DNA of 63,821 nucleotides, counting the filler, from Reticulomyxa filosa (Eukaryota; Protista; Foraminifera), in assembly GCA_000512085.1 (NCBI GenBank). It is 12 parts of 12 records of this genome, joined end to end, with 100 filler letters (N's around TTAATTAATTAA, not from the genome) between each part and the next. Parts side by side here need not be neighbours in the genome. Positions count along the whole stretch, not along the records: positions 12,953 to 16,563 come from ASPP01010533.1; 11 more parts are not named here. One strand, given 5' to 3'. A program made the translations under genes and the position numbers. This document shows, in pieces, positions 1-63,821 of the stretch. The stretch's first letter is position 1. Each line of letters begins with the position of its first letter. The notes under the pieces were generated by a model that was not told the DNA's origin, searched no databases, and worked only from the letters and a program-made list of their open reading frames with translations.

Positions 1-1487
1 AAAAAAAAAGTAACTTTTATCATATTTCTTTTCTTTGAAACATTGGCAATTTCTTTGGTCAATACTGGAGTGTTGTTGTCACTGTCTTTGGCAGTTAACA
101 ATTTCTTTGTGACTATCTCATTGTTGGCGAGAGCTCTTTCACTTTCAAATGGCGATGGTGGTAGAGGAAGGGCTTTGAATTGCCAAATATACCCATATTG
201 CAAATACAGTATTTGATAACGAGTACTTGCCTTTGCCACATCTGGGATGTTGCAGACCTTCCAAGGAGACTTTCGAATGTGACGTTGCATCGCCCAATCC
301 ATCTGGCGAAACCTCAAAATGGCATAGCTCGAGTCATATCTGTACATAGAAGCTATATCCTGGATTGTTGGCAACTCCAAGTTTTTAATGACGTGATAAC
401 CGAGGGTTGGTAGACTGAGTCTGTGTATCAAGAATAAAACGCTAGCAATTCTTTGGCAAGTAACACAAAGTTTTAAAACTCTTCCGACGCACTTTGTGCA
501 AAAGGGGATTGACCCGCTGAATGATTCATGTAATGGGATTTCAAAATGCAATGGCAGGAGTTGCATTACTTGGAGTTCATTCAAACGCGACTTTGATCCA
601 AATTGTTCCAAATCAGTCCAAAGCAGCACTTTGAAACTCCAAACGACTGAAGAAAAAGGGTGATTTTTTTGAGTTCCAAAAACTCAGTTACGTGCTGTTT
701 GAGTTGAGCAGGGTCCCACCAACCGTATTGTGTTTGCGAGTGACCACCACTGCTGTGGTCCTCCTCATCCTTGCCAACATCAAAATCCGCATAGATATAT
801 TTGGTCATCAATGGAAATCTCCCCTATGCTTTTCAATACACTTCCTGAGCCATCCAAACCCAGATTGGCTGAACCACGACGGCTGCGGGAACGTCGTCAT
901 CTCATTCTCCTCCATCACGTGTCTGCACTCCCTCGCCACACTGTTTCTCACGTTCCAATACGACAATGGTTTCGGAGGATTTGACAACAGATCAGTGATA
1001 TTTTTCCAACTTTTATTATATCTTTTTTTTTTTTTATAAAAAAGGAGTCAAGTTCATTCATTAAAAAAATATATATATATGTACATATATGTATAATAAA
1101 CTTTAAAATAGCAAAAACAATATCGAATCTGTTTCTACGAATGAGTTCAGCAAGATTGAGTGGACTGTTGAAAGCGTCGTTTCTTTGACAGAGAATGAGA
1201 TGAAGCCGCGAGTGTGTTTGATATTTGTGGGCTTGGAGGGCAAATGAGGGCGAGTAGTCGCCTGGCCTTTCGCATAGACACATGGAAGGGACGATCACGT
1301 TGAGCGACTTCCACAAGGTTATATCATTGAACACCGTGTCGGCCTTTGTCGGACTGTCGCCGCAGCTGTTTCCCAACACAACACTCTCAGTGAACTGCTT
1401 CGTGCAGTTTTCCAAGCTTCATCCAAGCCCAAATCGATTTTGAGGCACTCATTTTGAAACTTGATTCATTGTTGTCTTTTGTGCCAT
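1..1487 (-). pseudogene. Disrupted coding region of unknown function (frameshifted gene or pseudogene), running off the window edge
   Basis: Protein-like minus-strand frames hand over to each other: 948-1415 ORF, then an AT-rich intron ~1010-1118, then WKNITDLLSNPPKP...EKHRG, then MTKYIYADFDV...ELKK, then an open frame from ~670 to position 1. Hand-overs lie near a G4 run (~821-824) and an A7 run (~664-670). Confidence 0.45.
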
Positions 1488-1797
1488 TAAGGATTAAAAA
1501 AGGGCTCACCGTAATAAACAAACCAAAAATATAACAACTTGCAACAAATAACATTAGTTTTTATCTTACACTTCACTTGTTGTAATGTAAAACATGTTAT
1601 GAGAACGGAGAACCTTCGTCGCTTTTCGAAACTACTTTACTTGCTCACTTTTTAAAAAAATATGTATTTAGTGTATCAGCAAAGTTCTTATGGATTATTT
1701 TTATAAAACTCTTCTTCCACTTTAAAAAATATGATAAATTTATAAATGTTACTTTTTTTTACTTTAGAAACCGGGTTCCTTTAAAAAAAAAGTTGAA

Positions 1798-2900
1798 ATG
1801 AGTGATATGCTTGTATTTTGCGAAGAATTGGAAACGAAGCAAAGTTTTTCGTTGTTTCGGCTAACTCTCTCAGAAGACGAGAAAGCAGTATTACATGACT
1901 TGCATGCTAGTTTTCACTCGCTCAAAGACTTGCTTGTGTCGCAATGGAGACAGTGGAAATCGGAAAACCCATACATGCCAAAAAAGAGCTTGCATGAGTT
2001 TAAATGATGAGACCCAAATCAAAGATAGGACTTCATATGAAGAGTATTTTGATTTGATCATGCGACTCCAAGAAAGTATTTGGAAGCAAGACTCGAAGCC
2101 CTTCTTTGTTGACATGGTGATACAAATAAAGAGAACGTGCCACTAATCTCATGCCATTTATCACTCCACAAACACGTGCCAACACTTTGAAGAATCTCTC
2201 CTTGATCTGAACTACCAGATTCAAAGCAACGACATTCCCAGCGGAATGACCTGTTTAGTTTTCACTCACTGAAGAGATATTTTTTGTTTTTTGATTGGGT
2301 GACATGGATGTGTGATGTCAAAAATGAGGTTACATCTCAAAAAAAAAAAATTTTGTTATTAACTTTAATAATTTTTGTATGTGATATCAGATAGCAGATC
2401 AGTGGTGGATAGCATGTGTTGGAGTAAAGACCTGACACACTTCAAAGCAATAATGACGACGATGATGACGGAATCCAGAGACGATCCGTGTCTGTCCTCC
2501 GTTGTCTGTGTGATCTGGAACACAATTTGAATATTTGGTCGTGACTTTGCATGTTGTATTCGAACGGCAAGGTGGAGTGGATCAAGAACAATACCTTCTC
2601 TTTGTTCCCGTTTTCGAAAGAGGAAAGGCAATGCGATTTCGACAAGAAGGATGATTGATAACAAATTTATGACATATCTATTTTATCAATTCCGATCATG
2701 CAGAGACAGTTTATCAATTGCGTGATATCACCATCGATTCAGACCTGTCGTGGAAGTCAAGAATTTGTGGAGAATGTTGCCATATCAAACCTTTGTCTTT
2801 GCTCCATTTTGTAAACACATCTTCTTTGGCATCCAAACTAGGCGTTGTGTGGTTGTGGAATGCATTCAAACGAGCTGCTGCGTGAATTGAAAAGCGACTT
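1798..2900 (+). pseudogene. Frameshifted/degenerate coding region, unknown product
   Basis: MSDMLVFCEEL...HEFK* (1798-2007) continues in the +1 frame as LNDETQIKDRTSYEEYFDLIMRLQESIWK. Further coding-like but stop-interrupted frames extend to ~2900. Confidence 0.35.
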
Positions 2901-5212
2901 ATAAAGGCTTTTTTTCACCATTTTGTTAGTTTGTGCTCATTTTGGAAGAAATAGCCTTAATCTTTGATGGCATCGTCAAAGCCAAACGTCGCTGGGTCTC
3001 TTGGCTTGTTTCTTCTTGTGGTAGTGCACGTCTCAATGGGGAAAAGGGAGGACATTGAACTTTTATTTGCTTAAAAAAAATATATTGACAAATGGCTCTT
3101 TTTTTTGTTGTTTTATGGGAAAAGAGATATAATTGATGACGAAGCTGTAAAAAAAAAAGTATGTAGTGTTTTTTTTTAACTTTTTTATTTATTTACTTGC
3201 TGTTTATTCATCAGTTACTTGATGAATTTCAAATCAGATTTTTCTGGGCAAAAAAGACAAAACAGTACAAATTTGATGAAAATGAAAGAACTGTCACTTT
3301 GTATGTTTGAAAATGGCAAAATTAAAAATGTACAAAAACACAATCAGAAATCCATATGCAGTGCAGTCAAAAGTACTAATTTATATTCCCTTTCAAAAAA
3401 ACAAATCACTAAATGCCTCCATGTTATTAACAGCACAAATCTTTGTATAAAAACTATAATTCATCACTTTAGCCTTTGCTCAAAAATTTAACACACAATT
3501 TAATCAAGGTGCAAGGAAAAGTACATAAATAATCAATATTTTGTTTTGATAGACCGATATTTATAAAATGAACAATACAAATAATGAAGAAGTATTACGT
3601 TCATGCCAATTGGATGGCAGCCAACATCTTGGGAGGTTAGCTATTTGATTTTTTTTTTAATCCTGACTAAATTATGCAGTATAAGCGTTAAGAAAGAAAT
3701 TGAAGATCATGAACACTTTTTATTTCCTGTGTTTGAATAGACAAGTGAAAGTTCGCAGAAACAAAGGAAAAATAATCACAAAACGGTCATTAAACAATGA
3801 AAATTACAACACTACGAACAATACTAAAGAAGTAAAAGCAATACAACGTGAAATAAGTTTCACCGGAAAATAGTGAAGCTGAACCTCCAACAAAAAAGAA
3901 AAAAATTAATTTATAATCCATTAGCAATCACGTTTTTTTGCAATTGAGTGATTTAATCAATTTAATTCTAACGTTTGTTGATTTGTTTCAATCTGGCCCA
4001 CAAACGGCTAGAACTCCATTTTTTCTTTTTACCACTGGTGTCACTATAGCTCCATCATTCACTGCCACTCTGACATGTAATTACATGCCCGAATCCGATT
4101 TGCATGCCAATGTTTTGATTTTTACTTTTAATCAGAGTTTTCACAAAAAAGAATATATTACACATTATTTGAAGGTCCTTACTATTTGCCATCCATCGGA
4201 GCACAGTTGCTCCACAGAGACCACTTACTCCATGTTGCGATGTATAATGTTGGCGATGTTGTCGGATCTTTAGTCGGCCTGCGAGTTGGCTTCCTGGAAG
4301 ATCGTATAGCTTTGATTGCTGTTGATCGATGTGATGGTACCAAAGTCTGTCTTGATTTAGTTATACATTAATTGCTAGCACTAAACATAAATATTCCTGG
4401 TGTTAATCGACATGTGTAGTGATTACTGTGAATGTATTGCAAAGGTAACAGTGAACACAAAGTTCCACCATTCAACGCCTTTGAAGTATTGTGATCAAGA
4501 CTCATGGTGCAAACGTTGGGGGTTTTGAGTGGGAAGTGCAAATAGAGTCAAATTACTAATCGAATGTAGTGTATGGATAGAAACACAATAAAACATAGTG
4601 GTCATTATAATACAGCTTTACTACGTGTTGGATTGGATGCGCTGGAAATCCTATCTCATCACGTGTTGGAGCTTCAAAGTTGATTATGTGTCGATGATCC
4701 AGTTTGGTTGTGAGTTGGCGATTCAACTTGATCACGTGTTGATGATCTCTTTGTGTCCACTGTCGATTGAGAAGTCTGTACTCATGGGACTTCACGTATT
4801 TCAATTGTCAATCACAAAAACAACTTTTCGGCCACGTGTGGCTACAATCATCAATCATTAATTCAATGACTCCCATTGCAATCGCCACGTCGATATTTGC
4901 GAGCGCAAAGACCATTGCGGAAATGTCATACTCCATAAGTTTCGTCAGCAGTTAGATTTAAAGAAGGACTCATCGTCAGTGTGAGTATCAACGTTTGGCT
5001 TGGTTATTTCGATTGCAACAACGAAGGGAATTCTGTTGTTGATTTGGATGGCAACAGCCAATGTTCGTTCGTATGTGGCGACACTGTCGACGATCACAAG
5101 TTGTTTTTTTTTTTTGAAAAGTCTCGACTGGGCCAAATGGAATCAAGACTTGTTCTAGTGCATAACTTGAACATAAGCCAAATCTCGTGGAAACCACATG
5201 ACGAATTGAAAA

Positions 5213-5312
5213 NNNNNNNNNNNNNNNNNNNNNNNNNNNNNNNNNNNNNNNNNNNNTTAATTAATTAANNNNNNNNNNNNNNNNNNNNNNNNNNNNNNNN
5301 NNNNNNNNNNNN
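5213..5312. other. Artificial contig linker (44N-TTAATTAATTAA-44N). Identical linkers at 8704-8803, 12853-12952, 16564-16663, 30198-30297, 36440-36539, 49622-49721, 54198-54297, 56709-56808, 60957-61056, 62228-62327
   Basis: The same 100-bp structure occurs 11 times, and its core encodes stops in all six frames. Confidence 0.98.
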
Positions 5313-6171
5313 GCAATCGTGTTTTTCTCGTAGTCATGAAATTTGACAATCTTTTTGTAAACAATTTTTGATATTTTCCTTTTTTTTTTGTTTTATATTG
5401 ATTTTTGTCATTTTGATTATTTTGTTGCTGAAATATTGATTGAACATTCCATAACAAGAATAGCAAAATTTGGTGGAAGTATTTTAGTCTGGTCTGTTTT
5501 GGAGCATTATGAATAGGTTACGCTTGAAAGGTGGAGTAAATACTGCTAATATAAAGAAATTTTATCTGACGAAATGCTAAAGAACGTCAATTGCTTAGAA
5601 AATAAAGAGTAGTGGATTTTCCGGCAAGATAATGCTACATGCCATAAATCGGAAAAAATTATGAAATAGTTAAACAAAAAAAATAAAAACAATGAATTTT
5701 CCTCCAAACTCACATGATTTAAATCTAATTGAAAATCTTTGGTGGACAGTAAAGACAAGGATTCACAAAAAAGGACCATTTAATGCCACAGAAGAACTTT
5801 AAAACCAATTCGAAACAGAATGTGAAAAAATAGAAACACATTTTTGAAATCCTAATAAAGTCGATACTAAAGAGAATACAGTCAGTTAAAAAAGCCAAAG
5901 GAGATATAACACGTTGGTAAACTTGAATTAAATTTTAAAAAATAAATCTTATCATACTCAGGCACCACAAAAAATCTTTTTAAAGTAAATGAAAAATTAA
6001 AATTTTTGAAAAAATTGAAAAGACTTAATAAAAAACCAAAATGATATTTAAAAACTACACTATTCGTAGATATTTTTAAAAAATTTTTGATTAAATGTTG
6101 TTTTTTCATGTAGAAACACAATCATCTCTATAAGGTGGCATTTTAGGTGTCAACTTTCTTTTATCCTACTG
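5313..6171 (+). mobile_element. Degenerate Tc1/mariner (DD34E) DNA transposon, 3' part with transposase remnant and terminal inverted repeat
   Basis: Translation gives KFGGSILVWS, WIFRQDNATCHKS (D at 5628) and FPPNSHDLNLIENLW (E at 5731), which are Tc1 DDE motifs, broken by a stop and frameshifts. The element ends ...TACTG followed by TA. Confidence 0.88.
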
Positions 6172-8804
6172 TAATACAAATCAACAATTACATCAATAAA
6201 AGGACAAAATGAAAATTAAAAATAACAAAGAATAAAATATCCAAAATTAGTTATAAAAATTTACAAAAAAACATATTTTAATTTGAACAAAAAAAAATAG
6301 TTTTTCGCTGAAAAAACTAAAATAATGTAAAAAAAAGATCAAGTTAAAAAAGGTAATAATATAAAATTGATAAATGAAAAAGAATAAAAAAAGGCTTAAT
6401 AATATTTTGGTTGACATATATTAAATACATATTGTGAACGCACAAATATTTCAATTCCACAATGTCAAAAAAGTACTAAATGAACCAAACTGCAAGTCAA
6501 TATCACTATAATTAGTCAAATAACACGAATCATGAATATCGACTATACTTTAATAAATTGCCAATAACACAATACAACAGATATCCACATTATTCGCTAC
6601 ATAAACGATTTTCGAGTTTTTAGAAAATATAATAAGTAAAAAAAAGGGGACAAAATAGTTCGTCGACAGCACTCCAGAACATTAAGCTTTTTATTTGACA
6701 CACGAAGTTTGTTTCGTTAGAATTGTGAAATTTACAACAATTTTTTTGTATTATAAGTTTTCCACTGAAATTTAACAAAAAAACACTGTCTCAAAACGTT
6801 TATCTAAGTTTGGTAACAGAAAATTTTATTATAAATAATATAATTTCTCCATGTCTATCGAGTGACAACAAGATTTAAACTTTCACAAAAAAACAAAAGC
6901 AATATCTGACACAACTTGATTTTTTGTAGGCACAAAAAGTCAAAAATAAAAATTCAATCAACATTATACTTCCCTTTGTTGTGACAATTCATGCGAGTAT
7001 GATTGTATGAGAAAAATTTTAAGTAGCGCTTTTTAGTTATTCCTTTGTTGATATTGCTCGAGTTTGCCGGTTGTTTTGAGTAAGTTTTGCACACACTGTT
7101 TTTTTAATGATGACAACCATTGAGAAAGGTATCTGACAGTTGAATGAAGCGAATTTGAGACCAAAATGAACACAGTGCGAAAGTGCTTATGATAAAATCG
7201 TTTGCGCTTGTGTGTTTGGAGTTTGGCTCAAATTTGGAAAAAGCCAAAAGTCTGATCATGAAAAAGATACATTTTTGCCGAAAGAATTTAAAAAACAAGA
7301 GACAGAAGTGATGATGTTTGTGGTGAACAGATAATTGCAAAGTGACGGCTCAACCATCAAAAGCGAATGAATAGATGCATATTGTCTTTGTTTTGTTTGT
7401 ATAATTTTTTCGGAAATAGTGCAGTTTAAATTACGTTCAGTGCTATTTAAAATGGCAGACTTGAACTAAAAAAAATCAATGTCTCTTTCAGCAGCTTGAG
7501 AGGGAAAATCAGTTTTTCATGTTGTTCATTAGCTTTCAAAAGCGTGCCAATACTTTTCAAAAAGTTACAACGGTTTTCTTTGGAATAATCCCTATGGAAT
7601 GAAAAAAAAAGACATAAGCAAGAGCAACAGTAAAGCCTAAAATTGCATAGCGCGAAAAAAGGGACTCTTATTTATTATTGATATTATTATTTTGTATTTG
7701 TGGAATATATTGAGAAAGGATAAATGCGTCGAATTGTTCCTTCCAAATTGATAGGACCATATACATCTCGTAGTCTTTCCCTCGTGGGAACGGGCTGTAG
7801 TCGGTCCCGATCAATATTGTATTATGGAAATATTCGGCAATATTGGGGCAACCCGTGGCCAAAGAACGCGTCTATATACCAAAAAAAATATTGCAGTTTT
7901 AGTTATTCTACAAAAACGGATGTTGTCGAAGAAACAGCCACGCAATCTGATAGCAAAACACAACCCACTAACTCTGTCAATAGTCCCACCAACTCACAAA
8001 AGTTGGAAAAGTCCAATACACAGCAAGGAAAAGTTTTGTGCTTTTTCGTGCACTTTATCAATCCAACAACAAAAAATTTCTCCCCCCTTTTTTTTTGTCT
8101 TATCGGATATTTCCAGAAATTTTGTGGCCATCAAAAAAAAAAAAAACAACTTTTTTTGTTTTCGTGAAAGTAATAAAATTACTAAAATTTAAAAAAAAGG
8201 CCAAAATTGTTTTTTTGAGACAAGAAGAAAGTGGAGAGAAAAAAAAATAACACCACATACATGCTTATGACGACTTTGAAGAATATTTAACGTCCTGCCC
8301 ATTTAACAAAAACAACACCTGAGGAGAGAGAGAGAGAGAAAGAGAATCAACAATCAATCACAAATTGAAAAAAATAAACAAAATAGAATCAAAAAAGCCA
8401 AACAAAGTCAGTATCTAGCACCACAAAGCGTGTGCGTAAACGTAATCCAGATGGTAGCGTTGAAGAATTTATCTCCAATAAACACGAAACCAAACGAACC
8501 ATAAGTTTATATACATGTTTTATGTGCTTACTTTGTTTCGAGTGTTTCAAGTTGTTGTTTTTTTTTTTTTTTTTTTTTTTTTTTTGAGAACATTTGCTCA
8601 GGGCTACACACACACAGAAACCAAACAAATTCATAAAAACTAGCACGCGATGGGAGAGAAATTGAAACGGTTTCGTGCGAAGAGTCCACACAACACAAAG
8701 ACGNNNNNNNNNNNNNNNNNNNNNNNNNNNNNNNNNNNNNNNNNNNNTTAATTAATTAANNNNNNNNNNNNNNNNNNNNNNNNNNNNNNNNNNNNNNNNN
8801 NNNC

Positions 8805-9200
8805 CTACTGGATGTGTATACGTATAATAACAAAAAAAAAAAAAAAAAAAAAAAATCCTAGGTTGGACCTCAGTCTCTCAATTTCCAATGCGGTGTTGTG
8901 AATCAATTGCAATTTGGATACCCCAAGACGTTGGATCTCATTGCGCATATGAAATATACAACGAAATAACCCATACTTCTTATAAATAGTGTTCAGTTCT
9001 TCTTCTAAACGCATTCGTCGGTTTTTTTCCTCGTGATAGATTATTTGCATTCGCTGGTAGTCGGCATGCAATTGCTCATATTCTTCCAATGGCACCCATT
9101 TTCTTCTTTCATTTGCGTTGTTCACGTTGCTGTTTCCTGTGGAAGGCTTTGAAGAAGAAGTGTCTGAGGACCAGTAGCTTTGAAGGTATTGCATAGGCAC
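8805..9200 (-). CDS. Coiled-coil protein, partial (cut by linker)
   Basis: ORF with a heptad-rich E/R/Q/L segment (EEYEQLHADYQRMQIIYHEEKNRRMRLEEEL) that runs into a poly-T intron. Confidence 0.5.
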   Translation of the reverse strand: MPMQYLQSYWSSDTSSSKPSTGNSNVNNANERRKWVPLEEYEQLHADYQRMQIIYHEEKNRRMRLEEELNTIYKKYGLFRCIFHMRNEIQRLGVSKLQLIHNTALEIERLRSNLGFFFFFFFFVIIRIHIQ

Positions 9201-10665
9201 ATAAAAGGGATGTTATTCAATGACCCCAAGTTAAAAATTTGCCACTATTCTAAAACACTTGGGGAGGTTATTGCAAAAAAAAATAAGCAAAGAGTGCTCC
9301 TTTTAGCTGTGTTAACGACGGTTATATTGAATGTCAAAAATTCACTCTCTTTACAAACCAAAAAGTAGAGGTTTTTATTTGTTTTTGTTACATTACAGAC
9401 TTCAGAGAGATTTTATCTCTAGGTTTTTAGAACGTGATTTTATGCACTTCAATTGCGTACATAAAACAACAAAAGATAAACATTTGCGAAACATTTCAAG
9501 GGTTTGAGCACATATATGAAAAATTTTTTGAGATAATTAAGCGTTTTTCATAAGACGTTTTTGAACCTTACTACCTTACAGTAGTTTCAAAAGTTCGAAG
9601 GACATTTTATCCCCTTAAGAAACAATATTCAAACTAAGCATCTTCGGCAACGACAATAAAATACAACAAAACAGAAAATCTTATTGTCATTATTTGTTTT
9701 CAAACAATGGTTTTGAATATGTTCTAGTAATTACGTTGACAACTGTTACCTAAAGCTTTTTAGAAAATAGATCTTGCGAAGGAATGCAGGAAGCAAATAC
9801 AAATGAAAATATCTATTCAAAGAAATTGAAAAAGGATTAGTTTGGCAGTGTATGAAAACAATTAAATCTACAATCATAATGGATTAGCAAGAATGTCCAA
9901 AAACAAACAAAATGTAGCAAGTAAGTTACTTTTAAGCCATCAGTGTGCGCACATCATTTTGCAAGAGATAAATCAGATTGAATATGCAGAAGAAAGAAAT
10001 TTGAGAATATAAGACATTTTTTTAATCCTAACTTAATACTTTTTCACGTCAATAATTTGCAAATTTTTTTGATTTATTTTCAGTTACTTTTTCGAATTGC
10101 ATTCAATCTATCAAAACGTGTTGAACATTTTATTCCTTTTTCACTTCCACCTGGTTAAAACAAAGCAAAAAAAGAAAGGCAATAGAAAAAGTCTCAAAAA
10201 ATTTAATATTTATCTAATGCGATTTATAGTGTATTTTTTTGTGATCAGTGATTCTCAACGTAACTTGGTGTGTAATAAAAACTTAATTTTAGCACTGGCT
10301 CGAATTCTTGTTCAAACAAATTGGACAACAAAAAATTTATTGTTCGATGTAAAAAGATATTTAAATTTTTTTTACTGGCAATATACAAAAAATAGACAAA
10401 ATATCAGATTTTGCTTTTCTGCATTTTTGACAAAATCCAAGCAATGGTTGCAAATAAGTCTAAAAGAAAACATAGAGGTTATGGAAAATATATGCAATCA
10501 GAAATATAATAATATACCACTCTTTTAGATAGCACTGCACATCCGATATTTTTAACTTGCGCAGTTACAAGGGGAAGAATACGTTCAGTTCTGAAGTCGT
10601 CTTAGTTCATAATTACCCATAAATCCTTTGTTTTTCTTACAATTCGTGAAATCCTTCTGAGCAAA

Positions 10666-11896
10666 ATGGGAGGGTGTGTGCCGGTGGCATCACCACTCGA
10701 GCTCTCTGAAACAAATGAACTTAATATGTTTCCAACACGTTCAGTTACAATAAATGCAACCCAATCCACAAATTTTAAAATTGCAAAAATGAAATTTTTT
10801 TTAAAACAAAACAAAAAAAAAAAAAAAAAAAACAAGGGCGAAGAAACTGTAAACTTTGTATTAGGGAACTGGGTTCGAACAGCATCAATTCGAATAGGAT
10901 GGATTGACGATTTCAACAAAATTGTTGCCAGATATGTTGAGTATATTTGTTTTGTTAATAATAGCTATTGTTGCATACGGCCATAATTTTTAATATGTCA
11001 AAATTCAAACAGATCAAACAATACAATCAATTAAAAGACTTTCAAGGGCATTCTAAAATAGTGACATGTGCACAATTTTCACCAGATGGCACAAGAATTA
11101 TTACAGCTTCATACGATCAAATAGTTCGAATATGGGATGTAGAATCAGGACAAGTAATTCAAATATTGAAAGGCCATTCACATTGGGTCTTGGATGCGCA
11201 ATTCTCACCAGATGAAAATATGATTGTGTCATGTTCAAGAGATAGGACAATTCGATTGTGGGATATGAAATCAGGACAGGAAATAAGAGTATTAGAAGGG
11301 CATTCGTGGAATGTGACAAGAGTTCGATTTTCTCCAGATGCACAGATGATTGTGTCATGTTCATTAGATAAAACAGTTCGACTTTGGGATGTAAATTCTG
11401 GACATGAGATTAAAAGAATGGAAGAGCATTCAAATATGGTTAATGATGTGCAATTCTCACCAGATGGCGAAATGATTGTGTCATCAGCCGATGACAATAA
11501 AATTTTAATATGGAATGTGAAATCGGGTGAAATGATTCGCGAGTTGGTAGGACACTTAGATTGTGTGCAGAGAGCACAATTTTCTCCAGATGGTCAATCT
11601 ATTTTATCTTGTTCAAATGATAATACAATTCGAATATGGGATGTTACTTCTGGAAAGAAGTGAAAAAATTGGAAGGACATTCCAATGTGGTAAGTGATGT
11701 CAAATTTTCATCAGACGGTCAGGCTGTTGTGTCATGTTCACTTGATGGCACAATCCAATTATGGGATACAAAAACGGGACAGAGTATACAGCAATTAGAG
11801 TATAATTCTGTGTCAGGTGTAGATATTTCTTCAAATGGTGACAAAATCGTAGCTTTTTCGTACGGTCCGACCATTCGACTTTGGGGATGTAATTAA
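10666..11896 (+). CDS. WD40-repeat protein with lineage-specific N-terminal motif and one frameshift at ~11655
   Basis: About 7 GH...FSPDG...SCS.D.T(I/V)RLWD repeats and an exon EETVNFVLGNWVRTASIRIGWIDDFNKIVARY. The last repeats continue in another frame (KEVKKLEGH) after GGAAAGAAGTGA. Confidence 0.85.
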
Positions 11897-12284
11897 TCCT
11901 AGTAACTTTGCAAAACATCTAGTAAATGCAAATAAAACGATTACATTTTTTGTGTAAAAACATTAAATAATTTGGTGTTGTTACTTTTAATCATTTTCAA
12001 TAACTCATTAAGCGCCATACGTAATAAGGATAGTTTTATATCCTTTTAATTTTTAAGGATTAACTTAATGCAGTATATTTGCGGCATTGAACAAAATAAA
12101 AGCAATCTAAAATATCTTTTTTAAGAGAAAGGAAAACAAAACAAAGAAAATATCAAAAGAAGGGCTTTTGGTTCGTGTTTTGTGTACTTTGGGCGTTAAA
12201 TTGTATACACGCCAGTTGTAGTTGTTAAGTCCGTTTGTGGACACTAGCGAGTCTGTATAAAAAAAACGGGTCATATCAGTTGGG

Positions 12285-12800
12285 ATGACCTTGACCAAGC
12301 GTATGATAACGTCAATATTGTTGACAGTTTGGTCATGGTGCTTCTGCATGCCTTTGATGATCTTATGGCTGTATCGATATTGGAGCATTTCGCTTCATCC
12401 GGTGATAGCCAAACGATATACGACGCTGGTAATTCTATTGAACCTAGTATCGATGGTGTTCGTCGGCATTGAGCGAGTATGTTATATATGGATAACAGTA
12501 AGTGGCATAGTGTCAGAGGGAACGCAGTTGTACCGAACGTTGTTGTCGTCATCCACGTGTTTGTACTCTGTGTGCCTCCACGGCATGTTATATTTATACC
12601 TACTGAGAACGTGGTGCATTGTGTATGATATTGGTTGGTGTGTCGGGAGCCAACGACAACTCTGGCGAATGCATTTGGACCCAATCAATCAGCAAAAAGG
12701 TAACTGGTACATTCGAAACAAGTCGACCTTTGGCAATGTGCGATGGATGGCGAGATTACTTTTTGCAGTTTTTTTATTCTCCATGACCATGTCACAGTTT
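12285..12800 (+). CDS. Multi-pass membrane protein, N-terminal part (cut by linker)
   Basis: At least 4 hydrophobic segments; the frame runs into a T-rich intron and the linker. Confidence 0.55.
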
Positions 12801-12952
12801 CAAATAATTTTTTTTTTTTTTTGCACCTCCCTTTTTTTTTTTTTTTTTTTTTNNNNNNNNNNNNNNNNNNNNNNNNNNNNNNNNNNNNNNNNNNNNTTAA
12901 TTAATTAANNNNNNNNNNNNNNNNNNNNNNNNNNNNNNNNNNNNNNNNNNNN

Positions 12953-13853
12953 AAAAAAAAACAACCAAACTTGTAAAATTGCCTAAATTGCGATTCGTTG
13001 GAAAGCGAGGTAATTTTTCCTTTGATTACGTTTTTGATATCTTGAATGGTGCTGCATCCTTGGGCTGAAAATCCATCGACAAACTCTTTGCGTTGAAACA
13101 AGCCCATCTCGGTGGAGTTCAAAAGCCAAGCGACTGCCAATGTTTCATGTCCTAGAGGAGGTGTTAAAAAAAAACAATACCAAGCCGTGTCAAAATATTC
13201 TCTTTTTTTTTTTCCTCCCCTCCCCTCCTTCCTTCACCCCCTTTATAATAGATTTTTTTAAAAGGGGGAAGTTCTGCCCCTTTTTTTTTTTTAAACCTAT
13301 AAAGTTTTTTTCTCAAAATTTTTAAGGAAGGAAGGGGGAGGAGGGGGGGAAAAGGCCTTTTTTTTTTTGAGTGTTTGAAAAGTTGTATTTCAATACCGTC
13401 AGGATTGACGCCAACATCTTTAAAGAATTGGATGGTCCCCTCCTCGGACATGATATCTTTATCCTCTTTGTCAGCGTATTTGTCAAACAATTTTCTCACT
13501 TTGTCTGGTGAGCCTGCTGATTTTTTTTCATTGTCATATTTGCTTGAGTTGTTAAAGTAATCATTCAAGGCCGCTTGGGCGTCCCATCTCTATTTATTAC
13601 AATGACCAACAAAATATTCTAACTAAAGTTGTCTTATATCAACAGTATATACATATATAAATATATATGTACTGTTGACTATGTGGCAATGTTGTTTCAT
13701 TAATTTTACGAGATCATCCACAAATGAGAGAAAAAAAAAAGACTTAACATTTGACTCAAGAATCTTCTGCGCAGTAGCGTCAGAAAGGTTGCCTGCAATA
13801 TCTTTAAATTCTTTGATTTTATTTTTTTTTTCGTTGCTGCTGAGAGAGGTCAC
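12953..13853 (-). CDS. DCN1: DCN1-like protein (defective in cullin neddylation), multi-exon, 3' partial
   Basis: UBA-like KIKEFKDIAGNLSDATAQKILES...WDAQAALNDYF, followed by LFDKYADKEDKDIMSEEGTIQFFKDVGVNP and LAVAWLLNSTEMGLFQRKEFVDGF...FRQFYKF. Confidence 0.9.
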
Positions 13854-14912
13854 TGCTCAAATACATTCGCATTATCAAAAGCCCCACCAAAAAAAAACAC
13901 TGTTTTAAATCAACTTCAACTATTCTCCAAACAGATAATATTTCCAAACATAAAGATGTTCACACTCAACTTAGATCAAATGGCGACACTGGTGCGACAA
14001 ATAAAGAAATCGGAGAAAGAGCGAAAGATTATATTGCAAAGAGCGCTCACAAATTATTATTTTTCGTTTGAATCCCGGACGCTGCTTTGGTGTACACTCT
14101 TCTTGTTTTACTGTCGCCACAACTCTTTTGACAAGCTTTTTTTGCTTTTACAAAATTGCTCGTCTCAAATACCTCGTGTTCTACTAATTATGGACTTGTT
14201 TTTTTAGAATTTTGTTAAATTGTGCATTACGATTCAATTTACAAACTTTAATTGTCTCACATTTTTTAAAGATACATACTCAAAGACAGCATACCACACT
14301 AACTACAATTAATATAGAGATAAATACTAAACGATATTTTTGAGCTTTGAAAACGCTTAAAAAAGTAATAAACTTTATTTAAAAGAATATTATTATTTAC
14401 TGATAATACAAATTGATATAATATTTTACTTTAGCAGAATGATCAAAGTATTTGAAACTATCAACTTTTGACTTTATGCAAAGCTAGTAGTTTTATGTTT
14501 ATTGACATTTTACAAGGATAATTTTAAGGTGTATCGTCGTGAGTTATTTGATAATGCTGATGAATTTGGAGACATTTGCCCACCATCTTTAGTGTTTATC
14601 TTTGTTTTTTTAATGTTTTGGTTTATTCGTTGCCAATGAGAAAAGTAAATTTTTTATGATCGCTTTAAGTTCACAAATGAGGTGTATTACAGATAAACGA
14701 TAATATGAGTACTAATGAATAAAAAATAAAAAATCACTCGAAAGCAATTACTTAACAGAAATTGGGACTACAACAGTTTTTCGGTAGGCTTAGTTTTTTT
14801 TCTTGTAACGCTCCTCAAGTGTTCACCAAGTAATAGTAACTACATAGTGTAATTGAGAGTATTCTGCCTGTCTTTCTTTGGAAAACATTGAAAGAAACAG
14901 GACAGAAAGGAA

Positions 14913-16415
14913 ATGACAGCGCTGACAAAGAAAGAGCAGGAATCAAGTTTAAACCGCATCTCTTTTACAAGTAATGGCGAAGAGTGGGCCTTTGAAAAAA
15001 TACCAGATAAGGTGCGTCGAATGCTTTTTTTTTTTTGAAAGAAAAGAGCAGAAGGGAATACAACACAACACTCATACACCAACATTTGACTTTTTATTTC
15101 ATTGTTGTGTCCTTCATTCCCTTAAAAAAAAAACGGTATATAGAAAGAAGTGGCCTTTTCGATAGGAAACAAAAACTATGGGAAAGTGACAAAAATCATA
15201 ATTAGCGAACGCAACCTGACGGTAACAGTGCACATAGGTAGACAGAAACTCGAAGGGCAAATACCACTACAAAAATGGTCAAGTATTTTGACAGCAATAA
15301 AAGGGCTGGACGAATACGTAACCGTGGAAATGGAAAAACAGCGTATGCTAATGGCAAAAATGTTAGCCGCTATGAATGGGCGAAGTAACTTTGACTTTTA
15401 CACACCAGTTTTCTAAAAAAAAAAATCAAACCATTCAAATTTTTTTTTTCTCTTTTTTTTTTATTTATTTAACAAATAAAAAGTATATGTATACGTAACC
15501 ATAAAAATTGGGAAGTTAATGGAACGCGAATGTCCGGAAACGTGCGAAAAGATAACACGTGATGTGTTGCTGCAAATGCTGAAGAGAGAAAACGAGCTGC
15601 GGTTAAGCAAAGAAGCGTTGGAAGAAATAGAGATGGAATCGCGTGAGTATGATGGCAATGACAATGAAAATGAAAGTAATAAGAATAAGAAGGAACATGA
15701 GAATGAGAAAGTACACATTCCAATGAGTATAATGAAATGGCAAGAGCGTGTAGTGAGAGAGTTTGGATATGAAAGTAACGATGAGGTGAACTATGCATTA
15801 CAGACATTGCGATCGGCTCGTCGATTGTATCCAAATGACATGGAGATCAAAGATGCAACGTATTATTTGAAATATAATCGCATTAATCGTGGCACATTGG
15901 GCGTGGGCGATGAATGGAAGGATGTGACACTAATGACATGCAATGCGCAAGCCAAGAAATTGAGTGATATAATTAGAGAACAAGATGTGAATAAACCGAC
16001 TGTACTCATAAGTGGAAGCATAACCTGACCACCCTTTCGTGTCAATGTCGGTTATTTGAATACAATGTTTGATGCGTTTTCACAGTCTTTCAATTTTGTA
16101 TTTGTATACATTTTGGAAGCTCATGCCTCGGATGAATGGCCCATCCGAACCAAACCGAATTTATGCATCAAACAACATGCATCGCTTAAAGATCGATGCT
16201 CTTTGGCTATTCGTTTAATTGACGAATTCCATTTTCAAATACCTGTTTTCGTTGACACGATGGATAATTGTTTTCAAACCACGTATGCTGCTTGGCCTTT
16301 ACGTGCGTTCCTTTTACATCACTCCACTATTCAATTCATTTTGCAACCCAAATGGCCTGGTTACTATGATCTTAAAGATCTATTAACCCAATTATCACAA
16401 TACTCTTCTTCTTAA
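14913..16415 (+). CDS. Iodothyronine deiodinase-like selenoprotein (TGA=Sec at 16026-16028) with a long N-terminal extension. Predicted exons 14913-15011, 15144-15384, ~15484-16415
   Basis: ORFs 15519-16028 and 16056-16415 are in the same frame and separated only by TGA. Readthrough gives KPTVLISGSIT-U-PPFR...FVFVYILEAHASDEWP...IKQHASLKDRCSLA...VFVDTMDNCFQTTYAAWPLRAFL, matching the deiodinase motifs GSCTUPPF, YIxEAHxSDGW and VDxMxN...YxAxPERL. The first intron (GT 15012/AG 15143) is phase-consistent. The third exon's acceptor is less certain. Confidence 0.92.
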
Positions 16416-16914
16416 AAGAAGAAGAAAAAGAGTTGGAGTTTATTTTTTCTTTTTTTTTTGGAATGTTGTTCTTGTTCATTCTCAAATAGTTGGATGCACA
16501 TCAAAATAAAATTGATGGAAAGTTAACTATAAAAAAATAAATTTCAGTTCATTTATTTTTTTTNNNNNNNNNNNNNNNNNNNNNNNNNNNNNNNNNNNNN
16601 NNNNNNNTTAATTAATTAANNNNNNNNNNNNNNNNNNNNNNNNNNNNNNNNNNNNNNNNNNNNAAACTTGCTTTCAACTTTAGTAGATTTTTGTGCTTGT
16701 CAAAATCGGAAATTAACGTTTCTAAAATCACAGATGTTTAGTTGACAATAAAAGGAAACGAATATCTTATACGTGAATAAGATTAAAGAACTATCATTCC
16801 GACAATTCCTTTTACAAAACAATTTTTCGAAAGATTCCCAATGTGAGAAATTGATGGCATATTTGTTGTTTGCTTAAAACGAATAAGCATTGACAATTAA
16901 AGGAAAGACACTTT

Positions 16915-18597
16915 TTATTTACTGCGATAAAACCTTCTCAAAAAAGCTAGAGTAAGGACTAACAAATGTTCATAAATCACAAATTTTATTGCAGAATTCA
17001 AAACAGTTTGAAATAGCTTTGCATTTAAACCACTGTACAACGCTTCAATATCTCCTTGCATTGCTCTCCTATTTAATTTTTTTATTTGTATTTTCCATGA
17101 AACAAGACAAAGCAAAAAAAAAATAAAAAAAAATGAACTGAAAGAGGAAATATCCACAATCTCTCATATTTTTGAATTTGGTATTCTTTTTTTGAAGCAT
17201 GGTTTTCATGACTTGCAAAGGATAAGTACAATACGTTGCAATTGCTTTTGCGACAGCACCACAAATGAAATAATGCATTGTAGTCTTTTTTTTATATATA
17301 CAAACAAAGTGTGCATAAAAATTAATGTGCATTTACATATACAACATATTATATAAGTATAAAATGATAACTAAAGTAGATTGACGCATAAGCTTCTTAA
17401 GCAATTGAACACTCCACTCGTAAACAACAAATTGAATGATAGGATTGGTGACCAAGGCCATGGAAGGACCTAATCCTTTAAACAGCCCGGACATTCCATG
17501 TTTTTGATATATTTGTTCCACCGCATCTATTTTTTTTTTTTATAAGTATTTATTATGTGTACATATTTTTTCCCAAAAAAAAAATCAACCAACCAAAAAT
17601 ATTTTGATAAGATTGTTCGGCTTGATCTTTGGGAAGTGGTTGTTTGTGTTTACGATCCTCTTTGGAGTGGTCATGATCATGATCAGACTCAGTATCACCA
17701 TCGGCATCAGTGTCAACATCGGTATCGGGATCGTGGCCATCTCCTTTTGGAGTGTGATTTTGAACGGGCAATTCGACTTGTTTGGAATCGAGTTCCAATT
17801 GTTGAGTGCGTTTTTGTTGCAACATTAACTGCGTTTGGGCAGTCCAATACGGCGTTGTCAAAAGCACATTGACAACACCACCAATGGTGCTTATCCACAA
17901 ATTTCGCCACGGAGATACGTCTCTTCGGCGATACAGCTTTTGCTTCAAATACGCAACGATATAAAAATACGACAAGTCCGAGACAAATATTCCTCCCAAT
18001 TGAGAGCCCATTGCTTTATAAAATCCACTTATTCCTTTTTTATATACATGTATATATGTATGATGTATATACATCATATAATGTACGTATATAATATCTT
18101 TTGTTTGTATTGTAAAAAAAAAAAAATAAAATAAAAATAAAATATTACCTTCTTCTGCAAAAATTTCTTGAATAACATTAACCATTGAGTATTTTGATGC
18201 CATGTGCAAATGCAATGCTTCTTCCACTTCTTTCATTCCTCCTTTGCTCACTCGATATATTCTTTGCAATGGACTGTCTTCTACTCGCTTTCGTTCGTCA
18301 ATTGACGTAAGACGATCTTCATGCTCTTCCTTTGACTTTGCTGATGTACTCTTTGGAAAAGCATCAACTTGTGCTTGCAGTCTACAGCGAACCATGTCCA
18401 ATGGATATATTATCGCCATAGCCAATACCCCACCTAATTTGTTTCAAACATTTCTTTTTTTCTTCTTCTTCTTTATTTGTATTCAAACATTTCAAAAAGG
18501 AAAAAGAATAAAAAATGATACGACAAAACAAACCCGAAGCTCCTGCCAAACCATGTGCAGTAGCAACGATATTCGCTGGATCTGAAGGCCTTGACAT
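16915..18597 (-). CDS. Mitochondrial-carrier family protein, peroxisomal PMP34/SLC25A17-like, multi-exon
   Basis: Three carrier signature motifs (YPLDMVRCRLQ, TPYWTAQTQL, YPLQVMKTMLQ), plus GLGPSMALVTNPIIQFVVYE and YSGLNAKLFQTVLNSA. Confidence 0.88.
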
Positions 18598-18767
18598 CAC
18601 TAATTATCGAAAGGGTCCACCCCTAGTGAACATGTATGCTTTTTTTTCTTTTCCTTTTAAAATTAAAAGTATTTCCATAGCTTATGCGTTTATTAAACTT
18701 AAGTTTTACTTATTAACATTTATTTAAATGAAGTTATTACGAAAAATAATTTTAAATGATTTTATCT

Positions 18768-19310
18768 TCATTTTGTAGTTGGGGATACAGATTTAAACAA
18801 AGAAAAAGAATTCAGATTGGCTTCACAATAAACCTTGCCATCTTCAAATTTTTCCATTACTTTAAAACCCGATTTTTGTACCCAAGACCACATAGTGGTA
18901 AATTTTTCTGGGTATGTGCTGATGGAAATTGTGTCAATTGTATGAGGAATATGTTCGATAACATAGTTCCACAATCGTGTAAAATGTCCTTTTCCTTGCA
19001 TTTCTGGGATGACCCCAGCTTGCCAAATATGATAGGTCATATGCTTTTTTGATGCCTCTTTATTTTCATCCTCACTTCCATTTTTATTTTGTAACGATGA
19101 ATGTATACCATCACACTCACGGATGTATACAACCAAAAATGCAGATCGGTCCAACGTCAAAATTTTTCCTTTGTTCGTTGCTACCCTGTCTTGCCACAAC
19201 TTTGCACTGGAATATTTGTCGTCATGTCCAAAAACTTGATCATGGATTTTTAGAGCACTTTCAACATCTCCTTCTACAACTGCGCTGTTCTCAACCACCT
19301 CTGCTGACAT
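18768..19310 (-). CDS. GNAT-family N-acetyltransferase (intronless)
   Basis: Acetyl-CoA-binding motif A (HIWQAGVIPEMQGKGHFTRLW) and C-terminal MWSWVQKSGF. The start is chosen at MSAEVV; the ORF is open to 19379. Confidence 0.75.
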   Translation of the reverse strand: MSAEVVENSAVVEGDVESALKIHDQVFGHDDKYSSAKLWQDRVATNKGKILTLDRSAFLVVYIRECDGIHSSLQNKNGSEDENKEASKKHMTYHIWQAGVIPEMQGKGHFTRLWNYVIEHIPHTIDTISISTYPEKFTTMWSWVQKSGFKVMEKFEDGKVYCEANLNSFSLFKSVSPTTK

Positions 19311-19644
19311 TGGCTTTTTTCTTTCTTGGGTCCTTTCTCTTTTAGAAGTTGTACAACTTGTTTTAAAACAAAATGTCATACCATTTAAAAAGTAAGCTTA
19401 GTTGAATTGGTCTTTTTCATTCTATTAAAAAACCAAAGATGACTTTTTTTTACATATGCAAGACAGTAAATGAAATCTTTAACAAGCCAACACCAGCGAT
19501 TCAGAAAGGGAGGGACGTTAAGAAAGAAAAAAAAAAGTAGGGAGAAACAGCAAGACATATACAAGAGCGGCCCATATCTTGCACGCTGGATAATCCATCT
19601 TGTCGAATCAAGATCGTCCATCTCTCCCAAGAAAGCAATAACAA

Positions 19645-20967
19645 ATGAGTGTCCAAAAAGAAGCAAGCGGTTCATCCTCAAGTACAACGGAGACGAAGGA
19701 GACGGAGAAAAGTGAAGCAGTAGGGTACAAAACGTGTGGGATATGGGAAGTATATAACAATATATTTTCAAAGACTGTATTTGTATTGGACATTCGTCCG
19801 CAAGAAGAATATGAAAAAGGACATGTGAAAAACGCAATAAATTTTCCAGTGCCAAAGCACATTACAATAAATGAACTGAAGACGAACTTTGCATCGGTGC
19901 AAGAAGAGCTGAACTTGAAAAAGTTCCAACAAATGGTTCTAGCCAAAGTGAGTTCCCTTGCGAGTGCAACCAATCAAAAAACGCTGGTCCAATCACTGGT
20001 CATCTATTGCTACGGCGACAAAACTGACACCTATCAATCGCGTTATTTGGTTACCTATCATTTGTCGCTAATGTACAAATTCTCTCCCCAAAATTTTATT
20101 GTCATGAACGACGGCTTTGACGAGTTTGTCCAACACTTGTCTTTCCTGTGCGAACCCAACGCCAATGCCAACAGTGATAATTCACAAGTCGACTCCAAAC
20201 AATCCGATGGTTCTGATGCTTTTGTCAATGAGTTTATGGATGATTGCAGCATTTATCCAATTGCATTGTTGACAGTCGTTTATTTTTAGGTTTGAATTTT
20301 CTTTTTTTTTTTTTTTTGGAGGGTGGGTTTAAGGGTGAACTTTTTTTTTAGCCCCTTTTTTTTTAACTGAACTTTTTTAAGATAAACTTTTGGGGACCCC
20401 TTTTAAAAGCAAACTTTTTCGGAAGCCCCCTTTTTTAAGTTTTTTTTTTTTAAGTATGTGTAAAAAATTTCCAGGAAATTCGGGCCACGCGGCGAACAAA
20501 AAAGTGCTGGTGGAGCAATTGAAAATAACGCATGTTTGAATATGACGTCAACCATTCCCAATAACTTTGAAAAGAATGGGGTGAAATACTTGCAAATCGA
20601 AGTGGAAGACGACACGAGTGAAGACTTGTTCAGTCGATTCGATGAGTGTGTTCGGTTCATTGAGAACGGACTGAAAACATCTTCGAATAAAGTATTTGTG
20701 CATTGTGAAATGGGAGTGAGTCGGTCCAGCACCGTTGTCATTGCGTATTTGATGCATACGTATCGCTGGAACTTGTACGACGCTTTTGTACATTGCTATC
20801 AAAGAAGAAACATCATTCGTCCCAATGACGGCTTTCTGCTCCAACTTGGACGGTTGGAGAAAAAACTATTCGCCCAACAGGACGACGATACGTGGAAAAA
20901 CAGTGTTCAAAAAGTTCAAACCACTATCAAAGAGTTGTTCTTGCAAAAAATGATGAATCAAATGTAA
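19645..20967 (+). CDS. Dual-specificity (MKP-like) protein phosphatase with N-terminal rhodanese domain; intron ~20276-20474
   Basis: Rhodanese motif LDIRPQEEYEKGHVKNAINFP; catalytic VHCEMGVSRSSTVVIAYLM and IRPNDGFLLQL. Confidence 0.9.
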
Positions 20968-21363
20968 TACCTTTTTTTTTTCCCCTCAAAAAGTTTTCAC
21001 TTGGCAACTTATGCAATTTGAAGCTGTATTAAAAACTCAAGCAAAAAAAAAATTTTGGTTTAATAAAGATATGTTTTGTACTGCTCCTTGAACGACTGTC
21101 GCTATATTAAGACATCTACGGATAGAGCTGATACAATTATGTTTGTTTTCGATCTTTTTCATTATTGAGTGCCATTTAGTTGGTGAAAACAAAAGCCAAA
21201 TTTGTATAGAAAAAAAATTTCAATAAATTAAAAACATAATGTTAAATAATAGGTGTACAGTTTTTTTTGAAAATTGCTGCAAAAAAACGTCAAAATATAG
21301 TGGAATAAAAAGAAATATCTTTATGTTTTCGCTATATTTTGATATTTCTTGTTTGAAAAGATA

Positions 21364-22762
21364 TTATCCTCGAATATGAATAAAACCTTTGCGTGAACCA
21401 TAGCACAAGCTCATTTTAATAATATCTTCTCCCCTTTGTATTAATAGAAATTTAAGACTACATATTCCATTATCTTTATTTTTTCCTTGGATTAAATAAA
21501 ATTCTTTCTTATTTGATCGAATATCCCAAAAACGAATTGTATTATCATTTGACGCAGAACACACTAAATGTTCATTAAAGTATTTGCTAGGCTTTGCTAT
21601 AAATGGTGAATACTCAACTGCATTTACAAAATTTGTATGCCCATTGAACACGTAACTTTGTCGGTCAGATCGAATATCCCACAAACGAACATTTTTATCA
21701 TCTGATCCGGATAATATTGTATTTGCTAATTTATTTGATCCATATTTTACACTTTTCACTATACCTTTATGTCTGTTGGATTTAGTAATTTGCTTGGCTG
21801 TTTCAATATCCCATATTCGAATGGTATTATCCCATGACCCAGAACAAATAGTATATCCATTACCACCAATCACTCCAATACTATTACTTTTATCATAATC
21901 ATAATTGTTTTGATTACTTTGCAGTGGTGAAAAAGTCACACAACAAACAATATTTCTATGCTTTTTGAAAATATATAATGTTTTGGATGTTTCGACATCC
22001 CATAGGCGAATAGTTTTGTCACTAGATCCAGAACATAAATATCGACCAAAATTAAATGACGAAAATTCAATTCCATAAACAGCACTATTGTGTCCTTCGA
22101 ATACTTCCAATTGTTGTTTTTTTTTGAAATCCCAAAAATGAATTGTATTATCATGTAATGAAGAACAAATGACATCATGACGATGATATGGTGAAAACTT
22201 TACACAATTTACATTACTTGAATGTTCATTGAATTCGATCTGCTCGTTCTTCTTAACATCCCATACACGAACTGTTTTATCAGATGATGCAGAACAAATT
22301 AATTGATGATGGAATGTTGAATAATCAATGCTAGTCACACAAGAAGTGTGCTCTTTGAAAGTCTTGAGTAATTTAGACGATGAACGAAATGTATCAAGCA
22401 TGAAGAACGTACTTGTCTGTGTTAAATGTTGGTCATGGGTTACTTGAACATTTTGATTGTGATTAAATGAAAACAAAACAAATTAACATACGTAATTCAT
22501 AATCAAGTTGTTAATGTCATTAAACAACTTTGATTTAGTGTTTGATTCTCGAAACCAATATCTAACAATTTTTTGAGCGTCATCTCCTACCTGATTTAAT
22601 CGCAAACCATAATAAATGCAATACACATAAAAGAGCTTACAGAGAACTAGCTTTCTGAAACATACAAATAAAGATTACCAACGATAATTGCTTTGATTTT
22701 CGTTCTTTGTTGCCCAAACAAGTTGTTCTTTTATTTCCTTTCATTTTCTCTATTGAACTCAT
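21364..22762 (-). CDS. WD40-repeat protein (expanded lineage-specific family)
   Basis: Repeated ICSGS.D.TIR.WD motifs, SNSIGVIGGNGYTICSGS, and upstream exons including AQKIVRYWFRESNTKSKLFNDINNLIMNY. Confidence 0.88.
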
Positions 22763-23769
22763 CTCAAATGATGAAAGAGGAAACAATGATTGAACTTTTT
22801 CACAACGTGACAAAAAAAAAAAATCAGTTATGACAAACTAATTTCATGTTTTAAAAGGCTTTTAACAAAATTTTGAAAATGAGAAATGAAATTAGAAAAC
22901 TTACTGTCAATTACCATTTGAAAATTTGAATAATTGTCTTAATGCAACGTATCATATTTCAATTATATTGTCAGTTGACGAAGGGTCAATCTTTTACTGC
23001 TTTTTCTGGATGACTTATTACATATAACCAAATACATTTATGTTTAAACAAAGACAGCTGAGCTTCTGTTTTGCCATACCCGCTGTATTGTTGACTTGTT
23101 ACAATATCAGGAACTCACTTGATAATGGATTGCGTTGTTACGTTGTCTTAAGTACTGTTCTCCAGTCTTTATATAATGTCCGTTTTGAGCATTTCAAGAT
23201 TGAACTATTCAAACCAACTTATATCTCTAGACCGGATGGAAGATACTTATATTATGATTTGCTTTTGATCAAATGGAATATGGATTTGTCAGCACAATTC
23301 AGAATAAAGGATTTCTTTTGCCGTGGGAGCCTATCAAATTGCTTGGATCTACTCAGTTACAATACTCTTGATTGAAGTATACTGTCAATGTTCTGCATTC
23401 CGATATTCTAATAACCACTCTCAACAGTAGTAACCTTTTTGTCATTTGGAAAAGTATATTGTGGTTACTTATGTTGGTTGATGTTTTTCTTATTGATTCT
23501 ATAAGCTGCGCATATTTTTCTTTTTGTAACAATTTAGAGTAATTCAACTTTTTCTTGTTTTGGGCTTTGACCTATTTTTGATTTCCTAAATGATGACTGT
23601 TTATCATAACAATAAGCAACTAAGAAGTTTATTTGTTATTACTCATAATTACAAATTCGACTGATTCAAACTGTAAAAAAACAATCTAATTGGGAATGAC
23701 AAAACATATTTTTTAAAATAAAATAAACTGTTTTGTATTATTATAAATATCAAAGAAAACAAGGTATTC

Positions 23770-24440
23770 ATTTATGAGATGTTGAAAATCCAAATAATTA
23801 GTCTTTTCAATGGACATGAAAAAAGTGTTTAATGTGTTGATATTTCATCATTGCAAAACAACAACAATAACAATAATGAAAGCAATAGTATTGGTGTGAT
23901 TGGTGGTAAGGTTATGCTATTTGTTCTGGATCATGGGATAAAACCATTATTACACGGGATATTGAAACAGCCAAACAGTTAACTATTTTCAAAGGACATG
24001 AGAATATGGTGATAAGTGTAAAATACGGATCAAATGAATTAGGAAATATTGGTGGTTCAAATACAATATTATCTGGAGCAGGAGATAAAAGTGTTCGTTT
24101 GTGGGATATTCGATCTTGTGATCAAATTCAAGTGTTCAATGGACATACAAGTTGGGTGAATGCTGTTGAATATTCACCATTTGTAATAAATAATAGTGAA
24201 ATTGGTGGTAGTTCAAATGTAGTATGTTCTGTATCATATGACAATACAATTCGTTTTTGGGATATTCGCTCAAATAAAAATGAATTGCATATGATCAAAG
24301 GAGACCATATAGAAGATTTTGGAATATATTGTCTTAAATTTTTAGAATTAAATAAGAAGGGTAAAAGAAATAATGATCGTGAATGTGGTATTAATATGTG
24401 TTATGGTTCACATAATGGAAATATTTGTATTTGGGGATAG
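23770..24440 (+). pseudogene. WD40 family pseudogene/fragment
   Basis: Paralog of the 21364 and 61766 genes, with an in-frame TAA at ~23830 and a frameshift at ~23910 (SIGVIGG then out-of-frame YAICSGSWD). The 5' part is missing. Confidence 0.8.
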
Positions 24441-24949
24441 AATAGTTTTTTTTTAAAAAAAAAATTTAACTGATTGTATTTTTTTTTAAGTAAATTAAAT
24501 AAATAAGTTTTCCCAAACAATGAACATTCATTTTAAGCATTCTATTCTATCATTAGACATACTATTTCTCAAACTAACTTATTTTCACACTTTATCTTCT
24601 TTGTTGTTTGTCGTTATTTATGTTCTCTTTTGATTTAACTATTTTATTTCTTATTGAAAAATCTCTCAGAGGGCAATACTTTCATATAAATTGTGGAATC
24701 AAATATAGATTATCATAAAAAAGCTATTAAAAAGAGGGTTATTCTTGAACTCATTAAAATACATATTCTGATCAATTAAAAATATAAATTAAATTATATG
24801 AACATGTTTACTAATAGAGGACAAGATATTTTTACTTGAACACAATATATGCTGTTATACAATAGCAATGCAGTTCGTAAATGTATCCCGTCCGTTAAAA
24901 AAAATTTACACAAAAAAAGCTTGGTGTGAAATAAAGCTCAGTGAAAGAT

Positions 24950-25162
24950 ATGAGTGGAGCGGAGGACGAGAAAACTCCAAAAGAACCAAAAATTACAGTA
25001 CTTCCAGTTTCTTTTGAAAATCGTGCTTTGATAAAAATTGGATTTTGCAATTGAATAAACAAGAACAATTTGAAAATTTTATTTGCAATTATCCTATCGA
25101 AATTGATTGCCCACAACACAAAATTATTAATGAGGCACCAATTGTTGGTGTTTTTTGCTAAC
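24950..25162 (+). pseudogene. Pseudogene of the RING/TRAF-like family (paralog of 54298-54677)
   Basis: MSGAEDEKTPKEPKITVLPV...CFDKNWILQLNKQEQFENFIC-NYPIEIDCPQHK...PIVGVFC* with a frameshift, deletion of the second RING Cys segment, and a stop directly abutting transposon sequence. Confidence 0.85.
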
Positions 25163-25174
25163 ATATAACAAAGA

Positions 25175-26484
25175 ATTTTTTAAATATCATTTTGAATTTA
25201 GTTTTTTATTAAATCTTTCCTAATTGTTTAAAAAATTTGAAAATTTTGGAGAAAAAGCTGACAATAGTGACTGTGTCGTAACCATGAAATTTGCCGACTT
25301 TTTTGTAAGGATTTTTAGACAGTGCTAAATGCGTATATATTTTTAAAAATTAGTATTCTACGTTGAGTATTTTTTGAGAAAACTCAATTTTTGTTATCAA
25401 AAAATTTTTTTTTTGCAGAATTTAATGTTATTTTTAAAGTTGTACATTTTGAAGGCATGATTGTTTTTGAATAATGATTGTTTTGTCTTTACTTATCATT
25501 TGCTTTTCTGCTTTTTTTTGTACAATGCCAAACAAGTCAAGTTAATTTAAAAAATCAGAACTGAAAATTTTTTTTATTATAAGATTTTTTAGTGAAAATT
25601 AACATTTGGTTAAATCACCTTTTGGCTTGTATACTGCTTGTATTCTATCTGACATTGATTTTGTTAAGTATGTGCATGTTTCTTTGTCAATTTTTTCTAA
25701 TTCTAATTCAAATTATTTCAAATGTTCTTCTTTTGATCTGAATAATCTATTTTTATTTTCACTTTCCACAACATATTTTCGATTATGTTCATGTCTGGAG
25801 AATTTAGCTTGAAATTCAATACTTTGATAGCATTTTGTTATACTATTCCTTTTACTGTAATTGCTTTGTGATTGTGGCATTATCTTGATGTAATATTCAA
25901 TATTCATTGTATTCTAAACAACAATATGTAATTTTGAGCATTTCATCACCTAGAATTTCTTTGAAAATATATACATTGACACCTCCATCAATTTTACATT
26001 AATAACCAGACCATAACACTCCAGTAACAAGACGTTGAATTCGTTCTGATACTTTTAACGAAAGCACTTTTCTTGATTTCTTCTTGATAAGTTTTTCAGT
26101 CTTTGATTTAACCTTTCATTTACTCACACATTCATGACTTACACTAAATTTTTTTGCAACTTTGCACAAACTCCAGTCATGATTCAACAGCTCAACATCA
26201 CGTAATTTGCTAAAATTCTAAATTCATTTAACCATTTCCCAAAAAAAAAAATTAAAAAATTCAAATATCGAACTATACTTAGCTAAAAAAAAAGAAAAAT
26301 AAAGGACAAAATATTGAAATAATTATGAAAGATTTAATAAAAAACTAAATTCAAAATAATATTTAAAAACTATACTATTCGTAGATATTTTAAAAAATTG
26401 TCTGAACGTTGTTTTTTCAAGAAGAAAATCAATTATCTCTATAATGTGCCATCATATGTGTCAACTTTACTTTGCATTATACTG
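25175..26484 (-). mobile_element. Degenerate, internally deleted Tc1 transposon
   Basis: Minus-strand remnants: HTH-like ELLNHDWSLCKVAKKFSVSHECVSK (~26200-26120), KIDGGVN...EILGDEMLK...HQDNAT (~25890) and NSPDMNIIENM (~25790). TIR at ~26320-26484 ending ACTG+TA, with a partial inverted partner at ~25175-25225. Confidence 0.82.
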
Positions 26485-26662
26485 TATAATCACTTCTTTT
26501 TCTTTTCTTTTTACAATGTCAATATATCTTTTGACTAAAATTCACTATATCTATTAATTCATCTATTTTCTTTATTTCTTTTTTTTCATTCACTTATTTT
26601 TTGCTTTGCTGAAGTCATTTTACGTTTTTCAATTTTTTTTTACTGTATGTCATCAACATATC

Positions 26663-26877
26663 TGTAGGGTAAATCAATATTATATAATTTCAAATACTAA
26701 TGGAACGGTGGGACCCGGTGGGTTAAAACAATATCACAATACAACGCACTTTTGTGTTTTCTTGTCTTCCTTTATTGTGTTGAAATTATTTTTGTTAATT
26801 TAATTTCCTTTTACTGAAGTTACTTTTTGGAACTAAGTTCCTTTCGTATTACATTTAGTTGTCTCACTATTCCTACA
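26663..26877. mobile_element. Solo-LTR-like / short TG...CA element with 4-bp TSD (TATC)
   Basis: Starts TGTAGG, ends CCTACA and is flanked by TATC on both sides. Shares internal motifs with 38902-39125. Confidence 0.8.
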
Positions 26878-27525
26878 TATCCACTTCACACTTCAATTCC
26901 TTTTAGCAATTACTATGTTTTTGTAGAAATGCTTCTTTCAAGAAACTTTCACTTCAAAAGATACGTGGTTTGTTAAATTAAAGAGCAACAAAAAGTATAT
27001 GACGTTGCATGAAAAGTTAGATCAATTAGGATCATATCCTGACTCATATGTGAGTGTTTCTCTACATTGTATTTCTTCTCTTTTATTTATTTTCTCAAAT
27101 CTTCTTCGCTAGTCTTTGGCTTTTTCTTTGTGTTTGTCTTGTTCCCCACTCCGTCAATTACTTTTATCTCAGCATTTGCTGTTCTTGCTCTCTTGTGATA
27201 TGCCTTCTTTACCGTAATGATGGGAAAATGTGCTCTTTTTTATTTTGTTATTATCCACGCGATGTTAGTAATTTCTCTCAAGTTTTGGCATACATTCAAG
27301 AGAAAATAACAACCTGTGTTTTGCAGTAATTTACTAACTCTTTGTCTATTAGCTTTTAAAACGAGGACATAATGCCGATCTAGTGGTTGTTTTTCAAAAG
27401 ATGAAATAAAACAGATATGTTTCTTTTACGTACAACGAAAAATCACAAACAAATCCCCACAAGTTTTGTCAGTCCGTTCTTTTTAATTGTTGAATTTGTA
27501 TTTTTTTTAAAAAAAAAAACGAGTT

Positions 27526-28658
27526 ATGGCCCAAGCATCAACTAAAGGCAGTATTGAAATTGAAGAATCTGTAACAGCAGCATGGAAAAATGTGTCGAAA
27601 GGACCTGCCAACTGGCAAGTTGCCGAGTTTAAATGTAATGCGTGTTTTTGTATTGTTTGACGAGGAGTACGAAATATACTTATTGCAACACCTGACTGGC
27701 TGAGTGCATAAAATGTTTTGTTTTCCACGCAAAACATAAACAGTTGTGGACAAGAAACCCACATTAGTTCATTTGAAGAGGTATGATCTTAAAAAATGTT
27801 TAATCGCTCTTTCGCAAACCACCCCTCCAACAACAACAAAAAATTGGTGTAAATAGTGGAGAAGGAGGACTGTCAGAACTGGTGAAAACTTTGGAAGAGG
27901 TATGTTTTTTTGTTTTTTTTTAGGATTTTAGATTTTTTTTTTTTGAGGATTTTAGATTTTTTTTTTTTTTGTCCTTGCTGATCAATTATTGTCATTATTT
28001 TTTTTTTTTTTTAATGAATTTGTAACAGAACCAAGAAAGATTCTTGGCAGGAGTTTTCAAAGTCATTCTTCACGGAAGCGACAAATCAGGTGATTACTTA
28101 ACTTTTTTATGCTCACACTTGTTTTTTTAGAATTGGAAGATATTGTCGGAAGGAATTTCAGGCGAATGTGTATTGAACAAGTAAAACATAAACATGTGGG
28201 GGGTGTTGTTGTACAACAACAGAGTACACGAAATTTTGCTACTTCCGCTTGGCAACTAACAAGGTGAAACCAACGGACAAAGCAAAGGCATCAAATTATA
28301 TTGATAAAATCAATGCTGCTTTCCCAGTTTAGTGGACTTTTTTTTTTTTTTGAGTTTTGTTGCAGTTTTTTTTTTTTTGTGTGATCGGTCATACAAGGTC
28401 AAACACATATCATTCCAATTGGATGAAGATTTCAAAACTCAATTGACGCCTGCTGCTGTCACCAAAGTTTTGTGAAATAATGAAAGGCATATGTGTATAA
28501 TATGTGTTGTATATACCCGCATAAAAAAAGTAAACAATTTTGAACTTGATTGATCGTTTGACCAGGAATTATTGGTTCGCAGTGAAAATATTACTGAGGT
28601 CAAAGATTATATCTTCGGACCTGAACAGACTTTCTCACCACATTCTAAACAAGAATAA
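27526..28658 (+). CDS. Coactosin-like ADF-H actin-binding protein, 7 short exons (absent from the ORF track)
   Basis: Phase-consistent GT-AG splicing gives MAQASTKGSIEIEESVTAAWKNVSKGPANWQVAEFKFVDKKPTLVHLKSGEGGLSELVKTLEENQERFLAGVFKVILHGSDKSEYTKFCYFRLATNKVKPTDKAKASNYIDKINAAFPVKHISFQLDEDFKTQLTPAAVTKELLVRSENITEVKDYIFGPEQTFSPHSKQE. The SGxGGLxEL and KF...VxPxxKAK motifs fit ADF-H/coactosin. Confidence 0.8.
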
Positions 28659-29280
28659 AAAAAAAGAGTAGTAGGTAGTTGGAACATATTGGTTTGATTT
28701 GTTACATTGTTTGAAGCGGGTGGTTGTGTTTCCCGTTGACTTCAAATTTGTTTGCAATTGATGTAAAAAATACTTATCGTCCCTTTCCTATTAAAAAGTA
28801 TTCGTGTCTAGCAAAAGGCAAATAAGGTCTTGTTGCCAAAATGACTTATTTTCAATCAGTTTTTTTAAAACTTAGCGTGACAGTGGCTCGGTCCTTTTTC
28901 TTAAGACTTTTTGGACTTAAAAGAAGCAATAGGATAACTTATTGTGAAATTAGCTTTTTTTTTTGAGATGGATTGTACATACATATGACTCAAACAAAAA
29001 TGTATACAAAACAGATTCATAACACAATCATCAACCAAGCCAAAAAGTAAGAAACGTAGAATGAAAGAATGTGCGATGCTTTCTCCTTTGGCTCAAGTAA
29101 TGGAATAGCCATTAAAAACTGTTACAATTTCTCAGTGTAATTTAGGCTAAATTACTTATCTTCGAATCCTTCTGTTTTTTCAGCCAAATAATTAATACTG
29201 ATCTTTTTTGACGAAACTTCTTGATAAAATCTTTTGTTACAGTCTTTCACGAAAGGGGACATTATTGTGTTCATTTATAT

Positions 29281-30160
29281 ATGATGCCATTTATTAACTT
29301 TTTATTTCTTTCATACTTACTAATCCAAATATTTTTTGCAATTAGTGAAGCAAATCCATTTTTTCGAAATCGTGCACAACATGTGGAAAAGTTGACGAAT
29401 AACCTTCTGAAACAGACAGAAGCAGAGCCACAGCACTCGCTGTTGAAACCAATGGACATGAGCCTGAACAATTGGGAAATGTATGGACACACTGTTTTGA
29501 CGAGCGAATTTGTTCAGTTGACTCCAGGTGTTTCAGGAGTGAAAGGTATGTTATATAACACATATCCACTGCGCCACAACGACTGGCAGATTACAATGGA
29601 CATCGACGTTCGCGGAGAGGGTTCACTAGGAGGAGATGGGCTCGCTGTATGGATTTTAAAAAATAATGACAAGTTGAACTTGCACAAGCATTTTCACTTT
29701 CAAAGTAACATATACATATTCATATATATGTATATACATATATGAATATGCATATGTTATTTTTGAAAGACAGCAAAGTTGGGACGGCAAGCAATGGTTG
29801 GGCGAGATTTATGGGATTCGAGAAGACTTTGACGGGTTTGGAGTGATCTTTGATACGTACGATAACGACAACCAAAGAGACAACCCTTTGGTGTTTGCGC
29901 TGTCAAACAACGGCAGCGTGCGTAGCCCACCTTGGGATCATGCCAATGACTTCAAGAAGTCCTTGCTCTGCAATAAACGCGATTCAGACAAAGACGAGGC
30001 AAACACGGAGGAGCGTTGTCAATGTACGATGAAATATCGAAACAGCGACACAGATGTCCGTGTGATCATAAGGTATCAAAGTGGTCAATTAAACGTACTC
30101 ATGGAAGAATATGCTCAGCCATTATCTGGCTCCAATCCTAAAGACCTGCACTTTTTTAAG
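29281..30160 (+). CDS. L-type lectin, ERGIC-53/VIP36 (LMAN) family, 3' partial
   Basis: Signal peptide, HSLLKP, WEMYGHTVLTSEFVQLTP, GGDGLAVW and FDGFGVIFDTYDND. Confidence 0.9.
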
Positions 30161-30164
30161 TTTT

Positions 30165-30197
<33 letters not shown>

Positions 30198-30297
30198 NNN
30201 NNNNNNNNNNNNNNNNNNNNNNNNNNNNNNNNNNNNNNNNNTTAATTAATTAANNNNNNNNNNNNNNNNNNNNNNNNNNNNNNNNNNNNNNNNNNNN

Positions 30298-30413
30298 TAG
30301 ATATTTTTTTAAAATAAAAAAAAATTATGTTAAATGTTGATTTTTCATGGAGAAAATCAATTATCATCATATGATACCGTTTTAGGCGTTCAGTTTTTCT
30401 TTACAACATACTG
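30298..30413. mobile_element. Tc1-family terminal inverted repeat copy at contig start
   Basis: TTTTTCATGGAGAAAATCAATTATC...TTTTAGGCGTTCAG...ATACTG+TA, homologous to 6095-6171. Confidence 0.75.
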
Positions 30414-30864
30414 TATATGGCATTGAATTCGTTCAATTCTTTGGAGATTTTGTAATGATGCGTTTTATCGGTAACTCCAATATGTTCAAAAGAAGAAGAA
30501 GTAACACCAATAGCATTGATATTAGTGTCAATATTGTCACTAGAATTAGTATCAGAATTATGATTGTCGATAAAATACCTTTCGGCAATAACCCGATTAG
30601 CTTTGGAGTGACTGCAGTCAACTCCAAACAGGGTTTACATAACCATGATCTTTTTTATGCGATTTGAAATGTACATTTCTATTTTTATTCGACATTTGCA
30701 TTAACTTGTGTATTTTCATAATGAGTCTGTCATTAGATGCGTTCACACCATTGGTAGTTCTAGTGTTTGTGTTAGCATTTATATAAGTGTTATGAATAAT
30801 GATATCCTTGTCATTTATACTCTGATAGTTGTCATTAGCACCAAACATGGCATTGCTATAAGCC

Positions 30865-31633
30865 TCATTTGTTTAAACAAGTCCATATAAATAATGCACA
30901 CATAGGTAACGACATGGACCTCAATGAGTGTGAATCTGATTTGGTGTGTGGTATCATTTCATTTCCATTTGGATTTGTGGTTGTATTTTCAAATGCTGCA
31001 ATTTGTTCTTTCATTCGGTCATTAAAAGTCATTAAATGACGATTCGATGGCAAAATGCCTCGTTTGTCATTGTGTTCTTTCATGCCCACAAATAGAGACA
31101 TAAGCAAAGGAACCACACATAATACCTCACTTTTTTCCCAATTTTTGACAATGTCCAATAGCTTGTCTAAATGTGACAAACGTGTTATCACGCACTGCTG
31201 CAGACGCATCACATGCATGTTCAATTTGTCTTTAAATATACCATCGATCATCAAATGCTGCTCAAATGCCTTTGCATTCCTCTTTTTGTCTTCATTTATC
31301 AAACCATATAGCTCTTTCCAGTCTCAAAATTTCGATCCCAGGTTGTGTACACGTTCTTCTCGTTCATGAGGAAAAAGCGGGATCTTGGAAATTTCCAACC
31401 CACACATACCTGATCTCCTTCTTCTCCTTTTTGTCTCAGTTGTTGCAAGTCGTGCCAATGATATTTGTACCAGACTCACTTATTGTCACTTTTTTGTGCA
31501 ATGACTTCACTGAAATTGCACGAGTTGCTATCAACTCGTCCACTTTTTCTTCCTTTTTCTCACCTTTACTTCTCTTTTTCATTGTCGGTTGTTTGGGCAA
31601 AAGTGTCAGATATGACAGCTTTTGGCTGATCAT
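30865..31633 (-). CDS. Hypothetical protein, probably disrupted
   Basis: Coding-like ORFs 31436-31633 and 30865-31302 with a GT-AG intron near 31410-31375, but the frames do not join cleanly. Confidence 0.35.
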
Positions 31634-32315
31634 ATCGGCGTTTTTTATTGGAAAGATTAATATCTGGTCATTCGCTATGTTTTAACTTACTCTTCTTATG
31701 ATTTGTGATATTAACATTTGCCATTTTTTTTATGCTTCAATGCAAAAAAAGTTTTACGCTTGACTGTTGTTGAAGTTTAAAACTATCCAAAGTCTCGACA
31801 GTACACTGGCGCTGGGGCAATTACAATTAACTCAATTGTTATATTCTTTAATGGCAGTAATTAATAATGATCGTAATTGTAAAAAATTTATTTTGCTGTT
31901 TTATTCTTTTCCGAGTTAATAATTTTCATATATAAATTAATACATATACATCATGTATGTAAACATTTGTTCAAAGCTTAGATGAAAGTCATTTTAAATC
32001 TTTTTTTCTAAAATGATTATCACTTTAATCAATATAATAATTTTCGAGAGCGAAACGGCAAATAGTCAAATAAGATCAGCAAGTAAGAAGTATCCATACA
32101 TGTCTAACAAACCAAATAACGTCAGCACTGTCAAACACCTCGTTCTTGTTAACGAACGAGGAACTCTCACCAGTTTGAACTTTCCCTTTTCAAGTTGCTT
32201 TCCATGGACACTGACATTAAAGTTACAGGGACAATGCTGTCTCTTTTATCGTTTATGTTTCTTAAACAACTTATTTTGACTGAATAGGTCAGTGATAAGG
32301 TTGAGACACATCAAC

Positions 32316-33894
32316 ATGGCACGACAGAACCAGGTAAGAGTTGTATGAACTTTGTTCATAAAGCAAACAACTCAACTAAACAAATAAGCAAATAAAAAAA
32401 AGAGAGTAAAAAAATGGAAGAAAAGACGACAGCATTGCAAAAAGGCGTAATGGAGATTGAAAAAGTGAAAAAAGCAAAAGGCGAGAAATGGGATGAAAGG
32501 CAAATGCTATCATTTTATTTTGACTCATTTGGATTTGCAGAACAGTTGTCCAAACCGCAACAACCTGTGCTTGTTTTAGGTGTATATATTTTGAAGCACA
32601 TCTCACCGTTCAAAGATTTATGGTGCCACACAACAAATAATTCTGAGCCTCTTATCTCATTAGACGCATGTGCCAATTTTCTGGAGGAGATTGAAAAGTC
32701 ATATTGCGACAATCCATGTTTCCAATCTTTTTTACAAAATTGTTTTTACTTAAAAAAAAGAATACAACAAAAATGATAACAAAAAAATAATAAAGATCAC
32801 AACAACGTGCATGCCACTGACGTAATGCAATTTTTAACTGTTCTTCTGCAATCTCCTTTTCTTCAAGTTTTGTTGTTACTACTTGAATACATGCGTACAT
32901 TGACATAAATATAAGCATGCACATATATAGTATACACATACGTGTATGTGTATGAACAACTCAAACAAGCAAACAAATAAATAAATAAAAAAGCAACGAT
33001 TTTCAGCTTTGGAATGCTTGACCATGTTAATGGCGGCAGCGGGCCATGATGCTGGACACAATGGCAGAAATAATGACTTTCATGTGTGTGTGTGTTTTTT
33101 TTTTAATTCAGTTTTGTTTTGTAAGATTTGAGAGCATGTTTTTTGTTGTGTCGTTGTTATTGGGGTGATTATCCAAAAGAAAAAAACAAAGTCAAACTTG
33201 TTCCAGAAATATCCCGAATCATGTTTGGAAAATGACCACGTTGCGAGCGTGATGCAATTATTGGAAGAGTCGTCCAACTCGACCAATTGGCTAAAAAATA
33301 TCAACGAAAAAGAGCGACTTCGCATGATCCATTGGATTCGCTTTTGCATCCTGGGCACTGATATGGGCACGTATCATGCCTCCATTAAACAAGAGCTGAA
33401 AGCTAGACTTCATTTTCTCACGTGTGTACGTCTGTGTACATGCACATACATATATATGTTATACATTATTTTTTTAAAAGATCTGTTTATTTGTTCATTC
33501 TTTTTTTTAAACAAAAAAAAGTGATAAGGAGCGTGAATGGTCTGAAGAAGATAAATTGACAATGGCTCGAGCATGCTTGCACTTTGCGGACATTGGCAAT
33601 CCTTGTCGAGAGCATAAGATATCCTCTGAATGGGGAAAGCTGGTTGTCACTGAGTTTTATGAGCAAGGGGATGTGATGCGTGATCTCGGCTTGGAAATTT
33701 CACCGGGCTGTGATCGCTTTGAAAACTCGGGTGATCAAAACACATCTGCAAAACCTAAATTCGATTTCAATACCATGTGTTTCGAACCTTTGCTAAACTT
33801 GATTATTCCCTTTGTTCCACAATTGAAAACAGAGGCGCTTATTATTTACAATGCCAATAACAAACTTCGCTCAGACAAAGCGCTAAAAACGTAA
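32316..33894 (+). CDS. Class I cyclic-nucleotide phosphodiesterase (catalytic domain), multi-exon
   Basis: Spliced motifs NPY/HNNVHATDVMQ, AAAGHDAGHNGRNNDF, LENDH, ILGTDM, HFADIGNPCR and EFYEQGD. Confidence 0.9.
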
Positions 33895-34366
33895 TTTGCT
33901 GTTCGGTTTCCGATTTGACTTTTTTTGAGTGATTTTATTCTTTTTTATTTTTTCTTTTTTTTGTTTTGTTTTTGTTTGACTTGATTGGCGCTCGTCTTTT
34001 GTGCATTTCTGGTTTGCTTGGTTTACTTGCGATATTTGTGTTTTGTGTCTTTTTTACGGAGTACGTCAGCTGATTCCAATCATTATTGTGTAGCTTTTCC
34101 TTGCTGTTCAAAATTCTTGTAAAGCAAAGCTGTTAGTCTGATTATTTAAGCGTGGGAAAAGCACATCACCGTTTTTCTGTTTTAATACCCAACATTTTAG
34201 AAATTCTTTTTTTGAAATGATGGTCTCCCTTTTCTTCTCATCTCGGGTAAATTGTCTTTTTTTTGTCCAGACATACAAATACTTGGCAGTTAGTATTTTG
34301 CTTTGCTATTATATATTTGCTTTGTTGTGAGAGTAGTGCGCGGCAAAATAAAAAACAAGAGAAAAG

Positions 34367-36439
34367 ATGTCAAAATCAGTCGAAAAAAAGGAAGTTGTAA
34401 CGCATTTTCATTGCCTATATTGCTTTCATACACTATGGTGTAAACTGTCGAAAATGAAAGCACCAGATTTTCCATGGCCACTTCCCCATAGCAGTGACAA
34501 GATGTAAAAAAAAAGCCCTCTTTTCTTGAGAAATTGAAAAAGTAAATCTCAACAATAATAAAAAAAAGGGGGTTATTTGTGACATGGTCAAAAAAACTAC
34601 GAAAAGAAGAAGAATATGACCTGCGAGGTTGTTTGGGCACTTTCTCAGAGGATATGCCAATTTCGGAAGGATTGAAAAAATATGCCATTTACAGGTAATC
34701 TATTTTATGTATTTAAATATTTCAAAAGGGATGTTATAATATCCCCCCCTTGCCCTTTGCCAAAGTGATGGTTAGAGTAAAGGAGTGTAACATTGTGGAA
34801 ATTGTTGTATATTGACTTGCAATGAAACCATTGTAGTGCCTTGCAGGATAAGCGCTTCAATCCCATTACCATTGACGAAATTCTCTCTTGAAATGCGATG
34901 TCTCTTTGCTTCATTCCTTCAAACAAGCCAAAGATTTGGACGATTGGGTGGTATTTGTTTTACGTATACATATATGTACATATATAAATATATACGTATA
35001 CATTTTTATTTTTGTTTTTGATGTATACTGTTGATGTATTCGTTTGATATTGTGTGTCTTTTTTTTTTTGTGGAAATGGGAACGTGATGGGTTCGTTCAA
35101 TCGTTGTCGAGATTGGACAACATGGTGTGAAGTTGTCATTTCAAGATGATTCGGGTCAGCAATTCTCTGCTACGTATTTACCAGAAATTGCGTTGGAACA
35201 AAGTTCTTTTTTATGCGCTATCTCATATATGTGCATATGTATATTCGTGATTATGTGCTATCAACATGCGTGTAATGGAAATAATGTACGATTGGGATAG
35301 ACTGGAGCAAATCGGAAACAATTCGACACTTGTTGAGCAAAGCAGGATATAAAAGATCGCTGAGCAGTACAAAGAATGCGAGATTGATGACGTACGAATC
35401 GTGCAAAGCAGAATTGACGTGGGAAGAGTGTGTCGTCCATTACTGTTCGCTCAACGTTTCTCCAAATGTCATGATCGAGTCCTTTCGCTCGTTTTCTTGC
35501 TTGCCGTATTCACTCTCTCACCATCTACTTCTAGATTACTCTGGTTCCTCTCTTTCCCTCTCCAACAATCCCACTGTCTACCCCAACGCTAAGTCGGTCT
35601 TTTTTTGTTTATACATTACATTAACGTATACATGTATGTATACGTATATATGTGTTTGCAGTGTGTCAAGTGCGTCATCAACGACGAAGCAAAAGGACAG
35701 AGAAAAGGAAAAAGAAGCAGTGGTGGCTCATAAAGGGAGCTCTTTGCTGAGTTTGTTTACACGAAGATATTCCAACACTTTGGAGGACAAAGAAAAGCAG
35801 AAACAGAAAGAGAAAGACAAAAAGAAGAAACAGGACGCAGGTAGTTTGCTTTTTAATAAGCCTCGTCGCGATATTGATTTGATTGAGCCTTTCAGCTCCA
35901 AACGAACCACTTTTGACAGCTCACTTGTCAATAAGTTTTTCTTCCTTTTTTATGTTATGTGTTCTTCTTTGTCCTTTTTAGCTCTTTGCATCTCTTGCAT
36001 AATCCACACATTCACCAACTTTTATACTGATCCATATAGAGACTTTCCAAATAAAGTTGACAACAAAGAAGAAGACAATGGTGACAATGATGGTGATGAT
36101 GACAATGATGATGGTAAAGATAAAGATGAAGAGAAAAGAACAAAAAAACAGAAAGAAAAAGACAAAGAAGAGCGAGTAAGTGGAATGAACAAAAGACCCA
36201 ATATATTGAGTGCTCCAGCACACAGAGAACGTACGCAAAGCGAGGACAGTTCTGGAGTTGGGCAGTCTTCCTCGTCCAGTTGTAACACTCCTCCGCTCTG
36301 TCGTATTCGCCTGCAGACACTGTTTGCGCCTCATAAGGACACAAATCAAATCTATCAAAAACTCCGCTCTGTCGTATTCGCCTGCTCCACTGTTTGCGCC
36401 TCATAAGGACACAAATCAAAACAATGCAAAGCATGCCCC
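34367..36439 (+). CDS. AMMECR1: AMMECR1-domain protein with long low-complexity C-terminal extension; one frameshift at ~34888; 3' partial
   Basis: Spliced exons give HCLYCFHTLW, GLFVTWSKK...DLRGCLGTFS, ALQDKRFNPITIDEI, CDVSLLHSF...DDWVIGQHGVKLSF...SATYLPEIALEQNWSKSETIRHLLSKAGYK. Confidence 0.9.
36291..36420 (+). repeat. Tandem duplication of ~60 bp (period 71)
   Basis: CTCCGCTCTGTCGTATTCGCCTGC...ACTGTTTGCGCCTCATAAGGACACAAATCAAA at 36291-36350 and 36362-36420. Confidence 0.9.
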
Positions 36440-36539
36440 NNNNNNNNNNNNNNNNNNNNNNNNNNNNNNNNNNNNNNNNNNNNTTAATTAATTAANNNNN
36501 NNNNNNNNNNNNNNNNNNNNNNNNNNNNNNNNNNNNNNN

Positions 36540-36624
36540 GGTTTAAATCTTATTTTTCATGGAGAAAATCGATTCTCTTCATATAGTGCCATTTAGTTAT
36601 GTCAGTTTTTTTTGCAATATACTG
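36540..36624. mobile_element. Tc1-family TIR copy at contig start
   Basis: TTTTTCATGGAGAAAATCGATTCTC...GTGCCATTTAG...GTCAG...ATACTG+TA. Confidence 0.72.
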
Positions 36625-37483
36625 TAATCGCTTATGAATTAAATAATTTGGACTATTTTTGTTTCATACTATACTTCGTGCTTTTTTCTTTGAACGTATG
36701 CTTATAAATTTGTTTGATATAATTTTGTTTGTTTTCACAACTTACGAACATCGCCAAATTATTGTACCTATTTGACTATTAAAGAATGAAAGAAAAGTGT
36801 TGGGTTCTGACTGGCTGATGGAAATAGAAAAGAATAAATAGAATTTTAACAAGTACAAATTTTGAATGTTTCATTTTTTTATCATTTTTTACGTATAAAA
36901 TGTTTAAATTTTTTTTATGATTAAAGGCAATGTGACCACTCTGATTTGGAATATATAATTTATAATATAATATAATTACAGTGTTAGTAAAATATGTTTA
37001 AGCAGTTAAGTCAAGCTGCAATATATTCTACACACATGCATATATATTATATTATACATTCGTGTTTTCGATGTCCGGCATCGTGTTTGTTTGAAAAAGG
37101 TTCAAGACATAGACTGATTGAAAGATTGTTTATGCTGAAATGTCGAAATTAGAATTATGTTCATTATTTTTTTCATTCTTGGTTTTCTTTGTTTCTGATT
37201 TCATATTATTGTTTCAAGTTTTTTTTTATCGAAATATAAATTATTTATACACTCGTTTTCTGTGATTGCTCACAATTAAAAATCAAGTAATAAAAAATTT
37301 ATTGTTTTACAAAGAGAAGCTAGTAGAATAAGTTCTTTTTAAAAGGGGATTAGTTTTTATTAAAAATTAAATGTTTGAAAAATCAATATGCTTCTCAAAA
37401 CGTTAATGAATTGGCTTTGCTCCGATGATCATTTTAGACTTAAAAAAAAATTAATAAAGCACCAAAAAAATATTTAAAAAATT

Positions 37484-38630
37484 TCATTCGAATACGTTGT
37501 CAACTTCTTCACTATTCCAATATTCGTGCATATCCAAGGCAACCTGACACGATTCTTTGACGACAGTTTGTTCGTCTTCTTTGTATTCATTCAAGATGGG
37601 CAAAACTTGGTCCTTTGCAATGGCCCCCAAAGCTTCGGCGGCTTCATGTCGGACCATTTCGTGTTCCGAATTGTCTCGCAGTACGCCAATCAAGCTATTG
37701 ACAGCATGTTCATTCAGCATTTGTCCCAACACAAACGCAATTTCGTGTTTAAACAACGCCGACTTGTCATTCTTGAAGCCTTTGCACAGTATGTCCACTG
37801 CAGTGTTTGTGTCCAAATCTCGAAGTGTAAACATCGCCCGATAACGTTCAAACAGCGACTGTTTCTCATCCAACAATATCTTCTCCAATTCTTCGTAGCT
37901 TTTCGGTTGTTTGGCTTGCTTTACTGACACATCAAAGTAAGGAGGAGCAGGATCAACCGAATTCATTTTTGATACAGGGATTTTTCTTCATAACACAAAG
38001 AGCACATTATTTCAATTCTTTATTATTTTAACTAAGTTTTTTTTTTTTGTTTTTTTTTTTTTTTTTTTTTGTCTCAAAGTTACGTATACGTCTATTCAAA
38101 AAAAACTGTTTGTTTTCATTTGCCCATTTTATTGAATCTAAAGCCAATTGACAGGTTTGTGCGACTGGTGCCGACTCGTCTTGGGCGTATTTTTGGAATA
38201 ATTCTATAATCGAGTTGTCGCCTTCGATTCCTATTGCTGCTATTGCTTCCGCTGCCTCGTGTCGCACAATACAAGCATGCTGTTTGTCCTCGTTAATCAA
38301 CACTTTTTTCAGAAATGGAATCGATTCTTTTTCGCGCATTTGACCCATCACGTAACAGATCTCGTGCTTTAACAGGGATGAATCACTCGCAAATCCCCCG
38401 TTCAAGGCTTCAATTGCATGTATGCCGCCCAATTGCTTCAACAAAAAACATGTTCGCATTTTTTTCGCAATGCTCTCTTTTTCACTCACTAATATGTCTC
38501 CCAATTCCTTCGCCTTTTGTTTAATTTCTTCTTCTGTCAATTTCTTTGTTCCATTTTCTTCCATATGTATTCCATCTTCATTTGTAGCGTGCTTCTGGTC
38601 GGTAGAATCTTGTAAAAACTCGGAAAACAT
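37484..38630 (-). CDS. DOHH: Deoxyhypusine hydroxylase, two exons (intron ~37985-38108)
   Basis: Four HE metal-binding motifs in HEAT repeats (LLKHEICYVMGQ, IVRHEAAEAIAA, LFKHEIAFVLGQ, MVRHEAAEALGA) and the SVDPAPP linker. Confidence 0.95.
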
Positions 38631-38901
38631 TATGCGTGGGCTTCAATATATGCAAATTATATCAATGCTGTTTCCCTGCTCACCCAGAATTTATTCAATT
38701 TGTTGTCTTTTCTTAAATATTTGTAAAATACAATTTAATTGGAAAGCAAAATGAGTTCTCTTTTTGAAAGCCAAAGTCAAAACTAGTTTAAATTTAATAC
38801 TTTACTCTAATTTCTTTATCATCACATCGACAAAGATCAAATAAAAGGTACTCTTTAAAGAAATTATTAATATGAATTAAGTTTCAAATTAATTTTTGGA
38901 T

Positions 38902-39125
38902 TGTAGGGCAAGCCCTTATCACACATGGTTGAACGCTTATGGAACTGAGGAGCTCCCTTTGGGTTAAACCTCCTCAACAAACTACCTCTTACTTGTTTTC
39001 TCTTTTACTTCTTTTGTCTTTGATTTATTCTTTAATTTACTTTTATTTACTGAAAGTCACTCTCATTGAGAGTAATACTATTTCGTATTACATTTAGTGA
39101 AGCTCTTCACTGTAGACTTCCTACA
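38902..39125. mobile_element. Solo-LTR-like / short TG...CA element with 4-bp TSD (GGAT)
   Basis: GGAT-TGTAGGG...TTCCTACA-GGAT. Shares ATGGAAC, TGGGTTAAA, TTTACTGAA and TTTCGTATTACATTTAGT with 26663-26877. Confidence 0.8.
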
Positions 39126-39600
39126 GGATCGATTTGTATTAAAAGTTTTCTAACATATTATTTTCTGATTTCGGTAACTGTATAGAATTAAATTGTGAAA
39201 GATTAAGCTATTCATAACATTATTAAATTTGTATAAAACAAATTAACTTTTAAAACTTAAACTATTGATTTTAATTTTTTTCCAATTTTTTATTTTTATT
39301 TTTTTTAACAATTTGTATTTTTCTGTATGTTATTTTTAACATTTAACATCTATAATGTTTTCATTTTTATTTCATATTATCAGACACATTTTTATTATTT
39401 ATATTTATTGATTTACATAATTTATTTTTGTTTATTGTATCAAATTTACGAGTAAAGATTTCATTTATCAACGTATAACAAAATACCTGTTTGTAATTTG
39501 AAACATAACATTGTATGTACATATCTGTAACAAAAAATCTGCTAACAACTTCTAAGTTTAGTTGAACGTTTGGGTTGTACGAGGATTTAATTTTTTGGTC

Positions 39601-40713
39601 ATGTCGTCGATAAGGGCAATGCAATTGGGCTTTGGTTACGTAAAACGGCAAAGCGGCCTGAATTTGAAAATGCAGACCAAATTCGTCCGAACATCAAGAC
39701 GAAATCTTGTAACAAGCAATGGGTCGAAACTGGCGTCAAGCGTAATTCGCTCAAGACAATTGACGATTGTGAGTTCGCGGTGTATTTTCAGCGTTGGAAG
39801 GACCCAACACAAAGCGATCACGAAGGAAAAGCTGACAAAGATGGAGAAGCTAAACCAGTTGAGTAAGTATAACGTGCGTATCTACACACGAACAGGGGAC
39901 AAAGGTATGGCATCATTGTACAATCGTGAGCGACGTTTCAAAAACGACCCGGTGTTCGAAGCATTGGGGGACACAGATGAACTGAACGCAGCAATTGGAA
40001 TAGCAGTGCATTACTGTACTCAGGTGTGTAATGATCTTTGAACAATCACATTTAAAAAGCTAACCAAAATAAATAAATAAAAAATAAATAAAAAATAAAT
40101 TAAAAAAATGTAAACAAATAAATAGCACAGTCTAAAAATGGATTAACTGAAAAGTTAGCTTCGATCCAATCACGTTTATTGGACATTGGAAGTGCGATTG
40201 CCACCCCGCTGACGAGTGAACGAACGAAAGCGGAACAAATCCAAGTTGCTGCATTCAACAAAGGACAAGAGTACATTGACGAACTCGAACGTTGGATCGA
40301 CGAAATGGACAAGTCCTTGCCACCCTTGACCAACTTCATCTTGCCCTCTGGTGGTCTGGCGTCTTCCCATTTGCACTTTGCAAGGGCTATTGCTCGGCGA
40401 TGCGAAAGACATTTGGTTACGCTTAAGGAAAAAGGAGATCTTGATGGGGCTGTATGCGCTTATCTCAACAGGTTTTTTTCTATTTTTTTCTATTTTTTAT
40501 TTTTATAGAGACCCCCGCCCCCCCCTTTTTTTTTTGGAACTTTTTGTCTATCTTGCCTTTCTCTGTTTACATCGTATGAGTGTGAGTTAATATGGTCTCA
40601 ATCCATGCGTCTTTGTGAAATATAGGCTATCTGATTTTTTGTTTGTCGCAGCAAGGTTTGCTGCTCTGCATGATAAAGCCCCTGAAACAATTTATCAAAA
40701 GGGTAAACAATAA
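39601..40713 (+). CDS. MMAB: Cob(I)alamin adenosyltransferase (PduO-type) with mitochondrial presequence, 3 exons
   Basis: [49 protein letters not shown] and [15 protein letters not shown]; the N-terminus is R/S-rich. Confidence 0.95.
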
Positions 40714-41105
40714 CTAAGGACACTTTCTCTCTGATGCTATGTGTTGTGGGAGCTATGTTTGTTGCTTTCTTTTTTTGTTGCCAATTACAAATGGACCTCA
40801 AAGATCCTCTCTTCTACTTCTCATATTTTCAAATAATGAAACAATCGCCACTATTTTCACTTGTTGTAATTTTTGTTTCTCCAACAAAAGAATAATCATG
40901 ATGTCATACATTGCAAAAATTACTTATCTTCTTATATTCCTCATATTGCAAATTTTAATTCTGCAAAAATATATAATAAATAACTTCGATTTGTTTACTT
41001 TGCTTTTTAAAAAAAAGTGCTTAGGGTTCTTCTTTGAAACGGCTGAACTTTCAATCATTCCCATCATCCTCCAACATTGATTTTTTGAATCCGATACACC
41101 AAGCA

Positions 41106-41342
41106 ATGAAAGCCTTTAAATCAGCCACACAAAACAAGCCTACGGAATCCCAATACTTTAGCAAATTGCGAACAGATATTCTGGCTTTCGCTGGTTTCGC
41201 AGCAATTGCTTATTTGGCGCCGTTAGTGCTTGACCTCAAAGGGTATGTAAAAGCTTTCATTTTTTGATTGACTAAAATATTTCTATGTTCTTTATTGAAC
41301 AGAGCTCAAAAACCAGAGAAAACACCAGCCGCGAAAAAGTAA
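41106..41342 (+). CDS. 58-aa single-pass microprotein, Tom5-like candidate (exons 41106-41242, 41303-41342)
   Basis: A phase-consistent GTATGT...ACAG intron gives MKAFKSATQNKPTESQYFSKLRTDILAFAGFAAIAYLAPLVLDLKGAQKPEKTPAAKK. Confidence 0.65.
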
Positions 41343-41994
41343 ATAGCTTTGACATTAATTTTTAAAATTACCTATTTCTTTTTCGAGTTTTAGTGTTGGA
41401 GAATTCATTAGAGATTTAAGGAGTTGGATTTATTAACCCAACGGCACGATTTGGATTATTCTATTGTGTTGTCTATTCCTACATCCCATTAAACACTTTG
41501 CACCAACCTTGTAAGGAAAGTGCCTGATTAAAAATGTAGAGGTTCAAACTTGAAGCCCCTTTAAAAAATTTGTTTCCATTATCTGAGCCATCTTCGATCA
41601 ATGCTGTTAAATGGTAAAATCGTGTCACAAATATATTTTCAGTGACCCCACATTTGCCCCACTTTAAACCTAATAAAATACAGACCTTTATTGAATACTG
41701 GAGGGCATGAAAAATATTTCAAGAATGCCATTTGAAAAGTGAGTCTGAATGTAAAAACTTTCCGACGCTTTGTTGTTGGATATGTAGCATCATGCACTAC
41801 TTAACAAAACAGCAATGTCAAAAAAAATTGACATTTTCTTAATTCATGAACGTTGAAAAAAATAAATTGAAAGTCTAAATTTTTTTGTGTAATTGATTTT
41901 TCATTGTCAAAATTGAAACATTCGGCTTTTGCAAGGACTTACAATAAAAACAACTAATTGTATCCAGTGTCAAAGAGACATTGCTTGTATTTTC

Positions 41995-44683
41995 CTATCC
42001 CAAGTCAAAATTTTGAGTCTTTTTCGAGTTGGAGTAAATCTGTTTATTTCCATCAATCAAATCATTCAAAATTGTAGAAAAACAAAACGAATAACTCAAC
42101 AAAAGCAAACAAATTGAACCCAAACGCATACCTGATTCAATGTAATCAAACCACGCATGCTGTTCAGTTTGAAACTTTTTTGCCACTTTGATCAACTTCT
42201 TTTTGAACTGGATCCAGTCATTGATATACACTTTCAAGTCTTTCTCCTGTGCACAAAACAAAAGAAAGTATTTCCATGTCATCAACATTATAAATTTCGG
42301 TTTTATTGTTTATTTGATGTTTCGATTTATGCATCAACTGAAAGTAATGTGGCCATCCTTAGCACAACAAAAATAAGGGGTGTTAAAGCGGCATTTACAT
42401 CTCCAGTTTGATAGGCTACCTTTAATACCTCCACCAACATATTCAAGCATCTATGTATATGCTTAGCGCATTCCACACTATTGTATTCGCACAAATCGGC
42501 AAGCAACAAGGAAAATGACAAAATTTCATCTTCATCAGTATTAGCATTGGGAGATAATTTGTTGTCAGCACAATAGCAAGCATGAATTTTGGTGACCATT
42601 TGCTGAAATATCTCTTCACGACACCACATGGCCATAATCAGGTTTCGTTTTTGAAGAGACAATTCAGAATGAGCAAAGAATTGCGAGGTCACAACGCTGA
42701 GCGGAACAAGCAGCGCTTCGAATGTAAGCAAAAAGGGTAAATTGGCACAAAAGGGGTCCTCAAAGGTTAAAAAGTCTTCTTCCATCATAAATAAAACCAA
42801 GGATTTGATCACTCTTTCCAGCAATGGAGTATGAAATTTTGAAATGAGTTCAAAATGGCGATGGTTAGTGTCATCATTGATTTGTTGCCATACCTCAATC
42901 CCAACTTGTGTGGAGTTATCATCCTTCTCATCTTTGTTTGCATCATTTCCATTCGCCAACAAGATTTGTTCCAGACATTCATTTCTGCATTCCGTTACAT
43001 AAAAAAACAGACATGACATCAATTCTTGCAATAGCTTTTGAATTTTGCGAATACAATCACCGTCGATCAATGTCTCCAAAGATTTGTGTTCAGCAGTAGT
43101 AACATTGGCATCTGCGTTGTCTTCACTTTGCTCATTTGCATCGGAAGCAATCAACAAATGGATAATCACATCCCAAATGTCCAAGCACTGTCCAACCATG
43201 TCAACCGTGTCGACATAATCAGAGTCCCGAGTCACATCCTCTTTGCTTTCATCACCTTTCCGAGCATTGCATTTGGTCTCCAGCAAAGTCCGCATTTCGT
43301 TGGTCAGACAGTGAAGCAATAGCAACACAAACTTGGAGCAATCAATGGAAGACATGATTTTGGAATCTGCCATGGCACCTTCATCACATTTGTTTTTGTC
43401 TCCTACCAAGGAGGACACATATTGCAAATCGCTGTTAATTCCCTCCACAAATTCTCCTTTCCCACATTGAAAGCACAAATACACCAATTGAAACAAGTGA
43501 TATCTATTCCGCATATTGGGTACATTGCTCCGCAGCATAGCAATAATCCCCACCCGGATATGATACCAAAACAATGGCGACAATGATCCTATATCTTTTT
43601 CATTTCTCACTGTTTCTTTCTCTTCCAATGTCTCCTCTTTCATGGTCATTGTCATTGTATTGTTCATTACCATCATTGTCATTATTGTCATCAAAATAGA
43701 TAGAGTTTTGCACAAATGAAATTTCAATGCCGATTGATCACGATTGAAATAGACAGAGAGCTCTTGGACCAATTCCAAAAATTCCCTGTTGCTGCAAGGT
43801 TTTCTCATCACAAGCGCAACCCAGTAATTCCATACATTCCAACAATGATGACATGACATCTTCCACCAATTTTTTTTCCACATTTGCATTTTCTTGTTTC
43901 TCTTTGTTGTTTTCTTCCATCACCACCTTCTCTCCTCCTTCTTTTCTTTTTTCTTTGTCTTTTTTGGTTTGTCCCATGTGTTGCTGTGGAATTGATAAAC
44001 ACATACAAAGGCCCTTTTCAAATGCAGAAACAGCTCTTTATCACTTCCATTGGTTACAAATGACAATGTGTTACTGTTGCTATTGTGTGATTTGCTTTTT
44101 GGCTTGTGATTCCTTTGGTAACCCGATACCAATGTGTCCACACATGTCAACAGTTCTTTGCAAAGCAACAAGTTTTGCTGACTCAGCATTTTTGAAGAGG
44201 TCAACAACAGCTCGCTATTGCGCACCAACAACGGCACCATCTCTGGGTGGGTGCACAGCTCTTGGTTGATGTCGGGATACGTGGCAAAACATTGCAACAA
44301 CGATACACACAGCTGATTGTATTGCACATAATTATTATTGTTGTCACACGTTATTGGCGATGACAACATTCGAATCAAAAATTTTGGTTCCAATGATCGG
44401 TACAATTGTCGCATCTCCCCATCCCGTAACAATTTTTGTCCTTCTTCGTCTTTATTCTCATTTTCTCCCTTTTTCTTTATCCCAAAGTATTTGATGGCCA
44501 ACAGCAAACCTGCCAATTTCTTTCATTGTTCGTTGTCCACATCACACAGCAGTTTGCTGTCTGTGCAAACCATTCTGAACATCTTCAAACAGATCAAACA
44601 AAGGCAAGGCAATTTCGATTTTCGATTACCTCTTCATCTTTTGTGGAATGAGTTAGCTTCAAGATATTATTAAATTGTGACAT
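41995..44683 (-). CDS. Neurochondrin-family (ARM-like) protein with compensating frameshifts near 43975 and 43790; 3' end uncertain
   Basis: Exon 1 MSQFNNILKLTHSTKDEE splices to KLAGLLLAIKYF...LYRSLEPKFLIRML...CVSLLQCF. Later motifs include DQSALKFHLC, IRVGIIAMLRS and NLPFLL. Confidence 0.75.
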
Positions 44684-44939
44684 TCTTCGGATGATAGGAG
44701 CAAAAGCTCGTACAATTTTTTTAGTCGTTGTTTTACAAAATTTTTTCATGGACACGTTCTAACTGCTTCCAAGTGATGCAACTTCTATTGCTCTAGAAAG
44801 ATATTTTTTATAGTTTTTTGCTTTGTGTTGATGAGCCTTGCCTACGAAATTATAATTTAAGATGTGCTGTGGCTCCATAAAAACATAAAGAAACTTACTG
44901 AAAAAGGTGTAACAGATTTAAGATCTTAATAACGGAAGA

Positions 44940-45958
44940 ATGAGTTGGAGTGATTATTCCTTTGAAAATTTACTCAATGAGGCCCGCAGAAGAACAAATT
45001 GCTATCGTGCATCGTGGCGGGGAATTATTCTTATTGGTCCTCCAGGATCAGGTCTGAAATTTCAGCAATTTTAAGGGTAGCGAAACAAGCTAAAAATTGT
45101 TCTTTCAAAAAAAAAAAACAGGAAAAGGAAGCCAAGCACCAAAATTGAAAGATGAATATTGTGTATGCCATATTTCCACCGGCGATGCATTAAGAGCTGC
45201 AGTAGCGCAAGGGACTGAATTAGGAAAAAAAGCGAAATCGATAATGGATAAAGGTGAACTAGTGCCCGACGAGCTTGTGAACGGAATCGTTGGAGAGGCC
45301 ATTGATTCTCCAAAATGTGCCAAAGGGTTCATTTTGGACGGATATCCGCGTACTGTGCCACAAGCACAAGCAGTTGGGTATTGTGTGAAAAAAAATAAAA
45401 AAAATAAAAAACATTACAAATCAATGATAAAAAAAAAATCTTCTATTTTTAAAAAGCTGGAAAAGATGTTGAAAGAGAAAAAGAAATTAGTGAGCGATGT
45501 GGTGGAATTAAATGTTCCCGACAGCATCCTGGAAGAACGCATCACAGGACGACGTATTCATAAAGCGTCTGGACGAACATACCACGTCAAATTTTCCCCT
45601 CCAAAACAATCCAACAAAGACGATGTTAATTTATTTATTTATTTGTTTGTTTGAAATATTTAATCGTTTTACGGAGTTTTTACATTTTTTTTTTTTTTTT
45701 AATTAAGAAAAAAAGGGTACCAACAAAAAGACCCTGTCTGAAATATGATGCACACAACAGGTCACTGGCGAACCTTTGATTCAACGCGCAGATGACACTG
45801 CCGAGGTTTTGAAGCCAAGACTCAACGAATATCACAAGCATGCAGAACCTGTGTTGGCCTTTTACAAACAAAATGGACTTGTGCGAACTGTCAATGCTGA
45901 CGACAAATTTGACGTCGTCTGGGGCCGAATTAAAACACAAATAACTTCACACAAATAA
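44940..45958 (+). CDS. ADK: Adenylate kinase (AK2-like), multi-exon
   Basis: [51 protein letters not shown] and [10 protein letters not shown]. Confidence 0.95.
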
Positions 45959-46652
45959 ATCAAGATGTGCGAACACATGGTCACGTATATTGCACAACTT
46001 TTTTTCAATCATTTCGGTGGCAAACAAATTTTTGTGTTGATTCTTCATCAAGTATCGACACTTGTAAACTAGTTTACTTTTTTGGAATTTTGTTTGTCAT
46101 CATTTTTTTTCAAAAATTATAAAAGAAAATGGCCCAAGTTGTAGATTCACTTTGCTTAGACGCTTTGGGCACTGCTGTTGACTTCGTTTTTCCTTTTCAT
46201 GTACAATTTCAAATCAAAAGTAATACTAATTTTAATATTCTCATTACATTGAAACTTGGTCCGAAGAATCATATCAAGACAATTTGTTGTCACTAATGAT
46301 AGGATGTGCCGAAGCAATTGTTGATTAAAAAAAGAACAAAAAAATCTCTCCTCAAGTAAAGATAGTGATCCTTCATCCACAAAATGTACAAATAACGTAT
46401 TTTACAAGTATACATTTAATTTATGAGTTTTGCCTGTTGTCATTTTGTCATTGTAAACAAATTTAATTTGAGAGAAAACTACATACAATGAATTTAAAAC
46501 TCATACAATCGTCTCTTGCAAGAGAGGAAAAAAATTCGACCGATATGAATAATTCATTTGCTTTACCTCTTTCTGTTTGTCACAAGTTAGGTTAAAAAAA
46601 AACAACATAATTGAAATATTTATATCTCATTTCAATAACGATAGTAAACAAA

Positions 46653-49172
46653 ATGCTGAAAATATTTCCAACAAAAGCCCATCAGGATGCTCAAATGCAA
46701 CAGTTAACTTTTGAAACATTTTTCTAATATTTGGTGTACATTGCGTTTTGATAAATTAATGTAGGATTTAAAAAAAGTTTGTAACATTGATGAAATTGAC
46801 GAGCTTTTATCATTGGGAATCAAAGTTCGCCAACTTTGCCAAAAAAACAAAGATAAAACAAAACAAGTAACCTACTTGGATATTGCAACACAATCACTCA
46901 TGGTTTGAACAGTAAAAACTCTACGAAACAAAATACCGTCAAACTTTCATTCACAACATACCTAATGCATACAAACAGAATTATTTTGAGGCTCACGCCA
47001 ACGAAATTGCACAAAAGAAGAACGAAGAATTTATTCAAAAATGCATTGAACATTTCCTGAAAGGGCTTGCCACGTCTGAAACTATTCTGGAAGAGTTTAG
47101 CTATATCAGCACAAAAAGCAATTGTACAATAATTTAAAAAAGATCAAAAATTTACAGATGGATGAAATTAAAAACGCGAAGTCCTAAACTTAAGCGTAAA
47201 ATTAAGTTATTAATTGCGACTATTCAAAACGGGCTTAGTTCATTGGTATAAACTATCCTAAAATTTGACTTGGCACAATTGCATCCAATTTTATGTTTTT
47301 TTATGCTAGGAAATGAGTTTAGAAGGAGGGGATGAACCGAAAATTGCAATTGTTGTTACAAAAACCAATTCCAACGGCTCCAAATAATGTTTTATTTGAA
47401 CTATATGAATTAGTGTCAAGGTCTAAACCAAAACAAACGAAGGACTTATCAGAATTGAGCGAATCTCTTTTGCATGATGGTCACAGGTACGACTTTTTTT
47501 TGTTCATCCCTGATCCAAAAAAAAATCTCAATCTTTCACACATTATTTTTTACCTTTGTCATTATCTCTGTCATTCGTTGGGATTATTGCTATTTTAATA
47601 GAGCCTATTTTGGACATGGAATGACAAAAAACACAGTAATGGCTCATGAGTTATACAAACAAGCCTCCGAACTCAATAATAGTGAGGCTATGATATGCGT
47701 GGCGAATATGCTTTCAAAAGGCGAGGGGTGCGAGCAAAAGAATGTGCAGGAAGCGATTGAATGGTTGTCTCAATCAATGAGCCTGGGCAATAACAATGCA
47801 TCATATGAACTGGCAATCATTTATTTGCAGGACGACTTGCATCAAGACCTACCAATGGCAATGGAATTGCTCAAACAAGTTTTGAACACTAAATAACAAC
47901 AATAATAGCAAAAATAAGCCAATAAATAAAAATGAAAAAAAGAGTGCGAGCAGAGGAAACGTAGATGCGATGACCATGTTGGGATCCATTTATGAGCAAG
48001 GAATAGAAAATAAATTATTTCCAGACGTACAACTAGCCGTTCAATGGTATCGAAAAGCAGTCAAATTTCAACATTTGCCAGCATACAACAATTTAGGCGT
48101 TTTATTGTTTAACCACTCTATGGAAGATTCCAATGCTTTAGAGGAAGGAGTACGTAGAACATACATATATATATGTATATTTTTTATTTTTTTCAACGTA
48201 CTTTTATTTATCATTGATCCAACATTTTTCTACAAAAGAAAGAGGCTCTTGTTTTATGATATATGTATATATATCACAGATCTTGCTGCTTAAACAAGCT
48301 GCACGAATTGGCGATAGCTCAGCTCAAACTAATTTGGGGTATTTGTATGAGACGGGCAAAGGGAGTATTGAAGCGGACATAGTGACCGCTATAGAGTGGT
48401 ACGAAAAAGCCGCACAGCAAGGACATTGTAAAGCACATGAACATTTGGGATATATCTATCTTAAGCGAGTTACGATACTATAATAAACATAACTTGAAAC
48501 AAAATAAATCAAATTAAAACATTTGAAATGTGTTTACATGTTTATAGCAAATTTACGACAGAGCCTTTAAACACTTTTGTGAAAGTGCAAAGAATGAAAA
48601 GTACGTATCCAAAAAAAAAAAAAGAATATGTACAACTATTTTTCTTAAAAAAAACAAAGTTAAGAGAAATAAATAAAATCATCTAGTATGTCTATCGACA
48701 GTGGCAATAGTTGGTATTATCTAGGGATTATGTACGAAAAAGGGTATCACGTGCCTCAAAATATCGCAGTTGCATTGGACTACTTTAAAAAAGCGTATGA
48801 GGTGTGTGGCCATCTACAGTCATTACTCAAAATTGGAGACAGTTATTTCTCCGGATCAGGATGTGTTCAGGACTATAAAAAGGCCTTTGACATTTATCAC
48901 ATCCTAGCTTTAAATTATTCAAACAAAATTGCTTGTAATAATTTGGGTATTATGTACGAAGAGGGATTAGGGACTGATGTTAATTTGGCCGCCGCTCAGA
49001 ACTGGTACAAAGTTGCTGCTGATCAGGTTAAATATATTACATTTAGGAAAATCAAATTAAAATTATACTCTTCATTTTTATTTTTTTTGCAATAATGTGT
49101 TTATAGAACCTGGGCTTTGCCAATGATAATTTATTGCGATTGTTAGGAAAGAAAGAGGCTGTAAAAAAATGA
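46653..49172 (+). CDS. Sel1-like repeat protein, multi-exon (5' boundary uncertain)
   Basis: Repeated A..NLG..YE.G.G...D...A..WY.KAA motifs across ORFs 47600-49030; the last exon ends ...KKEAVKK*. Confidence 0.85.
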
Positions 49173-49563
49173 AAAAATTTAATTTTTTGTTTATTGTTTC
49201 ATTTGATTGTAAGAAGGGAAAATAGTTGTGAAGGGGATCCAAGCCTTAAGTTTGGAAATAATATTTGTTTATGTATTTTTTCAAGTAAAGAAATAAACAT
49301 TGTTACCGTACTGGTTTTGAAGATCTAAAAAATACAACAATATTCGCTACAAAAATGTCTAGCATCATATTATCCACATAAGTAAACAAATAATTTGAAC
49401 TTCTAGTTTTCGTTTATATAATATTATGCAATCCGATCCAGTCCAAACCAGACACATGATTTTTGCACTGCAATTGCTAATGATAAAACAAAATTTTATC
49501 AAAACTTAAAATGTAAAAGAAATTAAAATATAATAAAATTTCAACTTTATCGCTTTGTTTCTA

Positions 49564-49621
49564 CAGTAAGATAAAAAAGAAAGTTGACACCTAAAATGCC
49601 ATCTTATAGAGATGATTGTGT
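49564..49621. mobile_element. Tc1-family TIR copy (opposite orientation) at contig end
   Basis: TA+CAGTAAGATAAAAAAGAAAGTTGACACCTAAAATGCCATCTTATAGAGATGATTGTGT is nearly the reverse complement of 6115-6171. Confidence 0.85.
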
Positions 49622-49753
49622 NNNNNNNNNNNNNNNNNNNNNNNNNNNNNNNNNNNNNNNNNNNNTTAATTAATTAANNNNNNNNNNNNNNNNNNNNNNN
49701 NNNNNNNNNNNNNNNNNNNNNAAAAAAAACCTATTTTGTAGATTTTGTCGAGC

Positions 49754-49880
49754 AAAATTAAAAAAGAACAACGATGAAAACAACAAAAAAAATTATGGCG
49801 TTTGGTAGGTGGCATATGGTGCCGCCCAACTTATTGTTATAATTTTTTCTTTTCCTTCATCGTTGTTCTTTTTTAATTTT
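49754..49880. repeat. Fold-back inverted repeat (127-nt hairpin)
   Basis: Perfect 25-bp arms (49754-49778 and 49856-49880) plus inner stems AAAAAATTAT/ATAATTTTTT and GGTGGCA/TGCCGCC. Confidence 0.9.
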
Positions 49881-50394
49881 TTTATACTTATTTTTATTTG
49901 AATATTTTACTTTTGAGTTAGTTCTTATAGAGACTAGTCTATTTTTTTTATTACTGGCGTCGTTTTTATAAGAATTTTGTGCAAGTGTATTGGTTTTTGT
50001 GCTGCTTTTATGAAATATTCAATAGCTATGTTGAAATAACTGACTGCTGATCTCTTTTTTAGTTTAAATCTTATCATTTTTTTTTTTGATCATACAGTTG
50101 ATGGCTCAAAAAAATATTACTGATAAAGAGCAACGTCATATTTACTGCAGTTGCCAAAGACTTACAGTAAAAAGTCAACATTTCAAGTTACGACAACATT
50201 GGTAAAAATACTTTGAGTAATTCAATATTGACAACACGAGTGGACAACTATTCTAAATTGATTTCAGTATAACATACTTGTTAAAGAAAGTGTTAACCCT
50301 AAGTTATTAATCATACATTGAAAGGAAATTAGCTTTGATATTCACGTTTCAAATGAATAAAATTTAAATTTGAAGCAATTTTCAAAGTTTGTTC

Positions 50395-53300
50395 TCACTT
50401 GAACTTTCTTGTACTTCGATGTTTTTTTTGCATTTGTTGCATATAATGTTTATGCATTTTGGAGGCATCCACTTTGTTCCCAGACGACATGTTGTTTTCT
50501 TTTTCGATGGTCTTCGTAGTGCCTATTTTAGTAAGGTTACAGCTCAAGAGGAGAAAAAAGGGCCGTACAAAGTGAATAACATACCAGGATTTTTTTTCTT
50601 GAAAGTGTTTTCTTTTGCACGCACTGACTGAAGAATTGATTGAAATATTGTTGTATGTTGCAGCAAGCAATCCAAGAGCTCATCAGTTCTAATATCTTCT
50701 GTCTTAGTGTCATTTTCAACGAGCTTTGGCAGCGTACATGTTTCTTCAAGTTCGAACTGAGACTTGTTATGTTCAAAGCGTCACAACATAGAAAAGAATA
50801 AGCTGAGATTAGAACAAATCGTGTTTTTTTGTTATTTTTTTTGTCTTCCAGATTATGTTACATACCAGGTGCTGATTTAAATTGACACACAAAACAATGA
50901 ACCATTCATTGAGCCCCGTCATTTGACAGGCAATTTTTTTGGCCTGAAGCTTTTCTTGGTTAAGAATGCTCACAGCTTCGTCAAGCTGTTGTTGTGCGAC
51001 ATCAATTTCTCGCCATGAGAGATCAGTTTGGTTGGTCGAAATTTGTTTCTTTAATTCTTCTTCCAACGTCGTTTGTTCTTTCAATTTGCTTTTTTTCTCA
51101 ACTTGTAATTTGTCCAATACTTTTCTTTGCTCCGTATTTATTTCTTTGTTTATAAAAAACTTTTGTATTATTTTCCCAGCATCACTGATCCCGGTTGCAA
51201 CTGAAATCCGATTAAATCTAGCATCATAGTATTCAATCTGTTGATTACATTCTATGGTTTTCAGTCGTGTCCACAAACAAAAATTAGTGTCCACCAGTGG
51301 GGGCCTCCCTCGCTTGAATTAAAAAAAAAAGATAAATGTAAGCGCCAATGTTTAAAATATGGCATTCATACGTTGTAGCTGCAGCGCTATTTTGGAAAGC
51401 TCGTCATCATTGAGTTTGATCAATTCTTCCAGTTTATGATTTCGTTGCATTGCTTTTTGATCTGGTTTAAACGGAGTGTCGATTTTGTGGGTCGGGTTAT
51501 CACTATCATCTTCGTTGTTAAAATGTTGAGATTTTCCCAGTTGTTGCAGATGTTTATACTGTTCTCTTAAGAAATTTCTCCAGTCTTCTAACTCTTGTTG
51601 AAAATCCTTGCATCCGTTCAAGGCATAATCCCTTTGTTGCAACACATAATTTCGAAAGCGAATAATCTTTTTTAATAAATTTTCTTGATGTGCTAAGTTT
51701 CTTCGCAGCGTGTCAATTTGCTTGTGACTCTCTTGACTTTCGTCTTTAATATGCACAATATTTAACTCATAAGTCCGCCGTGAGCGTTCTACTTCACTAA
51801 TTTTTATCATTACTGTATTCAATTTCATGCCCAGCTGCCTTAGTTGCTGCAGTTTAAAAAAATTAGTATATGTTTATACGTATTTATATTGATGTTATTG
51901 TGTGGTCTATTGACACATGAAATATAAATGTTGCCTGTTCTGCTATTTTGGTATATTTTTCGGAACAATCATCTGCATCTTGCAGCATTTCTAACTCTTC
52001 ATCTAGTCTTTGTAATTGTTCGTCTTTTTTTTGAGTCACTAATTTTAATCTATCATACTCTTTCTTTTTGTCAAATCGTGTGTTAATCTCATGTTCTGTG
52101 TAATTTTGTAGTTCAAGAAGCTGCTCGTTCTCTTCGCTCCCAAACAGTTGGGACCCCATTTGCGTTAAAAAAGTCTTTGTTATCTCATGAAACGCGGTCC
52201 GAGCGAGACCTGATTGTTTCGCCGTGACATGTGGACCACCAGTAGCATCGATCCTTCTATTTGTTTTGATATTTCTAGGCTAGAGAAAATCTTAATTGTA
52301 AATCCTTTTTTTTTGTTTAAGTATTAGTCAACTGTCTGGCTCTTTTTAATTTGGCTATTTCATTCTCTAAAGATACACTAGACGTATTCCTGTGAACAGG
52401 ATGCTGTTTCTTACGTCTGGAAGGAGATTTGGTTATAGTGGGCATGTGGTCATTTGTGACCTGCAACTGAATTGCACAGTGCAAACGAAACATTTCAAAG
52501 AAGAACAATAATGCTTCATAACAAACCAAATAAATTCGACACAAAACTTCATTTGTTTGTTTTTTGCTGGGTTTTGTTTCAGAAGGCAGAAAAGTGGTAA
52601 TCTCAGGATTTGAGGCATTTCGCAAAGACTCGTCAGTTTCGATTTTGGCGAGTTCTTCTTTAATTTTTTTGTTTCTTCGCGTTTTTCGCATTGCTCTTTT
52701 TGTTTTCTTTGTAGCTCTTCTTCTCGCCTCCATTTTCGAATTTTAACTAAATCTTTTTTACTGATTCCACGTCCTTTTTGTTTTGCCGAGCTTAACAAGT
52801 TCAGCTTTGCCTGGAACTCCATTTCTTCTAGTTTCCCCCATTCCGTAACGTCGTCAGCCAAGTTTTTATATCGGCACGCTATTGTCACAGCACAATTTAC
52901 AAGAAATTATTATACTCTTGTATTCTTCTATTTCATTGCAATGGTGTTGAGCGTATTGCAAAGAAACTGCAAATGGCAAGAGTTTTTTTGTTGTTGTTGT
53001 CTCCCTCGCTTTTTGAACTTGGTAACAAAAAAGACAATACCCGATACATACAAGCTAAGACGCAGGTGTGATGCTCGCCGCAAGAGACCTGACCAACCAC
53101 GTTCCCAAGCAACGATACAACAAGTTTAGCTACACTGTTAGCCCGTTTGTTGTAATTGTCTAGCCTATCTTCCTGTCGAGCCAACTGGCCATTGTCTCCA
53201 CAGCCCCACGTGTACAATGCTCCAATATTTGACACTGCCGAACTGTGATATCTTCCAGCGGCAATGCACGTGATGTTTTTGCCATACAAAATTAAGCGTG

Positions 53301-54152
53301 GATGTTGAGATGCTCTAAATGCAACATTTAAAACAAACAAAAAAAATCGTAGCTGTAACTATTTTTTTAAAATTTGTTTAAAGTAAAAACGAAGTCTAAT
53401 TTTCGAACTTAAATGCGCCTTGGCCAAGCTCTCCATAAAATCCGTCCCCCCAACTGTATACGTCACCGCTTTGTTCTGCCAAATACGTATAATTTTTTTT
53501 TTTTTTAAGTGCTTTGTTTTTATTTCAAAAAAAATATATACGTATATAATTATGTCACAATAAAAGTACCTGTTAAAATGAGTACATGAGACTGTCCGGA
53601 TTTGACCAGTGCGATTTTGTACTTAAATGGGATGTGAACGGGCTCGTAATTGAAATTCTTTTTGTTTTTGCCATACAAATTTTCACCAAATCCAAAAATA
53701 TACAATTCTCCGTTTTCACAAATTACAGCAGTGTGGATGCTTCCACAATCTCCTTGTTTCACCTTTAGTCTGTTCTTGCTAAAGAAGTCGATTTTTTTGG
53801 GAACGTATTGGTCGTGGTTATCATTATGTCCCAATTGTCCATGCTCACCACTGCCAAAGGAGAATAATTGACCACTCTCCGTGATGCAAATGGTGTGTCG
53901 ATCCCCACAAGAGGCACATCTGATTTTGCTGAAGTCGCTGTCGCCTTCCACTTTTATTTGCACTGGAAACCGTTGGTTGGCACGAGTTCCGATACCTAGC
54001 TGTCCATGTTTGGCCGAACCCCACGAAAATACTTCGCCTTCACTGGTGATTGCCACTGTATGGTTTTGTCCACACGCGACATACGTACAAAAATTCGATG
54101 ACAAATCTGCTACCAATGTTGGCACTGGAAGATTGCTAAAGCCTATGTACAC
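50395..54152 (-). CDS. RCC1-repeat protein with long C-terminal coiled coil (ODA docking-complex-like), multi-exon, 5' partial
   Basis: RCC1 repeats (VACGQNHT...VFSWGSAKHGQLG, SCGDRHT, AAGRYHS...YTWGCGDNGQL) followed on the same strand by coiled-coil exons down to 50395. Confidence 0.75.
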
Positions 54153-54297
54153 GGAATGGATATATTTTACAATTCAATTAATTTTTTTTTTTTTTTTNNN
54201 NNNNNNNNNNNNNNNNNNNNNNNNNNNNNNNNNNNNNNNNNTTAATTAATTAANNNNNNNNNNNNNNNNNNNNNNNNNNNNNNNNNNNNNNNNNNNN

Positions 54298-54677
54298 CTT
54301 CCTTGCAAATTTTGTTGAAATTGTAGTGGACATATCACTTTCAAGGTACCAATATGGCGTTGCATCACATCACTTCGATAGTACGTAACATTATCATGTG
54401 GTTGAATAGGACATGAATTCGGATTGGCTTTCAAAAATTGCTTCAAGCAATTCTCACCAATAATAGGTGGTTCACCAATGCCCTTGTGTTGTGGACAACA
54501 AATTTCAATAGGATAGTTGACTACTTGTTTGCAAAGCACGCAGATAAAACTTTCAAATTGCTCTGGCTGATTTAATTGTAATATCCAATTTTTATCGAAG
54601 CAAGACTGTTCAATAGGAACTGGAGTTATTCCAATTTTTGTTCCTTTTGGAGTTTTTTCATCTTCTACTTCGGTCAT
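54298..54677 (-). CDS. RING-finger/TRAF-like family protein, N-terminal part (cut by linker)
   Basis: FICVLCKQV...ICCPQH...GENCLKQFL...CPIQPH...LKVICP is a degenerate RING followed by the start of a TRAF-type zinc finger. Confidence 0.75.
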
Positions 54678-55354
54678 CTTTTTCCTTGGTTTTCAAAGGG
54701 TTTTTTGGTGCTATTCAATAAGATTGATTTTATGAAGTAGTTTTATGAATGCAAGGGGACAGAACAGAAACTTTTTTGTTATTTAGATTTCGAAAAAACT
54801 ACAAGGTCATTTTTACTTTTTTTGAGATTATCTTCAGTGATACAAGATAAAAATGTTTGAACTTTTTAGATCAAGATCAATGAATAATTCTGTATCTTTT
54901 TTCCCAATAAGGGGGACAAAAAAATTTTATCTTCAAAACAATTTGTAAGTAATACCAAATTTATTTACAATAATTTCATTGATATTGATTGTTAATATAT
55001 TTATTTTAGATATTCCTTGAACAATTTGTTAAATAAAAACATGAAAAATATTTATATCTTGTCATATACAATTACAAATTAATAAGAAGAACAAAATTTT
55101 ACTCATTCCCTTTCACTTCAAAAAAAATTATAATACTTAAACACGGGTGAACATCCTTATGAATCACAACAGATGAACATTACAATCATCCTTGAAAACA
55201 CGTATTATCTTTATTAGAGATTCTTTTCATTACTTAAGGATGCAAAAGAAGTGATTTTGTGATTATGAAATAAAAATAAAGATTATTTAAAGATAGCAAG
55301 GTTAACAAAATATTTTAATTGTGCTTTTTTCAAAATTTATTCATTTTACTGTAT

Positions 55355-55450
55355 GTTACAATAATTTTGTCAAAATCATCAATTAATCCTGATTTTATCT
55401 TTAACGTTCGAGCCCAATATTCAATAATAAATTTTGTTTCAATGTTTGAC
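55355..55450 (-). pseudogene. Orphan exon of the WD40-family N-terminal motif
   Basis: IETKFIIEYWARTLKIKSGLIDDFDKIIVTY followed by a GT donor, with no intact downstream repeats. Confidence 0.55.
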
Positions 55451-55989
55451 TGTTCATTATTTATTATTTCACTACACCAATTTTTGTTCTTTTTGTATAT
55501 ACATATCTGGAAAAAGTGAATTCTTTTGTTTTGTGTTTTGTTTATTTTTTGGTTTAAAAATTTAGTTCACTTACATACAGCCAATACGTAAAATAGATTG
55601 GCTTTGGCAATCATGAGATATAATAAAATTCATATATCGTTTTTTAAAAATTGTTTTAGTTAATTTGGTTAATAGAAATTACACTAACTTTTTATTCTGC
55701 TTGATTGCATAATCAAAGTCCAAGCAATTTCCTTCAACTGCAAAGAACCGGAATATGATTTGTTACTAACATCTTCATCGTTATTGTGTTGTATGTTTTA
55801 TTGTAGGTTGGTGTGTATGTTAATACACGCTTGTGGCAGTTGTGTAAATATATCGTTAATTGTTTAAATGTATTTTCATCGTGATTTGTATGTTGTTGTA
55901 TCATATATTGCTTGTTGCTGGTGTTGCTTTTGTTGCTAGTCTTTGAATATTTCATTGAACGTCTTCAAGACTTTGCAATCATTCCTGTT

Positions 55990-56331
55990 CATTGCAAAAA
56001 AAAAATTGTTTTGTTAACAAAAAATTGAGTTTTCTAATCTTTTTTTTTACAAATATCTACGCATTGTGAACTTTCTGAAAATTTAAAAAAAAGTTGGAAA
56101 GTTTCATGGTTGTCAACTTTTTCTCGAAAATTTTCAAAAATGAATAAAATATTCAAATTTTTTAAACAATTAGGAAAGATGTAATAAAAAACCAAAATGA
56201 TATTTAAAAAGTACACAATTTGTAGATATTTAAAAAAAAAAATTAGGTCTGAATGTTGTTTTTTCATGAAGAAAATCAATCATCTCTATAAGGTGCCATT
56301 TTAGGTGTCAACTTTACTTTGCATTCTACTG
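55990..56331. mobile_element. Tc1-family long terminal repeat/subterminal copy
   Basis: Homologous to 6000-6171 and 26320-26484, and is the reverse complement of ~25175-25420. Ends TACTG+TA. Confidence 0.82.
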
Positions 56332-56808
56332 TAGTAATTTTTCAAATTAGACACTAGAAGACCAAATACATGTAAAAGAAGCAACTGCAGTCAATGTAAC
56401 GCATTTATATACTGAATTAAAAAGAGTATTATCACAAAAATTAAAAATCAATAACGTTATTTTTTCAAATGATAAACCAATACTAAAACAAAAGATATTT
56501 GAAAAACGAGTCAAGTTCTATCTTATTAATAAAACTGAATATCTCGAATTGCATTGATTGTGTGTTATAGAGCTTGTTATTCTTATCATATACTCAAAAA
56601 TAGTTCAAATTTATTTGTGATGATGTTAAATTATGCGAACAGTGAAGAAGACGATTATATGCACTCATTGGAGGACAAATAAACCACAACAGTACTATCT
56701 ACATAAGGNNNNNNNNNNNNNNNNNNNNNNNNNNNNNNNNNNNNNNNNNNNNTTAATTAATTAANNNNNNNNNNNNNNNNNNNNNNNNNNNNNNNNNNNN
56801 NNNNNNNN

Positions 56809-56840
<32 letters not shown>

Positions 56841-56883
56841 AATAACAAATGTATTGTGTGTATATGCACGTATGTAACACATA

Positions 56884-57492
56884 GTGGAAGCATTTGCGTA
56901 TATGCATAGCAAAGATATAATCTACAGAGATTTGAAACCAGAAAATCTGGTGTTGGACTCGAAAGGCTACTTGAAGGTGACCGACTTTGGGTTTGCGAAA
57001 GTGGTGCCCGATAAGACATTTACACTGTGCGGAACGCCCGATTATTTGGCACCCGAGATTGTGACTGGACAGGGACACGGACGTGCGGTGGATTGGTGGA
57101 CTTTGGGAGTGCTAATCTATGAAATGCTGGCCTCGTTTCCTCCCTTTTTCGATGATGAGCCCATTGAAACATATCGCAAAATCATTCGAGGTCGTGTCAA
57201 ATTCCCGCGTTACTTTTCTACAGAGTCAAGAGAATTGATTCGCCAATTGCTACGAAGTCGTCCAATGAAAAGACTTGGCATTCTCAAAGGCGGGGCCCAA
57301 AATATTCGAAGCCATCCTTGGTTCAAATCCTTTTCGTGGAAGAGTCTCACCGAAAAATCCATTGAAGCGCCAATCATTAACAAAGTTAAAGATCACAAAG
57401 ATTTGTCTAATTTTGTCAATAACGAAGAGGATCAAGACGATGGAGAAGCCAAACCTGTAGCTCCTGAAGATGATTTTGGTGATGAATTTTAG
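56884..57492 (+). CDS. AGC kinase, cAMP-dependent protein kinase catalytic-subunit-like, last exon
   Basis: [42 protein letters not shown] and a C-terminal FxxF (FGDEF). PKG cannot be excluded because the 5' part is missing. Confidence 0.9.
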
Positions 57493-59235
57493 ATTCAATA
57501 CAAATACAAATAAAAAAAAAAAAATAACAATAATAAAAACACAATACAATACAAAAAAAAAAAAAAAGTAAATAAAAATAAAATTAAAAAAAAAAACATT
57601 TTTCGTTGTGAGTGTTGTTGTACAGGACTTTTTTCCCTTTTTTTTTTCTTTTTGTTTTGCTTGGTTTTCTTGATGCAAAATGTCGATTTTTTGATGTGTT
57701 GGCATCTTTACATAAGCTCAAGATGCATCGGGATCGTTCATCTTTTTCTACATCCCTTTGCGTGCTCAAAGATCTTTTTGGTTTGTTCGGTTTTCGTTTT
57801 TGTTTTTTTGATTTATAGGAAAAAAAGAAGCGGCAAATAAAATATATCGGATTTTCTTTGGTTGAAAAAAGGTATATATTTTTATTGTACATTCAGTAAT
57901 ACTATCACTACTTCTGCTCCACACGTGTTTGTGAAGATATAGCTGTTAATGTTAAGACTTCACCACCTATTTGATGAATAAGATGTAATAATCAATTATC
58001 AAAACTTTGTCAAAAAATAAAAAAACTTTCAAAAATATAATACCAAAAAACTTTTTCCCAAAAAGGTCGTCCAATAAAATAACATCAATTTTGAAAATAT
58101 TGTTTAATTTTTTTTTGGAAAAACTTAACATGCAAGAGAAAAATGATATTTTCTGCTTGAAAAATAATTAATAATATTTTCAATTTCACATAAAAAAAAG
58201 TCTGTTATTGGGTGGTTACTTTATCACGATGTTGAAAAACATATAGTTATAAAGATGTTCATTAATATGCAGTTTCATCTTCGGGATGGCAGTGTGACAA
58301 ATAGTATCAGCTGACATGCTCACCATTTGGGTGTGAGTGCGCGTAGCAACCACAACGTAGCAAATTTTTTAATATTTTTTTTCAGTAACATGAAGAAATA
58401 TTCGTTATTTGAAATAATATGCATAATGAAGCTTTAGTATGAATGATCAAAAATAGTATAATGACTTTTCATTGCAAAACGTAAATTTAATTTTTAAGCG
58501 TTTAATTTGGTTGGTGTTTAATATTTGAATGAATATTTTTTATAACTTAACAAAATTAAAAAGTTAGTAAATGAAATAGTGTATATATGAAAGATTCAGT
58601 TATTTTAGTCAAAGGAAAAAATCATTTTTAAAGTGTTTATCGATATTTCTGCGCATAGACTTCCAAAGATGTATTAATTAAAATCAATATCACTTTCACT
58701 ATATTCACTTGAATCATTTATATATTCAAATGTATTTTGGACGTTTGCTGCTACGCCATTGTTTGTGTTTTGAGGATTTACAGTAGCAATACTTGAAGAT
58801 TAAGCAACTGACTATCTTTTTATCACTTTGGTACTATATGCTATCGTTGATCATTTTATATCGATCTCCAATTTGATTGTTTTATTGTTAGTAATGTTAA
58901 TGTGTTTATTTGATTTTGTGTCCTCCATGATCGGCGAATATGTTCATCTTTTTCAACAATATTTTTTTCTTTGATGCTTTTGCAAAAACATATTAATTTT
59001 TGTGATATGACAATTACAAGAAAAAACACAAACCTAGTGATAATACGTAAACTGTGTGTTGACAGTTTCTGTGTTCTTGTTGAAACCTTGATTGTGTCTA
59101 TCTAATTCATTGTCTGTGCAAATGATATATATACATACAAAGATTTATGAAAATACTATTATGCAGCTATTACTTTTCAATAATAGAATTTGTCGGCGTA
59201 TTGTGGTTGTTTGTATCTGCTTCGATATCTTTTTC

Positions 59236-59776
59236 TATTTTCTGCTTTGTTTCTGTTTCTTTGTCTTGTTGTGCAGTGGAATGACCAAGTCCAACTTTTT
59301 CCGTTTCAATATATCGGACATTTGTTTTTCGTTGTCACTTTGTAGTTATAATCGTGATGTTTTTTTGGGTTAACTGATTTTCCAATTGTGGTCGCAGCTT
59401 CTCTTGCAAGCCACTTTGCATAAAATGTCTCTTGCATAAATAGCAGTATCTATGAACAATCGGCAGATCCTCTTGCACATAAGTTGCGGAACCATCAGAA
59501 GCAAAGCCCGATGTTTTCAAAGTGCTTTTGACTTAACTCGAATATAATTTGACTGACTTGATCGACATTGTCAAGAATAAACACTTTGGTTTAAAGCTCT
59601 TTATCGTCGGTCCGGTGGTATTCCGTCTTTTATCAGTCCATGCTTTGTCGACAGTGTCGGCAAGGAGAGCACTTGCTGGTTTTTTTGGACACATGCTTTC
59701 CAAAGCATTGACTTGCAAAAAAAACTATATTAAAAGCAGAAACAAAAAAAACACTAATCCGACAGTTATCGACATT
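59236..59776 (-). pseudogene. Frameshifted hypothetical gene
   Basis: Coding-like segments alternate between frames (QVNALESMCPKK..., VFILDNVDQVSQIIFELSQKHFENIG, YVQEDLPIVHRYCYLCKRHF, LQSDNEKQMSDILKRKK). Confidence 0.45.
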
Positions 59777-60031
59777 TGAAATGTACTTTTGAAAGTTCTG
59801 ACAAAACTTCCTTTTCGAGTACTACAGTAACAAGTATTTATACTTCTGACGTTATAAGAAAACTTTACCCAAAATGGATTAAGTTTGGATTCACGAGATA
59901 AATTGAAATTGAATTGTCACAATAAAGTGCTGTTTCAAAGAAAGCGTATATTACCTTTTTTGGAAAAAAAAAAACAAACCCCCTCGAAAGAACACCAAAA
60001 AAAAAAAAAACTACAACAACAAAAAGGATAA

Positions 60032-60751
60032 ATGGGCGCATGTGCAAGCAGAAATGAGACGGATATACAAGTGCAAAAAGAGATTGACCATGATAAGAAA
60101 TCGGAGGCAAGAGCGCACAAATTGTTACTACTGGGTGCAGGAGGGAGTGGAAAGTCGACATTTTTCAAGCAATTGAAGACAATTCATGGCGACGGGCACA
60201 GTCAAAGAGAAAAGGAGGGTTTCAAACGGCAAATCTATGGACAAGTGATAGAAAATATGCAAATATTAATTCGGCAATGTAAACTAGTAACGAAGGCAGG
60301 GTCCGACGAGACCGACAGTGACAGTGACAATGACGAGCGAGCAGAAAACCTGCGAAAAGTGTTGAGTGAAGAAGATATTGCAGAGTTTAAAATCGACACC
60401 GAGTTTGACGAGAGCTGTAAGTATTTATTGAGACTACCCAATGGAAGCGCGGCGATGGACGATACATTGGCGGCGCATGTTAAAAAATTGTGGACTGAAT
60501 GTGCGCCAATTCGTAGCATGTTTGAACATAGAAACAAGATATGCGTACCGGATAGCACAGGCTACTTCTTCAATGCCATTGATAGGATCGGACAAGGTAA
60601 CTATGTCCCCGAAAATGGTGACATTCTATTGGTCAGGTACCGAACCACTGGAATGACCGAAAAAGAATTTCGCATTGGAGATGCCAATTTCAAAATACAT
60701 GATGTCGGTGGACAACGCAATGAGCGAAAGAAATGGATACACTTTTTTGAT
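60032..60751 (+). CDS. Heterotrimeric G-protein alpha subunit, exon 1 (3' partial)
   Basis: MGACAS acylation motif, KLLLLGAGGSGKSTFFKQL, DILLVRYRTTG and DVGGQRNERKKWIHFFD, followed by a GT donor. Confidence 0.95.
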
Positions 60752-61765
60752 GGTTTGTTTTAAGCATATATGTATACGTATGTGTGAATGAAGATATGAG
60801 GGGGGGGGAGGGAGGGGGATGAACTGTTTTTTTTTTTTAGAAAAGATCTACGTATACTGAACTTTTTTTTTTTTAAATCCTCCCCCCCCTTCTCCTCAAA
60901 AAAAAGTTTTTTTTCTTCTTATATTATGCGCTTTTTTTTTTTTTTTTTTTTTTTTTNNNNNNNNNNNNNNNNNNNNNNNNNNNNNNNNNNNNNNNNNNNN
61001 TTAATTAATTAANNNNNNNNNNNNNNNNNNNNNNNNNNNNNNNNNNNNNNNNNNNNTATAATATTTAAACACTTTCTTGTTTATATTTATTGATTGAATT
61101 TCCTCATTTTAAAGTAGCTTAAAATGTTGGCTTTTTAATAAAACAACACATTGCTAAATTATATTTGAATACAATGAAATATAGATGCAATTATAAATAT
61201 TTCTGTTTTGTCTGTCATTTTAATTATTTGATCATATGTATTTTTGTAGCACGAATATGTAAAGAAATACTGGATCAATAATACTCAAACAAATGTAAAA
61301 CAAATAAAATAATTTGAATTTCATTTTTAGAACATACACAAATCATGAAATGTTCTATCTCTTGAAGAAATAACAATAAAAAGGGAAAATATCAAAAGAT
61401 GACACAAATAAAATACCTTTTTTCCAATGTAAGTTTTTGAAGATGTTGTATTTTATGCCTTTGAAAATATAACAGGTACGTATATGTATTACATATTTGC
61501 ATTATTTATACAAAAAACAAAGAGATAACAATAATTAAAAAGGAAAGTCATATCTTCTTCACAAGTTTTTGAAATTTGTGAGTTTTTTTGGCATTTTCAA
61601 GATATATAATCATTGGCTTGGATTTGTGCATTTTTTTTAAACAACAAAATAAGATAAAACATATCTTTCAATGCTTGCATTCAATCAAATCAAACATATT
61701 TAACTTACTTTTTAAATCAAACTTTTCAAGAAAACACTATCATTTCTTATTGGGCAAAAAGTAAA

Positions 61766-62227
61766 TTATCCCCAATTACGAATGTAACCTTGGCTTGAAC
61801 CATAACACAAATTCAAATTATATGTAACATTCTTAGTCTTCTCTTTCTTCTTCAATTCAATAAATTTAAGACAAATTATTCCACTATCTTCTTTATCTCC
61901 TTCAATCATATACACTTGATGCTTATTTGATCGAATATCCCAAAAACGAATTGTATTATCATATGATCCAGAACATATCACATTTGAATCAATATTACTA
62001 TTCTTTATTATAAATGGTGAATATTCAACAGACGATACAGAACTTGTATGTCCATTGAACACTTGAATTTGCTGGCCAGATCGAATATCCCACAAACGAA
62101 CACTTTTATCAAATGATCCAGATAATATTGTATTCAATAATTCATTTGATCCATATTTTACACTCCTAATACAACTTTCATGCCCTTTGAATACATTCAA
62201 TTGTTTGGTTGTTTCAATATCCCATAT
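61766..62227 (-). CDS. WD40-repeat protein, C-terminal part
   Basis: FKGHESCIRSVKYGSNEL...SVRLWDIRSGQQIQVFNGH...TIRFWDIRSNK; close paralog of the 21364 and 24006 ORFs. Confidence 0.88.
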   Translation of the reverse strand: MWDIETTKQLNVFKGHESCIRSVKYGSNELLNTILSGSFDKSVRLWDIRSGQQIQVFNGHTSSVSSVEYSPFIIKNSNIDSNVICSGSYDNTIRFWDIRSNKHQVYMIEGDKEDSGIICLKFIELKKKEKTKNVTYNLNLCYGSSQGYIRNWG

Positions 62228-63131
62228 NNNNNNNNNNNNNNNNNNNNNNNNNNNNNNNNNNNNNNNNNNNNTTAATTAATTAANNNNNNNNNNNNNNNNN
62301 NNNNNNNNNNNNNNNNNNNNNNNNNNNGTTGTCCAAAAAGAGGAACAAACTTTGCCACGATATCATTTTACATGCCAACATAAAAATGAAATAAGTTTAT
62401 AATTTTTAAAATCAATGGCCTCAGATAAATCAAGAGCAAATAAAAATATGAAGACACTCCTCACACTGTAAGCAATGTATTATGCCAATAATCGGAATGA
62501 TTTCATTGGCTTTAGCCTTTTTTTCTTTTCTTTCAATTTCTATTGTTCTGTTGGACAAGACTCTCAACCTCCAAAGCAAGATCGTAAGTGGACACTAGGG
62601 CCCCTTTTCACAAGAACTTTTCATTTTACTTGTTCTTGACTTTTTTTGGTCGAAAGTTATTTGTTTTACGTAATTCATTTTTGTTTTGCTGAATTCTTTT
62701 CTAAATGACAACATGGTATTTTTAGCTTTGCTTTCGTTTTCTGGTTTAGAAACACATAACTTGTCACTTTCCATTTCTTACGAATTTCTTGCAGCTGCTT
62801 CTATTGAAAAGTGTGGTTAAATTTTTTTGTAAGTAATAATATCGAATTATTTTTGGACTTGCATTGCTCTGTTACTCGTTAGTGTTTAATTGGCAATATT
62901 CCAATATTTTTGACTCGTGACTACAAGATACTTAACATGAACTAAAACAAACCAATCAAACTCCTTACAAGATACAAAAAAAAAAAAAAAAAACGGCAAT
63001 ACCTTAAAGTTCAAACAAGATAATCTGAGAACAACTTTAGCAATCAAAAAGAAATGGTCATTATCCGAAGAAATACGAAAGATGTTTGCAGAAAAATGGA
63101 AATGATAAACAAAGTTGTTTGCATTAAAATT

Positions 63132-63678
63132 CTAGGGCAATGGTGGTATATATGTTACAATCTGATCGTTTTGGGTAAGTTGCCAGAAGTGTCCACCACT
63201 GATGTTTGCCAGATTCCACATATAAGTCGTCTGTGCATCAGATTGCTGTCCGATTAAAATTGGATAAATATGAATCATATTTGAATCGACAGCCTCTTGA
63301 ATAGTATCAGGGTACTTTGCTCTCAGTTCTTCCTTTTCACTAGTAGTGCTTGAAGTATCAACACCGTCTGTTAACACAACAAGGCCATAATTGCACCGCG
63401 TTCCATTTTGTAAGTAGTGTGTTTTAAGATTGGTGGTGGAATTCCACGACGCCAGCATCGTTCGAAATAGAGGAGTTCCTCCGCTAGCAGTGAGCTGGCC
63501 AAACCAGTTGCTTAACGACTCTCCAATATTCGCTTTCTTTCCATAGTATGGCGCTTTCGTATAGGAGTCCCCATCCCAATTGAAAACAAAACCTTCAAGG
63601 TAGTCATAGCTTTCTGTCGAGTTGATAAAGTTTTGGACAGCAAGTTGAGAATATTTCAAACGAGTTTTTGGATAACCT
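63132..63678 (-). CDS. von Willebrand factor A (VWA) domain protein, last exon
   Basis: ASGGTPL, LVVLTDGVDT, IYPILIG and LANISGGHF are the C-terminal MIDAS/VWA motifs. Confidence 0.8.
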
Positions 63679-63821
63679 TTTTTTTTTTTTTTTACGTATA
63701 AAAAAAAATAAGAAGATTGTGCATGAGTAAGTAAAAAAAGTGCACATATACGTCACCAACGCGTAAATAGTAACCACAAAAAAAAAAAAAAAAAAAAAAA
63801 TAATAAAAAAAATAAAAAAAA

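Follow-up and report, generated by a model that had tools for sequence, protein, structure and literature searches.

The animal iodothyronine deiodinases DIO1-3 are defined by a single-pass N-terminal membrane anchor, a feature which does not define the wider Pfam family to which they belong. Outside animals, Dictyostelium discoideum has a deiodinase-like selenoprotein, didA (DDB_G0275741), which was described in 2007 together with its SECIS element and 75Se labelling (PMC2375036). The didA null mutant has normal DIF dechlorinase activity; didA is thus not the DIF dechlorinase (PMC3205185). Deiodinase-like selenoproteins were also reported in 2005 from marine (Sargasso Sea) bacteria, along with homologues that have a cysteine, and a redox role unrelated to the thyroid was suggested for them (PMC1088965).

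The window analysed here is a stretch of 63,821 nucleotides from the foraminifer Reticulomyxa filosa (assembly GCA_000512085.1). One of its parts, a contig of 3,611 bp (ASPP01010533.1, positions 12,953-16,563), contains, on the plus strand, two open reading frames in the same frame which are separated only by a TGA codon (16026-16028); the upstream frame (15519-16028) ends on this TGA, and beyond it the frame stays open up to a TAA at 16413-16415. We consider it very probable that this UGA is the selenocysteine codon of a gene of the deiodinase family. The codons around the site are AGT GGA AGC ATA ACC TGA CCA CCC TTT, which read S-G-S-I-T-*-P-P-F, and the motifs YILEAHASDEWP, QHASLKDR and VDTMDN..YAAWPLR are all found downstream. 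A first-pass annotation of this DNA had described the two frames in these terms, had read the TGA as selenocysteine and had guessed that the organism is a foraminiferan, all of which agrees with what follows. The novelty that it implied was overstated, since a protist deiodinase-like selenoprotein was known from 2007 (PMC2375036) and bacterial ones from 2005 (PMC1088965). Our literature search returned no paper on the selenoproteins of Reticulomyxa or of foraminifera, which is not proof that none exists.

The gene resembles Dictyostelium didA in that a predicted selenocysteine-containing deiodinase homologue occurs in a free-living, thyroid-less protist. The two are likened here by their description, and they belong to different supergroups (Amoebozoa for Dictyostelium, Rhizaria/Foraminifera here). 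In the case of didA, the decoding of UGA through a SECIS element in the 3' UTR and the incorporation of 75Se have been shown, whereas the selenoprotein of Reticulomyxa filosa is predicted from sequence. With vertebrate DIO1-3 it shares the Pfam family, the G-S-x-T-U-P-P-F site, the YIxEAHxSDxW and QH residues and a similar insertion specific to the Dio enzymes. However, the identity is modest, position -2 relative to the selenocysteine is an isoleucine instead of a cysteine, and about 290 residues predicted to form a PH-like domain and a helical region take the place of the transmembrane helix. Thyroid hormones are not expected in a foraminifer. The bacterial deiodinase-like selenoproteins are of the same family and have selenocysteine at the same position, but they are short, single-domain proteins with a bacterial SECIS directly downstream of the UGA. 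Unlike them, the Reticulomyxa gene has introns and N-terminal domains of eukaryotic type, and its relatives have K-turn SECIS-like elements in their 3' UTRs.

The gene structure was derived from the reading frames and from the alignment with relatives, and the exons and pieces were searched separately. The corrected gene spans 14913-16415 on the plus strand, in three exons that encode 420 residues, of which the predicted selenocysteine is residue 292. The PH-like domain lies at the N-terminus and is followed by a helical region, after which comes the deiodinase-like domain. The first-pass annotation had placed the gene at 15519-16415, which is too short at the 5' end: the ATG at 15519 is only codon 2 of exon 3, the gene starts at 14913, and the two further 5' exons carry the PH-like domain. 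Exon 1 (14913-15011, plus strand) is a frame-0 open reading frame of 33 residues beginning with M-T-A-L, with in-frame stops a little upstream of 14913 and a GTGCGT donor directly 3'. The PH-like domain starts in this exon, which encodes its first strands as well as the initiator methionine, and 12 homologues begin likewise with M[ST]AL..SF..W.FK. Exon 2 (15144-15407, plus strand; 88 residues) encodes the remainder of the PH-like domain and a conserved MLAAMNGR.NF.FY segment. Exon 3 (15516-16415, plus strand) encodes the helical region (approximately 15516-15890) and the deiodinase-like thioredoxin-fold domain (approximately 15897-16412), and it ends with the TAA.

Both introns run from GT to AG, contain in-frame stops and are rich in A and T. 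Intron 1 (15012-15143, plus strand) is 132 nt long, with a GC fraction of 0.33 and a T/A run of 12 nt, and it is missing in the uninterrupted frames of two environmental relatives (L001 and L002). Intron 2 (15408-15515, plus strand) has 108 nt, a GC fraction of 0.18 and an 11-nt T/A run. The upstream frames of the relatives (206-312 residues) span an AT-rich segment of the window which contains in-frame stops, and those of L001, L002, L004 and L006 align to the window by tblastn from 15144 or 15150 on. Removal of intron 2 gives ..FDFYTP|LMERECP.., equal in length to the ..FDFYSPSIDRECP.. of L001, and both splice junctions bring back the spacing seen in relatives. A contig search with the 169-residue upstream frame as query found no contig encoding it.

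The assignment to the deiodinase family comes from the part of the protein that follows the TGA. The 128 residues after this codon match Pfam PF00837 (T4_deiodinase), the search proposed by the first-pass annotation, with an E-value of 1.3e-20 and 74.2 bits for a curated cut-off of 27 bits. The match covers profile positions 115-236, and position 115 is the first one past the selenocysteine column. In HMMER comparisons with proteins of known structure, mouse Dio3 (4tr3) matches the same piece with an E-value of 3e-12, from the PPF that follows residue 170, and the catalytic domain of Dio2 (9h48) with an E-value of 6e-10, likewise starting at PPF. Residue 170 of Dio3 is selenocysteine in the native enzyme and cysteine in the crystal construct. 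The downstream homology is far above chance. In two relatives where the site is read through or occupied by cysteine (P0104 and P0179), the Pfam match crosses the selenocysteine column (profile 72-234), and in P0045 the TGA, called as tryptophan, is aligned to residue 170 of Dio3. The upstream pieces (169, 69 and 44 residues) match no Pfam family.

A filing under the peroxiredoxins (AhpC-TSA) was considered and rejected. The downstream piece matches T4_deiodinase alone, and for P0104 and P0179 the AhpC-TSA and Redoxin matches are weak (E-values of 5e-6 to 6e-4, compared to 1e-28 to 3e-30 for T4_deiodinase). The predicted fold is peroxiredoxin-like, but by these profile matches the family is that of the deiodinases.

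The residues proposed to form the proton relay and the substrate site in deiodinases (PMC11592359) are present. The serine at -3 and the threonine at -1 relative to the selenocysteine, the tyrosine, glutamate and histidine of VYILEAH, the tryptophan of SDEW, the histidine of KQH and the arginine of WPLR are all aligned with their Dio3 counterparts; VYILEAHASDEWP...KQH of the window aligns with IYIEEAHPSDGW...PQH of Dio3. Across 28 relatives (alignment A1), E, A, H, D, W and P do not vary, and the catalytic residues as a whole are invariant or nearly so. The insertion specific to the Dio enzymes is kept, with 21 residues from the glutamate of EAH to the histidine of QH, compared to 20 in Dio3. 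Position -2 is an isoleucine in the Reticulomyxa gene, against the cysteine of FGSCTU in the animal enzymes. The cysteine of LCIKQH is conserved within the clade and could be a resolving thiol.

The comparison with relatives, which the first-pass annotation had proposed for this column, supports selenocysteine. At the same column, each of nine environmental contigs from close relatives (L001-L009, 56-75% identity) carries a TGA in frame, and the codons beside it vary synonymously, for example agtggaagcataacc compared to agcgcaagtattacc and agtggaagtgtgacc. Some of these contigs look like cDNA: they lack the introns of the window, and their stop is followed after roughly 250 nt by a run of poly(A). 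A wider metagenome scan used the peptide pattern YIxEAHA[SVM]D, which lies 30 residues downstream and cannot bias the TGA codon; it gave 540 relatives. Among the best 80 of these 540, the codon is TGA in 76 of the 78 evaluable loci, and the two others are misregistered alignments. In this set, the best 80 of 540, many of the loci that have GSYT-TGA-PPF lie on long, GC-rich contigs of bacterial type. Downstream of the TGA, comparison of the window gene with seven close relatives, one at a time, gives dN/dS ratios of 0.15-0.30, with synonymous divergence near saturation, and purifying selection is seen on both sides of the codon. One homologue (P0179) has a cysteine at the site, in ..CYTCPPC... 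Read together, these comparisons are the classical signature of a selenocysteine codon.

It was also considered that the TGA could be read as cysteine or tryptophan, either because the genetic code is a variant one or by near-cognate read-through. The existence of the cysteine homologue P0179 and the translation of the site with tryptophan in P0045 and P0104 are in line with this reading, but the two tryptophans are most simply explained by the automatic choice of genetic code 4 by the gene caller. Moreover, the window gene and its seven close relatives, with coding sequences of 300-440 codons, have TGA in frame at this column and nowhere else, in 8 of 8, while tryptophan is always encoded by TGG and cysteine by TGT or TGC. 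TGA is also used as a stop, in 7 of the 39 transcript-like relatives with the stop on the contig (contigs of up to 2.3 kb), although six of these seven have a G+C content above 45%, unlike the clade of the window (0.31-0.41). SECIS-type K-turn hairpins in the 3' UTRs of relatives also speak against cysteine or tryptophan, and we regard this reading of the codon as very improbable.

The gene has a deposited model, ETO22704.1 (X6NAA9_RETFI; profile match P0048), a protein of 270 residues named "deiodinase [Reticulomyxa filosa]" whose segments lie at 15519-15986, 16086-16359 and 16419-16486 of the window. If it were right, a real intron of 99 nt (15987-16085, plus strand) would take out the TGA, and the product would be a "deiodinase" without selenocysteine or cysteine in the active site. 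The segment does have GT..AG ends, its length is divisible by three, and the model has been deposited with it. However, its composition is that of an exon (GC 0.40, T/A runs of at most 4 nt), whereas the true introns have GC fractions of 0.18-0.33 and runs of 11-12 nt. Read as coding sequence, its 33 codons include the TGA and the whole G-S-x-T-U-P-P-F block, and they encode the most conserved block of the family, ..KPTVLISGSIT-U-PPFRVNVGYLN.., which is retained by the cDNA-like relatives with poly(A) tails. Without this segment, the protein loses β1, the selenocysteine residue and the start of α1, and the Pfam coverage is reduced to profile positions 132-215.

The same model also makes up a C-terminus out of the 3' flank: a second false intron (16360-16418, plus strand) swaps the conserved end (GYYDLKDL..) for translated T-rich sequence, while the PGYYD[LF]KDL block is kept in relatives. 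The two upstream exons are missing from it as well, and with them the first 121 residues. Genuine removal of the TGA by splicing is thus hardly credible; judged by composition and conservation, ETO22704.1 is wrong because the gene finder spanned the stop codon by a false intron. An intron of this kind over a UGA is the usual error of gene finders on selenoprotein genes. The first-pass annotation had expected automated annotation to split the gene into two hypothetical genes: this is not what happened in GenBank, where the gene is named and the TGA lies under the false intron, but metagenome and prokaryotic gene callers do cut the loci of relatives in two.

That the TGA is a true stop, with a pseudogene or a truncated protein of 291 residues upstream and a relic frame downstream, would fit with the lack of a complete SECIS element in the window (by Rfam, and by a custom scan of the 148-nt flank) but can be given almost no weight, against 128 intact downstream codons under purifying selection, the retention of all catalytic residues downstream and a TGA shared with nearly all evaluable relatives, which independent decay cannot account for.

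Decoding of the UGA as selenocysteine would depend on a SECIS element. Rfam reported no SECIS in the piece of the window searched; its miRNA-type matches in the window are spurious and fall on a polypyrimidine/polypurine inverted repeat. On 29 related loci, Rfam gave a single weak SECIS_5 match (L027, E-value 0.006). Since its SECIS models have little sensitivity for these loci, a custom scan was made for the published UGAN/KGAW core (PMC3753652) together with helix II. The scan recovered textbook elements (ATGA, a helix of 11-13 bp, apical AAA, TGA[T/A]) in many of the more distant relatives of eukaryote type. With strict criteria, 13 of the 41 transcript-like 3' regions contain a SECIS-like hairpin, whereas 200 shuffles gave 0.1 on average and never more than 2. 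In the close clade, hairpins of the form RUGA-U-G[GA]AAA ... UUUYC-G-GA-U lie 58-255 nt past the stops. The sequences of their upper helices are wholly different yet still paired, and some of them are without the apical AA.

In the window, the 3' flank runs for 148 nt from the stop to the end of the contig, which falls in a T-run, and the custom scan found no complete SECIS in it. A tentative 5' half, UUGA-U-GGAAAG (16512-16522, plus strand), lies 97 nt past the stop, with no K-GA-W partner before the contig end at 16563. When the flank is shuffled, 1.1% of the shuffles contain this motif; as it was defined post hoc, after the relatives had been seen, the evidence from it is weak. The SECIS of this gene is probably cut off by the end of the contig. 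Two other candidates were rejected: a compact hairpin, CATCA..TGATG, at approximately 16496-16516, which has no G.A/A.G tandem, and an ATGA near position 430 of the 3' UTR in L006-L009, which is AGGA in L009.

The N-terminal open reading frames of relatives match no Pfam family. A profile of the N-terminal part retrieved 686 clusters (50% identity), in nearly all of which the predicted proteins end just before the selenocysteine codon. An AlphaFold model was made of the N-terminal 273 residues of the L002 orthologue, from an alignment of 19 rows; its mean pLDDT is 67, with 68-82 over residues 11-90. The best structural match of residues 10-91 is the PH domain of Osh3 (Z 9.0, rmsd 2.3 Å over 78 residues). 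SHARPIN, CERT, Akt, FERM-F3 and others follow with Z of 6-8, and the list is almost entirely of the PH superfold. Foldseek also returns PH-like proteins, with a probability of about 0.98 but weak E-values. The model thus suggests, with moderate confidence, that the first ~100 residues form a PH-like domain. Past this part, it has a low-confidence linker and then a helical region (residues 129-220), which is the portion widely conserved among the 686 clusters. The N-terminal ~290 residues are hydrophilic, modelled as PH-like domain and helices, and contain no N-terminal transmembrane helix.

On the selenocysteine reading, the three exons would give a protein of 420 residues and roughly 48 kDa, made of the PH-like domain, the helical region and a catalytic domain of peroxiredoxin-like thioredoxin fold, whose active-site residue would be encoded by the UGA. 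This codon would be decoded through a SECIS in the 3' UTR, located partly or wholly past the contig end. The selenolate might then attack an electrophile, such as an aromatic halogen, a peroxide or a disulfide, and the enzyme might be re-reduced by a thiol, possibly that of the conserved LCIKQH cysteine. The first-pass annotation had suggested that it may act on iodinated or brominated aromatics; for comparison, loss of the Dictyostelium homologue left the DIF dechlorinase activity normal (PMC3205185). The PH-like domain might bring the enzyme to a membrane or to a partner, instead of the transmembrane anchor of the animal enzymes.

The combination of a PH-like domain and a helical module is possibly a new domain context for a deiodinase-like selenoprotein. 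A broader proposal is more doubtful: that this is the first documented foraminiferal selenoprotein and part of a distinct clade, widespread in eukaryotic microbes (hundreds of clusters at 50% identity) and systematically mis-annotated, in which the deiodinase-type selenocysteine domain follows a conserved helical module and, in the Reticulomyxa subclade, also a PH-like domain in place of the animal anchor, with SECIS elements often lacking the apical AA. If this proposal is true, the architecture would point to dehalogenation or redox chemistry that is recruited to a membrane or partner and acts on a substrate unrelated to the thyroid.

The analysis corrects the public model, in which the active site, the genuine C-terminal end and residues 1-121 are missing. 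It adds evidence, at the level of sequence, for the use of selenocysteine by a foraminifer (Rhizaria), and it shows that the deiodinase-like proteins of a large family from environmental sequences are cut at the selenocysteine codon in protein databases. The role of the non-animal deiodinase homologues has been a question since 2005-2007, and the Reticulomyxa gene makes this question hardly more testable than that of Dictyostelium does.

A neighbouring gene was seen as well: its single exons have no Pfam match, and it was identified by a sequence search of the PDB.

Hundreds of deiodinase-like database proteins end exactly at the Sec codon (proteins P0029-P0189, from the profile search with the N-terminal part, and loci L001-L009 and L090-L096 on environmental contigs), and the catalytic halves of these relatives are present as separate protein calls of 112-123 aa. 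A few relatives are read through the Sec codon as W (P0045 and P0104). Deiodinase-like selenoproteins are systematically truncated in metagenome protein catalogues. Giant viruses may also carry members of the family as truncated calls: one of the clusters nearest to the upstream ORF part (window 15519-16025) in the feature space of the ESM Atlas consists of "hypothetical proteins" of 157 aa, most of which bear the label Nucleocytoviricota. The hint is no more than a lead.

The proteins P0061 (636 aa), P0115 and P0116 have other, long N-terminal regions (that of P0116 contains Cys-rich, zinc-finger-like repeats), which precede the same helical module and Sec domain. Thus, the helical module stays together with the catalytic domain, while the far N-terminus is variable among the relatives.

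In some close relatives, for example L007 (positions 1138-1178 of the contig) and L093 (1472-1506), the SECIS-like hairpins combine helix II with a core that is good (UGAU/GGAU or UGAU/UGAU). The apical loop of these hairpins has no AA or CC, which would be unusual among eukaryotic SECIS elements. In another relative, L002 (1608-1661), a GC-rich tail comes after the poly(A) run that ends the 3' UTR. This tail differs from the remainder of the contig and is probably an adaptor or a chimeric sequence from metatranscriptome assembly.

The gene that adjoins the deiodinase-like gene (window 12955-13853, minus strand) is DCN1-like (defective in cullin neddylation). It contains introns and is truncated at the left edge of the R. 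filosa contig. The exon at 12955-13137 (−) matches residues 46-103 of human DCN1-like protein 2 (E = 7e-6), the exon at 13380-13568 (−) gives a weak, colinear match to DCN1-like protein 1, and the segment 13626-13853 (−) a weak match to UBA_4. A polypyrimidine/polypurine inverted repeat (13209-13235 / 13327-13353; arms of 27 nt, 78% complementarity, spacing of 91 nt) apparently lies inside an intron of this gene; the repeat gives rise to spurious Rfam miRNA matches. A near-perfect AT-rich palindrome (13639-13678; arms of 18 nt, 89% complementarity, loop of 4 nt) is located between DCN1-like exons.
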